NCBI RefSeq assembly: GCF_964204645.1
Contig: NC_134031.1
Location: forward strand, 14,991,807-15,055,806
Origin: Tubulanus polymorphus
Taxonomy: Eukaryota; Animalia; Nemertea
DNA length: 64,000 bases
Reading direction: 5' to 3'
Every line of letters starts with the position of its first letter. Positions within the stretch are counted from its first letter, which is position 1. A program made the translations under genes and the position numbers. The notes under the pieces were generated by a model. That model had not been told where the DNA came from. It searched no databases and was given only the letters and a program-made list of their open reading frames with translations. Positions 1-64,000 of the stretch are shown in pieces.

Positions 1-268
1 CAAACTTCGGTTATCAGAGTTAGTCGAACTAAACAAAATCAAATGTCAGTTAGTCGGAACTTTGGTCCGTAAATGGTAGACCACAGGACTGCGGTCACTG
101 TAGTTCAGGCCTAGTTCCAAGATGGCTGACTCAGTGAGATGCATTACGACCGAACTAGAGTGCATTTGGTTATTAGCTCCAGCCACTATTCGTCAAGCTA
201 CAAAAAATCAAAGTTCACCCTGAATGGTGGAACTGGATCCAAAACTGTGGAACTGGGATTCAGAACTT

Positions 269-1056
269 GAAGAAAGCTGTATTGTGATTGGTTTATTTCT
301 ATGTTTAGGAAGGAAGCTGTATAGTGATTGGTTTATTTCTTTGTTTAGGCAGGAAGCTGTATTGTGATTGGTTTATGTCTACGTTTAGGAAGGAAGCTGT
401 ATTGTGATTGGTTTATTTCTATGTTTAGGAAGGAAGCTGTATCGTGATTGGTTTATTTCTATGTTTAGGAAGGAAGCTATATTGTAATTGGTTTATTTCT
501 ACGTTTAGGAAGGAAGCTGTATTGTGATTGGTTTATTTCTATGTTTAGGAAGGAAGCTATATCGTGATTGGTTTATTTCTACGTTTAGGAAGGAAGCTGT
601 ATTGTGATTGGTTTATTTCTATGTTTAGGAAGGAAGCTGTATTGTGATTGGTTTATTTCTATGTTTAGGCAGGAAGCTGTATTGTGATTGGTTTATTTCT
701 ATGTTTAGGAAGGAAGCTGTATTGTGATTGGTTTATTTCTATGTTTAGGAAGGAAGCTGTATTGTGATTGGTTTATTTCTATGTTTAGGAAGGAAGCTGT
801 ATTGTGATTGGTTTATTTCTATGTTTAGGAAGGAAGCTGTATTGTGATTGGTTTATGTCTACGTTTAGGAAGGAAGCTGTATTGTGATTAGTTCATTTCT
901 ATGTTTAGGCAGGAAGCTGTTTTGTGATTGGTTTATTTCTATGTTTAGGAAGGAAGCTGTATTGTGATTGGTTTATTTCTATGTTTAGGAAGGAAGCTGT
1001 ATTGTGATTGGTTTATTTCTATGTTTAGGAAGGAAGCTGTATTGTGATTGGTTTAT
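269..1056 (+). repeat. 40-bp minisatellite, about 20 copies (GAAGGAAGCTGTATTGTGATTGGTTTATTTCTATGTTTAG), built from an intron/exon junction of LPCAT3
   Basis: Exact 40-nt period (unit starts 309, 349 ... 1029), few substitutions; the last copy runs into coding sequence EGSCIVIGLSYNG. Confidence 0.97.
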
Positions 1057-2791
1057 CGTATAATGGTAAAGATGAGAATGGTAATGATCTATGGGATGGT
1101 TGCGCGAATATCAAAATCCGCAAATATGAATTATCGATTTCGTGCCATGATTCGATTGCCTCGTTCAATATCAATACGAATATATGGAGCGGCAAGTAAG
1201 TACATGCGACCTTCGTCTATATGCTTGCTGGGTTAAGATTTCAATAATGTTCTCGTTTGATTTCAGGTATATTTATAAGCGGTTAAAGTTTCTAGGAAAT
1301 CGTAAAATATCTCAGATGTTTACGTTGATGTACCTCGCGTTGTGGCATGGACTTCATTCCGGATATTTCATGTGCTTCATCTTCGAGTTTGTAGTCATCA
1401 AATTTGAAAAAGATGTAAGTATTACCTCCGAATACCTCCTTACCCAGAGGTTAAATACCTCCCTGCAGAGGTCAGATACTTCCCTACAGAGAGGTCAAAT
1501 ACATCCCAACAGAGAGATCAAATACTTCCCTACAGAGAGGTCAAATACTTCCCTACAGACGGGTCAAATACTTCTTTATACAGAGGTAAAATACTACAAA
1601 GAGGTCAAATACCTCCCTACAGAGAGAGCAGAAATCTCCCTACAGATAGATCAGATACATCCCTACATAGAGGTCAAATACTTTCCTACAGGTAGGTCAA
1701 ATACATCCCTACAGATAGGTCAAATACCCTCCTACAGAGAAGTCAAATTCTTACCCTGCTGAAAGGTCAAATACATCCCTACAGGAAGGTCAAATACTTC
1801 CCTATAGAGTGGTCAAATATTTCTATATATTGAGGTGAAATGCGAGTAGAGTTTTGCGTAATAGTTTATTTCAGTTTCCGCGTATGAATCAGATGTCTCT
1901 CTATTTCAGTTGATATATTTGTGTAACCGATGGAGTTTATTGTCGTCTATAGTGAACAATACGACTTTAAAACCATTGCTGATAATACTGAGAAAGATAT
2001 ACCACTTGAATACGATAGGATACGCAATAGTCAGCTTCAGTCTGCTCAAACATGCAAAATATGGCAAGGTAAATGATAAGCCACCAGGAGGGAAGGGGGG
2101 CATTTGCAAGGTTGAACTCTTCATAATTTCACTGAAGTTGATTTTCATCCTTTGTGTTTATTTTCCAGGTCTATGCATCTATTTATTATTGGGGTCACTT
2201 GTGGTTTTTTGTCATTTGGCCGTTGCTGTTTATTGCCATTACAAAACTTTTACCGAAGAAACACAAAGAAGAAAAGTGAGTTAATTTCCTAGATGTAGAC
2301 TTCCTCGTTTCCTAGATATCAGGACTACGTTTCCTAAAAATCGGCGCCCGATTCTGCATGTTCAGCTGAGGAAATATATTAACTTCCGATTTGTAAACTC
2401 TGAATTCAGCAGACAACGGTTGAACTGGGTCGAGAGTTAGATAAATGGTCACTTCATTTTCAATTACATTTACAACTCATTGAGTCAAATCAGAACCCAC
2501 TTCAGTAGTTCTCAGTCAGAACCCGGAATCGTGTAGCACCAGGGGAGGGGGCTGTAGAATGAACCGGATCCTGTAGCCCCTGGGGGAGGGGGCTGTAGAA
2601 CGAACAGGATCCTGTAGCCCCAGGGGGAGGGGGCTGTTGAATCGGGTCCTGTAGCCTCAGGGGAAGAGGGCTCTTGAACCGGGTCTTGTAGCCTCAGGGG
2701 AAGAGGGCTGTAGATGGGGAGGTGATTAATCTCTTGATCAATGAAATTTTTCACTTCAATTTATTTCAGGCCGATCGAAAAAACCGAGTAA
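1029..2791 (+). CDS. LPCAT3: Lysophospholipid acyltransferase 5 / LPCAT3 (MBOAT family), last five coding exons; 5' part lies outside the window
   Basis: Exons 1029-1195, 1267-1414, 1910-2068, 2169-2275, 2770-2791 (GT-AG, phases consistent). Translation EGSCIVIGLSYNG..WDGCANIK..SFNINTNIWSGKYIYKRLKFLGN..LALWHGLHSGYF carries the MBOAT Asn and His motifs typical of LPCAT3. Confidence 0.9.
1430..1830 (+). repeat. ~22-bp minisatellite (AGGTCAAATACTTCCCTACAGA) in an LPCAT3 intron
   Basis: Repeated ggtcaaatac/ccctacagag motif; explains the repetitive tail of ORF 1184..1762. Confidence 0.9.
2518..2715 (+). repeat. ~36-40-bp tandem repeat (GGATCCTGTAGCCCCAGGGGAGGGGGCTGTAGAA), about 5 copies
   Basis: Directly visible periodicity in the last LPCAT3 intron. 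Confidence 0.85.
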
Positions 2792-3359
2792 AATATTCCT
2801 CGCACACGGATGCGTCGCTTTGGGAACAGCTGAATATAATCATCATTGTTACGATCAAAAATCGATGACGGAAAAATAACGAAATAATTCATCAAACACT
2901 AAGAGCCCCGCCCAGTTTTTGTCCATTATTTAGGCCTCTACCCGGTACGGATTAGATTTTATTTTTGCTATACATGTATTAGATGTATTTTGAATACTAG
3001 TTTACGGATGAAACTGAGAGCAATTGAATGTACGGATCGAAGATTACGGTTTATGTGATTGATTTTTACCCATGATTCATGACGGCGTTTTACTCTTTGA
3101 AAGGCTGCAGATTGATGGTGTTACTTGCAACAACATGGGAGTAAAATTGCGATATCTTTGTATTAAATATTATAGAAATATGTTTCAAAAACACTATTAT
3201 TTCAACGATGATACCGTACAAATATATATCGTACCTGGTCAAGTGTCAGTTCTACTGATGCCGAATCCAGTTCAATATTTCTTGACTCTGAAGTCTAAAC
3301 TTCAAAAGTGAAATTATTATAACTCTTTTGAGTCGAACTAAACCACGAATTGTTGAACC

Positions 3360-4022
3360 GGGTCTAGCAGCCAGGTCTAGCAGCCCAGTACATCAGGTAG
3401 GTCTAATAGCCCAGAACATCAGACAGGTCTAGTAGCCCAGTCCAGCAGGCAGTAGCCTGGTCCATCAGGCAGGTCTAGCAGCCAAGTCCATCAGGTAGGT
3501 CTAGCAGCCAAGTCCATCAGGCAGGTCTAGTAACCCGACCCATCAGGCAGGTCTAGTAGCCCAGTCCATCAGACAGGTCTAATAGCCTGGTCCATCAGGC
3601 AGGTCGAGCAGCCAAGTCCATGAGGCAGGTCTAGTAACCCAATCTAGTAGCCTGGTCCATCAGGCAGATCTAGTAGCCCGATCCAGCAGGCAGTAGCAAG
3701 GTCTAGTAGCCTGGTCCATCAGGCAGTTCAAGTGGCCCGATCTAGTAGCCTGGTCCATCAGGCAGGTCTAGTTACCCGATCCATCAGGCAGATCTAGTAG
3801 CCCTATCCAGCAGGCAGTAGCAAGGTCTAGTATCCCGGAATATCCAGCAGGTCTAGTAGCCCGGTCCATCAGACAGGGATAGTAGCCTGGTCCATCAGGC
3901 AGGTCTAGTAGCCTGGTCCATCAGGCAGGTCTAGTAACCCGATCCATCAGACAGGTCTAGTCACACGGTCCATCAGGCAGGTTTAGTAGCCCTGTCCAGC
4001 AGGCAGTAGCCAGGTCTAGCAG
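3360..4022 (+). repeat. ~26-bp minisatellite (GGTCTAGTAGCCTGGTCCATCAGGCA)
   Basis: More than 20 degenerate copies downstream of the LPCAT3 stop codon. Confidence 0.92.
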
Positions 4023-4619
4023 CATCACCTGCAGCAATCTATGAAAAAACTTATATGTGTTTAATTAGGTATATTTTCATATAAATAAAATGTCATTTTC
4101 AACAAAGTTGAAAAAATATTTGCACGCGATGAAGTTCTACAGAAACAGAAAACCGTGTAATAGTGTTTATATTTTTAGATCGATTATAGTGTAACATTCC
4201 CTGTATCGGTACCGTTGGGTATTAGTAGGTGTCGCCACTGCATGTGGTACAAAGTTACGCGGTCATCACTAGGGAGAGAAATATTTTTTTCCATTTTACC
4301 AGTTAATGTTGTTTAAGATTTTTCGATTTGGAGAAAATTCTCTTAACACATCGAATCAATATATTTAATTGAATCATTTACTTGTTAATTTGTGAAATTA
4401 CTTTTTGATAGTTTGAATTGTTTTTTGTGGTTAAGATTTAAAGTAGTTTAAAAGACATTTTTGTGACTTTTCAAACCCGGCTTACGCAGTTTATTTCGAT
4501 TTCAACGACTCTTGTAATAAAACATGATATAACACATTCACACTATTAGATCGAACCAGAATGGTTGATCTTGTAGGCAGTGATAAAACTAGTTATTTTT
4601 CAAAAGGGATAGATAATAA

Positions 4620-4810
4620 GCCATTTCCACAGTTCTGAATCCAGTTCCGCCGTTCTGGATCCAGTTCCACAACTCCGGACACAGTTCTGGATCAAGTTTC
4701 AGTTCTGGACCCAGTTCCATATTTCTGGACCCAGTTCCACAGTTCCGGACCCAGTTACGCGGTTCTGGACCCAGTTACGCGGTTCTGGACCCAGTTCCGC
4801 AGTTGTGGCT
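4620..4810 (+). repeat. 20-bp satellite (CCAGTTCCACAGTTCTGGAC family)
   Basis: Same monomer as the arrays at 13370-13990 and 17245-17520. Confidence 0.85.
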
Positions 4811-5988
4811 AAAATTTGACTCGAATTGAAACATCAGAAATGAGTCGTATTAGAACCAACAATTGCGGAACTGTGGATTTATCATGTTGATAAACTCATG
4901 CACCTTGTCAAGAAGAGAGATCGAATGTAACATGACAAACAGTAGTCAATCGACCTGTTCAAAATAAGCCGTTGACTGGTTAAACTAGGTGAAGGGATTT
5001 TAGTTGATATTTTAATAGCCAGCGATTGAATTTGAGCTATAACTGAGGCCTGTAATTTATGTAGTAAGTTATTTGATGTACTTATTTGATAATTTCCTCC
5101 TTTTCTTTAGATTAAATCTCCTTCAATTATTCTTTCCAAGTTTTATACCGATTACTATTAATCATTGCTTCCTATTTACTTAATGCCTCTGTAACTCTGT
5201 GCTTTAGTCTTACCAAGGGTCGAGTTTTTCAAAGCTATAGAATTAGATTCGGTCTCTCACTACCTCCAGTTGGTGTCAAATACTGACTAAGAGTTTGTGA
5301 AATACAGAAGACTCGGTCTCTTACTACGGTAAAGTTGAAACTGGTAAAAGTTTATCCCGATTTGGGGTCAAATACTGAGTTAGATTTTGTGAAATACAGT
5401 AGACTCAGTCTCTTACTGCAGTGAAGTTGAAACTGATAAAAATCTACCCTGAGTTGGTGTCAAATACTGAGTAGTGAAATACAGAAGTTTCGTTCCGTAG
5501 TTAGAGAAATATTCTATATTGTGAGACGTCTATTCGTATTTGCTAGAAGTTCAAAAACTCTTGACCCGTAATCTGTAATCCTGAAACCTGCTGATTTAGA
5601 TACTAGTTAGATTTTAGTCTCGAGTTTTCTTCCTATTTTTCTGTTATCACGAATTTATGTAAATCATCCGTACGATTGATTTGTATGCAATTTTTCTAAA
5701 TGTGTGCGACGATATATGAAAAAATATGATTTATATTGTGTTCAAAATATTCTTTAGTCGTGAAGATTTCGTAAGCTGCTAATTTTACAAAAATCACCAT
5801 AAAAATTCTAAGTCAAAACTGTGTTAGAAATATAGTACATAACTTGTAATTTAAGTGCATGTAATTTCTGAGTTCTAGGATCGTCTGGTATTTACATCGC
5901 TGCATCCAGTTCCACAGTTATCAGTGCGATTTGACTCCCTTAAAGTTGGTTAATTAGTTGAATTAGTTTATTTCAAATATTTTCACCT

Positions 5989-6563
5989 CAGGCCTACAAA
6001 GAAATACCCTTAGTTTGTAAAGAAAGTCAAATGCTGCCCACATCATGAAAAATGCCCCTAATAAAAATTGAAAAGACAAATGCGCTCGCCCGCATCGGCA
6101 AAGCATCAATCATCTTTTTTTTAAAATAGAAATTAAAACCCGCTCGCCTGCATAGCTGTAAAGTGTACAACAATGGTATTTTTTCTGCGGGCGTTTATAT
6201 GTTCATCCTCGATGTACCGGTAATATCCACATTTACTGTGACAAAAACAGCGCCAGGTTCGTTTCCTTTTACATCATTTCGAGGTGTGAAACTAGCGAAA
6301 ATGAATGTCTCAGTTTCGATTAAATGAGTCGATATAGTTTGATTTCATAGGGAGCTTCTTAATTCTAAATTAAGTTTTTTGCATATGTTCAACTCGCATT
6401 ACTGGCATTTGTTAAACTTCCCACCTGTGTCTGTTCTATTAGTCTCAAGTTGAGCTTTTGATTTCAACTTTTTATCTAAAAAAAGCAGTAAAAATAAAAT
6501 TCGCCCGCCCTTGTCACTTTCCAGAAAAAAATCTGATGAGAAACTATAGGGTATTTCTTTGTG
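5989..6563. mobile_element. Non-autonomous TIR element (MITE), possibly Harbinger-like
   Basis: ACAAAGAAATACCCT near 5996 and its reverse complement AGGGTATTTCTTTGT near 6547; no ORF inside. Confidence 0.6.
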
Positions 6564-6616
6564 AGTTATGTTTTAACCGAGAATTGTGGAATTGGTTCAA
6601 GGAATATTGGATGATT

Positions 6617-6864
6617 CAGGCATAAAAGAAAAATCCATACCTTGATTCTCCTTTCTGCTGAGCTTAATGGGGAACCGTAGTAGAACATATTCAATATGTA
6701 CATGCGTTTGAAACCTTTATAAATACTTTTTCACGAGAGCAGAAAAACATTCTTTTTTGTCCGATACTTTTCCAAAAAAGAGGGTTTTGTTGGTTATACG
6801 GTTTTGCGATTTATAAAATGGCCCAGCCGATTAGGAGAAACAAGGTATGATTTTTTTTAGCCTT
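6617..6864. mobile_element. MITE with imperfect terminal inverted repeats
   Basis: AGGC..AAAAATCCATACCTTGATTCTCC at the left end, GGAGAAACAAGGTATGATTTTTTTTAGCCT at the right end. Confidence 0.55.
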
Positions 6865-7189
6865 ACATGAATTGCTGTGGATCAAAGAAGGTGTCACCTC
6901 CTTCACAGGGGAGGGAGGTTTCTACTAGTCACCTCCGTGACCTCCCTGAATAAGAAGAGTAAAAGACAAATATTTAAAATGACTGTGACCATCATGTTTT
7001 CACTAATTATATATATATTTCCTACTACCACTAGAAAAACTTATAGATTTTGTACAAAAACTAAACCCTGGTCGCTTCATATAGATTCAATATCCCGATA
7101 TGCATATCAAATGTCAATATTTAATTGGTATTTTATTCAATAAAATTGTGATTTTCAAAGGAAACGGTGATTTCTTTTATTTGCTTCCG

Positions 7190-8650
7190 AGTCTGACTCA
7201 TGATGGACAGTGGTCGTTTCAACTTAGGACTTGAGCAAGACCTCGAGGGAGAGGAACTGCAAAAACAAGTTGCAGAAGATCTCAGGAAAACGGCATTCAT
7301 TTATTACGTACACATCCCGGGTACGCATTAGGGGAGGGGTCAGTGCAATTGCGTACTGTTATGCTTAATGTATATGAAAAAATGGCCGATTTTGCGTACA
7401 GAGGGGGGGGGGTTGAAAAATTCAAATTTTATGCGTGCAATAAATGAATGATCCCCAAGTAGGTATAAGGTAAAGGTAAACGCCGGAAAATAAGACGGCG
7501 CTGGGTAACTGAGGAATTGCTCAAGAAATGTGAAAACTGCAGAAGCCTGAAGTCGACCCGCTTTGTTCGCAAGCTGATGCCGAAATTTTACCGCAAATCA
7601 AACCACCACGAGGTCAAAGCCAGTGGCGGAACATAAATCTCTAACAGGGCCCCCTCCCCGACACAGCCCTAGATCCGCCCCTAAAAAGTTGAAGTAAACA
7701 AGCTACGATTAAGTATAAGGAAAGACATAGGTAATGTCTCCCGATAAAATATATAATTGTCCTCCGATAAAATCTACAACATAGCTCACAAAGACAAACT
7801 CGCCAAAGCTTATCGAAGCGGAGGATGAGATATTTCAACCAGACCGCGGCTGATATCACAACTCTTCGGTCGGAGTACTGTCGTGAGTTGTACAATTACC
7901 AAACGTCGGCAGATGCACAGATACTAGAGGACCTGGAGTCAAAAACATAAGATGAGATGGAATATGCAATTTGCATATTCCATCTCATCTCAATTTGCAA
8001 TCTGGCAAGTCTCCAAGTCTGGCAAGGCAGATTGGGTTTTAATCTTATAATACCAGCTAGCCGAAATACCACAGGCTGAAGGTGATTCCATACCAAAGGT
8101 CTATCTATACGATTACGTAACAGTATATTCTGAACTGGGCAAGAGACGAAAAGACTATAGTGACAACATCAATCGTGAGTTCCTTATCCAAGAAGGGATT
8201 CTTCGAAAATGCCAAAACTATCGCACCCACAGGGACTTGACACAAAAGTAGGATTTTGACCCCAGTATCCTAGGTACTATATAAAAAGACTTTGTATATC
8301 TAGTACCTAGGATACTGGGGTCAAATCCTACTTTTGTGTCAAGTTCCTGTGATCGCACCATCAGTGTCATTAGCCACATGAGTAAGATGGTCCACCACTG
8401 GCCCTCTCACACCAGAAGGCGCAGATGAAAAGATCACATAGGACTAGTGGAAATTTCCTCAGCCTTGTGAAAAGGAGGCCGAGGTGGTCCGCTCCAACGG
8501 AACACTGGAAACACCATACAAGCATTGCCTGAAGCCAGGGAACCTCAAGAAAGGACAACGACACCGCTCCTACTGGACAGCCAGACCTGCGAACTGGCAC
8601 GCTACACGCTTTGCGGAGAACCACAGTGGAGGCTGCTTGTGGAAGATGTT
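7190..8650 (+). mobile_element. Decayed, internally deleted RTE-like LINE remnant interrupted by MITEs
   Basis: Removing the 8228-8351 insert and one TSD copy restores KKG..KCQNYRTISVISHMSK, the start of a non-LTR reverse transcriptase; many stops and frameshifts. Boundaries approximate. Confidence 0.65.
8228..8351. mobile_element. Palindromic MITE (CACAG..CTGTG) with 8-bp TSD ATCGCACC; hAT or P superfamily
   Basis: Long TIR CACAGGGACTTGACACAAAAGTAGGATTTTGACCCCAGTATCCTAG; ATCGCACC at 8220-8227 and 8352-8359; truncated second copy at about 25498-25651. Confidence 0.85.
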
Positions 8651-10039
8651 TGAGAATAAACTCGTTTTAACGTTTTCTACTATAAACTCGTCGAAACGAG
8701 AATTTAGGCGATGCCATTAGGTTCGAATCCCTGCCGAGGGAGGATGCATCTAAGGGGTCATTTTTTCTCTCAAGCATCGACATAACCGCATCTTCTTCAG
8801 TCGAGATCGATATTTTGATTGCGCAATAGGAGAATTGTTTCAATCACCAAATCCATCAACGCTAATGCTTTGTTTAATGAAATAATTCAATTTAAACTCT
8901 GAAGCCTGTTTTAATTAGAAATGATTTTTTTCAATTTATTTCATAATTTGTATCTTCCAAGAAAGAAATCAGATTAAACTAAAAACTACTCGGAATTTAT
9001 TCATCCAAATTCATCAAATATAACTACAAACTATGTAATGATAATAAATCTTTCACCAATAATTCAATAATTGACGTTCAATAAAAGTTTACATGAATAA
9101 ATAAAATTACATTTACAAAATTACATTATATGTAAATTACTAAGATAACCAGGATACTGACATTTACTCTTGATAATATGACTCCCCACCTCCAACAGCT
9201 CCCACCCACCTCCAACAGCTCCCTCCCACCTCCAACAGCTCCCACCCACCACCTACAGCCCCACCCACCCTCCAGCACCCCCATCCCCCTACAGCCAACA
9301 TGAAACAGTTACTGTAGGTTCATTTTGATTTGTGAAACCTGTGCCTCTAGATATGATTGTGATTATTTTTTTCTCCTATATGAGATTGTTTGTAGGCCTA
9401 TCTTAATTTCTAGGAGATTTCAACAACATTGTGACAAAAATGAAACCATCGTTTTAGCCTAGGACAATGCGAACAGTACATAGACAGAAAGGAGAGAGAA
9501 GGGAGAAACAAGAAAGAACACAGATCACATTTTGACATTCTGTAAAAAGAGGCCCCTTATAAAGAACATAAGCATACAAAATTGGGTTAAAGATCAAGAC
9601 CACCTCTGATCCCCTTCCCTCAACACATCCCCGCACAGATGTTAGCAGGATGAAATGGGCTTCCCCCTCTCCCCCTCGGCTTATGATTGCGTATGTACTT
9701 TATGAACAGGTCCAAACACCGCGGGGAAAACCTGTAGAGTTTGAGCAACTGAACCTCTCGGACCCTGAGACCAGTTTCGCAGTCAACACTTAAATGAGAA
9801 CAATCAAACTAGGATCGAATTTAGAACCAGGCTTAGATCGAATTCCATTTTTACGTCTACTAGGATTCATCGACTGCTGTGAATTCTAACAACTAAACCT
9901 TGCACCGGGTAAAAATTCAATCTTAATTCGTAGTCACCGACTACAGACGGCGCTATAATTCTTCATTGAATTGCTAGAGGGCGCTGTTGAGCTATAGTTC
10001 TGTTATATAGCACCGCTGACCGTGTTAAACCTGTGAAAG

Positions 10040-13000
10040 TCAACTGGAATGTTTCTGTTTCTCGACGACCCTCGATTTCGGTTTCGTCCACGCCGATTCC
10101 GGTAGATCTTGTAATCGCATCACTCGATTCCACGCCCATCGTAACCATAGACACCCGATTATAACGCATACGATCGATTCGATGTAATATCCATCGACGT
10201 CGGTCGAACATTTCCCTCCGGACGTTTCACAATTCTGCGAATAAATATAATCATCGAATATTGAATCGCGGTCCCGACAGATCAGTCATACAGAATTCAA
10301 GGATAAAATTTCAAATTTCGAGTAGTGTATGTATCAGTTTCATATCCCAATTGCTGTCGACTCCTCCTAAATCGGTTCTGTTTACCTCAGTAAACTGTTA
10401 ATTCAGTTAGTTTGTAATTAAATATAATCCTTTACACTAACTAAACTCAGTTTCTAATCCAGTAACCGCCTAAACCATTGAATTCAGCGGAATCTGTTTG
10501 TATAAGGCTTATATGACTACTAACTAGGCCTAAAACCTAAATATTTTCAAATTGCCAATTTCTCAAAACTCAAGTAGTTTTCTCTCAAGGATTTAAGGGC
10601 ATTTTGCTCAGCTTCAAGGATTCAAGGAGCTTGAAAAACATTTTTGGTTTAGAAGGAGTTTTCGAAGAATCAAGGAGTCATAGGGACCCTGAGAATATAT
10701 TCATTGAATACTTCAGAACGAGAATCATGAAAATCAGGGAAATAAGACTGTTTTTCCAAATAAATTCATGTTGACTCGAGATTGGTTTAAACCCCCACAC
10801 CCCGAGTTGACCGGGGGTAAGCGCAGAGTCTACCATGATGTTGTTATGAAATACTTACTTTCACTTGTTCAGGATTACTACAAGTTCCGCCCTCTGGTCC
10901 CAGACACGATTTCCAAGTTAAGGCGTCTACGAACCACAGAACTATCGACACCGGCCAATTACCCCCTAGAAATACAAATACACATCGGTATATAACTACA
11001 CCGACATTCCACCCTAGATCCGCCGTGGAAACACACCTACCTAGATTACTGACAGTATTCAGCATTGTCATATACGTTCCGCCGATAGCGGGATCACTGA
11101 TCCTAGCGCTAAACGACATACTCGATACGAACATACAATACAACGCCACCTAGCGAGAGAAAAATAAACTAATACATCAACCGGTCGCTGCGGTGAATAT
11201 GAAACCGTACAGTGAGATGAGAGGCACCCCTGTCAGCACCCCCGGGGGGATGGACCAGTTTTTTAATGATTACCTGGTGCAAAGCGTAAACGAATATCAA
11301 CAATCCGTAGTAGAACATCGGATAATCACCGTTTAGTAACCGCGTAAACGGCGTCACCCAAACAACACCCGCAAATATTAAACCTAGAAATAATCTGTAA
11401 AAACAAAAACAACCGATTAGATATTTTACTGACTCTCTTCACTAACTACGCATCACTGAAATTATCACTCGATTAGAATTTTACTCAAAGAGTTAAACAA
11501 CTCGAAATTTTAAATCCATAGTCAAACTTAACCCTTTCAGTGCGTCTACATCGCAGTGCGGTGTACAAATCAGTGATAGATTTTGCTAGTACACCGCACT
11601 GCGGTGTATTGATGTAGTTAGTAATTATCTCTCTTGAAAAATGGCAGCACCTGTCAAACATAGTGAAATACTAGTAACTAACGATACACCGCGCCGCGGT
11701 GTAGATGCCCTATAGTGGTATTACCGTTATTCAACACACTAAGGTGGAATTTTTAAAAATTTTCAAATTATCTCCAGCACTATAGGGTATTAATTGGTCA
11801 GCACTGAAAGTGTTAACCAGGAACTTTAGAACTGGAATCTCTTGAATCACGATAAAAGTTGATATTTTTTGTTTACGCATTTGAATCGATAACACGAGAA
11901 AACAAATCGTACTTAAGGATCCAGTTCCACAGTTTGTGAATTAGGGTTAACTCTGAGTTAAGATTAGTTCATTTTCAATGTTTTAACTCAAATCTTAACT
12001 CACGACTGTGGAACTGGGCCTAAAGTAGGTTAACTAGTTTATAAGACGCACGAGCTTTCACTACTACTATTGTATATAGTGGAACCTCGTTACAGCGAAC
12101 TTCATGGGACCAGAAAAAATGTTTGTTATAACCGATAGTTCATTGTATCCAATCCAGTATGAAATTAATTAAATCGTCTTAATTCCGATGAATCGTTGTA
12201 TCTGAGTTCATTTTAACGAGGTTCAACTGTAGTAGCTCCTTCAGTGAGTGAGTCACTCACTCTGAATTTAAGAACTGTAATGTGCACGGTACCTGTATAT
12301 ATAAGATTTTAGGTAAATGCTCATCGGTTTCGGACCCGCTGTGTATTTACTGATTATCACTGGTAACAGTATCTGTATCGGAACCATCGGCACAGCTAGC
12401 ATCGCCAGCTTCTCTTTAGGAACTCCGGCTTCTATCAGCTTTAAACCGGTTACCGCATCAGCCGCCGCGAAACCCATCTGTCAACGCAGAAAGGAAATCC
12501 TCATCAAGAACTGATATAATACGTCGTCATTATCGTCAGATTTTAGCAATCGATGGCAAATTGTCTGATTTCAGAAGATACCGTAGTTTGACTTCGTGTA
12601 CATCGTTACTGAGTGAAGAATACAGTGAAGGTGAAGCAGGGTTTCCAGTGGTAAGGCCAGGGTAAAAAGAAGTACTAAGGACCTTTTCTGCAATTTTAGA
12701 CCCAAAAAGGAAAGAAAGTACTAGGAAAGAAGTACTTTCCAGTAAAATGAGGGCCCATAAGGGAGCATTTTCGCAATACCTTTGCCGGAATACTAGTCAT
12801 GTAGACCAGTCATATATTCCAGTGTAATTCCTTGAGACTTTCCAGCATATTCAATCTTACTGACAATTGAATTACCAGGCTTTACTAATAAAATACTTCA
12901 ACAGTCGAATTCACGACAAAATACATAAAAATTTGGAAGGACTTTATATCAAAAGGAAGCACTTGGAATCAAAAAGAAGGACAAAGATGATGTTTGTCCA

Positions 13001-14940
13001 AACTTTTTCCAAAAGAATGACTGCTGGAAACCCTGTGAAGAATTTAGATTTACCTTAGCCGTGAGTAGTACCGACATGTACGACAAGACTGCTGGCAGTT
13101 TCATGATTGAGAACAGTTGTCTATAAGTAACCATCACGTTCTGTAATATACTACCTTTTATTTCTTCATCAGTTTTCTCATGTTTAAATATCCAAACTAA
13201 GGACGTCGACAAAATGAAAATAATTCCCCAGAAAAATAGAAAACCTAAAAATAAATAAATTAAACAATCAAATTGGAATTGTTATATTGGATCCAGTTCC
13301 ACGCATTCGTGAGTTAAAATCTTTGATTACTAATCTTTCAAATTTCAAGTTAAACTTCAAATTACAAACTGTGGATTTGGATCCTGAACTGTGGAACTGA
13401 GTAGAGAACTGTGGAACTGAGTACAGAACTGTGGAACTAAATCCAGAACAGTGAAACTGAGTCCAGAACTGTGAAACTAAGTGCAGAACAGTGGAACTGG
13501 ATCCTGAACTGTGGAACTGAGTACAGGACCCAGTTGGACCACAGTTGTGAGTTAGAGTTAACTCTGAGTTAAAATTAGTTCATTTTCAATGAGTTAAATC
13601 AGGGTCAAATCTTAATTCCGAACTGTGGAACTGGACCCTGAAATGTGGAACTGGGTATCAAACTGTGGAACTGAGTACAGAACCGTGGAACTGAGTCCAG
13701 AACTGCGGACCGGAGTCCAGAACTGGGGAACTAAGCGCAGAACTGTGGAACTGGATCCTGAACTGTGGAACTGGGTATCAAACTGTGGAACTGAGTACAG
13801 AACAGTGGAACTGAGTCCAGAACTGGGGAACTAAGCGCAGAACTATGGAATTGGATCCTGAACTGTGAAACTGAGTACAGAACTGTGGAACTGAGTATCG
13901 AACTGTGGAACTGAGTATCGAACTGTGGAACTGAGTATCGAACTGTGGAACTGAGTATCGAACTGTGGAACTGAGTACAGAACTATGGAACTGTGTTGTG
14001 TATCTGTGATATCTAGAGACTTACTTGAGAATGTTATGACTCCATCTTTCTGCGGAACCGAACGAAGGTAAGCGTTACAAAAATCAGGAGATTCCAAAGC
14101 AAGAAATACAATATTTCCCAAACTATAACCAACTGTTTGTCCTATAGTGTTACACGTAGAAGCCCATCCTACATTCTTCCTGAAATACAATAGAAACTCT
14201 GAACACAGTAAATACATCCCCTCAACTCCCAAATCCATAATAATACCACATTTCAAACTTAACTGGGTGTGAATGGCTGCATTTTAGACTGCTGCCCAGT
14301 GAGGGGTAACATACCTGGATAACATAGTCAGCGCCCAACCATCGACAGCAATATCCTGAGTCGCAGCCAGAAAATACAGCGAAAAAAACACTATAGTCAA
14401 CAATAAAACGTTCACCTCTCCGCCATCTTTATCATCGCCTAGCAACTCGGTAATATGACCGGACATTACGAGCATGAATATACCCATCAGATACTGGACC
14501 GGAATCAACCATGTTTTACGCTTACCGAACCGCGGTAAAAAAACAGCGTCAACAATCGGCGCCCATAGCAACTTTAAACTGAAAGGCCAGAATATAAAAC
14601 TGAACATCGCTTGCTGTTTATAACTGACTTTGCGACTCTGTAAGATGAGCGGGATGCTCCCGGAGAGACCGAGGGGAATCCCCTGTAACACGTAGAGGAA
14701 CAATAAAACGGCTACGTTCGTGTAGTCACCCTTTAAACCCATCCAGCCGTCCTTATTCCTGTCCTCCTCGGCGTCATCGTTCTCGTCCTGCGAGTCGTCA
14801 CGGCGACTGGACCCCGTGTACGATATGTGTAACGGTACATGTGGAAAATTCAACTCCGAATCCATCTCAATATTTTCGTCGGGGAAATTGCTGAATTGCG
14901 GAGACTTTCTCGATTTTGACCGGCGCGCTTGAACTGGCAT
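10040..14940 (-). CDS. SLC33A1: Acetyl-coenzyme A transporter 1 (MFS, AT-1)
   Basis: Exons 14940-14315, 14179-14025, 13244-13054, 12477-12293, 11394-11274, 11149-11041, 10965-10859, 10234-10040. Motifs LFLYVLQGIPLGL, WPFSLKLLWAPIVD, ATQDIAVDGWALTML, DPAIGGTYMTMLNTVSNLGGNWP, DGYYIES. Confidence 0.95.
11528..11816. mobile_element. piggyBac-type MITE (TTAA target, CCCTTTCAGTGC TIR), copy 1 of 6
   Basis: TTAA|CCCTTTCAGTGC ... GCACTGAAAGTG|TTAA; internal TACACCGC..GCGGTGTA palindromes shared by all copies. Confidence 0.85.
11917..12020. mobile_element. ~105-bp Harbinger/Tourist-like MITE (GGATCCAGTTCCACAG TIR, TAA TSD)
   Basis: TAA|GGATCCAGTTCCACAG ... CTGTGGAACTGGGCC|TAA; related copies at about 13526-13637, 44159-44263, 46159-46253 and 58812-58862. 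Confidence 0.75.
12077..12229. mobile_element. pogo/Tigger-like (Tc1-mariner) MITE, TA target
   Basis: TA|TAGTGGAACCTCGTTA ... TAACGAGGTTCAACTG|TA; second copy at 54466-54627. Confidence 0.7.
13370..13992. repeat. 20-bp satellite (GAACTGTGGAACTGAGTACA) with an embedded MITE, in SLC33A1 intron
   Basis: 20-nt periodicity; source of ORF 13625..13834 and the tail of 13843..14256. Confidence 0.92.
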
Positions 14941-15036
14941 CGTAGATTTCGCTGTGGCGCCCCCTGGCGTCGTGTTTAAGTGCTGAAAATACGCGAGAAC
15001 TTATTGTGGATTGTAATGATAATCTGATTAATGATG

Positions 15037-15780
15037 AGGCGCTTTTACGAAAATGAATCCGATTCGGTTAAGCTAAATCCGATTCGATGGCGGAAAACGA
15101 AAGGATTAGTAAATCCATAGAACTATAATCGAACGAGAAGGCCAGTAATCATGTGTTTTGTTCAGCGCCCTCACCAGTGGCGATAAACAATAGATGTTGT
15201 AGACTGGTTGCCGGTCTCTATTCTTAATCTAGCGTTTTTTATTGATTTTTTTAAGTCTTAATACCAAATCTTGAAAAACGGTAATGTTCAATGCTCGCAG
15301 AGATTAATATAATCGAAAATATTTTCGAGAACCTATTGTTTATCGCCAACGGTGAGGGCGCTGATCGATTTCGAAGATAGCAAAGGCAAATGTATAGTGA
15401 CATCACGGAGTTGGCCTTCCCGTTCGCTTATAGTTCTATGGTAAATCGAATCCTTTTTCGTAAATGATTCAACAAATCAATTTATCAATTTAAAGGTCGC
15501 GATTCAAGAGAAAATGGGCGTCAATGGTGAATGAATTATTGATAGATGAAGGTCTGCGATAGATGTCTTTAGCCCGCGGTTGAAGAGGACGCCATGTTGA
15601 ATTTCACTGACTAAATTGCCACTAACTTGCTCGCCGAGCAAGTTAGTCGATTCAATAAATCAATTTACTAAACCGTTTCCATAAACTTGTTGATTTACTA
15701 AATTGGATTCACTAAACTGTGTGTGCCGTAAACGTGAAACTTTAATCGATGTACAAAGATTCAGTTTCGTAAAAGCGCCT
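15037..15780. mobile_element. TIR element (AGGCGCTTTTACGAAA) containing a nested MITE
   Basis: AGGCGCTTTTACGAAA at 15037 and TTTCGTAAAAGCGCCT ending at 15780. Confidence 0.65.
15115..15441. mobile_element. MITE with CCATAGAACTATAA TIR and duplicated target (TAAAT, or GTAAATC if the TIR starts at CATAG)
   Basis: CCATAGAACTATAATCGAACGAGAAGGCCA / TGGCCTTCCCGTTCGCTTATAGTTCTATGG; internal inverted CAGCGCCCTCACC..GGTGAGGGCGCTG. Confidence 0.8.
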
Positions 15781-16250
15781 ATAATCACACATGATTTATA
15801 ACATATGTTGTGATTCCTGCACAGGGAAGCGAGTATCACCGGGACAGGTTTTCAGCACATTTAATCGGTTTTCTGCAGCTCCTCCAGAAATGGTGAAATC
15901 CCAAACGGACCTAGATGATAAATAGAGTTGACATAAATCCTGCTAAATGGTTAAAACTTACTCGATTGGTTAATTAACGGAATTAATCGAGTTTTAATGG
16001 AAAGATTGTAAGGCAACGTCAGCGTCTATCAACAACTACCAGCTGGTGCTGCCATCTACAGCGCAATCGGGAACGACACGGTTCGATTCTCGAATAAATT
16101 GAATCAAACAAAAACAAACTGAATTTCAATTTAGACTCTCTCATCTTGTATATCTTTTTAAGTTAATTGCATAACTAACGATCTCAGACTGTATTTAGCA
16201 TAACCTAAACCTTCCCGCTTCCCAGATTCCCCACCAGCGAGCACTTGTTC

Positions 16251-16293
16251 ACTTCCGGAATCCCCGGTTCCCTGGTTACTGTTTACGGAAGTG
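16251..16293. promoter_or_regulatory. Putative bidirectional SLC33A1/CYB5D1 promoter core: ETS sites, RFX X-box-like site, forkhead site
   Basis: ACTTCCGG 16251-16258, GTTCCCTGGTTAC 16267-16279, TGTTTAC 16280-16286, CGGAAGTG 16286-16293, about 50-95 nt upstream of the CYB5D1 ATG. Confidence 0.5.
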
Positions 16294-16344
16294 AAGCTGA
16301 TTTTTGACAGTTTTGACTAGGATTTCGTTCACAAATATCAGATA

Positions 16345-18190
16345 ATGGGTCGCGCCAAGTATTTCACACCTCTAGAAGTGTCGATACACAACACGATCGA
16401 TGATCTGTGGGTTTCATTTTTGGGAAAAGTTTATGATTTGACGACTTTGTGTCAGAAATCAAGAGGTAAAAACTGCAACAATTCAATTCAATTTAAAAAA
16501 AAGTTGATGATTGTTTCTGTACTCATCAATTTCTCATTGTAACTCATTTCAGGGGATGTTTTATTGAAACCGATTCTGAACTCGGCTGGAAAAGATATTT
16601 CACATTGGTTCAATCCGAAACTGAAAGATGTAAGTCACAAGCAAAGCCTCAATAATAATGAATGCAACTCAACTCCAGTCTGTGTCAATGCGAGCCTGAC
16701 CAAGAATAAAAGATTTAACAGAGTATTCTACTAGATACCACCTTTTAAGAAACAGGTGGTATAGGCCTGTAAATCATTGATTTTGGGCCTCAGACCAAAT
16801 GTGATGCAGTGGCAAATAGCGTTTTTTTCTTTCTTTAATGTTACTATGTTTTTGATGAAATTGCCGCAGCAATACAAGAACCTATCAAAAATCGGCAATT
16901 GCTTCCAACGATTAAGTTTCCTTCCTCAATTCACCACCAGGCAGGACACAAACTGTGCGCATTGATGGGATCTCGGTATTGGTACAAACTCAATTGTTTA
17001 TTTTCTAATTTATAGATTCGAACGCATGTCGACCCGGTAACAGGCTGCGTGATACCCTATACTCCGCACGGCAGGTTCGTTCATATTCCACCTCCATGCC
17101 CGCGGTCCGATTGGGCAAATGATTTCGGACGTCCATGGTGGAAAGATGATTCATACATGGTCGGAATTCTGTCCAAGAAAACCAGATTCATAAACATTGT
17201 GAACACTTTGACTTCTCAGGATCAAGTTATCGAGGTAATTACTTATTTCCACAGTTCAGTATCCAGTTCCACAGTTCAGGGCACAGTTACGCAGTCCAGC
17301 ACCTGGTTCAACAGTTCTGGATCCAGTTCCACAGTTCTGATTCCAGTAGCACAGTTCTGGATCCAGTTCCACAGTTCGGGATCCAGTTCCTGTTCTGGAC
17401 CCAGTTCCACAGTTCTCAGCTGCACCCACTTCCAGTCCAGCACCTGGTTCCACAGACCCAGTTCCACAGTTCTGGATCCAGTTCCACAGTTCTGAATCCA
17501 GTTCATAAGTCCAGGATCTGGTCCTACAGTTAAAATCCAACTCAAGTTGAAATATTTGAGAGTCAAACTCAATCAAGAACTGTGGAGACGGATCCAACAT
17601 AAGTCTTCACTGTATTAACCCTTTCAGTGCATCTACACCGCAGTGCGGTGTACGAATCAGTGATGGATTTTGCTAGTACACTGCACTGCGGTGTATTGAT
17701 GTAATTAGTAATTACTAATTATCTCTCTTGAAAGATGGCAGCACCTGTCAAACATAGTGAAATATTAGTAACTAACGATACACCGCGCCGCGGTGTAGAC
17801 GCACTAGTGGTATTCCCGTTATTCAACACACTAGGGTGGAATTTTTAAAAATTTTCAAATTATCTCCAGCACTATAGGGTATTAATTAGCCAGCACTGAA
17901 AGGGTTAACTAGATCCGTTTTGATGACAGGTTATTATTATATGTGTGTTTAATTCGTAGGTTTGTTCCGAGGAAACGATCAATGAAATATTGACGCGATA
18001 TTTAATCTATAACGCTCACGCCGCGAGTTACACGTGGAAATTCGACGGAGTCGTTTTAGATATGGATAAAACTCTCGAGGAAAACGGAATCATCGACGAA
18101 GACGAACAGTTTTACGAGTTACGAATCGACGATCGAGAATTCAGACAAACTATTCACCTTTATTATAACGACGACCTCACCGAAGCCTAG
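16345..18190 (+). CDS. CYB5D1: Cytochrome b5 domain-containing protein 1
   Basis: Exons 16345-16465, 16553-16629, 17016-17234, 17960-18190. [68 protein letters not shown]. Confidence 0.95.
17245..17520 (+). repeat. 20-bp satellite (CCAGTTCCACAGTTCTGGAT) in CYB5D1 intron 3
   Basis: Same family as 13370-13992; explains ORFs 17256..17600 and 17276..17572. Confidence 0.9.
17615..17908. mobile_element. piggyBac-type MITE, copy 2
   Basis: TTAA|CCCTTTCAGTGC ... GCACTGAAAGGG|TTAA, perfect TIR and TSD. Confidence 0.88.
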
Positions 18191-19003
18191 AGATAAAAGC
18201 GCGCGCACGCGGAGGATTAGAGGCGAAAAATATCGAAAATTATTCTTTTGAATTTGAACGTTCTAACGAGAATTCTGTTTATCAAAACTTATACCGTCGA
18301 TTTCGATTAAATTTTGTTGATTTTTCATTTCTCTACGATAAATCTATGGAAACTTGATTTTTTGTATTCTATTTCTTTTTTTTTCGTTGTAAATAAATAA
18401 ATTCATGTAAAAAGATTGAAAATAATGATAAAGTTTTCACAGTTAAACGCAAACGACTTTCCGAGTCTTCGTTTTATACAATTAAATTATCTTATCTACT
18501 AAGGAGACTTGATTATCAGAGGGCCAGTCAGGTATTGAAGTCACCCCCCATCCCCCCCCCCCGCCCGAAGGTCACCTGGGGCCGGTTCTAGTCTATAGTC
18601 TAGTACCATCTTAGTTCTTGAGCCAATCTAATAATTATTAAAGACTAGTATTAAGATTTAAGACCTCTTTTGGACTTAGATCTTGACTATGGAGCTAGCC
18701 CCTGGCTTACAACCCCCAAAATGATATTGTGAGAAGATTCGTAGAGGAGCCGTGTTAACCGCATTTAGAAAAAATAAAACGAGACGAGTAGTAAAAGCTC
18801 ATTCACCTGATGAAGCTATTATACATAAGTAGCAAAATCTCGTGCTTCAAATAAATAGTTAACCTATATAGTACTACTCGTTTTGTTGTATTTATTCAAA
18901 ATAAAATTGTGAAACCATTCCACGCATCAATTGCAGCTGCAATTTTTTAAATCATTTCAAATTTTTCTACATGCAATTTTATTTCGAATAAATACCGAGC
19001 AGT

Positions 19004-22000
19004 TTAAAATCGATAGTTCAAATAGAATATATCTTCGACGAGGCATTGAATGATCTTTCGTTTATCTCTGACGATATTCCGGTGATCGAGAATCACTTGC
19101 TGTAAATCTTCGTTCAGAATATTCAAATTCTCCGAATAATTAACTGAAAATAGAACGATCATAGCATTGAAACCCGCTTTATGAGGGGGAGCTAAACTGG
19201 GTCTATTTTTTTTTTAAAAACTTACATTTATTTTTACTACACATGATGAACACGGTCCAAACAGAACCGGCAAATAGATCTTTCGGTTTCGGAAATTCGT
19301 GTTCCAGGTATAAAAGTTTCGCCAGAAAAGCATAGGCATATCTGTAGAGAGCCTGTAAAGCAGAACAGTTATATAGGGACGATTCATTTATTGCACTTTA
19401 AGTTTTAGAATTTGGGTTTTTCAACCCACCTCCCCCTGTACGCCAAATCGGTCATTTTTTCATTTTTAAGCATTACAGTACGCAATTGCACTTAAACCCC
19501 TCCCTTCCCACTCCCCTAATGTGCACTTAATAACTGAATGACACCATAACTTAAAACCTTGGTAACAGTTTTAAAGACTAGATTTTACTTTAACCCGACT
19601 TCAGCTCTACTAGGCTATTAGTCACTAACCCTTGAGTTCAGGTTTTCTTTTAACCTCCTCAACCCGCTAAGTGCCACGCAGGGCATTATAAGCGGGTTCG
19701 ATGTTTCTTTTTCCCAATGGGGGAGAGACCAGAGAAGAACCTTCGACCAAGAAACTCTGTCGCCACCAGGGTTTGAACCCATAAACCCCGGATTGACGAG
19801 ACCAGTGACCGGCGGCTTAAACCACTCGGCCACTGCACCTCTCGTTGTTCAGGTAAAAAGATTGGATCCAGTTCGCCAGGTTTGAGATCGAAAATGAGCT
19901 AATTTTAACTCACACTCAAAACTGCAATTGGATCGTGATTTCTAAAACTGGACCTTGAATTCAAATCGAATAGATAAACATACCAGTAGTTGAGGATAGG
20001 CCCTAGATCCAGTTCCACAAAATTATCATAAACTGAAATATCATGAAACTGTATCCAGGGGTCAAAGTTCAAAAACACTGGGTTACCTGGAACCAGTTAC
20101 TAATAGTAACGCAGCGAACGTCTGGCTTCACTTCAATCGACTGATACAAGTTTAAATCGACGACGCCGGATTCAGAGTGAAATAAACACGCGACTAGCGT
20201 TACAAACTCATCCTCGCTTAAACATAGGTACCTGCCCCAGTTCAACTTCAGAAAATACCGCAATAAATAACAAATAAATCCGTTCCAGCGACCGAACCGA
20301 TTGAAATAGTCTCCTTTAAAACCTGGAAAAACACGAAATAACAGTTAAATAGCATTTTAATGAATGAAATTGATTTTTTTGTTAACCCATTCACTGCAAT
20401 GCGGTGTATAAATCATTGATTGACTTTGCTAGTACACCGCACTGCGTGTACACCAAAATCTTTAATAAAAGATGGCAGCACCTGTCAAACACACCAGTTG
20501 AATTTAAGTAACTAACAATACACCGCGCCATGGTGTAGCCGCATTATTTACAGCTGATGCCTGTTATTTGATGCACTGGGCTGGAGTTTTTCAAACATTT
20601 TCAAATTATCTCCAGCACTTTAGGGTATAAATTAGTCAGCACCGAAAGGGTTAACATAAAACAATTCATTGATTTCATTAGGAGAAATGTTTTCTGTCTT
20701 CAAAATAGAGAAGATTTGGCTAATCGATATTTCTCAATCGACCGCGAGGTTCAACCTACCCGGAGATTCTTGATGCGTTAGTATTTGTTGTAGCATTTTT
20801 AAATTCTGCCACACCCGATCTGGTTGTATATAGTCAGCGGTTCGTATCGTGGCTCCATCCGGTAAACATTGAGCAGCTTCGATCTAAAACCAAAATGCAA
20901 AAGTTTGGTTTTAAAAATTCTCTAAACATTTCTTGCACAGGCTGCATTCTAAGTCAGGCCTTTTGGAACTGGAGAAAATCTGTCCAACTTGAGAATGATA
21001 CCGTGCAGTAGGATGGTATATTTGAGTACAATCAGTAGTGATGGAATGACTCGGGTTTTAGTTTTACTATCAGATAAGCTATGCAGTTTTCATTAACCAT
21101 AGGTTAAGTTCAAGCTACTTTTGACAGCAACTGACCCCAGACCATCTGACCCCAGACCAAATGACCCCAGACCAACTGACCCTAGTCCAATTGACCCTAG
21201 ACCAAATAACCCTAGATCAACTGCAACCCCAGACAAACTGACCCCAGACCAACTGGCCCCAGACCAATTGACCCTAGATCAACTCACCCAGAGACCAACT
21301 ACTGATCTAGCCCAGACTCACCTCAGTAGTCTGCATTTGTTCTTGCGGAGTCCTGCCATATTCTATCACTACATTCTCATCAACGGGTAACACTATTCTA
21401 TAGATGAAACTGCGTAAGTCCGATAGAACAGATTCGATACACGGGTGTCCGATACTCATATCTTCGATTAACATTCGATGCCAATAGAAATTATTATGCA
21501 TCGCTAGAACGTTACTGGGTAACGATCCGTTAGACACGCATTCCACGAGATAGTCCGTTAAATGTCCTGCTTTTAGTGAACGATATTCCGTCGTCGATTG
21601 AGTTGATTTCAACGAGTAGAAATCTCGAGAATGATCAATAGCGAGTTTTAAACGTTCGTTTTCGAGCTGAAACGAGATAAAAGAGAAATTTGGATGGGAT
21701 AACTAATGACTAATCTCAAATAGTAGCCGTAGTCAGGTCTATCCCTCCCTAGTCAGTAACTTGTCGGGTTTAGTTTCAGGAACCGATATTTTCATGCCAT
21801 TGATTGTGAACTGAAGTCAATAAGAAAGTATTTTCAACCCTTTTTCAAACCTTGTCATCCCTAACGTTGGTATAAGCCCATCCGCATTATAAAAGCATAC
21901 CACCAACGATTAGGTAACAAAATAACCCCCTCCCGTACCCTCTGTAAAACGAGAATTTGGCAAAATTGAACACTCAGGAAGACGACAAAATAAGATACTG

Positions 22001-23389
22001 GTAGAAATTTACAAAGTGGAAAATGAGTCCGACGCACTCCAGCGGACAGAACCAGATATAAACAGAATTTTTAGCATTTCTGTCATTTTCCAATGCAATT
22101 CAATAAATTTAGTCTATAGTACCTAGCTGTCGTTACCCAAACAAGGAACCCGTAACAACGACTGGTATTCAGACTAGATTCAATTCTATCTGTACAAGTT
22201 ATACTTTTTTGCAATCCTTCATTTACAATGAAGAGTGGATAAAAAAAGCGATGATTTATCCGGACTGCACAACTCTGCTGATGTGAGGTATGCACACCCA
22301 AAATTAAGAGAAATATCCCAAAAAGATCATGGACAATCAAAAATAAATAGACTTTAGCTGGATACATCTTGCGACGAGTCGGAAGGCGTCGGGTTGCCGC
22401 ACCCATTTCGCAGGCCATTTCGCCTAAGATGTTTTTTATCGGGTATGTACATGTACTACCAAAACTGACTGAGCTAGGCCGCTTGATGTGCTCTGAAGTC
22501 GAGTTGAAATAGACATTAAGAGTAAAAAAGCCTAGGCGATACGTACGAGCTCAGAGTGCATTAAATGATGATTCTCGAGCGCGCGATGTCTGACTATCCA
22601 TCCGGCGAGTTCTCCGAAACTAGCGTTCGTTCGTAAACCGAGTTTATCTCTGACGGACGACGTTAAAACCGGTTTCGTAAAATCGTTACCCGCGACGATC
22701 GCGAACTCGATCAACTGTTCGTGATCCCGAAACTAAAATGAAACAAAGTATTCAATCTTTCATTTAAAAATTGATCAAACATTCGCAAACATCGTTTACT
22801 ACTTAACCCTTTCAGTGCGTCTACACGGTGTATTGATTTAATTTGTAATTACTAATTATCTCTCTTGAAAGATGGCAGCACCTGTCAAACATAGTTAAAT
22901 ATTAGTAACTAACGATACACCGCACCACTGTGTAGACGCACTATAGTGCTATTCCCGTTATTCAACACACTAGGGTGGAATTTTTCAGAATTTTCAAATT
23001 ATCTTCAACACTATAGGGTATTAATTAGCCAGCACTGAAAGGGTTAATACTACTTACTACTCAATTATAAAGTTCTACGTATGGTTTTTAAACTTATAAA
23101 CAGTATTGCGCCATTTCACCTACAAGAATATCGTTGTACCGACCTACTAGATCTCTTCGATCAGCTCAAAACAATACCAGTTTCACTGTTCCTAAACGCT
23201 TTGCGACTCTAGGGCTTTTAGGTTTTATGCACCCACTCTACGGCATTCTCTTCCCCGGTCAATAAGGAAATGCCCATCAGTAATTAATTGTTTCATGAAT
23301 CCGATCTCAAAACTTATCTTTTTAGATTAACTATTTTTTCTGATCGCGTGCTTTGTTTGTTTTAAAATATCTTTTAGAGAGATTATTTT

Positions 23390-23442
<53 letters not shown>

Positions 23443-24546
23443 GGCGGTGTGGCCGAGCGGTTAGTGTTCGACTCTGGGAAGCCAGGTCGTGGGTTCGAAC
23501 CCCGTACATTGCCATAGTGTCCTCGGACAAGACACTTATCCGTATTGCCTCTCTCCACCCAGGAGTAAATGGGTACCTGGCCTGATAGCTGACTCCTGAG
23601 CATTTGTTAGCAGCTCGGTGTTACTTCTCCCCAGGGAGAGATGACTGATACATGTTAGAGTATAAAATTGGCCGGGGTAATAATATCGAAAAATGTAAAG
23701 CGCTCTGAGCAGCCTGGCTGGATTTAGCGCTATATAAGATACATATTATTATTATATAAATAAATGAATTATTATCTGATCATTATTACCGGTACTTACC
23801 CCTAATAACCGCTGTACGGCTGTAACCCTGATGACACCAGCTAACAATCGTGTCGGTTTCTCCGAGTAAATTGTCCTCTCGCCGAGTTGTAAATCGTTTT
23901 CCAAATCGAATAACTTCAACGGAATGAAAACCGAATCGCGAAACAGAAAGAAATCGGAATCGTTGCTTAAAACGGCGAAGGCTTTCGGTCGCCGGGTTAG
24001 ATCGCGCGCCAGAATCGAATCGGCTTCCTCGGCGATGCAGTGCACCATCTCGACGCGTAACCGTAGCAACGATTCGAATATTTGAATCTCCAAACAGACG
24101 GGTCGAATGTTGACGTGCGCCGCGAGTGTCAGAACGTCTGTCGAGCCGGAGCAGACGTTTAAAATCGTTCCCAATTTATCTAGATCGTCGCGGTGACGCG
24201 AACGCCATGTGTCCAGTTTCAAGTCCGTTTGACGGCGATTCACGCCTTTACCCGCATCGACATAAAACACCGGATGTACTCCGATCCGACGCAAATCCTC
24301 GACTAACTTCGTCACGAAATGATGAAGTATTTCATATTCGCCGCCCGCAAAACGCAGATACGCATTACCGCCGGTCGCCGCAGTTAGGCTCTTCCAGAAC
24401 AGGTCGACGATGTGGTGTTGAAACGCGTAGTAATCGACGAGAATCTCGATTCCGTGGTTCTCTCGAGATTTCTCGACTAAATCGATAAATTCTACGGTTT
24501 TGTGTCGATTTTGTAGAACGTACGACATCAGACCTCGAACACCCAT
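19004..24546 (-). CDS. Asteroid/FAM120-like protein with N-terminal FEN1/XPG-type PIN domain (uncharacterised)
   Basis: Exons 24546-23800, 22732-22547, 21666-21322, 20883-20760, 20322-20087, 19352-19226, 19143-19004 join in frame. Motifs MGVRGL, LVD, FYVDAG, EEAD, SNDSDF and H3TH-like AGNDF. Confidence 0.8.
19620..19841 (-). mobile_element. tRNA-derived SINE-like element
   Basis: Minus strand has A box GTGGCCGAGTGG and B box GGTTCAAACCC followed by a non-tRNA body; no clean cloverleaf. Confidence 0.6.
20382..20654. mobile_element. piggyBac-type MITE, copy 3 (diverged)
   Basis: TTAACCCATTCACTGC ... GCACCGAAAGGGTTAA with shared internal AAGATGGCAGCACCTGTCAAAC. Confidence 0.8.
21128..21317. 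repeat. 15-bp minisatellite (GACCCCAGACCAACT)
   Basis: About 12 copies directly after a donor site of the PIN-domain gene. Confidence 0.9.
22110..22176. repeat. Short dispersed repeat with TAGTC..GACTA ends
   Basis: GGAACCCGTAACAACGACTGGTATTCAGACTA recurs at about 26667-26725, 26965-27013 and inverted at 27038-27100. Confidence 0.7.
22803..23047. mobile_element. piggyBac-type MITE, copy 4 (internal deletion)
   Basis: Perfect TTAA/CCCTTTCAGTGC ends; lacks the segment between the first two palindromes. Confidence 0.87.
23396..23440. repeat. (TA)n microsatellite
   Basis: About 22 TA units immediately 5' of the SINE. Confidence 0.98.
23441..23755 (+). mobile_element. Apparently full-length tRNA-derived SINE with L2/CR1-type tail
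   Basis: A box TGGCCGAGCGG, B box GGTTCGAACCC, central GTGTCCTCGGACAAGACAC..CACCCAGGAGTAAATGGGTACC, tail TGTAAAGCGC..GCGCTATATAA..(ATT)n. Confidence 0.82.
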
Positions 24547-26187
24547 CTTCTACTAAAATATAAACAGTAATTACTGAGTGAGGGGTCTCTATCCCCCAAT
24601 GCTAGGCATAGAGATACTAGGGGGTCTTACCAGATCTTGAAAGGAAACTACATATTGACAGGGGTAGTCTGAATAGACTTTGAACAGGCTTTTTGGAACA
24701 ATGGCTAGATACTAGACTAAGACTGAGGGACTGGATTGCAGGCAGAGCACAGGGACACAATCATCATCATCAATATCACAGACTTATGGATACCTGTTGA
24801 GGCCTATTGGTGTCTGGCTCGTTTGGTAATTAACATAAATTTAGGTGACGGTTTAAAATATTTCTCATGCAGCCATAGTTTGATATGCACCTAGCCCATC
24901 TTAAAGATGGGCGTTAAATGTTCTTTACATCAAATAGAATGGTTGCCAAGTATTGTAACATTACATGACTAGTTAAAAATATTGATATCAATAATCTATC
25001 ATTTCGAGTTTAGATTTTAAAGAATAATAAAGTTATCTATATATAGTTAATAAGTTCTAATAGTTTTTTAGAGAAAGACTTTTGAGATTAGTTATCCATA
25101 CTCAAGTTATCTAAATAAGTTTTTTCCACATTGATAAAAAAATGTGATATCAACATTTAGATGTAGCATGAATATTATAAATTAAGTGTCGTTTTTTAGG
25201 TATATATTGTTCTGTTCCGGTACACATCCATGCTGTAGTTGGGTTCCACTCTTCTTCTTGACATGCTGTTGTTGCTCCTTTTTTGTTCTGTTCTTAGCTA
25301 ACTGGATCCCGTTGAGTGTTGAAGGTTCGGTCCTTTTTAATTTTATTGGGAGATGAATTCTCAATAAGAAACGGAATAAGGAACAAGTAATGAACCTCAC
25401 TGGGGTCAGGAAGATGTTGTTTCTGTTAAATATGTAGAAGTTACATGGAGCTAAGATGTTCATTCTTCCTTCCATCCCCTGGTCACTAGGCACCTTCAAA
25501 AGTATTTTGACCCCAGTATCCTGGGTACTAAAGGCTATATGAAGTCTTTTAACATTTTTTCTATGGTATCTTTCTTTTTTAAATTTTCCAGGATTCTTAA
25601 TATCTCTTCTAGGATACTGGGGTCAAAATCCTTTTGTGTCAAGTCCCTGTGGCGGTGGTGCTTAAAAATTTAAAATAATTTTGATTGGTTTGTAGTCTTA
25701 GTAGAGCCATACACAGGCTACCACAAGTCGAAGGCCACGTATTTTATGGATCATTTAGGGCACAGGTGGTTAATGGTGTATTCGGTACTGAATTCATTTT
25801 CTTACCTACTTCATAAATTCATTTTAACCGCAACAAATGCAAACAAACACACGTGTAGGTATTTACTATCAGGGACATACACTAATAGTGGACGGCTTGT
25901 AATGTTCAGCCGTCCACTATTCGATGATGTCCCCTGTGACCAGGTGACGGTGGGACTGAAAGTTCATCCATAATGCGCGGGTAATTTAGACGTCGCTTAC
26001 GAGAATATATCGTAAATCTTCGGAGAAAGGAATGCCGAGAGGTTTTAGCTTCTTGGGTAAGGGTTATTGGGCTGTTTGCATCGATTCCGACGATAGTCAG
26101 TAACTTGTCTGTCTGTGTAGTTAGTTTCACCACCACGTCCACAATCCCACATTTTCACAAGACGCAAGCCCATCTTAAATTTAGTCT

Positions 26188-26666
26188 CAGGCGCGGATCC
26201 AGACTATCGCACATGCAGCACGTGCGGTAGTCGCAGTTTTCAAACCAAATGCCCTTGAAAAATTTATGTTTCGGGAAAAAAGTAGCCTAAAAAAAAGGGC
26301 ACACAATTTGTGCATCAAAAAAAAATAATTGCCTTTCTGTACTAGGCCTAAAGCAAAATGTGAATGAAATAAATTGCCCAAAATCATAAAAGGCAATCTA
26401 AGGCATTTTTTACTCAAAAGGGCACTATTCTAAAAAATAAATTATTGACGCTCCATAAATTTAATCGAAAAAGGGGACATTTTGACCAAAAAATCTAAAA
26501 AAAAGGCATAAAGCGAATTGAATGTGAAGACAAATTTAGTGGCATGATACCAATGAATGTCACTCAAACTAAACTCACTCGCTGGGCATAAACGCTGGCC
26601 CTTTTCAAAGTTGGTGCCCTTTTTTCACTGTGCTGTAGTCACTGTATGACCCTGGAAACGCGCCTG
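26188..26666. mobile_element. TIR element (CAGGCGCG) inserted into a TAGTC-family repeat
   Basis: CAGGCGCGGATCCAG ... CTGGAAACGCGCCTG with AGTCT on both sides. Confidence 0.6.
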
Positions 26667-28998
26667 AGTCTAGTACCTAGCCGTTGTTCCTCAGGGAACC
26701 CGTAACAACGACTGGTATTCAGACTAAAGCCCATCCGATTAAAAGCTTACCACCAAACGTTTAGGTAACCAGGGAAGTGTAATGGATAAACCATTACTGA
26801 GGAGCAAAATGAAGCCCCAATGAAATAAAAAGGGCGGAGGGCTCGACTCCTGATTGATTGGTCAGAGCTGGTCACTCGTCGGCCTATAGTTAGTTACCTC
26901 AGGGAAGTGGTTCTCCGCTCATTACACTTCCCTGGTTTATCTGAACATCAAAGGCAGATTTTAGGGTCCGTCGTTCCCAAGCAACCCGTAACAACGACTG
27001 GTATTCATGACTAGGTACCGGGTATGTCTCACATAAGTAGTCTGAATACCAGTTGTTTTTACGGGTTCCCTACCAGGGAATGATGCCTAGGTACTAGACT
27101 CCTCACATGAGACACTCAAAAAATCTAAACTGACCTTTTTGGAAAGGCAGAAGAAAATTCGAAATGAATGTGAAAATTTTTCAAATGTTTATATCGGGCA
27201 AAATTTCCTGAGGGTGTGCCCATGACTTTTACAGGTCGCTGGGGTCGATTCCTGTGCTTCTTTTTGAGAAAAGTGTCCTCTTCTCTTTGGTGAGGCAGTC
27301 AAAATTGGACTCTGGATCCGGCCCTGAACGTTGAATTGTAACTCTTCAATCCATGCCTACAAATGAAGCCCCAGACCCCTGTGAAGCCCCGCTAGGCCTC
27401 TATTGAAGCCTCAAACTAGACCTACCCACCACCCCAAAGCCTCCAGACCCCCCACTAGATAAATCAGTCTAAATATCGGTCCATTTTTTGCACCAAGTGG
27501 CAGTAATTGAGAATTATTCAATCAATTATTCTGCGGTTAACCGCATTTTTTCCACGTCCAAACATAGATTATGAATTACGTCAATTAGAAAGATTAGATT
27601 TACTGTTGCACAGTCTCTGTTAGTGTATTAACCTATAATAGCAGCAGCGACAATGAAAGGAATTTTGTTAAGTGTGTAAATCTTAACTCCAGGGCACCAT
27701 CCACCAGCAGCAGACCTAGTAGCCTAAATAGTTCTCTGCGGGGGATAAAAATTCTGCCATGTCATTTATCAATCTGCAGCTACTTAGGGAGAATTCTTAT
27801 TTCAGCGAGTAAAAATTTCAACGTTATTTTGTCTGTCTTTTCAGTTAAAAAAGAATCGATGAGATGAATTACTTGAATTCACAACATCTTGACCACCTCG
27901 ATGATTGCCTTTGGGTAAGTCGTAATGAAATATGTTTCGAAAATTTCTACGAGACTAAAAATTCGCGAAAACCAGACAGATTTAGGGGAACTAGACTAGT
28001 CCATCTCCTTCAGATTTCGAATGCGCCCGCCGTGAATTTTTCTCCTGCAAAGTTTTCAAAAATTTTAGATAGAAAAAATAGAAAATAAATCCAAATAGGC
28101 CTCCGCACTGAAAAGCATCTTTTCACCCTAAATTTTCACAAAAAGTTCCCCGGGTTCCCAAGTTCGAGTTCATTTATTTCACAGAAAAGAACATGTACAA
28201 CATTTGAGAAAAGTTTGACAGGATTGAGAGAAGTTTGATTTTTTAATAGGTGTATATAAATATGCTAGAAGAAATGAATATTACGTGTGTGTAATCTATG
28301 AGGGCCAAGCAAAGCCCAAAAGGCCGCTAAAGCGAGCACCCAGACCCTCCATTGCTTACATTGTCAAATTTGCCTTTTCCAAATAAAGTCTCCTTTAAAA
28401 AAATCCTAGATCGGACAGTAAACTATGCACCGAATCCGGGATTTCAGATCTCGCGTTAGAAAAAAAAGACGGAGAAGTGCGTTTCTGTTTGAGTCGTGGG
28501 AAATGGGGCCACGCCGATACTGAGGAGGAGACGCACAGTTATGATTATATTTATGAAGTACCCTGCTGAGAGTCAGTAGTGTTTCCCTTCATTTTGTTTA
28601 TCTCCGGAAGTTTTTTCCACCGCTGATAAAATGTCACGTTGGACATTTTTTCGAACCGGTAATTATCAGGGGAACTGAAGATATTAAGACCGGGAATTAT
28701 GTTTTAGAGTCTATTAACGGAAATATTCGATTTTCTACGCCGTGATTGTTCTGACGGTTCCGATGGTTCTAACGTCGACTGAGAATCCTCGCTATGAAAC
28801 CGAAGGCGTGTGGAATTCGATCAATACATATAGCCCACTTTCTTAATGTAGTAGTCAAATAAATGCGAAATATGAATTTGCAATTGAGATAGATGGACGA
28901 TCGGACTTTTAAAACTATAGATACGACGTAATGATTGACGGTGTATTAGCGGTGATTAGTCCAGTCTAAGTAATCTCTTGATTTATGGAAGACTAAAC

Positions 28999-29268
28999 CA
29001 GAGGCGGATTTAGGAAATTTGGAAGGGTCCAGAAGAAAATTGAAGGCATTTCTCGGATAAAGCAGCCATTTCATAGGCTGCTAATGTGTTGCCATCCTCG
29101 TTACCGGTATTAGATATTATTGAAGAAATGCATGCGGAAATATGACATTTCTGAATGGATGAGTTTCAGACAAGCAGGTTTTAACGAGCTTTGACTTGGC
29201 GAAAAGGGCAAGCTCAATGGGAAGGCAGGGGTCCGGACCCCAGAGAACTCCCGTTAAATCCGCCCCTG
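28999..29268. mobile_element. hAT-like MITE (CAG(A/G)GGCGGATTT TIR)
   Basis: CAGAGGCGGATTTA ... TAAATCCGCCCCTG; related fragment near 7621-7682. Confidence 0.6.
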
Positions 29269-32148
29269 ACTGAAAGATTCTCCCGGCTGGACTTAATACA
29301 TTGTTTTTTGAATTTGGCGATTTGTTGATTCAGGCTGGAGTTCAAACACCCTGAAACCAATGTCTCTTAATTTTATGAAATTCACGGGGAAAATTTGAAT
29401 CGGAATTTAATGAAAACATGTTCTATTCCGTTGACGAGTATTTTTGTTGCGGTTTGCGATGGAGAAAAAAAAACCCGCACGACTTCCGAATATTATAAGA
29501 AAGAATGTCGTCGTCTTCGTTGTTTGTGGTTTTCCGTTTTTCTTGACTGGGGGAAAAAACTAGTCGTGAAAAGTACATCCAGCTCTCACCCTTATTTTTT
29601 CTGGTAGGGTGCTGAAATCATCTTTTTCATGGCCACATCCACATATAGCTGAGTTGTAGTACGTGCTGAGGTCAGATACGTGATTCGACTCTTTTTTTGC
29701 AGGAGACACCGAAGAAAAAACTTATGTTTCAGTCGGCAACGTGGGTTACCTCGAACAACATGTGGTTTTGATTTTGTGTTGACTGCGTCTGCGGTAATGT
29801 CTAGTTTTTATCGGAGTATCAAGCTTGGGAATTGAGTCCTGCGATGGGCGCTCTCTGCTGCAAAATTTTACTAAAACAAGAGTTTCGAATGTTTTACTCG
29901 CATTTAAAAAGGCGGATCCGGCGTTCTGAAAAAGGGGCACGAATGAAAGCAAGACGACGGCGAAGCCGTTTTAGGGCGAAGGGGGACTGGGGGCCCTCCC
30001 CCAAAAAATTACGTAAAAATAGACGCAATGAGGTTACATTTTGAGCGTACTTTTGCAATAAAATTGAAAATAATTCATTTGGTGAAGAAGATTTGGTCAA
30101 TCCTCCAATGCAATTTAAATTTGCGGCTGCCATCAAGCAAACTAGTTTTCATTTATATATACATGTACCGGTATATAGTGGGGCTTGGCAAAAAATAGGG
30201 GGATTGGCCACTGTTTAAGATATGTGAAGAAATGAATATTAACTTTATAAGAAATGTAAAGTCTGTATATTTAAGTAATTTATGCAGGTTCAAAATAAAA
30301 TCATTTTTTCTCTTATTTTTGTTTAACAAATTCATAGTTGCCACACCAAAAATATGGAAATGTATCATAATTTTCATTTTTTTACAAACAGAGCCATCGA
30401 CAGCCTGAGACGATGATCCTCGTACGACCTGTGTTCCCCCCATGGCAACCCTCATGACTCATAATGAATGACAAGCGTCGATGTATTTTTTTCGTTGCTG
30501 CTGTTGCTGTCTTTATCTTGCAAGCGTCAGAAGTGAATTCGCCTCATTCCAACTCAGGCCGCGGTTGGAATCATTGGTGCTGTGTTTGTTCAATCCAGAT
30601 GCCAACCTGATAGGGCCAGCACTTTGCTGGGTCCTATATGGCGCCGTATGTGCGACGTCAAATAACGTAAGTTCATTTTCTCCCGTTTTCGTTCATTATT
30701 TTCATCGCGATTTTAGATTCAGGAAAATTGATGATCTGAACACTGTACAGTGTGAAACATCCGAAACGGTCAGTTGCTTAAAAGTTGGCTAAAGATAACC
30801 GGCGTATAAATACCATAGAACTTTTAATCGTCATTATGTCAATTATCCACTGGTTAACTCTTAACAACTTTTAAGCAACTTCTGACCCCTGCTTTCCTGT
30901 AAAACGTATGGACTGTAGGTGCAGTTTTCACACTAATCTTTAAGCGCTCGGGAACAGTTTTTTAAATGAAACAAATTTTCGTTGTTTATTATTAGCATTT
31001 TTTCTCGTTATTTTGTCTGATTATCTCAATTCTTCGTTTGGAAGAAACGTCGGGTCACGGTTCTTTTTGATAATATTTTTTGTTCGTCAACGATAGCTAT
31101 ACAGAGTGGGTCCAGTTGCTCTAAAAGTTTGAGTTTAGGGTTTTGAGTGAATAGATAGTTCATAGAAGTTTTGAAGTCGGAAATCCACTGGTTAACTTTA
31201 AACAACTTTTGACCGGAAGTTTCAAATTTCATTCCTAAAATGATAAAACAAACTTTTCTGATCGATTTTATAGTCAATTTCACGTCCTGTAAAAATGTTT
31301 CTACTTTCAAGCAATTTCTGAACATTGAGTTATGTTAGTCTCAAATCTCAAAATTCTGTTCGACGTCATTAGATTTTATTCTTTAAAATTCTGATCTCTC
31401 TTTTGCGAAATAATGTCTTTTTCTAAATCCATTTTACTATATTCTTCAAAATCATGGTCACAAGTTCCTGCGATCGAAAAGAACAAATTCTTAAGAAATG
31501 CGTTTATTATAGCGAATTCTAAAGATCCATCGAGATCAAACCTAAAAGTTCGGATGACTTTTTTCGACCATAAAAATTCTGATTTCTTAGAAGTGAAATC
31601 GCGCGACTAAGATTCGTCTGTTACTTTCCTATTGGATGAAAAACACTCGGGAAATCATAATAAACTCATAAAACCGATGATAATCATATCACAAGCAGTT
31701 TAAAACCTGCTCGCTCGAGTTGAGCAGGTTCAGATGTGGTAGTGGCAGTCGCTGTAGGTGGTTCATTTTTTTTCGCACCTCTGAAAATCTATTCTTAAAA
31801 TAGAAACTTTTCATTCGTTGACTTCTAAGTGGCTTTCGATGTTATTACCTTTCATTCAATTTGGATCGTTTTTCATTTTCTACAAAATGAATTCTTTTTA
31901 AGCAGATACTAATTTTTAATCGATTTGTCTGAGCCTTGTTCAACTAACTATTTACTGTTTGACTCCTCATTACGTTTTTAATTGTTTTAATGGTTAGATA
32001 AAATCATTTTTAGATATCGGTAACTTTTCCATTTAGAATAGCAATACATTTTTGCTGATTTTTCTGATTTATGAATTTCTCTGATTGTTTTTTGCAGATT
32101 TTGGTTGAGACGGCACAAAGTACGGATTGATTTGAGGTGAGGCACGTT

Positions 32149-35100
32149 ATGCAGATAGTGAACGCAGCCTTGTGGCGGCCCACGTTACCACGACAACGAC
32201 GACAACAATACTCAACGACCACCGATCCCGCGGCGAGGTTATGGCTAAAAGCCGTGTACGGCATTTTGTTGGTGGTGCTGATATTCGTATCAGGCACAGA
32301 CCAGGCAAAAGTGCAGTTACCACCCGGTAAGTTAAAAACACTTTCATCAGATTTACGATTCTTTTAGCTATTTTTCACTAAAAGGTTTTTTCGGTTAGGG
32401 TTAGTTTAGATGATTCTTTGAGAATCAAACTTCATACTTCAGGTACAGCAAATATTCATCCTTCAAATGGTTGTTTGACATGAAATCATGGGTATGACTG
32501 TCTTTGACAATTGTGTACCAGAATTTTTCCTTAGGTTTAAGTTTTCTTTTCACATCTGAACAAAGGAACCAGTTTCCCAGTTAATCAGTTTTATATTTAT
32601 TGTTCAATTAGTTTAAACTCGTAAATGCATGGAATTCTAACCTAGCTAAATATAGCACCGTTAGTTTAACAGTTCTTCTTTGATTCTAGTTATAAGTTCA
32701 TTTCTACGAAGTCAAACTTTTTGTAATCTCAAATTTAAACCCCCAGAACTGAACAACTGGGGCCAGTTGCTCAAAAGTTTGGTTAAGATAACCGCCGGTG
32801 GATAAATGCCATTGTAACAATGAACTTTTAATTGTCTTTATGTCGACTAACCACTGGTCAACTTTATTCAACTTCTGAGCGACTGTCCCCAGGTTTATAG
32901 AGAATAGTTAATCAAATGGCGACTAACAATTCCCTGAATGATTTGTAAATCAAGTTTAGTCAATTTTTGTTACGAAAAATACCCCATTAGTTTATGAACG
33001 ACAAAAAGAATATTTCGGCAGTGTGAAGAATTTCCTGTGAATAGATTATGACTGAATTGTTGTTATAGTCTGATGTGTAATTATTATTAGGTCAGTGATT
33101 TTAAGGTTTTGTTGTTGATATTTTTTTCCCTATGAATAATAAAACTGAGACGACCAACGATGTTGTTTTATGAAGCAACAACGCTGTCTACATTCCAACA
33201 CGCGCATGCAACTTCGTTAGTTACGCTACAGTCCCGTTTAATTACCTAATCAATCAGACTGTTAATTAATTCATTAGTAATTAGGGAAGATTGATTTTTT
33301 AATTATGATAAACCTCTTCACAAAAAAAGGTTAAATGCCCTAGATAATTACAGCTTATTGTAATCAGAGGTTGATCATTTCCTGATGGTTTACGACAGGT
33401 TTTTTTGCGCTACTGATAAATGATGCGAAGGAACCTTGTTTTTAGATAAGACCCAGGTTTCAAACGTATATCAAAACATTTAAGGTTTGATATGAAATTT
33501 TAGACGAAACTGATTCAGAATTGATATTTCTATGGTTATCTAAAAGTTTATTTCACAGTGGCGTTGGAAGTGCAGCGACTGTTACGGCAATAATTTACTG
33601 AATGATGTTTTTTTTTCTTTGAATACCAAGTTTTTGAAGAAATTAAGTAAATTCGTCACGGCAATATTTAGAACCTGTCCAAAATCGGTATTTGGCCGCA
33701 GCAATCAAAAATTGCTTCCAACGCGCCTGTTTCATGAGAATATTTGAACTGGAATAAAGAAATTGGTTTCTTTTTGTGCGAAGTTTGCAGAAATCATTTT
33801 ACTTGAGAACGATTTCTGTCGTATATTTGAATCATGTGCAGGATATACTTTGAAGTCTGAAAGAGATGGAACTGCTTGAAGTTTTAGGGTCACAAACTTC
33901 AAACAAGAGATAAGGTTTTTTTTTCCGTGAAAAAAACGTTAGTCTAAACAAAGAGCCGGTTCGCGTATTGAGTAGAAACAGCTGTAGAGAAGAGATCTGA
34001 CACAGTTCTCATGAACGCCGAGGTCACAAACCCTTGAACCTCGTGAGTCTCCTGACCTCGATGACCTCACTGACTGTCTGCAGCCACGTAAAACAGCAAA
34101 AATAATCATCCACAATATAATCTCTTGACAGGTTTTTTTTTACAATTGTAAATAACCGGTATCAGTTTCCAGTTGTTCATACATGCGAAGCATTTGAAAA
34201 GAAATACATGGAGTTTATACAGAATTAATTATGAAATCTCTGAAAAATCTCACATTTCATAATTTAGTTAGTTTTGTAGTTGGATGTAGTTTCCGAGTTG
34301 GATATCGTCACAAAAAATTTTTATTTTCTCCCGAAATGATATTTCAATAGGTCTGTCCTGTAAACCAAGCTATTGAAAAAAGGGCCTAAAGATAAGATTT
34401 CTTCTAGCCAGGTTTGCCCCAAAGCCAGCTCATTTTCATAGGAAATTTTGAACTCTAGAAATCAGAATCTAGGAAACATGATGGCAGTGTTTTGATAAGG
34501 TTTTTTTTTTCGTTACAGGTTCTTTAGATTTAATGCTCGCCTTTAATCTTCCATCGACACCGACACGAGACAATGAAGGCGTCGCTCTTACCGACGGGTT
34601 ATGTCCCGAGCGTCCCGCCACCGTGGAAGATGAAGGGAAAGAGAAAGATAAACGCAAACTTCAACCCGATCAAGCTTACAAGATCTACGAGTTTTCAACT
34701 CTGACGTTTCCTGTCAATCAATATTTTACCGGCGGTAAGTTTCTAACTCCCACACCCCGGGTAAGCAGTTCATAGTGACCTACGCCCCCCCCCCCCCCCC
34801 CGGGTTCACAGTGCACATCGACCCCCTGGGTTCACTGACCCCTGAGTAAGCAGTCCATAGTGACCCATGGGTAAGCGGTCCACACTGACCCCCAGGTAAG
34901 CAGTCCATAATGACCCACGGGTAAGCAGTCAATACTGACCCTCGGGTCCACAGTTCACAGTGACCCTCGGGTCCACAGTTCACACTGACTCCCTGGTAAG
35001 CAGTAAGCAGTCCACACTTGAGTCAAGAAAGGTCTGGCCTGTAACGCAGTCCAGATTTAGTTCGCAGAAGACCACAATCAACCCTCGACGCACAGTCGCG

Positions 35101-38100
35101 GAGTCTAGGAATCCCAGATTCGTTTTCTTAAATTTTGCGTTCGTTCGTTTTTCAGATAACAATTTCCCGACCGATTTCTCGTTGGTTTTCACCGTTCGTC
35201 CCGAACAGAATAAAGACGGCAATCTGTTGACGATATACAGCGCGACGACGGCCGAAATCGCTCTCGGCGTTCGCATTGTTGACAAGAAACTCGAGTTCCT
35301 CTACGAAGACGATCAGGGGCGCCCCGGAATTTCGAAACCGATTCAGTGGGATCTGAACATCGCCGACGGGAAGTAAGTTTCGCGATTCACAGAATTTATT
35401 ACGAACTTCAGGATGTCCCGTAGGTCCGATTATGAAAATAGAAGAGTTGATCCAATACGACTGTCGACTCATTTTACTGACCTAAGTCAGTAGCCATTGG
35501 GGTATATCGCTAAAGTATAGTTATTTAGATAACTATATTTCGGAATCACTGCCACCTTTCCAGTGACATTCTTAGTTATTTTCAATTCAATTTTGAATCA
35601 TTCAATTTCACCCTTTTGATCGAGTATATGTCCATAAAAAATGTTTGTTGGCGACATATTATCAACGTCTTGTGGAGGGATGGTCTAAGTTTTCCACTTT
35701 GTAGAAATATTCATTTTCATGATTCAAAATTTGACAGAAAAAAAAAATGTTCGGTCCCCTCTCCTCTCATTGTCTGATTTCATCATTGTTAAAACAAGTG
35801 GTGTTTAATACAGCAGACTCTACTCAAATCATCTCAAATAGCATTCTTATAACTTCTATCCCTAGATTTGCAAACATATCTGGCATGATTTCATTCTTAA
35901 CTATGCTCAAGTGTGAAAAATGGCAACTTGTGATGATCAATTATTCCAGCTGTATCTACTCAATTCATCTTGTATCTTCATAAACGGCTAAAATTGTGTA
36001 ATTTCGTTTTTGCAGATGGCATCGAGTAGCCTTCAGCGTCAAAGGATCCCAAATAACGTTACTAAAGGAGGGCGAAGTGTATGGAGAAACTAAACAGCTG
36101 AATCGCAGTAGTACTGGTCATATTGATACTCAGGGCGTGCTATTTGTCGGGCAGCAAATCGAACAAGAGAATAATCATTTTCAGGTTAGAGAAACATTGA
36201 AGAAATGCCCAACGTTTAGAAAGAAAAAACGATGAGAATAGCTACGTTTTTACTCGATTCAATGAGCCATCTTAAAAACATCTTGAAATTAGCTTATGGA
36301 ATTGAGTCGAAATGTTGGTGTTTTCGTCAATTTAAGGTAGATCCATCTCTGAGATCTCCTGGCCATTCATCCACGCTATATAAGAAAATATATTATTATT
36401 ATCATTATCCATCTCTGAGGAGATCTTCTGACCTCCATTTCTCTCATCTTCTGACCATCTTCCAACCTTCCATCTCTTGAAGAGATATATTGTATCTATG
36501 TTGTATTTATATTGAAATGCGTTGTAATGAATCTATTATAGGGAGATATTCAAGACATTCTGATAATACCAGACCCAGGAGAAGCTTACTATCATACTTC
36601 TTACTTTACGCCAAACTGTGACAAAGCATTCAACATCTCATACACAGAGGTTAGTATTGAATCTGCTCTGCTCCGCTTGGAGAAGACAGTTGGAGTTTGC
36701 TCAGAGTATGTCATCAGTTTTTCAGTGTCTTGGCATTATTTATTTTGAGCCATTCTCGCACAATCATGACTTTAATTTGGACTTGATTTTATATCAGATC
36801 AGTCTTAGATCACTTTTGGACTCGGCCGTTTCAACTATTATCAATTCTCCATTCCAGTCTTCAAATATTATAGTTATCAAATTTATTTTGAATCTGTTAA
36901 TTTCAGGGTCATGATTACCGATTGGGAGGAGCTTTCGGAGGCGTCGAATACTACGGGCTCGGACAACCGATGCCCGGACCTCCTGGTTCGCCGGGAGCGC
37001 CCGGCCCGCCTGGTGACCCGGGTACGACGGGGTACCCGGGAAGAGATGGAATCCCGGGAGCTAGTGGTTTACCAGGACCTCCTGGACATGTCTTCCTGAT
37101 TCCCGTAAGTTAAAAAAAAAACTAAATAAACCGCAATTATTTGAGTTTGTTTTTGCGGGTATTTCTGTATGGTTTCTTTATCTTTATTTCTAGCTTCCTG
37201 CTGGAGTCGATAAAAATGGCGCCAATGAAGCCATGCAATTCAGACAATTACTCACACAACATATGGTAAGTGATTAAGCAATTTGGTGTAAGAAATTGGA
37301 TCAAGTTCCACGAAGTCAATGTTGAAATGTGACTCTATAACTTATCTAATCTAGAGCTAGGATTGTTGAGTTGTTTTTTCATTAAATCAGACCCTAGGTC
37401 GAGAACTCTTTTGATCTTAAAATAGGGGTTGTCCCTGTTATTTATTTGGGTGGGAAATTTCGTTTGATTTTTCGATTGAGTGCCCCTTACAAACCCACTA
37501 CACCTGCCCGAAGCGAAACAAGGGGTTTGATTTTGAAATCGGAAATCGAAGTACAGATATAGTTGTGTGATCATCGGTCGAGTTTACAGAATTTTTGTTT
37601 AAATTGTAGTACTTAATTGGGAAATTCGGTTCCGGTTCATTCAAACAATCTTCCATTCAGTCTGAACCGGCAAGCGACTGATTGGGGTGAATTTTCTTTG
37701 CTGCCCCACATGATAAAATAATGCAATTCGATTATTACAGATGACAATGAGAGGTCAAATAGGTGCACAAGGAATGAGTGGTCTTCCCGGACCACCTGTA
37801 AGTATCAACCGATTTAAACCATTATTCATTCAATGTTCAATGCTATAAATCCCAGATTTTCTATAACTAGGGTCCGCCTGGTTTGGAAGGTCAGAAAGGG
37901 CCCGAGGGCGACACGGGTGAGGCCGGAATAATGGGGCCTCGTGGACCGTTAGGCCCTCCGGGTCGAATGGGTAAACGTGGACGACCCGGTTTAGACGGAC
38001 CCCGTGGCCCTGGCGGAGTTGCCGGCCCTAAAGGAGAACGAGGGTACGGTGGAATGCCCGGTCTTCCTGGACATAAAGGTGAAAGGGTGAGTAGTGTTCC

Positions 38101-41100
38101 CTGTACTCAGTTGTTTAAAACATTTTTTTTTTTTTGAAAGGATAATTGATGATTATGTATGATTTTAGGGATCATCCGGAATGCCTGGACCTCGAGGCCC
38201 AATAGGGGGCGATGGAGATCTAGTACGTGTCGTAATCATTCATGTTTAAATCTGATTTTTGTTCGTTTGATTGATATATTTGTATGTGATATGTTTTGAT
38301 GGCTATTTCCAGGGAGAGCCCGGTCCGCCCGGACACATTGGTGTACCCGGAGACCAAGGCCCTAGAGGTTTCATCGGGCCCCGTGGTAACTCCGGCCCAT
38401 CAGGCCCACCAGTAAGTTTTACTAAACTATACATTTCACTTGATATAGAAATGAAACTGCTTATATATAATAGAATATGAATTATTTTTAGGGTTTACCA
38501 GGCAAAGAAGGTCCAGCAGGGCAGAAAGGTGAAATAGGCGGAGTAGGACGCGCTGGCTCAGTAGGTTCAGCAGGTGCCCCAGGACCTCGTGGCCCACCCG
38601 GACCGCAAGGACCCCTCGGACCATCAGGGGTTGCTGGACCGATTGGAAAGCCTGGATTACCCGGAGTCCCTGGTGCTGATGGTTCTCCTGTAAGTTATTC
38701 TTATCATTGCACAAATCGGATTAAGATATTTTTCTGCTTATAAATTGATTGGTTAATCATAAACGATGCGTTGTGTATTTCAGGGTCTACCCGGACCTCC
38801 CGGCACTGTCGGTGAGAAAGGAGACTTGGTAAGTAGTGTATTTGACGCTTGGACTCAGTTCTGAATCCAGCCCAAAACTGTTAAACTGCGTTTATTATTT
38901 TATCATCACACCATTATTTTATCATCACACCTGGTAATTAAAGTGAGTTTGTTGTATTTCATAGGGAGTTCATGGCCCGGTTGGAATCACTGGGTATCCC
39001 GGACCAAGAGGATCCAAGGTAAAAACTCAATTCTTCACCGGTATCTATTGGATTTAGAATTTTGTGGAATTAATGATGTTCTATTGTTTCTGTAGGGAGA
39101 TCAAGGAGGTCGTGGTACAGTTGGACTGAAAGGCGAACCTGGACAGCGTGGGCCTCACGGGCGACGTGGTTCCATCGGTTACAAAGGAGATAAAGGTTTA
39201 GCGGGCCCGTCTGGCATCCGCGGAGAGGAAGGACAAGTCGGTCCAAAAGTAAGTTCATCCGTTAAAAATCTGAAAAACAATTCCGTTGAATTTTTGATGA
39301 ATGTTCAAAACATGTGATTTGTTGAATTTAAGGGATCCGTTGGACCTCGCGGGGAGTACGGACCTCAAGGACTCCGTGGACCTAAAGGTGCCCTCGGTAT
39401 TCCTGGTTACCCTGGTTATCCCGGCCCACCAGGAGCTAAAGTAAGTTGTAACACGACTAACGATAAATAACGGAAGTTCTGTGTTTCGCGTGCGTGTTTA
39501 TATTTAGTTGGTTTATATTTTAGGGTAATCGAGGCCACGTTGGTACATTAGGTAGAGATGGAGTAAAGGGAGATGAAGGTCCTCCAGGTCCTGCTGGAGA
39601 CAGAGGTGAACCGGGCCCCAGGGTAAGTCATCCGGAGTCGACGGGATAGTGTTAGCTTCTGTAATTTAACACGGACAAAAATAGTGTTTCGATAACACTG
39701 AAGAAAAGAAATCTTAAGGAACTTAAGATCCGTTAATCCCTGCAAATGTTTTGAACTTTGCACAGTTTCTATGTAGAGAAATATTTGAATGTTAATGATT
39801 TTATTTCAGGGTCTCCGCGGAGAACGTGGCCCTGATGGTCGAGGTGGAAACGTAGGAAAGAAAGGTGATCGCGGCGATCCTGGCCCGCCCGGACCACCCG
39901 GCCCTTCTGGAGTTGCTGGCATACCAGGTCCTGTTGGATTCCAAGGGTCCCCGGGCCCGGCTGTAAGTAGTTCGGCGATGCTAGAAAATATCTCGCTACT
40001 TCTGCTACTATTGATGGTTTGTTTCTTGCGATAATTTCTAGGGTCCTCAAGGTAAAGTTGGCAACCCCGGTTTACCCGGAGAGCGTGGTATGCAGGGTGA
40101 GAGAGGTCTACCCGGTAATGTCGGTCATCCCGGTACTATCGGAGCTGCGGGTCTAAGAGGTGACCCTGGCCCGGCTGGTGAACGAGGCGTACAAGGTGCC
40201 CGAGTAAGTATGCCAATATCGCATCATTATTCTATTTCTTCTTCACTGTGAAAACTTATTTGAATTTGTTAATGTTTTCAAGGGTCCACCAGGTGAGCCT
40301 GGTAGTTCTGGTGATACTGGTCCTGAAGGAAAACAAGGAGAAAAGGGTCCCCCTGGACCACTCGGTCCGCCCGGACCACCTGGACTTATCGGCTACCGAG
40401 GAACCAGAGGCTTACCTGGTCCTGAAGGTATGCCCGGATTTAAGGGTGATGCTGGACCACCGGGACCACCTGGTGCCCGTGGTGAGAAGGGACAGAATGG
40501 TGAACTTGGACCACCTGGACCACGGGGCATGCAAGGACAGCCCGGACCTGTTGGTTACCCTGGAGATGTCGGAGAGAAAGGAGATGCTGTGAGTAAAATT
40601 CTTGGAGAAAAAACATTCAATAAAATATTTCTAATCATTTAAGTGATTTGCTTAATACTATATCATATCATTTTAGGGACCATTTGGGCTGCCCGGACCA
40701 CAAGGACCCAACGGACCGGTTGGCCTCAGAGTAAGTACTATCTGTACAGTCAAAAAGCATATTTTTTGCTTCAAGGTAACAACTACAATAATGCTCTGAA
40801 TATTTCAGGGTCTACCAGGTCCACCAGGCCCAGAAGGACCCACCGGAGATCAAGGCCAAACCGGAAATCCTGGACCAGCTGGAGAACGTGGCCCGAAGGG
40901 AGATACAGGTAACCCTGGTCCAGCAGGTCCGCCCGGACCATCTGGCATTATCGGAGCTCCTGGAACAACTGTAAGTATCAAAAGAAGTATCACCATTATT
41001 GAATACATAAAGCTAGAAATAGTTTTGATTTGTAATTTCTGTATTTGATGATTTTCCAGGGACCTGTAGGTGAACCAGGACCCCCCGGTGAGGCTGGTGT

Positions 41101-44100
41101 CCCAGGACACAAGGGAGATGAAGGACCTCGTGGACTCAACGGTCTGACCGGTGCCCCAGGCCCTCAAGGCTTACCCGGTTCAATCGGAACTCCTGGACCT
41201 AAAGGAGATGTTGGTAAAGTGGTAAGTTGTTGATATCCTTTTAAAATTTTAGTGAAAAGTTTTAAAAGAATTCAAATGTAAATTTAGATTTTTTTTTCAA
41301 ATTCATTTTTAGGGTCTACCAGGAGCACCTGGAAATATTGGTGACCCTGGCCCGGCAGGTATCGTTGGTGATGTAGGTCCTCCAGGAGCCCTTGGGCCTC
41401 CTGGTCGCAACGGTCTGAAAGGAGACGTCGGTGTTCAAGGTCCACCTGGACCACCTGGAAAAGACGGTGAACAGGTAAGATTCACTTCGATCATCGCTCC
41501 TGTCTACCTCAAAATTTACTTATCCTCACTGTCCTCTGTGAGATCTGAAGCAAACATACTGTTTAACTGAGTTGTATTAATTGCATTGATTGTTTTATTT
41601 AGGGCCCAACCGGTCGCCCGGGTGCTAAAGGTGACGAAGGCAAAGCCGGCCCACAGGGAGTATTTGGCCCACGTGGACCACCAGGTATCCGCGGACCGAA
41701 AGGCGAGAATGGTGCCCCAGGTGTGCCCGGACCACAAGGTGCAATCGGTAAAACTGGTCCTAAAGGAGATGTGGGTGTCGCTGGGCGTGATGGAAAGAAA
41801 GGAGATGAAGGCCCGCCCGGACCTCCTGGTGAGGTCGGTATGCCTGGCATTCCTGGACCGCGGGGTAAGAGAGGACCAACCGGACCCACGGGACATCCTG
41901 GAGTAGTTGGAGATATCGGAGAGAAGGGAGAACCCGGTTCTCCGGGTCCAGGGGGACCAGGTGGCCCTGTAGGACAGGTGGGACCGGCCGGTGCCCCTGG
42001 CTCAGTGGGAGCTCCTGGACAGCCTGGACCTGCCGGGCAGGTTGGAGCCCCCGGACCTCCTGGTAAAGCCGGTGAAACTGGTCCAACTGGACACCCCGGA
42101 CCTAAAGGTACCAAAGGACCAGAAGGTCCTAAGGGAGACAAGGTATTTATCATTAACAGACAGATGAACATTTTCTTCTTTCATTTCTGCAGTGGTTCAA
42201 ATATTTGAATCTGATTAATTTCAGGGTCATCGAGGTGATATTGGTGTTATGGGAGTACGTGGCGCCATGGGAACGCGTGGAGACCGAGGACCTCCGGGTC
42301 CTGAAGGTCCACCAGGAACCAAAGGTGAACAAGTAAGTATCTACCATAATCCATTGAAGCATTGGGTGTACATTTTCCCCTCATAACTTCAATACATGTA
42401 TATCTGAAATAATCATTATCTTTGGATTTTAGTAAGATCTATGTTTTTTTGCAAATTTCAGGGTCAAATTGGAGAACCAGGACCTTCTGGAGAACCAGGA
42501 ATGCAAGGTTTACCCGTAAGTTTAGACGGTTATTGAAATATTCTAAGGTAAAATCATGCAGTTTTGAAGTGTAATACGATGTTGATGGTGTATTTTTAGG
42601 GACCTGATGGACCAGTTGGACCTAAGGGTAATGCTGTAAGTATCTAGCTAATTGTGGTTTATATCAATTTTCCTGAAATTTTTGTACTGTATTATAATCA
42701 AAAGTTGCATTTGTTTATCTCAGGGTCAAGATGGACCTCCTGGGCCAATTGGAGCATTAGTAAGTTATTAGTTCATCCCTTCACATCCGAACTGACTTGA
42801 TTCTTCAATTCATTCTTGCAAGTTTGTAAAACTCTTTGATTATATAATTCCAGGGACCCCCAGGACCACCCGGTGACCCACGTGATTTCAAGATATCCGA
42901 TTCGTACCTGGGAGGAGTGAGGAACCGTCGCGCTACCGTTTACCAAGCCGATGAAGCCAGCAGCGGAGACGAGGAGAAGGGAGATACTAGCGAACGAAAA
43001 GTCACAAACAAAGGAAAACTTGTTCCTCTGAGCCAGGTTAGAATTATTCAGCAATGGATAACAAGCTTAACTTAGACTTAATGAAATGAAATGATCTTGT
43101 GTAGCTTTTAGATCTACATATACCTGGGTACTACGCTTAGGCCCACTAAATTCAACAGACTTAATTTGATCTGTGACTGGAAAAGAAATAATCCTACATG
43201 GCTTAGATGGCTTTACTTGATTCTACATGGTTTAAACAGGCTTAACTTGATCTTACATTTAGACAGGCTGAACTTAATCTTCGTTGATTTTAGACTGGAT
43301 ATTTTCTGCACTTAAGAGAGGGAACACTCAGAGTTTGAATTTGAAGTCTCTGATCTACCCACAATATCTATTCCTGAACTTAGATCTATTCATTACTCTG
43401 TAGGTCGTTGATAGTATTTTCACTGATATCGATGAACTCCGAGCTGAAATCGAGAAACTCCAAACTCCAGACGGAACTCGTGAGAATCCGGCTCGCTCGT
43501 GTAAAGATCTATGGCTTTCATTCCCTGATATGCCTGACGGTAAGACTCTACCCTCCACCCAGCTCCACAGTTCTAGGTTTAGAGTCCAATCTATCCAGCA
43601 ACTGTACAACCGAGTCCTGGAGCCCAGCTGTACAGTGTACAAGTCAAAAAGCGGTTTTAAATCAAATCGTTGAAGCAAGTTTTATTGACTGGTATAACAT
43701 TTAACTCGAGGTCTAACTCAGTTCATTTTCAATTGAATTAACCCCTGGATTAAAGGTAATGCTAGATTATAAAACACTACCCCTGGTGTTTAAGTTGTTG
43801 TTATATTCAGCTATAAAACTAAGTTTGTGTTAGACTTATGTAACTGTCCTGTGTCCCGTCAATTTATCAGATAATGGATGTTAAACTGACTGGTATTTGT
43901 AGGTCTTTACTGGATTGATCCCAATCTTGGTTCGATCAAGGATGCAATTCAAGCCTGGTGCAACATGACGGCTAAAGGACAATCGTGTATCCATCCTGAC
44001 AGAAATACTCAAGTCGTAATACCGCGACATTGGCCGAAAGAAACTGCCGCAAAGGGAGATGCTTGGTTCAGTGGGTTCTACGGAGGATTCAAGGTGAGTT

Positions 44101-45565
44101 AAAGAGGGTTCATTTGTATCAGAATTCAATAGGTTTAGTATAAGAAATGAAAGTACCAGGATCCAGTTCCACAGTCACGAGTTTAGGAGTTGAAATTAGT
44201 GCATTTTCAATGAGTTAACTCTATAGAGTCAAATCTCAACTCACAACTGTGAAACTGGGTCCAGTATAGTCCTGGTAGCCGAGGGTCGAATTCATTGGAA
44301 TAGTTTTGGTGAATAACACATAGTTACATACTGGAAGTGGTACTTCATACCTGATTCTACCAAAGTACAGGGAAGGGGGGCGCTGCAGTTGCTCCGAAGT
44401 TGTACCTTGGTTACCCTAGTTGACATAGTTACAATTAAAACTGCATGGTATACATGGATGATAGTTTATCTAAAGTTGCAACTCCAAATGGAACTTTTAA
44501 CAGCAATTGAGCACAGTAGACTTGAGTCTATGGGCAGCTCTTCAGGTGTTAAAGAACCAAAAGGACTTCAGCCTGAGAAATCTCTATTTTATTGGTTTAT
44601 TCAAAGTATTAACGGTTTTGTTTTATTAGATTATTCATCTTTCTCTCTCTGTGTTTCTAGATCAAATATCCGTCAGAAACTCAACTAGCGTTCCTGAAAC
44701 TGCTGAGTACGAGAGCTGAACAGAGGTTCACGTATTTCTGTATGAATGCAGTCGCCTGGTACAATCAAGAGAAAGATGACTATAAACAATCATTGCGTAT
44801 AATGGGAGCGAACGAACACGAGTTCAAGAGAATTAAACAAAGAGATGTGCTCTACGACGGGTGCAGGGTGAGTGTTTTACTGTCTGGGGGAGGGAAGGGC
44901 TGTGCTCTACAATGGGTGCAGGTTGAATGTTTACTGTCCAGAGGGAGGGCATTCTCATGTATTTATTGTACTGGGAGGGGGGATCTTGCTCTACATGTAT
45001 ATAAAGCCCAATGCACACGGCAAAACATTTGTTTGGCCGAAACAGAAAACACGTTTTTCAGAAAACGTTTTTTTGCTCGTGAAAAACGTTTTTCAGTTAA
45101 TCGTTTTTGTTTTGCCACCCCCGCAAACGGCATGACAAAAAACATCGAAAACGTTTTTTCGGTGCCGTGAGCGTTGGGCTTAACTTGTGTACTGGGGAAA
45201 TCCTGAATACTTGTTCTGGGCCAGTAATTTCCACAGTCCTCCTCAATAATAAGTTTGACTAGATGAATTAAAATCGGTTAATTTTCAATGTTCTCAACGC
45301 CTGCGTCAAATACTGTTTAAATGAATATGGAACTGGTCCCGAGCAACGGACACAGATTTCAACTGTAAAACTGTCAGACTAAATCTCTCGTCTAATCCGG
45401 AATTCTCATATTCATTTTCAGAATCGTATTTCGAATGCGTACACAGTCTTCGAGATCAAGACTAAAAGAGTTGCCCAGTTACCGATCATTGACTTTGCGC
45501 CTCGCGATTACGGACAAACATGGCAGAAATTCGGTTTCGAGATGGGTCCCGTTTGTTTCAGTTAA
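32149..45565 (+). CDS. Fibrillar collagen alpha chain, clade B (type V/XI-like): signal peptide, TSPN, minor helix, 337-triplet major helix, COLFI
   Basis: 34 coding exons. Signal 32149-32326; TSPN 34519-34734, 35156-35372, 36016-36184, 36542-36649; minor helix 36907-37104; telopeptide 37194-37265; helix exons from 37741 to 42880, internal exon lengths all multiples of 9 (36-540 nt); furin site RNRR in 42854-43036; COLFI 43404-43539, 43903-44093, 44661-44867, 45422-45565 ([22 protein letters not shown]). Confidence 0.95.
32759..32890. mobile_element. ~120-130-bp Harbinger-like MITE (GGGGCCAGTTGCTCAAAAGTT TIR)
   Basis: Related copies at about 30766-30889, 31107-31215, 47509-47620, 57614-57700 and 61758-61860. 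Confidence 0.7.
34755..35015 (+). repeat. 25-bp minisatellite (GACCCATGGGTAAGCAGTCCATAGT) in a collagen intron
   Basis: GTAAGC at 34761, 34846, 34871, 34896, 34921, 34996 and 35003. Confidence 0.85.
37412..37690. repeat. Unclassified dispersed repeat; inverted copy at about 61120-61392
   Basis: ACAAACCCACTACACCTGCC..TTTGATTTTGAAAT..GAAGTACAGATATAG..TTCCGGTTCATTCAAACAAT matches the reverse complement in a NOC2L intron. Confidence 0.8.
45005..45180. mobile_element. Harbinger/Tourist-like MITE with TAA TSD
   Basis: TAA|AGCCCAATGCACACGGCA ... TGCCGTGAGCGTTGGGCT|TAA; AAAACGTTTT-rich interior. Confidence 0.78.
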
Positions 45566-47031
45566 CGATGAATGAAACCATCATCGATAGAACGTTTCAA
45601 TCACTGATTTTCGACTCTTCATAGAATTCTGGGCCAAAAAAACTAAGATCTAAAACTACTAGTGCGTGCGTGGAAGTGTGTTTGTAGTGAAATATCATCA
45701 TCCGTTAAAGATTATTCATTTTATATGTACATCTAATTTTCTGCGAAGTTTTAAGTCAATTTATTTTCCGGTTGCCACACGGAGATAACGATATTTTCAC
45801 AACTGTTTTAATTGTCTTTGTTATTTCAAATTGTCCGTCTGTCTGTCTGTCCTGTCTTTGTCTTGTATCTGTGTTAATTCATCATCTCATCAATAAAGTT
45901 CAGGATTTCATCATTTTTTATGGGGTTTTATACGACATTTGCTGAATAAATTATTAATATCTAAAACGTTCTGTATTTTCTCAAGTCTTTTTGGTTTTCT
46001 CTTCAGTTTTAGAGATTGACTGGATGTTGGGTTTCAGTTCCTCTTTCTCTTTTCTTCAAGGTGACTTTCATATTTCCAAGTTGGTTTTGGACACTTCCCC
46101 CCATGATTTGTGGATTGAATTTTGCCATGAGGTAGGCGCTAATGAGGAATCTACAGGCACCAGTTCCACAGTTGTGAAACTCTTAAATTGAAATAGCTCA
46201 TTTCCAATGAGTTTAATCAAATCCAAATCTTAACTCACAACTGTTGAACTGGACTTACTGCAGTAGACATTGCCCACGCCGGAGGATCTAGAGGCTGAGT
46301 TGAGGATCTCTGTGAAAGACAAAGGCTGAAACAGTCCGAGGATATCGCAAGGAATCTTGAAATAATACAATTTGCATAATCAATAATCATTCTATTTACT
46401 GTAGATGAAACAAATGCAATTTCCATTAATAATTGTACAGACATTACTAGGGCAACACAACAATGATTCCTATACTACCGTAAAAGTACATTCGCATTAC
46501 ATGAACAAAATAGAGTAAAAAGTAATCACAATTTTAATTTTTGTTTTTTAGTCATTTTAAGTCATTTTTCAGTAATCAGTTGGTGAAAGATTCAAATGGA
46601 AGATTTTTGAAAAGAAAACAAAACGACTTCAATGAAAGTCATTCATAACAAAAAATAGTCAACATTACAAGAACAGACACGGATTCACAATTACTGGTTC
46701 GAACCCACGGAACCCACCCAATGTATCAGCCTCGGGCACAGATTCACAATTACTGGCTGAATATAGAGTAGAGGGGTGGGTTCGAACCCCCTGTATGCCA
46801 CGCGCACAGTGTACGCATATTTCTTGATCAAGAGGCCCCAAGAATATAATCTACAATCATCACTAAGAATAGATTACAAATATTTTAATGTTTTCAACAT
46901 TTGGTGTTTGTTACTTCGTGAATGTTTAACAGTATGTTTTACTATGTTTCCATGCCTACAAACCATCATATTTGACGATTTTAAAAAACCTTCAGTTTGT
47001 GGGCATGGAAACATAGGAAACACGAAGTTAA

Positions 47032-47323
47032 AGCCCGGCGCACACGGCATAACATTTGTTTCGCCATAACAGAAAATATGTTTTTCAGAAAATGTTTTTC
47101 GTAAAACGTTTTGCCCGCAAACGATAAAACGTTCAACGCATAAGGCATAACGAAAACGTGCAGAATGTTTTCAACTACACAAAACGTTTTTCGCAAATCC
47201 AGCAGAGCTTGAATCATGAAAAACGTTTTTCGGCGTTTTGTGTTTTGACTCCCCCGCACAAGGCATAAAAAAAAAACATGAAAAAACGTTTTTTCCATGA
47301 GGAAAGATTGTGTGCGGCGGGCT
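47032..47323. mobile_element. Harbinger/Tourist-like MITE, relative of 45005-45180
   Basis: TAA|AGCCCGGCGCACAC ... GTGTGCGGCGGGCT|TAA. Confidence 0.78.
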
Positions 47324-48204
47324 TAAACATTCAAATCATGTTGTCAAATGATCTTAGTTTGTTTAGCAACACTTCAACAGGCAGTATAAAACAGATTGAA
47401 AATCAATGTTTACGTTCAGCTGCCTCTATCTGCGCTGGACATTTCAAAACCTCTATCAGGTATTTACTGAGTTATGGTGTCATTTCAAACGAAGTTGAAA
47501 TATACATCGGGGGTCAGTTGCTCAAAAGTTGGGTGGAGTTAACCAGTGGATACGATAGTGACAGTTTAAAAGTTCAATTATCCACCGGTTATCTTAAACC
47601 AACCGCTGAGTAACTGCAGCCACAGGACCCGGTTGCACAGCTGTGGCTTAATCCAAAAGTGGTCTTAAATCTTAAGACTGGTCTCAAATTGTTGCATTGA
47701 CTAATGAAATAAGTTGGTCTTAGACTGGTCTTGATTGAGTCTAAGCCATGACTATGCAACTGGCCCCTGGTTCCTAGCTATGTAGCTAAGATAAATGTAG
47801 ATAACAAACTCTTGAGTCCGAGTTGTAACAATATATGACAAAATTCCACAATCCAAACTGAAAACGAGTATGAAATATTCCTGTGAGCTGTTATAGGTCA
47901 TTTTGATGTTTTGATTTCATCCATAATCATTGTCTAATAGTCGTCTTTTCATTCGTTTTGTTTAATTCTATTGTACTTGTAGCCTGGAATAGTAAAGACT
48001 TTTACATAGATAAACAAAATACAATCATCAACACAATATCTAACATACCTGACAACTACTAACAATACATAGAACCCCCTCTCCCCTTTACTCACTCCCC
48101 TGACCCCCCACCAATATCATCAATGATATGACAATAAAATGATTTTATAATATAAAGTACAGTTTTTAAAGACTGGATTGACGAGATTTGATTCATTTTT
48201 TCTA

Positions 48205-50730
48205 TCAATGATTTTCATTGTTCAGCAGAAGACTAGTAGTAGGTGTTGCTGTGGTAGGTGTTGCAGTACTGGTGTTTATGATATCATCATCATCATGTTG
48301 TTTTAATTCATTTGCAGTAGAATCATTACTAGAGTGACAAGAAGTCACCTCTTCATTCTTCTCTACTCTCTCTTTTACTCCTCCTTCTCTCCCCTCTTCC
48401 ATTCCTTCTTTTTCTTCCACTCTTTCCTCTCCCTCCTTCGACTTTTCCTCTCCCTCCTCCTCCATTATCTCCGCTCTCTCTTCTGTACAGCTCTGATTGA
48501 TTTTAGATGTTATTTGATCGTACTCTTTAACGATATCCTGCAGTACGACCATCGCTCCGGCGCGAATCGGAGACGATCTCCTATCCGTCTGCGCGACCAC
48601 CGGTCTCCTTTCCTTCTGCTGCTCCGTCTGCGCGACAACCGGTCTCCTATCCATCTGCTCCAGTGTCTCCGCGACCACAGGTCTCGTCAGCTGCGTCGTA
48701 ACCTTAGCGATAGCCGCGGCCGCCGCTGCGCGACGATCCTCCGCCGACTGTAACCGCGACGATATGCGTCTGTTGCCGGTATTCGTATCGGCGGTGACCT
48801 CCTCCCCGATCAGCATCTCGATGTATTTATGCATGTCGGGATGTCCGTCGAGGATGTGTTTATTGTGAGTGCGTTTCAAATGCGTGCGAATCGTCGCCTG
48901 CATGAACGCTTTATAATCGCACAGGTTACATTTATACCTCTGAATTCCGAGATGTCGCACGGCGTGATGTCGTAAATTACTCAAAATACCGAAACATCGC
49001 TGACACTTGACGCATTTATTTTGATCGCGGTCGATGATCGTTTCGACTTTACGAATCTGTTCGATCGTCAAACCGTAAATGTCGATCCAAACCCGATCGA
49101 ATTCGTTCCCCGCCACGACAGCGCTCTCATCGCCCGCAACGACGACGGCGGTATCATTGTCTCGTTTCGCGTTTCTAGTCGAATTCGTCGGCGTCGATGT
49201 TTTGAAGTTCGAACAGTTCCCGCGCCAGATGTGTTTACGCAGCGTGTTGCGTTTATCGTAAAGTCGTTCGCAGATCGGACATTTAAACGCTTTCCCTGAA
49301 CCTCGTTGCACGACGATGCATTCGATATTCGAATACAACCGACGTCGCTTGGCGTACAAAGAATCGGCGGTCTCCGCGGCGACCGCTTCCGAATCAGTTT
49401 GTTCTTGTTTCGTCGAATCTTTCGGCGTTTTTTTTTCGGCGTTTCTTTGCGCGTTTCGTTTCAACAGAGTTTTCTTCGCCGGTTTATCGACGGCGCTCTT
49501 CTCTGGTTTTCCTTCGTCGCTCTTCTCTCCTCTTTCCGCTCTTCCCACCTGACTCTTCTCTGCTTTTCCTACTTCGATTTTCTCTTCGCTCTTCGCAGAC
49601 GATGATTTTTTCGCTCTATCCGATGACGATTTGCCGGCCTCGTTTGCCGCCTCGGTTTTTTCGCCTTTCGGAGATTTCGCGCGAGACGCTCGCGGTTTCC
49701 TCGTTTTACAACAATTCGACGACTTCTCCGACGTGACCTCGTCGGACTCCGACTCGGCACCGCTCTCGTCGGTCACCGGCGGCGCGTCGATGTTAACTAC
49801 AAACGATTGTTGTCGGACTGTTTCTCGGATCCGGTCGAAATGAGTAGCCGGTTTGTTATGTTTTTGTTCTAGATGTCGCGAGACGTCGGTCAACGCCGAG
49901 AATTTACACTCGCAATATAAACACGGGTAAATAGTACGACTCCCACAATGCAACAATGAAATATGACTCAACAATAGTTTCTTCGCATTAAACTGCATTC
50001 CACACGTGCGGCAGGAAAGTTCTTTCAGATCGGCTTGTTGCGATAATTTCATCGCTTTCTTCTCAGCCCGTGACTTATTTCCGTTTTCCGTATTATCGCC
50101 GCCTGAACGTCTGCTACGTTTAGACGACCTTGAACTCTCCGACGGGGCCGGGTCGTCGAGGTCATCGGTTACGACCGATTGAAACACCGCGTTAGAATTT
50201 CCGTCGATCGGTAGTAACTCGATCTCGACTGCTGAATCGCGATTATCTCGATCTCGTTTTTCTTTCGCGTCCGTAAATATCCGATATTCCGGGGATTTCC
50301 CGTTGTACGTCCCGTTGAGAACTCGCTCCGCGATCGACGCCGGAATCTCTGCGTTCTTCGAGACGCGTTTACGTAATTTACTCTCCGTCGAATCCGGATT
50401 CGTCGGTTCGAGAATTAACGTTTCCGTCGGCGACGACGACGCGGCGGCCATCTTAGGTTCGGTTCGATCGCGGTTGTCGTCATGGTTACTATTATTCGAA
50501 TTGCTGCGACAATAAACGCGCTTATGCGCGATTAAATTCGGCAATGATCGAAATAAACCGCGACACGAGCGACATTCGAGGATCACGTTGACGTCCCTCG
50601 CGAGGTAACCTCGTACCTCATCCGTCGCGGTGACAGCGCATTCTAGATAGTCAATCATACTGCGTACGCTAGTGTCGACCGGGCAACGCAACAATGAATA
50701 ATCATCGACACAGCCCCCATCCGTCGCCAT
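48205..50730 (-). CDS. ZNF800: Zinc finger protein 800-like C2H2 protein, single coding exon, 841 aa
   Basis: N-terminal DVNVILECRSCRGLFRSLPNLIAHKRVYC matches the ZNF800 signature; further C2H2 fingers (CRTC, CLYC, CPIC, CVKC, CNLC); acceptor 9 nt before the ATG. Confidence 0.8.
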   Translation of the reverse strand: MATDGGCVDDYSLLRCPVDTSVRSMIDYLECAVTATDEVRGYLARDVNVILECRSCRGLFRSLPNLIAHKRVYCRSNSNNSNHDDNRDRTEPKMAAASSSPTETLILEPTNPDSTESKLRKRVSKNAEIPASIAERVLNGTYNGKSPEYRIFTDAKEKRDRDNRDSAVEIELLPIDGNSNAVFQSVVTDDLDDPAPSESSRSSKRSRRSGGDNTENGNKSRAEKKAMKLSQQADLKELSCRTCGMQFNAKKLLLSHISLLHCGSRTIYPCLYCECKFSALTDVSRHLEQKHNKPATHFDRIRETVRQQSFVVNIDAPPVTDESGAESESDEVTSEKSSNCCKTRKPRASRAKSPKGEKTEAANEAGKSSSDRAKKSSSAKSEEKIEVGKAEKSQVGRAERGEKSDEGKPEKSAVDKPAKKTLLKRNAQRNAEKKTPKDSTKQEQTDSEAVAAETADSLYAKRRRLYSNIECIVVQRGSGKAFKCPICERLYDKRNTLRKHIWRGNCSNFKTSTPTNSTRNAKRDNDTAVVVAGDESAVVAGNEFDRVWIDIYGLTIEQIRKVETIIDRDQNKCVKCQRCFGILSNLRHHAVRHLGIQRYKCNLCDYKAFMQATIRTHLKRTHNKHILDGHPDMHKYIEMLIGEEVTADTNTGNRRISSRLQSAEDRRAAAAAAIAKVTTQLTRPVVAETLEQMDRRPVVAQTEQQKERRPVVAQTDRRSSPIRAGAMVVLQDIVKEYDQITSKINQSCTEERAEIMEEEGEEKSKEGEERVEEKEGMEEGREGGVKERVEKNEEVTSCHSSNDSTANELKQHDDDDIINTSTATPTTATPTTSLLLNNENH

Positions 50731-51352
50731 AACAACAACCTGACAAATCAGAGAAAAGTATCCACCTTAGAAACTGATTTTACTGATTGATGATAAAATA
50801 GATTATTGAATTGAGGAGGGGTGTGATGGAGTGGGAGGGACTGGCCGGACCAGGGTGGAACAATGGATTATGGAAACATTAATCATTTTGAGACCAGTTT
50901 TAGGCTAAAATCAAACGATTTTTACCAATACTCTATCATCTAAAATAATGTTATTAGGGAAAACCGCGCCCTTTTGATTGTTAATTCATTGAAATATTCG
51001 TTGAACAACGAAAATGCGATAATTTTACAAAAACCCGACGCCGAGTCATACTGCGGCAAGCGAGGCTCGGATGGGACATTTTAAGTTCAGGTTCGCCGTT
51101 AACGGGGTTCCCGGGCTCGAATCGGGCTCAATCTGGTCTCATTGGAAAGCCTAATTCCGTCTATACCTAGTTTAACTTACATCGGCGGTAAATACAATCC
51201 GGGAAGGGAGTATTAGTAACGTATAAGACGCTGTCCTGTCTGAGGCGAGGGCGAGAGTAAGTCCCGCTAGACGGCGCTGTACTGACTCGTCGAGTCGCGT
51301 GGCTGATGCAGTTAGAAGATAGAGAGGAGAATAGACAGAATTAGACAGCAAG

Positions 51353-54300
51353 ATGAAGTCAAAAACGCCGACAGCGTGAGTGTAGAGACTGTCTATTACA
51401 AACAGTATTAATTAAATTGTTAATTGAACATCGTTGATTGATGAAGGGCGCGAAAACAGCGAGAGAATAGAGACATCTGTCGGCCTCTGTGTGATGTGAT
51501 ACGCTCCCTCCTCGCCCCTCCTTTTCCTCCCCCGCCGATCTAATCTCCCCGCCCTGTACGAGACTGGTTTTAAAAACTCCCTTCTGCTTAAGTTGTTACC
51601 TCGAATATCATAGATATATTTTGATATTGTGAACTGTGTGTCTCAGACATGTTCCCATTCAGGCTGCTCCCCTTTTTTTGGCTGAGCTATCTCTCTTGAG
51701 CCGGAGTCTGTTTGTCTGTTTAGGGTCAGTTCATAGTTCTGAATATTGTTAAGAATCCCCACTCTGCTATTTTTCAAGAACATTTCAAAGCGACCCAAGA
51801 TATTTCTCCAATTCTATTCATTTACAATAAAACTGCGATATAGCCTATTTGTGAAGGCAGTGGATATTTTGCCAATTCGGCATTATTCCTGTAAACGCAA
51901 TTTGGCCAATGGCGTGTTCTGATTGGCTAATTGACACCGCACAGGGGCATTGAGGTGGGCAACTTAGAAAATTTAAGGAAAGTGTCGAGAACAGAGTTAA
52001 AGAAAGAAAATAGGAGCATGGAGCGGGATTCGAACTCGGACCAGCAGATTGCTAGCCTAACGTACTGGGCTCACAGGTTTTCACTACGTAGCCTATACCC
52101 TGACCTTACCCTAATCTTAGCCCTAGGGGTAAAAACGGACCCTAAACCTCACCCTTACCTAATCCTAACCCTCGAAACCCTAACCCTAAACCATATAAAG
52201 TTTTAATGATTTTATTGCATTTGCAAAATATCCACTGCCATATTTGAACTGAGTGCGATGAACTTTTTCGTTGCGATAAATTCTGAGAATTAATGACCGT
52301 GAACTTGAATTTAAGATTTTTCAAATAAAAACTTCGTTATTCCCAATAATTTATCGCATTGCACGGCAAAATATTCCACAAATAAAGAAGAGTTCATATT
52401 TCGAAAATATTCCAGTTCGAATTTTTAAGAATATCACAAATATAAAGTTAATTAATTCTAAGAATTTTTCGTTACAAAAGAGTTTATTGCACAGCTTAAA
52501 TATATTGCAGTTTTATTGAAATCTTACCTTGAAATTATCTTGAAAAATTGTCGAATTGGGATTTTTTGCCTTCTCTGAAGATTTGGGGATTTTAACCTAC
52601 AACCATTTTTGCCTCTTTTGAAGAATTGGGGATTTTTACTGCTGATTCTTTACTACTAACCCATCTCTCTTCCTCCCTCAACCTCTTCCCCTCCAAAAAA
52701 GGAAACGCCTGGAAAAAATGTCCGATAAGATAGAAACAAATGTCTCATTACATATTTAGTTAATTTCACATCAAAATAACACCAGGGAACAAACTTGTTA
52801 ATAGTGTAAATTGCACACTAACCATAAAAAAAGAATTCATTGAGTGACCATGAGAATTATAGGCCTGGAATGTTGGCATAAATTGAATTTTCCTATTGAG
52901 AACAGTTGAACTCATTACATGATTCTTCAAATTCAAGATGTTACATTTATACTACAAATAATTAAATCAAAGAAGAGCCATTATTTGTTATCAAATGTTA
53001 GAATTGTTATCAAAATGTATCAGCAAGTTTGGTCTCTGGTGTTATTGTAATGTGAAATTAACTACATTACCAAGTTAGTAATGATAGACTGGGACATTTT
53101 TTCCGGAGACACTTTTTCCCTGGGACACTTTTTCCAGGAATATATTTTCCGGGACATTTTTACCATATACCCCTTACCCCTTTCTCCCTATGAAATTAAC
53201 GCGGTTGTTATATTTTAAGTTTGGGTGATATGAGCGTTGATGAATTTATGAATAATGGATTCGGTGGGACAGACTCTAGTGAAGATGACGACCAGTCCGA
53301 CGATGGACCACCACCGGCGGCGGCGGTATCTGTAACCGGGGCAAAAAAACGCAAAAATCAAAACGATATCCCAGATTCCAGTAGGAAAAAGAAAAAGAAG
53401 AACAAAGCAGCGGAAGAAGAGTAAGAATTTCCGTCTCCTCCAGGAAATTAGATAAAAAGATTTAGGCCTATTTCAGAATCAGATGTTTCATCGAAACCCC
53501 TTGAGATATTGAATAGATATTCATAGCCCAAATTGCCCCCCCTTGCTGTATTAAATTATTTAAGAAACAGAAACGATTCATGGCCTTGAAAATAATAAAT
53601 AGAAGCATTATAATAATAAGTAAGATAATTATTATAATTATTATCTGTTGAGATTATGTTTGTATCATAATATTTATATTCTCTAGACCCCTTAAATATT
53701 AAACAATGGAACTGATCAAAGAGTTTATTCAACAATAAACTCAGCTTGCACTGTCCGGACCCCCACTAGCTAGCCAGGGTGATTGTTTGCGCAAACTGTG
53801 TCTCTTCCCCTGTCTGTGCTGCACTAATCATCTACAGACTGTTACAAATAAAGTATAAAACAATCATAACTCATTGATTTAATGAATAGGGCGGATTATT
53901 AGACTGATCTGAACGCTTGGATTATATGTTAATTTAGAAGTTAGTGTCAGCCGCAGGGGGGCACTAGACTATGTAAGTAAAAGTATACAGTCAGACAGAC
54001 ACACTGGGAGAGGGCGGTGTGAATCTTATTGGTCGGATATTTCTATATTTGGTGCCGCATTGCCGGATTGAGATACAGTTTCACCGCACATGTTGTTTGT
54101 GTATGTTGTAGCGATGCTCTGCCGTCCGTTTCGGGACACAAAGCTCAACTTGAACGCCTCAAAGATAAAGATCCGGAATTTTATCAGTTTCTACAAACTC
54201 AAAACAAGGATCTGTTGAAATTCGGCGAGTCTGACGACGATGACAGCGGCGGCAGTGATGTCGACGATAAGGGGAATGATGAAGGGATCGATGATAGTAC

Positions 54301-57300
54301 CAGTAGCGAAGATGAAAGTGAAGAGGAAGGATACAGACCTCCCGATAAACTTGAAGTAAGTTTGATAGAGAGAATCCCGCATTAATACGAGAAAGTTGAC
54401 ATACAAAAGTTTCCTTTTAGCTGATAATTTATTTATTAATTCGAAATTTCGATCAAAACCTAATTTAGTGGAGCCTCGTTACAACGAACTCAAAATGGAT
54501 ATTACAAATATAGAATTTTGTCCCAAGTAAGATAATTTGATTAATTTCATACTGGATATAACAAACTATCGGTCATAACGAACATATTTCCTGGTCCCGT
54601 GAATTTCGCTGTAACAAGGTTCCGCTGTCAATTTCAGGAATACTAATTTTAACAAAATTATGAATTAATTGTTATGACACGCACATAGTGTTTCATCAAT
54701 GGTTATTCAAGTATGTAATTTTTAAAAGTTTGGCCCAGTTCAGTTACGCAGTTCAACACTGATCATAAATTTTGATTCTGATTTCTGAAGCTGCGAATGG
54801 TATTAGACTGAGAGTTCTTCATTAAAAACTCTCTGAAAGAGTAAATTGAAAATTAGAATTATCTTCAATCTAAAAATTTGGTTTTCCCTTTTCAATGACT
54901 CGAATTCTTAATACTTCTATGTTTAACTGTTGCACAGGTTGCTAGCGACAGCGAGGGTAGCACTACAGATGAGGACGAAGGAGCGGACTCGGAACAAAAA
55001 CGCAAGAAAAAGAAATCCGGCGGTAAAACGTTGATCACGCTGAAAATGTTGAAAGAATGGACAAAAAATCTGCGGGTAAGAAAAAAAAGATATCCTTGTA
55101 TATATATCTACATCATTGATTTTTTTACTGAGTTGCTCGCGTGTAGTGCTGAAAAACGGCTTTTGCGGCCCGTAACGGGGCGCCGCCTACATTGTTTTTC
55201 TTATGCAAATGAATAGATGATGAGCATCTTGACTCGTCTTGGAACTAGCGGTGTGTTAACTGTAAATCATCGGATGAGGTTGTTTAATTCTCCGAGTGAA
55301 ATTTCAATGTTAAAACTGCTGAAAAACGATCTGAAAAATCAGAATTTTCTGGGGGAGGACCCCCAGACCCCCTTTTATTCTGGCAGCTGACGCTGCCAGT
55401 AACTTCACGCCTACGGCATTCGTTATTTCTAAGTTAATATGAGATTTAAAATTTTCCGCCTTTTTAATGATGCCCTGTTATCATCCCTGTAAATTTTAGA
55501 TGAAAAATTGTTGCAATTTTTTTTTGTAGGAGCAAAAAACGATTGCTTCGATTCATAATTTAGTTCAAGCGTTAAAAGCAGCCGTTCAGAGTATCGCGGC
55601 TAAAAGTGAGGAGGACGTAGAGGAGGCGCCTATTAACTTTAAAGTAGAGGGCAGCACAGGTAAGGAATTTTGAATTTAGTATCTCGGGTGTCTTGATGAG
55701 TCTGATACATCAGAAACTGCCGTTTAGATATTCAAATGGCTGTTGAATTGATGGATCACTCGGAAGTAAAGATATTGTAACCTTTAACTTGGAAAAGTCA
55801 AAGAATTAGAAAAATCTAGAAAAATTTCAGGAAAAACGCTTTCAACAACAATTCTTACCAAAAAACCTGGAAAATACTATGCTATCGGGCGCTTGTTTCC
55901 TTATCAGCAAGTGATTCACTGAAAAATGAATAGATTGTAACATTTTAAACCTAGAAATTGTGATTCATTCACTCAGGGAATTTGTGTAAACATGGAAAAA
56001 ATTAGGGAAAACTCTTGAGCCAATTCCGTAGTCAAGACTTACTCCAAAAGTGGTCTTATTGACTATATAAAGATGGTCTTAAACCGGTCTTTTCTGTTAA
56101 CCATGACTATGGAACTGGCCCCAGGGGATTTGTAGATGGGCTGAAAGTGGCTACCCTGAAGAAGTAAGCATAATCCAGAACTAATTGAGGGAGACTAATT
56201 AAGAATGTGATACAAACTAGGTGTAATATACAATATTAAACTAGGGGTAATTAGATGATACAATAATGCGACTGACTTGTATTTATATTTACAGTATTCA
56301 ACGCTATTGTAAGGTTGTGTATGACCGATATGATTCCGACGTTGAACGCCGCGTTGAACGTAAAACAACCGACCGTCCAGAATCGAAACTTCGTTCCGTC
56401 GAATTCATCGCGCTGGAAGAAACTCCGGATCGACGTCCGAGGGTATATTACGGCTATCATCAAGGTATTAACCCCTTCAGTGCTGACTAATCAATACCCA
56501 ATAGTGCTGGAGATGATTTGAACATTTTGAAAAATTCCACCCTAGTGTGTTGAATAACAGGAATACCACAATATTGCGTCTACACCGTGGTGCGGTGTAT
56601 GGTTAGTTACTAATATTTCACTATGTTTGACAGGTGCTGCCATCTTTAATAGAGATAAAGACTAATTACATCAATACAATGCATTGCGGTGTACAAGCAA
56701 AATTCATCACTGATTTATACACTGCACTGCGGTGTAGATGCATTGAAAGGGATAAATCTCGTTACAGAAAACATTTGCTGCTACTGTTTGTGATTCTGCA
56801 GTTCATTGATTAGTTTTACTGTGTTGGAGTGACGACAATGTCAAATACCAAATACTAGAATTTATACATGCCTGATTCTGCTGTCAAATTATACTTGATA
56901 ACTGAAATATGAAAATTAGTTCACTTTCAAATGTCAAAACGGAGAACGGCAGGACCGGATCGTGAACTGTTAATAATGAGGATTGTGAGATATTATTATT
57001 ATGATCATTATATAAAACTTATACAGCGCCTTATTCCAATGATCATGCTCTACGGTGTTTTACAGAAAGTAAAAGCAGTACAATTGAGATACAATATATA
57101 GCACATGATATAGTGCAGTGCAGCATCAGTAAAAGACTACAGCAATTAGGTTGTTTGTCTAAAAAGGTGATGATCAGTCGACTGTAAGATTGTATTGTAT
57201 TTCCAGTTATTATCCGATGTCGCCGAGGTGTCGATCGTTAATGTCGTATTACGACATGTTTATCAGTTGATTCCGTACGTTGCTTGTTTTCCGAAAAGTT

Positions 57301-60300
57301 CCAAATCCATGTTAAAGGTGAGCGAATGACGAAACTCGAGAAGTAAATTACGATTTAATTTCGACGTTGATTTGAAATTGTTATATTTCTATATTTTCTC
57401 ACAGCATTTGATTACGACGTGGAGTACCGCTGATGAGACCAGCCGTGTTTTAGCTTTTCTCTGTTTAATGCGATTAGCTCGGACACAGGCAGCCGATAAT
57501 CTGACGAATTTCATGAAAGTAAGTTCACTATAGCAAGTTTTAAGTTAATCTTCTAGATTAGATGGGAAAGAACAGGGCCTGTTCCGTGCTAATAATTATT
57601 GGTATGAAAATCAGGGGCTGGTTGCTGGAGTTAACCAGTCGTGGATAATGACAGTTAAAAGTTCATCGTTACTTTGGTACCAGGCTATTTATCTGTAACC
57701 CTGTTATCTGTAAAATAAATAATGTGAAAATCGGGCCCCATTTCAAAGTTGTGGGTTAAATTTGACTATTCCGCTATTCGAAAATTCAAGATATTGAAAA
57801 ATAGGACTGATTTAACTGAGGTACTGTGATTGAAACTGGGTGCCGAATTTAGAATTATCCAGAGTTGCTGTTAAAAGCAGGCTGAATTTTGATCGTAATT
57901 AAGGGGGAACTGTTGTCAAAAAATTATAATTGGCCATTCATTCTATTCTTGTTGTTGTTTAGCATAACACTAGTTGAAATTTCCAATTCTCCCTGATTAA
58001 CTTGTATACAACGATTTTGATACTGTTATCAGCAGAATTTACGGCAGATGAGAGCCGCCATATTTAATTGAATTCCAAAGTGAGGCATGTAAACATTGAT
58101 GACGTATCCTGGCCCATCACACACAAATAGATACACTCATTGAAGATCTCAGTTGAAAAATTGCGATTAAAATACTCCTGCTGAGCTGCCAGCGGGGTCT
58201 TTACTTTTATTTATCCACTTACTGTGTGAAACATATCCAAATAATTGCATAATAATTGCAAATAATTGTGTGGCATATTGCTGCAGTTTAGAACTGTTAT
58301 TGGACTGTGATGAAAACACAATGAATAGCAGCAGTAACATGTATCGAAGTGGGCCGAACTACGTCACAGCTGAGAGAAAAGGTGTCTGCTACGTGGAGAA
58401 AATGGCGACGGCCAGGCACTCTCTACGAAACCCACTTTTTTGGATAAAGTATTAGATGAAATGTTTTCTGCTGTTTTGAAAATGTATTTATAAAGGTTTC
58501 TAACACATAGATACAAACAATTTTTCACTGCAGTTCCCCTTTAACATGTGAATATCTTCTCGTTTCAGCAAATGTATATGTCATTCGTAAAGAATTGTAA
58601 ATTCACTTCACCTACGTCACTACCGCAGATCAACTTCATGCAACGATCTCTCGTTGAAGTATTTTCATTGGATATCGATTCGGCCTATCAACTGGCGTTC
58701 GTGTATATCAGGCAATTAGCTATACACCTACGTAACGCTATCAACACTAAGAAAAAGGTCAGTGTGAACAATAGTCGAGTTTTTTAAGAGTTTAAAAAAA
58801 TTTTTGACCCCGGCCCTGTTCCACAGTCATGAGTTAACTAATGTACAACTGTGGAACTGGATACCTGAGTCCAATGTTTAAATCTAGAGTGAGTCAAATA
58901 TGAACGGAGAATGATTGTGAAAATTTTTCATTGAGCTAGCGATAGCTGTTATTTCAATGAATTAGTCATCCTCTCTGATTGAACCTATTTTCGTGCTGGA
59001 TGCTTGAGTGACTCAGTTTGCTAAGAATCCTTGTCATTTTTCCATCGAGCCGTTTGTCTATATAATGAAGCTGGACGGAAGATTGATAAGGGCTTTTGGT
59101 CGGCAACTACTTCACCTCTCCGCGCGGTGACCTTGTAAAAACGATGTCGGTTGTGTTTTGTATCCTTGTCACTTTTTCGTCGTGTTCTAAATTCATGAAA
59201 CGACAGGACGGAAGACTGATAAGGGTTCAATCTCAATACTATTCACCGATTGGTTGATATTGATTTGAAATGTTCAACGTTTTTACCCTTATGACTTTTT
59301 CATCCCGCGTGTTGAATTCAAAAGCTGGACGGAAAACTGATAAGGGCAGAAAATGAACTAACTTCTACCACCCTTCCTGGCTTTTGCCGAGTTTAACAGA
59401 AATCTGAAATCTGACATCCGTTCTAGTCCTTAAATACTCTAATAAACACTCTAAGATTGGTGCAACTGATTCCTTTGTCATAGAACAAAGTTAGGCTGGT
59501 GTTGTCTTGATTGAAATGTGAAGCTCAGCTCTAGGTACTGGGGTTAAGAGAGCTGTCTATGATCAATCCTTATCAACTTCTCGTCGAGTTTGAAATCGTT
59601 ACTGGACGGAAGTCTGATAAGGTCTGATTGTATCGACTCGACCAGCAGACGGACGTGGCTGCAGTGGCTCCCTCTTTACCGACAGATGGACATGGCTGCA
59701 GTGGCTCCCTCTATACCGACAGATGGACATGGCTGCAGTGGCTCCATCTATACCAACAGACAGACTGCAGTGACTGTATCCATAAGAAGATGGACATGGC
59801 TCCCTCTATACTGACAAACAGACATGGCTGTAGTGGATCCATCTTCACTGACGACACAGAATTGGCACAATCTACCGCTGTAAACGGATACTAAATGCTA
59901 TGAACCCTTGTCAACTTCACGTCGAGTTTGAAATCAATACTGGACGGAAGTTTGATAAGGGCTTGTGGTTGTAACTGGCAACAGGAACTGTAAACATTGT
60001 TGAATGTGATGGATTTCTGGTCCTTGTCACTTTTTCGTCGAGTTTAAGAAAAGAAAAAACGACTGGACGGAAAACTGATAAGGGCTGGAGTTCATTTACC
60101 CGACAGAGATGAGAGAGGCCCCCCATTTCGTTCAATCTAGAGATCTTTCTTCTGACAAGTTTCTTCTATATGAACCCAAAGCTTGCCAAGTTTTGACTGT
60201 TTGAGGCTGTAGATTGATAATGAAATCTGTGATGTTTTAATGTTGTGTTTTGTTGTTGTAGGAATCGATTCAAGCTGTTTATAACTGGCAGTTTATTCAT

Positions 60301-63300
60301 TGTATAAATTTCTGGACGAGATTCCTGACGACGTTACACCCGAACGACACGTTAGATCCACTCATCTATCCACTTACACAGACGATCATTGGAACGATCA
60401 AGTAAGTGTCCTACACCCTGTGCTACTTGTGGCATTCGAGGATTCCACATGTTGCAGGCGAGGGTCCACCTAGTGTCGCCAGTCGATTGTCAGTCGTCCG
60501 TGTTCGATTTCTTCTACTATTCAATTAAATCCTGATGGACTTTTCTGCATGAATCGATCATTTATGAAAACTATACTGATATCTTAGTTAGAAAAAGGAA
60601 AGCGTCGTATATTTGTTGGGTACTGTGATTATATATGGATTCGGGAGTCAAAAAATTCAGTTCATTGAAATTTGATAACGTAAGACTTATTGCTTGTCAC
60701 ACCATCTACTGGTTTTGCGGGTACCCCACTTATTATACCGATATCTGAGTGAAAAAAAATTTGTTTTTTTCTGTGGTTGCTGTGATAATATATGGATATG
60801 ATTTATGGACCTATTGTTATCATCTGGTGGGAGAGACCCCGGAGTTGCGAGTTCCCCATCGGTTTTGATTGAGCTTTAATTGCTTGTAATGGCAGCGAAT
60901 ATTACAAGAACTAAAAACTGTCATCTGAAGTCGGAGATCTGACGGTGGTTATTATGGTCCCTTATCAACTTCTCGTCGAGTGTGATTGATTGAAGTAACT
61001 GGACGGAAGTTTGATAAGGGCTCACAATAATCCTAAACACAACTTGCCTGCATAAACCTCTCGTCTGCTAATAACGCCAGAATCTCGATGTATTAACTTC
61101 GGCAGCCAATGAAGTTACCCCCAATCAGTCACCAGCTGTTTCAGAGTGGTTGAGAAATTGTTTGAATGAACCGGAACAAAATTTCCCAATTATGTACTTT
61201 GATTTAAACAAAAAATGCTGTAATTTCGACTGCCGATCACAAAGCTATATCTGTACTTCAATTTCCAATTTCAAAATCAAACTCCTTGTTTTGCTCCCGG
61301 CAGGTGTGGTGGGTTTGTGAGGGACACCGAATCAAAAATCAAGCGAAGTCTACCAATTGAATAGATAACAGGGTCAATCCCTATTTCAAGATCCAAATAA
61401 AAAATGAAAAAATAAGAACATTGTGTTTTATAGGTTGGTGCCCGCTGCTAAATACTACCCGCTGAGATTTCATTGCATCCGAACTTTAAACACAATATCG
61501 GATAAGACGAGATTCTACATCCCGGTCCTGCCGCATATACTAGAGGTACGTACTACTCCTGAGTCGACCTCCACCAGGTGGTGCCAGTAGGACTCGTTAA
61601 TTAAATTTGATGATTATTTTACAGGTTTTTGAATTGAGCGATTTCAACAAGAAGCACACTAAAGCCAGTTTGAAAACGTTTAACTTCGACTGCGTGCTGA
61701 AACTGTCCAAAACTCAACTACAAGAAAAAAAATTCAAAGTAAGTTGAAAAAAAAATCAGGGGCTGCAGTTGCTCGAAAGTTGGTTAGAGTAAACCAGTGG
61801 ATAGTTTATTCGCATTTATCCGCCGGTTATCTTAAACCAACTTTTCAGCAACTGAACCCGGCTATTTCTGTTTGTTATTCTATAAGCTGAAATCAACCGG
61901 TAGAAGTTGTGGGGAAGATCTGTAATTGTGTAATCTGTATTTGTAGGATTGTGTGATCGAACAAGTTTACGATTTATTGATGGAGCATTTTAACCTACAT
62001 TCACACAGTATCGGTTTCCCTGAATTAGTGTTTCCCGCAGTCTTGCAGGTAAGCCATTAAATAGTGAAATCCAGTCTCCGCTGATTGCTGATTGAAGATT
62101 TTTATGGACTCTCTCGACTTTCACTTGACAATTTTCGTAATGTGGTAATGATGGTAATGATTGAAATTTATATAGCGCAGGTATCCTGACCTTAGTGAGT
62201 TCAGATGCGCTCCAAATTTGGTGTTATCACCCCCAGCCTCATCATACATTTCATGTATCAATCATGGAGAGAGGCAATGAGGATACATATCTTACCCGGG
62301 ATTCGAACCCATGACCTGGCTTCTCACAGTCGAACATTCTAAAACATGTCAATGTCATTGTTACAAAAACCAATACAACTCCACATAGTTGTTCATTATT
62401 ATCTCCTTGCTTAACCCTTTCAGTGCGTCTACACCGCATCACCGCAGTGCGGTGTATGAATCGATGATGGATTTTGCTAGTACACCGCATTGCAGTGTAT
62501 TGATGTAATTAGTTTTTATCTCTATTGAAAGATGGCAGCACCTGTCAAACATAGTGAAATATGAGTAACTAACGATACACTGCGTCGCGGTGTAGACGCA
62601 ATATAGCGGTATTCCCATTATTCAACACACTAGGGTGGAATTTTTCAAATTATCTCCAGCGCTATAGGGTAGTCAGCACTGAAAGGGTTTAGTACCTTTG
62701 TGTAAATTTAAGAGAATACGTCTTAAGAATTTGGTTTGTCGAAATTGTTTTTCAGTTGAAGACGTTCATCAAACAATGCAAAGTCGCTAGTTTTACGAAG
62801 CAGATCAAACAGATCGTCGACAAGGTGCAAGAATCGAGCAAAACGATTCAGCAACGCCGAAAATCCAGTTCGATCGACATCACCGACTCGTCTGCGGTCG
62901 ACAATTGGGAAATCGCGATGAAACAGGAGGGAACGCCGCTCGGTAAATTCTATTCCAGTTGGCGTAAATTGAGAGATCGAGAAAAACAGATGGAAGCAGC
63001 CGGAAAAGACCAGGTAAAACTCGTAATTTACTCGAGCTGGGGATTGATGAGAGGTTTAAAACCAGACTTCTATCATACAGTAGACTGTGTTTACCCCCCT
63101 GAGTCGATTGCCCATCGACAATAAGTTATAAATTTTCCAACTCCTCCAAGATGGCGCAACAAAACGCTGGGTTATATGTTGTGAGCATCAGTTAATTTTC
63201 AATTAAATTTGAACTTGACTTTTAGGCCGCCAAATCTGAAAATTATCTGTACTGTAGATCTGAGGCAACCTCCACAGTCTATTGTAGATCAGAGGCCACA

Positions 63301-63996
63301 CTGTCTACTTTAGATCAGAGGCAACCTCCACAGTCTACTGTAGTTCAGAGGCAACTGCCACTGTCGACTGTAGATCAGAGGTAACCGCCACAGCCACAGT
63401 CTACTTACAAATATGGTGACACTGAATGTTTATGTATTTGAACAGATTGTAGGAAGCGATAATCTACCGGTGATTGTACGCCCGAATGGTCCGCTACGAG
63501 CGACGCCCGAAGAGAGGAAAGAATTCTCCGAGATTTTCGACGCATCAAGTGACGAGGACGGCGACGATGAAACTAGATTCTTACTGAAATCTGAACGACC
63601 CACAACTAAAAAACATAAAACACTCACCAATAGCGACAGTGACGGTGATGCTGACAGTTACAGGTATTCATTATTTGCACATTAATTGACCAAGGGACGT
63701 TTTGATGGTCAGAGCCGTCTGGTGGATCCACACTTGCCGCAGTTGTAATTTGTTTATTTTTTTTCAGTGATTTCGACGAAGGCGATTTGGATCAACTGGC
63801 TGGTTCAGCTAGTGAAGAGGAAGGTAGTAGTGGTGGTGAGGAGGAAGGAAGTGGTGATGAAGAGGAAGAACTTAGTGATAACGATGATGATGATGATGAA
63901 AGTGAAGATGAAATGTCCGATATTCCTGAAATGGAAGATGTAGTTGAAGATTTTCAATTCACAGATGATGATGATTCTTCGTGTTTGAAAAAATAA
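51353..63996 (+). CDS. NOC2L: Nucleolar complex protein 2 homolog
   Basis: Tentative first exon 51353-51375, then 53220-53420, 54112-54355, 54938-55075, 55530-55659, 56295-56464, 57207-57317, 57405-57518, 58569-58757, 60262-60401, 61434-61545, 61625-61738, 61947-62048, 62756-63013, 63446-63663, 63768-63996. Motifs [68 protein letters not shown]. Confidence 0.93.
54466..54627. mobile_element. pogo/Tigger-like MITE, second copy
   Basis: TAGTGGAGCCTCGTTACAACGAA ... TTCGCTGTAACAAGGTTCCGCTG; inverted relative of 12077-12229. Confidence 0.65.
56468..56755. mobile_element. piggyBac-type MITE, copy 5 (reverse orientation), at a NOC2L donor site
   Basis: TTAACCCCTTCAGTGC ... GCATTGAAAGGGATAA; the TTAA is intron positions +4 to +7. 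Confidence 0.83.
59029..59093 (+). ncRNA. mir-184: miR-184-family pre-miRNA 1 (3p UGGACGGAAGAUUGAUAAGGGC, 59072-59093)
   Basis: 5p arm CCTTGTCATTTTTCCATCGAGC pairs with the 3p arm leaving 2-nt 3' overhangs; seed GGACGGA identical to miR-184 (UGGACGGAGAACUGAUAAGGG). Confidence 0.85.
59164..59226 (+). ncRNA. mir-184: miR-184-family pre-miRNA 2 (3p AGGACGGAAGACUGAUAAGGGU, 59205-59226)
   Basis: 5p arm CCTTGTCACTTTTTCGTCGTGT; compensatory U-A pair at mature position 1. Confidence 0.83.
59287..59347 (+). ncRNA. mir-184: miR-184-family pre-miRNA 3 (3p UGGACGGAAAACUGAUAAGGGC, 59326-59347)
   Basis: One mismatch (position 9) to canonical miR-184; 5p arm CCTTATGACTTTTTCATCCCGC. Confidence 0.85.
59568..59624 (+). 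ncRNA. mir-184: miR-184-family pre-miRNA 4 (3p UGGACGGAAGUCUGAUAAGGUC, 59603-59624)
   Basis: 5p arm CCTTATCAACTTCTCGTCGAGT; basal stem GATCA/TGATT. Confidence 0.85.
59640..59850 (+). repeat. ~37-bp minisatellite (GACAGATGGACATGGCTGCAGTGGCTCCCTCTATACC) between hairpins 4 and 5
   Basis: About 5 degenerate copies; source of ORFs 59590..59814 and 59628..59894. Confidence 0.85.
59906..59962 (+). ncRNA. mir-184: miR-184-family pre-miRNA 5 (3p UGGACGGAAGUUUGAUAAGGGC, 59941-59962)
   Basis: 5p arm CCTTGTCAACTTCACGTCGAGT; loop nearly identical to hairpin 4. Confidence 0.85.
60022..60085 (+). ncRNA. mir-184: miR-184-family pre-miRNA 6 (3p UGGACGGAAAACUGAUAAGGGC, 60064-60085)
   Basis: 5p arm CCTTGTCACTTTTTCGTCGAGT; extended basal stem ATGGATTTCTGGT/GCTGGAGTTCAT. 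Confidence 0.87.
60960..61021 (+). ncRNA. mir-184: miR-184-family pre-miRNA 7 (3p UGGACGGAAGUUUGAUAAGGGC, 61000-61021), in the next NOC2L intron
   Basis: 5p arm CCTTATCAACTTCTCGTCGAGT with apical UGUG at the stem/loop junction; basal stem GGTTATTATG/CACAATAATC. Confidence 0.87.
62411..62691. mobile_element. piggyBac-type MITE, copy 6
   Basis: TTAA|CCCTTTCAGTGC ... GCACTGAAAGGG|TTTA. Confidence 0.85.
63248..63405 (+). repeat. ~29-bp tandem repeat (TAGATCAGAGGCAACCTCCACAGTCTACTG)
   Basis: About 5 copies in a late NOC2L intron. Confidence 0.85.
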
Positions 63997-64000
63997 ACAG

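Follow-up and report, generated by a model that had tools for sequence, protein, structure and literature searches.

Seven hairpins of the miR-184 family in a pair of adjacent NOC2L introns of the ribbon worm Tubulanus polymorphus

Canonical miR-184 is a single-copy gene in fly and human. In a 64-kb window of the Tubulanus polymorphus genome (the whole stretch of DNA that was analyzed), the original prediction described seven copies of miR-184 within the introns of NOC2L. This locus raises the questions of whether the hairpins are genuine microRNA genes, how close they are to miR-184 itself, and whether their location in this particular host has any special meaning.

Hairpin architecture and host gene

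A search of the window with the pattern GGACGGANNNNTGATAAGG returned seven exact sites, all on the + strand, where 0.12 would be expected; none of 100 shuffles reached seven. Pattern search combined with folding revealed seven sense-strand hairpins at the positions originally given for them, six in one intron and one in the next (Table 1). The predicted arm layout is also present in 7/7 hairpins: each GGACGGANNNNTGATAAGG site corresponds to the 3p arm, which faces a 22-nt 5p partner starting with CCTT(A/G)T across a loop of 13-21 nt, with 17-20 of the 22 mature bases paired. Every hairpin is far more stable than its dinucleotide shuffles (z-scores between -4.4 and -7.3), with free energies ranging from -25 to -37 kcal/mol, and a sliding fold scan of both introns identified the seven as the most stable structures. 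In these folds, the stems are imperfect, measure roughly three turns of helix and continue past the duplex as a basal stem, and each terminal loop has at least 10 nt; 2-nt 3' overhangs would fit the modeled geometry of two 22-nt arms. All hairpins are on the sense strand, and the distance from the nearest hairpin edge to any splice site is at least 166 nt. By structural criteria, they would be canonical intronic microRNAs of the Drosha/Dicer type, not mirtrons.

The host was recognized as NOC2L by matches to Pfam Noc2, to human NOC2L and to RefSeq XP_074653833.1. The exons were searched individually, and the RefSeq entry was the only full-length protein used. The exons flanking the two introns correspond to consecutive positions of the Noc2 profile (7-71, 72-120 and 122-157) and match human NOC2L residues 334-397 and 398-443. 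Mapping of the RefSeq protein, together with the splice dinucleotides (GT at 58758, AG at 60260-61, GT at 60402 and AG at 61432-33), confirms the predicted intron coordinates. NOC2L is single copy, since every Noc2 match in the genome falls at this locus.

Table 1. Coordinates of the host gene, the two introns and the seven hairpins in the 64-kb window, with the evidence for each hairpin
Feature	Position	Strand	5p arm	3p arm	Mature arm	GGACGGANNNNTGATAAGG site	Rfam mir-184 (bits; E)	Fold z	Mature bases paired	CNNC	Remarks
NOC2L (nucleolar complex protein 2 homolog)	53218..63993	+									~15 exons; RefSeq XP_074653833.1; mapped by tblastn
NOC2L intron with hairpins 1-6	58758..60261	+									1504 nt, GT..AG; follows codon ~440 (protein of 830 aa)
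Hairpin 1	59017..59103	+	59029-59050	59072-59093	UGGACGGAAGAUUGAUAAGGGC	59073	46.5; 7.7e-8	-4.9	18/22	+17	
Hairpin 2	59152..59236	+	59164-59185	59205-59226	AGGACGGAAGACUGAUAAGGGU	59206	39.2; 7.1e-6	-4.8	20/22	+18	
Hairpin 3	59275..59357	+	59287-59308	59326-59347	UGGACGGAAAACUGAUAAGGGC	59327	53.5; 1e-9	-4.4	17/22	+18	
Hairpin 4	59557..59634	+	59568-59589	59603-59624	UGGACGGAAGUCUGAUAAGGUC	59604	40.6; 3.1e-6	-5.9	18/22		
Hairpin 5	59894..59972	+	59906-59927	59941-59962	UGGACGGAAGUUUGAUAAGGGC	59942	43.2; 6.1e-7	-7.3			
Hairpin 6	60010..60095	+	60022-60043	60064-60085	UGGACGGAAAACUGAUAAGGGC	60065	53.6; 9.7e-10	-6.6	20/22	+16	Same mature arm as hairpin 3
NOC2L intron with hairpin 7	60402..61433	+									1032 nt, GT..AG
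Hairpin 7	60948..61031	+	60960-60981	61000-61021	UGGACGGAAGUUUGAUAAGGGC	61001	46.4; 8e-8	-5.6			Same mature arm as hairpin 5

Family assignment and conservation among the copies

All seven hairpins match the Rfam mir-184 model (RF00657) on the + strand, with 39.2-53.6 bits (E from 1e-9 to 7e-6) against a curated gathering score of 54.1 bits, which none of them reaches and two miss by ~0.5 bit. The canonical C12 copy alone exceeds it, with 67.2. Scores on the minus strand are much weaker, and no competing Rfam family was found at the seven hairpins. The seed GGACGGA occupies 3p-arm positions 2-8 exactly in 7/7, and the mature arms are identical to UGGACGGAGAACUGAUAAGGGC at ~18-20 of 22 positions, the differences from canonical miR-184 being confined to positions 1, 9-12, 21 and 22. 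The seven hairpins would give five distinct mature isoforms, constant in the seed and at positions 13-20, in which positions 9-12 read AGAU, AGAC, AAAC, AGUC or AGUU in place of the canonical GAAC. An A9-G10-U11 centre is found in hairpins 4, 5 and 7 and other A9 centres in hairpins 1, 2, 3 and 6. While the Rfam matches, the exact seed and the structural hallmarks of microRNA genes in 7/7 hairpins uphold the proposed miR-184-family identity, the notion of a "seven-copy miR-184" has to be amended: there are seven family hairpins, but they are not copies of miR-184 itself, since their five isoforms differ at positions 9-12. Compared to canonical miR-184, the cluster retains the seed, the placement in the 3p arm, the hairpin architecture and positions 13-20, and differs by its altered positions 9-12, its seven intronic copies in a protein-coding gene and its sub-gathering Rfam scores.

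The entire 268-Mb genome contains nine miR-184-family hairpins at two loci, the seven in NOC2L and two that are canonical miR-184, at C12:1911047-1912058. A near-match pair at C7:15132632 and 15132755 was discarded as GA-rich low-complexity sequence forming no hairpin, and none of seven other genome matches with one mismatch folds as a miR-184-type hairpin. Nine copies at two loci are not the genome-wide scattering that, according to the original prediction, would have pointed to a transposon. A MITE-like hairpin mobile element resembling miR-184 by chance could account for repeated inverted-repeat units within introns, but just nine copies are present in the genome, and the similarity stops at the hairpin, with neither termini nor flanks shared. 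We consider such an origin extremely unlikely.

Comparison of the seven copies reveals where they have been preserved. Pairwise identity is 0.89 for the 3p arms and 0.77 for the 5p arms. It is 0.51-0.55 for 40-nt flanks, against 0.48-0.52 in shuffles, and 0.55 for the loops, against 0.44; spacers and loops are unrelated, in line with the original description. Paired cells make up 91% of the consensus structure; shuffles give 83%, with 0/500 reaching the observed value, and sliding the partners lowers the figure to 36-51%. Double changes occur at 10 pairs, against 4.8 expected, mainly in the basal stem, and the basal stems are maintained through compensatory changes. All family members (9/9) have a CNNC motif beginning 16-19 nt downstream of the 3p cut site, and in 7/9 it begins at 16-18 nt (P 1.7e-5 against a background of 0.13); only one peak is seen in its positions. 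Within the cluster, these intervals contain it in 7/7 and 5/7 hairpins, respectively. A basal UG motif at -14 is not consistently present in the hairpins. By hand arithmetic, P is ~0.002 for seven variable mature sites sparing positions 2-8 and 13-16, a value to be read in the light of the search pattern, which itself partly fixes the seed and positions 13-20, so that the invariance is partly built in. This is less serious because no diverged extra copies turned up in an Rfam model search, in a search allowing one mismatch or in the sliding fold scan. Comparison of the copies shows that, as judged from the DNA, the arms, the basal stem and the CNNC motif are under selection. The variation pattern is a clean natural example of a fixed seed and fixed positions 13-20, free positions 9-12, and a CNNC motif kept within random flanks.

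These features also bear on whether the hairpins might be pseudo-microRNAs, that is, decaying unexpressed duplicates of the canonical miR-184 genes. That the hairpins are known here from DNA alone, and that their Rfam scores lie under the gathering threshold, would be compatible with such relics. The only sequencing runs found for the stretch, three from one study, show contiguous intron coverage over positions 58000-63400 and no splice joints, and thus represent genomic DNA. However, neutral decay would also have destroyed the arms, the basal stem and the CNNC motif, which are kept in every copy amid randomized flanks and loops, and we therefore regard this explanation as very improbable. As for the history of the cluster, hairpins 4 and 5 are the youngest duplicate pair (88-89% identical), hairpin 7 groups with them, and direct repeats stop at the hairpin boundary. 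The cluster probably goes back to a miR-184 paralogue of the A9 type that was duplicated locally long ago.

Host link and transcription

The orthologous NOC2L introns, whose inspection had been suggested as a check, contain no miR-184 in Lineus longissimus and Crassostrea virginica, nor in six further animals sharing the exon boundaries. Aplysia NOC2L has no introns. Metagenome contigs labelled as human-gut (L026, L049, L057 and L061) or primate (L065) were left out of all comparisons. Hosting by NOC2L is thus not conserved, and the cluster appears to be lineage specific among the animals compared. Because neither another ribbon worm nor an oyster shares this host, a special link between the cluster and NOC2L or ribosome production, for which location is the one piece of evidence, is not indicated. 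A literature search retrieved no paper connecting miR-184 with NOC2L.

The best explanation, to which we assign a probability of roughly three in four, is that seven genuine genes of the miR-184 family form a lineage-specific cluster in the palaeonemertean T. polymorphus, where they lie in sense orientation in two adjacent NOC2L introns, would be processed from the host transcript and would derive from old local duplications. The Microprocessor would most likely excise the hairpins from the NOC2L primary transcript, after which Dicer would free 22-nt guides from the 3p arm, the presumed guide arm. With their common seed, the five isoforms would add to the pool acting on miR-184 seed targets, a putative dosage effect, and might differ in their effect where a target pairs with the centre or the 3' part in addition to the seed. 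The hairpins might instead be genuine microRNA genes driven by one or more promoters of their own within the introns, independently of NOC2L, with their location in the host being incidental. The absence of miR-184 from NOC2L introns of L. longissimus, C. virginica and the six other animals is in line with this, as is the view, cited in an oyster study (PMC4138081), that the expression of intragenic microRNAs frequently does not follow that of the host gene. However, the sense orientation of all seven hairpins over two introns is the simplest arrangement for co-transcription, and we regard independent promoters as rather unlikely. Processing from the NOC2L transcript is the reading that we prefer.

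Other intronic clusters and the oyster arrays

The miR-106b~25 cluster lies in an intron of MCM7, and this host link is conserved across species. In oyster, six mir-2 genes lie within PPP4R1 (PMC4138081). Like the Tubulanus cluster, both comprise several hairpins of one family that lie in sense orientation within an intron of a gene with a housekeeping or proliferation role, and presumably depend on processing of the host pre-mRNA. Their host links are conserved across species, whereas neither Lineus nor an oyster nor any of six other animals shares the NOC2L link. The cluster is convincing but fairly ordinary as a lineage-specific microRNA gene cluster. For Nemertea, a phylum represented in MirGeneDB 3.0 by a single curated species, L. 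longissimus, the locus is a well-supported addition that lacks annotation.

The suspicion that multi-copy miR-184 loci might already be known in invertebrates was well founded, since many clustered tandem miR-184 hairpins with several isoforms have been described in Crassostrea (Magallana) gigas, the Pacific oyster and likewise a spiralian (Xu et al. 2014, PMC4138081; Zhou et al. 2014, PMC3916443). A9-type miR-184 products are among the most abundant oyster microRNAs (PMC3916443, PMC4138081). The dominant product of the oyster array, UGGACGGAAGUCUGAUAAGGGA, is identical to hairpin 4 at positions 1-20 (Table S8, PMC4138081), and the oyster AAGUUU variant agrees with hairpins 5 and 7 over positions 1-21, so that both loci carry the derived AAGUC/AAGUU centre. 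Derived A9 miR-184 has therefore been amplified in a ribbon worm as well as in oysters, which bears on the age of the paralogue. A9 variants are not unique to the T. polymorphus genome, as ten good hairpins with an AAAC centre, single copy per contig, were found in metagenome contigs of other organisms. One could speculate that the A9 paralogue is ancient across spiralians and repeatedly arrayed, that its capture by NOC2L introns in Tubulanus ties its output to ribosome-biogenesis transcription, and that the five isoforms, through positions 9-12, engage extended-pairing sites and a putative non-coding RNA with nine miR-184 seed sites unequally, forming an isoform-tuned microRNA/decoy circuit; we find this combination doubtful. 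On these nine sites, which lie on the same chromosome, the energy differences between paralogues were small and inconsistent.

The two arrangements are otherwise distinct. In C. gigas, miR-184 gives 67 BLAST hits at two ~4.5-kb loci composed of near-identical repeat units that include the flanks (PMC4138081), that is, homogeneous head-to-tail units, whereas the seven copies of Tubulanus are old and their flanks resemble each other no more than shuffled sequence does. The two oyster loci lie at scaffold121:718110-722565 and scaffold43150:63164-67661 of an old assembly. The host would differ as well, judging from the eastern oyster C. virginica, whose NOC2L carries no miR-184; the arrays themselves were described in C. 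gigas. Three of the Tubulanus hairpin spacings, of 121-133 nt, nevertheless resemble the oyster period of ~128 nt.

Hairpins and host introns

Seven occurrences of the motif GGACGGANNNNTGATAAGG were counted in the window, always on the + strand, where 0.12 would be expected, and every one of these sites forms the 3p arm of a hairpin. The seven hairpins, numbered 1 to 7 from 5' to 3', lie exactly where the original prediction had put them. When folded with their flanks, as it had proposed, they are stable (-28 to -39 kcal/mol, z -4.4 to -7.3, with no shuffle as good), 17-20 of the 22 mature bases being paired around loops of 13-21 nt in folds with 22-nt arms. They also rank as the most stable structures in a sliding fold scan of both introns. 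On the + strand all seven match the Rfam mir-184 model (RF00657) over its full length, with 39.2-53.6 bits and E values of 1e-9 to 7e-6, and their antisense strand scores 23-32 bits. Rfam's curated gathering threshold is 54.1 bits; none of the seven attains it, two falling short by about half a bit. Across the whole window, no other Rfam family was matched. The cluster is real, and the predicted assignment to the miR-184 family is sound.

The exons flanking the hairpin introns correspond to successive segments of the Pfam Noc2 profile (positions 7-71, 72-120, and 122-157) and match human NOC2L residues 334-397 and 398-443 (PDB 8fkv), while the first of them, used as a query, retrieves RefSeq XP_074653833.1, nucleolar complex protein 2 homolog [Tubulanus polymorphus]. 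These matches confirm NOC2L as the host gene, two of whose introns hold the cluster. The 830-aa protein maps to window 53218-63993 in about 15 exons, and the gene, whose model was used as separate exons in our searches, is present once in the 268-Mb genome. Since all seven hairpins lie at least 166 nt from a splice site, they are not mirtrons.

Other elements were seen in NOC2L introns. Between hairpins 4 and 5 lies a 37-nt tandem array with at least four registers of 77-95% identity. A single-stem hairpin (-29.3 kcal/mol, z -4.1) has no Rfam match and is probably a repeat element, because word depth over its region is about twofold in the DNA runs and a contig joint falls at 58812. Two further regions have many internal joints in the DNA runs and word depths of 10^4 to 10^5, compared with about 35 elsewhere; they resemble high-copy repeats within later introns of NOC2L.

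Coordinates of the features discussed (window positions unless prefixed; C7, the window's contig; C12, another contig of the same genome; L, sequence stretches compared)
Feature	Position	Strand	Remark
NOC2L intron	58758-60261	+	six hairpins
NOC2L intron	60402-61433	+	one hairpin
Tandem array	59628-59852
Single-stem hairpin	58788-58877	minus
High-copy repeat regions	61258-61438 and 62344-62705
Two canonical miR-184 hairpins	C12:1911047-1912058 (L001 571-652 and 1501-1582)	minus	930 nt apart, ORF-poor DNA
Two extended-pairing miR-184 sites	L139 (C7:3772000-3774000), positions 657 and 1013	+	best with A11-C12 isoforms (canonical, hairpins 3 and 6)
Seed-site cluster	L138 (C7:4287500-4295500)	minus
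AAAC-centre hairpin contigs (animal metagenomes)	L029, L059, L069, L096, L103, L105, L108, L112, L113, L117
Long Crassostrea virginica NOC2L intron	L149 9382-53339
Degenerate tandem copies	L136 10765-12543

Evidence for maintained microRNA genes

Four lines of sequence evidence argue that the hairpins are real genes. Mean pairwise identity among the seven is 0.89 for 3p arms and 0.77 for 5p arms; for loops it is 0.55 and for 40-nt flanks 0.51-0.55, close to shuffled controls (0.44-0.52), in line with the original description of spacers and most loops as unrelated. Because the arms are conserved, loops and flanks are near shuffled levels, and direct-repeat similarity between copies stops at the hairpin boundary, the hairpins are old duplicates that have retained nothing but the duplex. 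Paired cells make up 91% of their consensus structure, versus 83% in shuffles (0 of 500 equal) and 36-51% when partners are slid. Double-sided changes affect 10 pairs where 4.8 would be expected, and most of these pairs belong to the basal stem beyond the mature duplex. All nine family members of the genome have a CNNC motif whose start lies 16-19 nt downstream of the 3p arm; in seven of them the distance is 16-18 nt (background 0.13 per 3-nt window, binomial P 1.7e-5). Its positional profile has a single peak, and the position is the one known for the Microprocessor-enhancing CNNC motif. In the nine mature arms only positions 1, 9-12, 21, and 22 vary; by our own arithmetic seven variable sites would spare positions 2-8 and 13-16 by chance with a probability of about 0.002, the invariance of the seed and of positions 13-20 being partly a product of the search pattern.

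Family members in this genome and other animals

The nine members comprise the seven in NOC2L and two on C12, presumably the ancestral miR-184 locus. Both C12 hairpins encode the canonical UGGACGGAGAACUGAUAAGGGC, one scoring 67.2 bits, above the Rfam cut-off. No diverged extra copies were found by Rfam model search, 1-mismatch search, or fold scan. The predicted seven-copy cluster thus stands as seven family hairpins but not as seven copies of one product, since they encode five isoforms with differing centres (positions 9-12, canonically GAAC): AGAU, AGAC, AAAC (twice), AGUC, and AGUU (twice). Hairpins 4, 5, and 7 form one sequence group and hairpins 1, 2, 3, and 6 another; as hairpin 7, in the second intron, groups with 4 and 5, duplication crossed an exon. 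Three sequencing runs cover both introns contiguously without splice joints and are therefore DNA. In a second individual (runs X2 and X3), in which hairpins 1-3 are covered, the mature arms are unchanged, and the sole change in these hairpins is a 1-nt deletion plus C>T at 59049-59050, the apical end of the 5p arm of hairpin 1.

Inspection of orthologous NOC2L introns, suggested by the original prediction, went against a conserved host. In Lineus longissimus, the other ribbon worm for which RefSeq lists the gene, NOC2L shares these three exons, and the introns between them measure about 215 and 163 nt; its 11.7 kb contain neither GGACGGA on either strand nor any Rfam match. The miR-184 pattern is absent from Crassostrea virginica NOC2L (52.8 kb), and no miR-184 was found in six further animals with identical NOC2L exon boundaries. 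Aplysia californica NOC2L (L148, GCA_000002075.2 KB941400.1) is intronless, a single uninterrupted 2664-nt open frame. NOC2L hosting is not conserved among the animals compared, which makes a specific NOC2L/ribosome rationale less likely; the proposed coupling of miR-184 output to growth is unsupported. Two side observations concern these genes. An intron of about 44 kb in C. virginica, between exons adjoining the hairpin-bearing region of Tubulanus, contains a called 222-aa gene on the opposite strand. In another animal, the intron preceding NOC2L exon B carries degenerate tandem copies, about eight in number and repeating every 109 nt or so, whose translation resembles exon B (37-48% identity).

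Multi-copy miR-184, which the original prediction suspected might already be annotated in invertebrates, is indeed known and not new. Aphids have 184a/b, and oyster haemocytes express cgi-miR-184a, b, and d, each with up to four precursors, 184b ranking among the most abundant microRNAs (PMC3916443). Xu et al. 2014 reported, and set aside, 67 mir-184 BLAST hits in two oyster loci of about 4.5 kb that give 14 mature types (PMC4138081), the units repeating about every 128 nt (Table S8, PMC4138081). The dominant product of these arrays, UGGACGGAAGUCUGAUAAGGGA, is identical to hairpin 4 over positions 1-20, and an AAGUUU variant to hairpins 5 and 7 over positions 1-21 (PMC4138081). A metagenome scan found 19 canonical miR-184 hairpins and, in addition to these, ten that share the AAAC centre with hairpins 3 and 6; each of the ten is single-copy on its own contig and has mature UGGACGGAAAACUGAUAAGGG(U/C), and most of them score above the Rfam cut-off. 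Contigs with a human-gut or primate label (L026, L049, L057, L061, L065) were excluded from all analyses. Its presence in oyster products and metagenome AAAC hairpins indicates that the A9 type, with A at position 9, is widespread. The oyster and ribbon-worm A9 forms may reflect either shared ancestry or convergence.

Predicted processing and targets

Microprocessor would cut the seven hairpins co-transcriptionally from the NOC2L pre-mRNA introns, and Dicer would then release 22-nt guides from the 3p arm, as its stronger conservation and the family suggest. Because all isoforms share the seed, they would enlarge the miR-184 seed-target pool, and their differing centres could affect extended pairing only. 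L138 contains nine CCGTCC seed sites packed into about 830 nt of its minus strand, while its + strand has none; a pairing comparison at these nine sites gave no clear isoform preference. At the extended-pairing sites of C7:3.77 Mb, canonical miR-184 reaches -32.1, hairpins 3 and 6 reach -31.0, and the others -26.7 to -29.2 kcal/mol. Since the A11-C12 isoforms pair best at these two sites, central variation could discriminate among 3'-paired targets.
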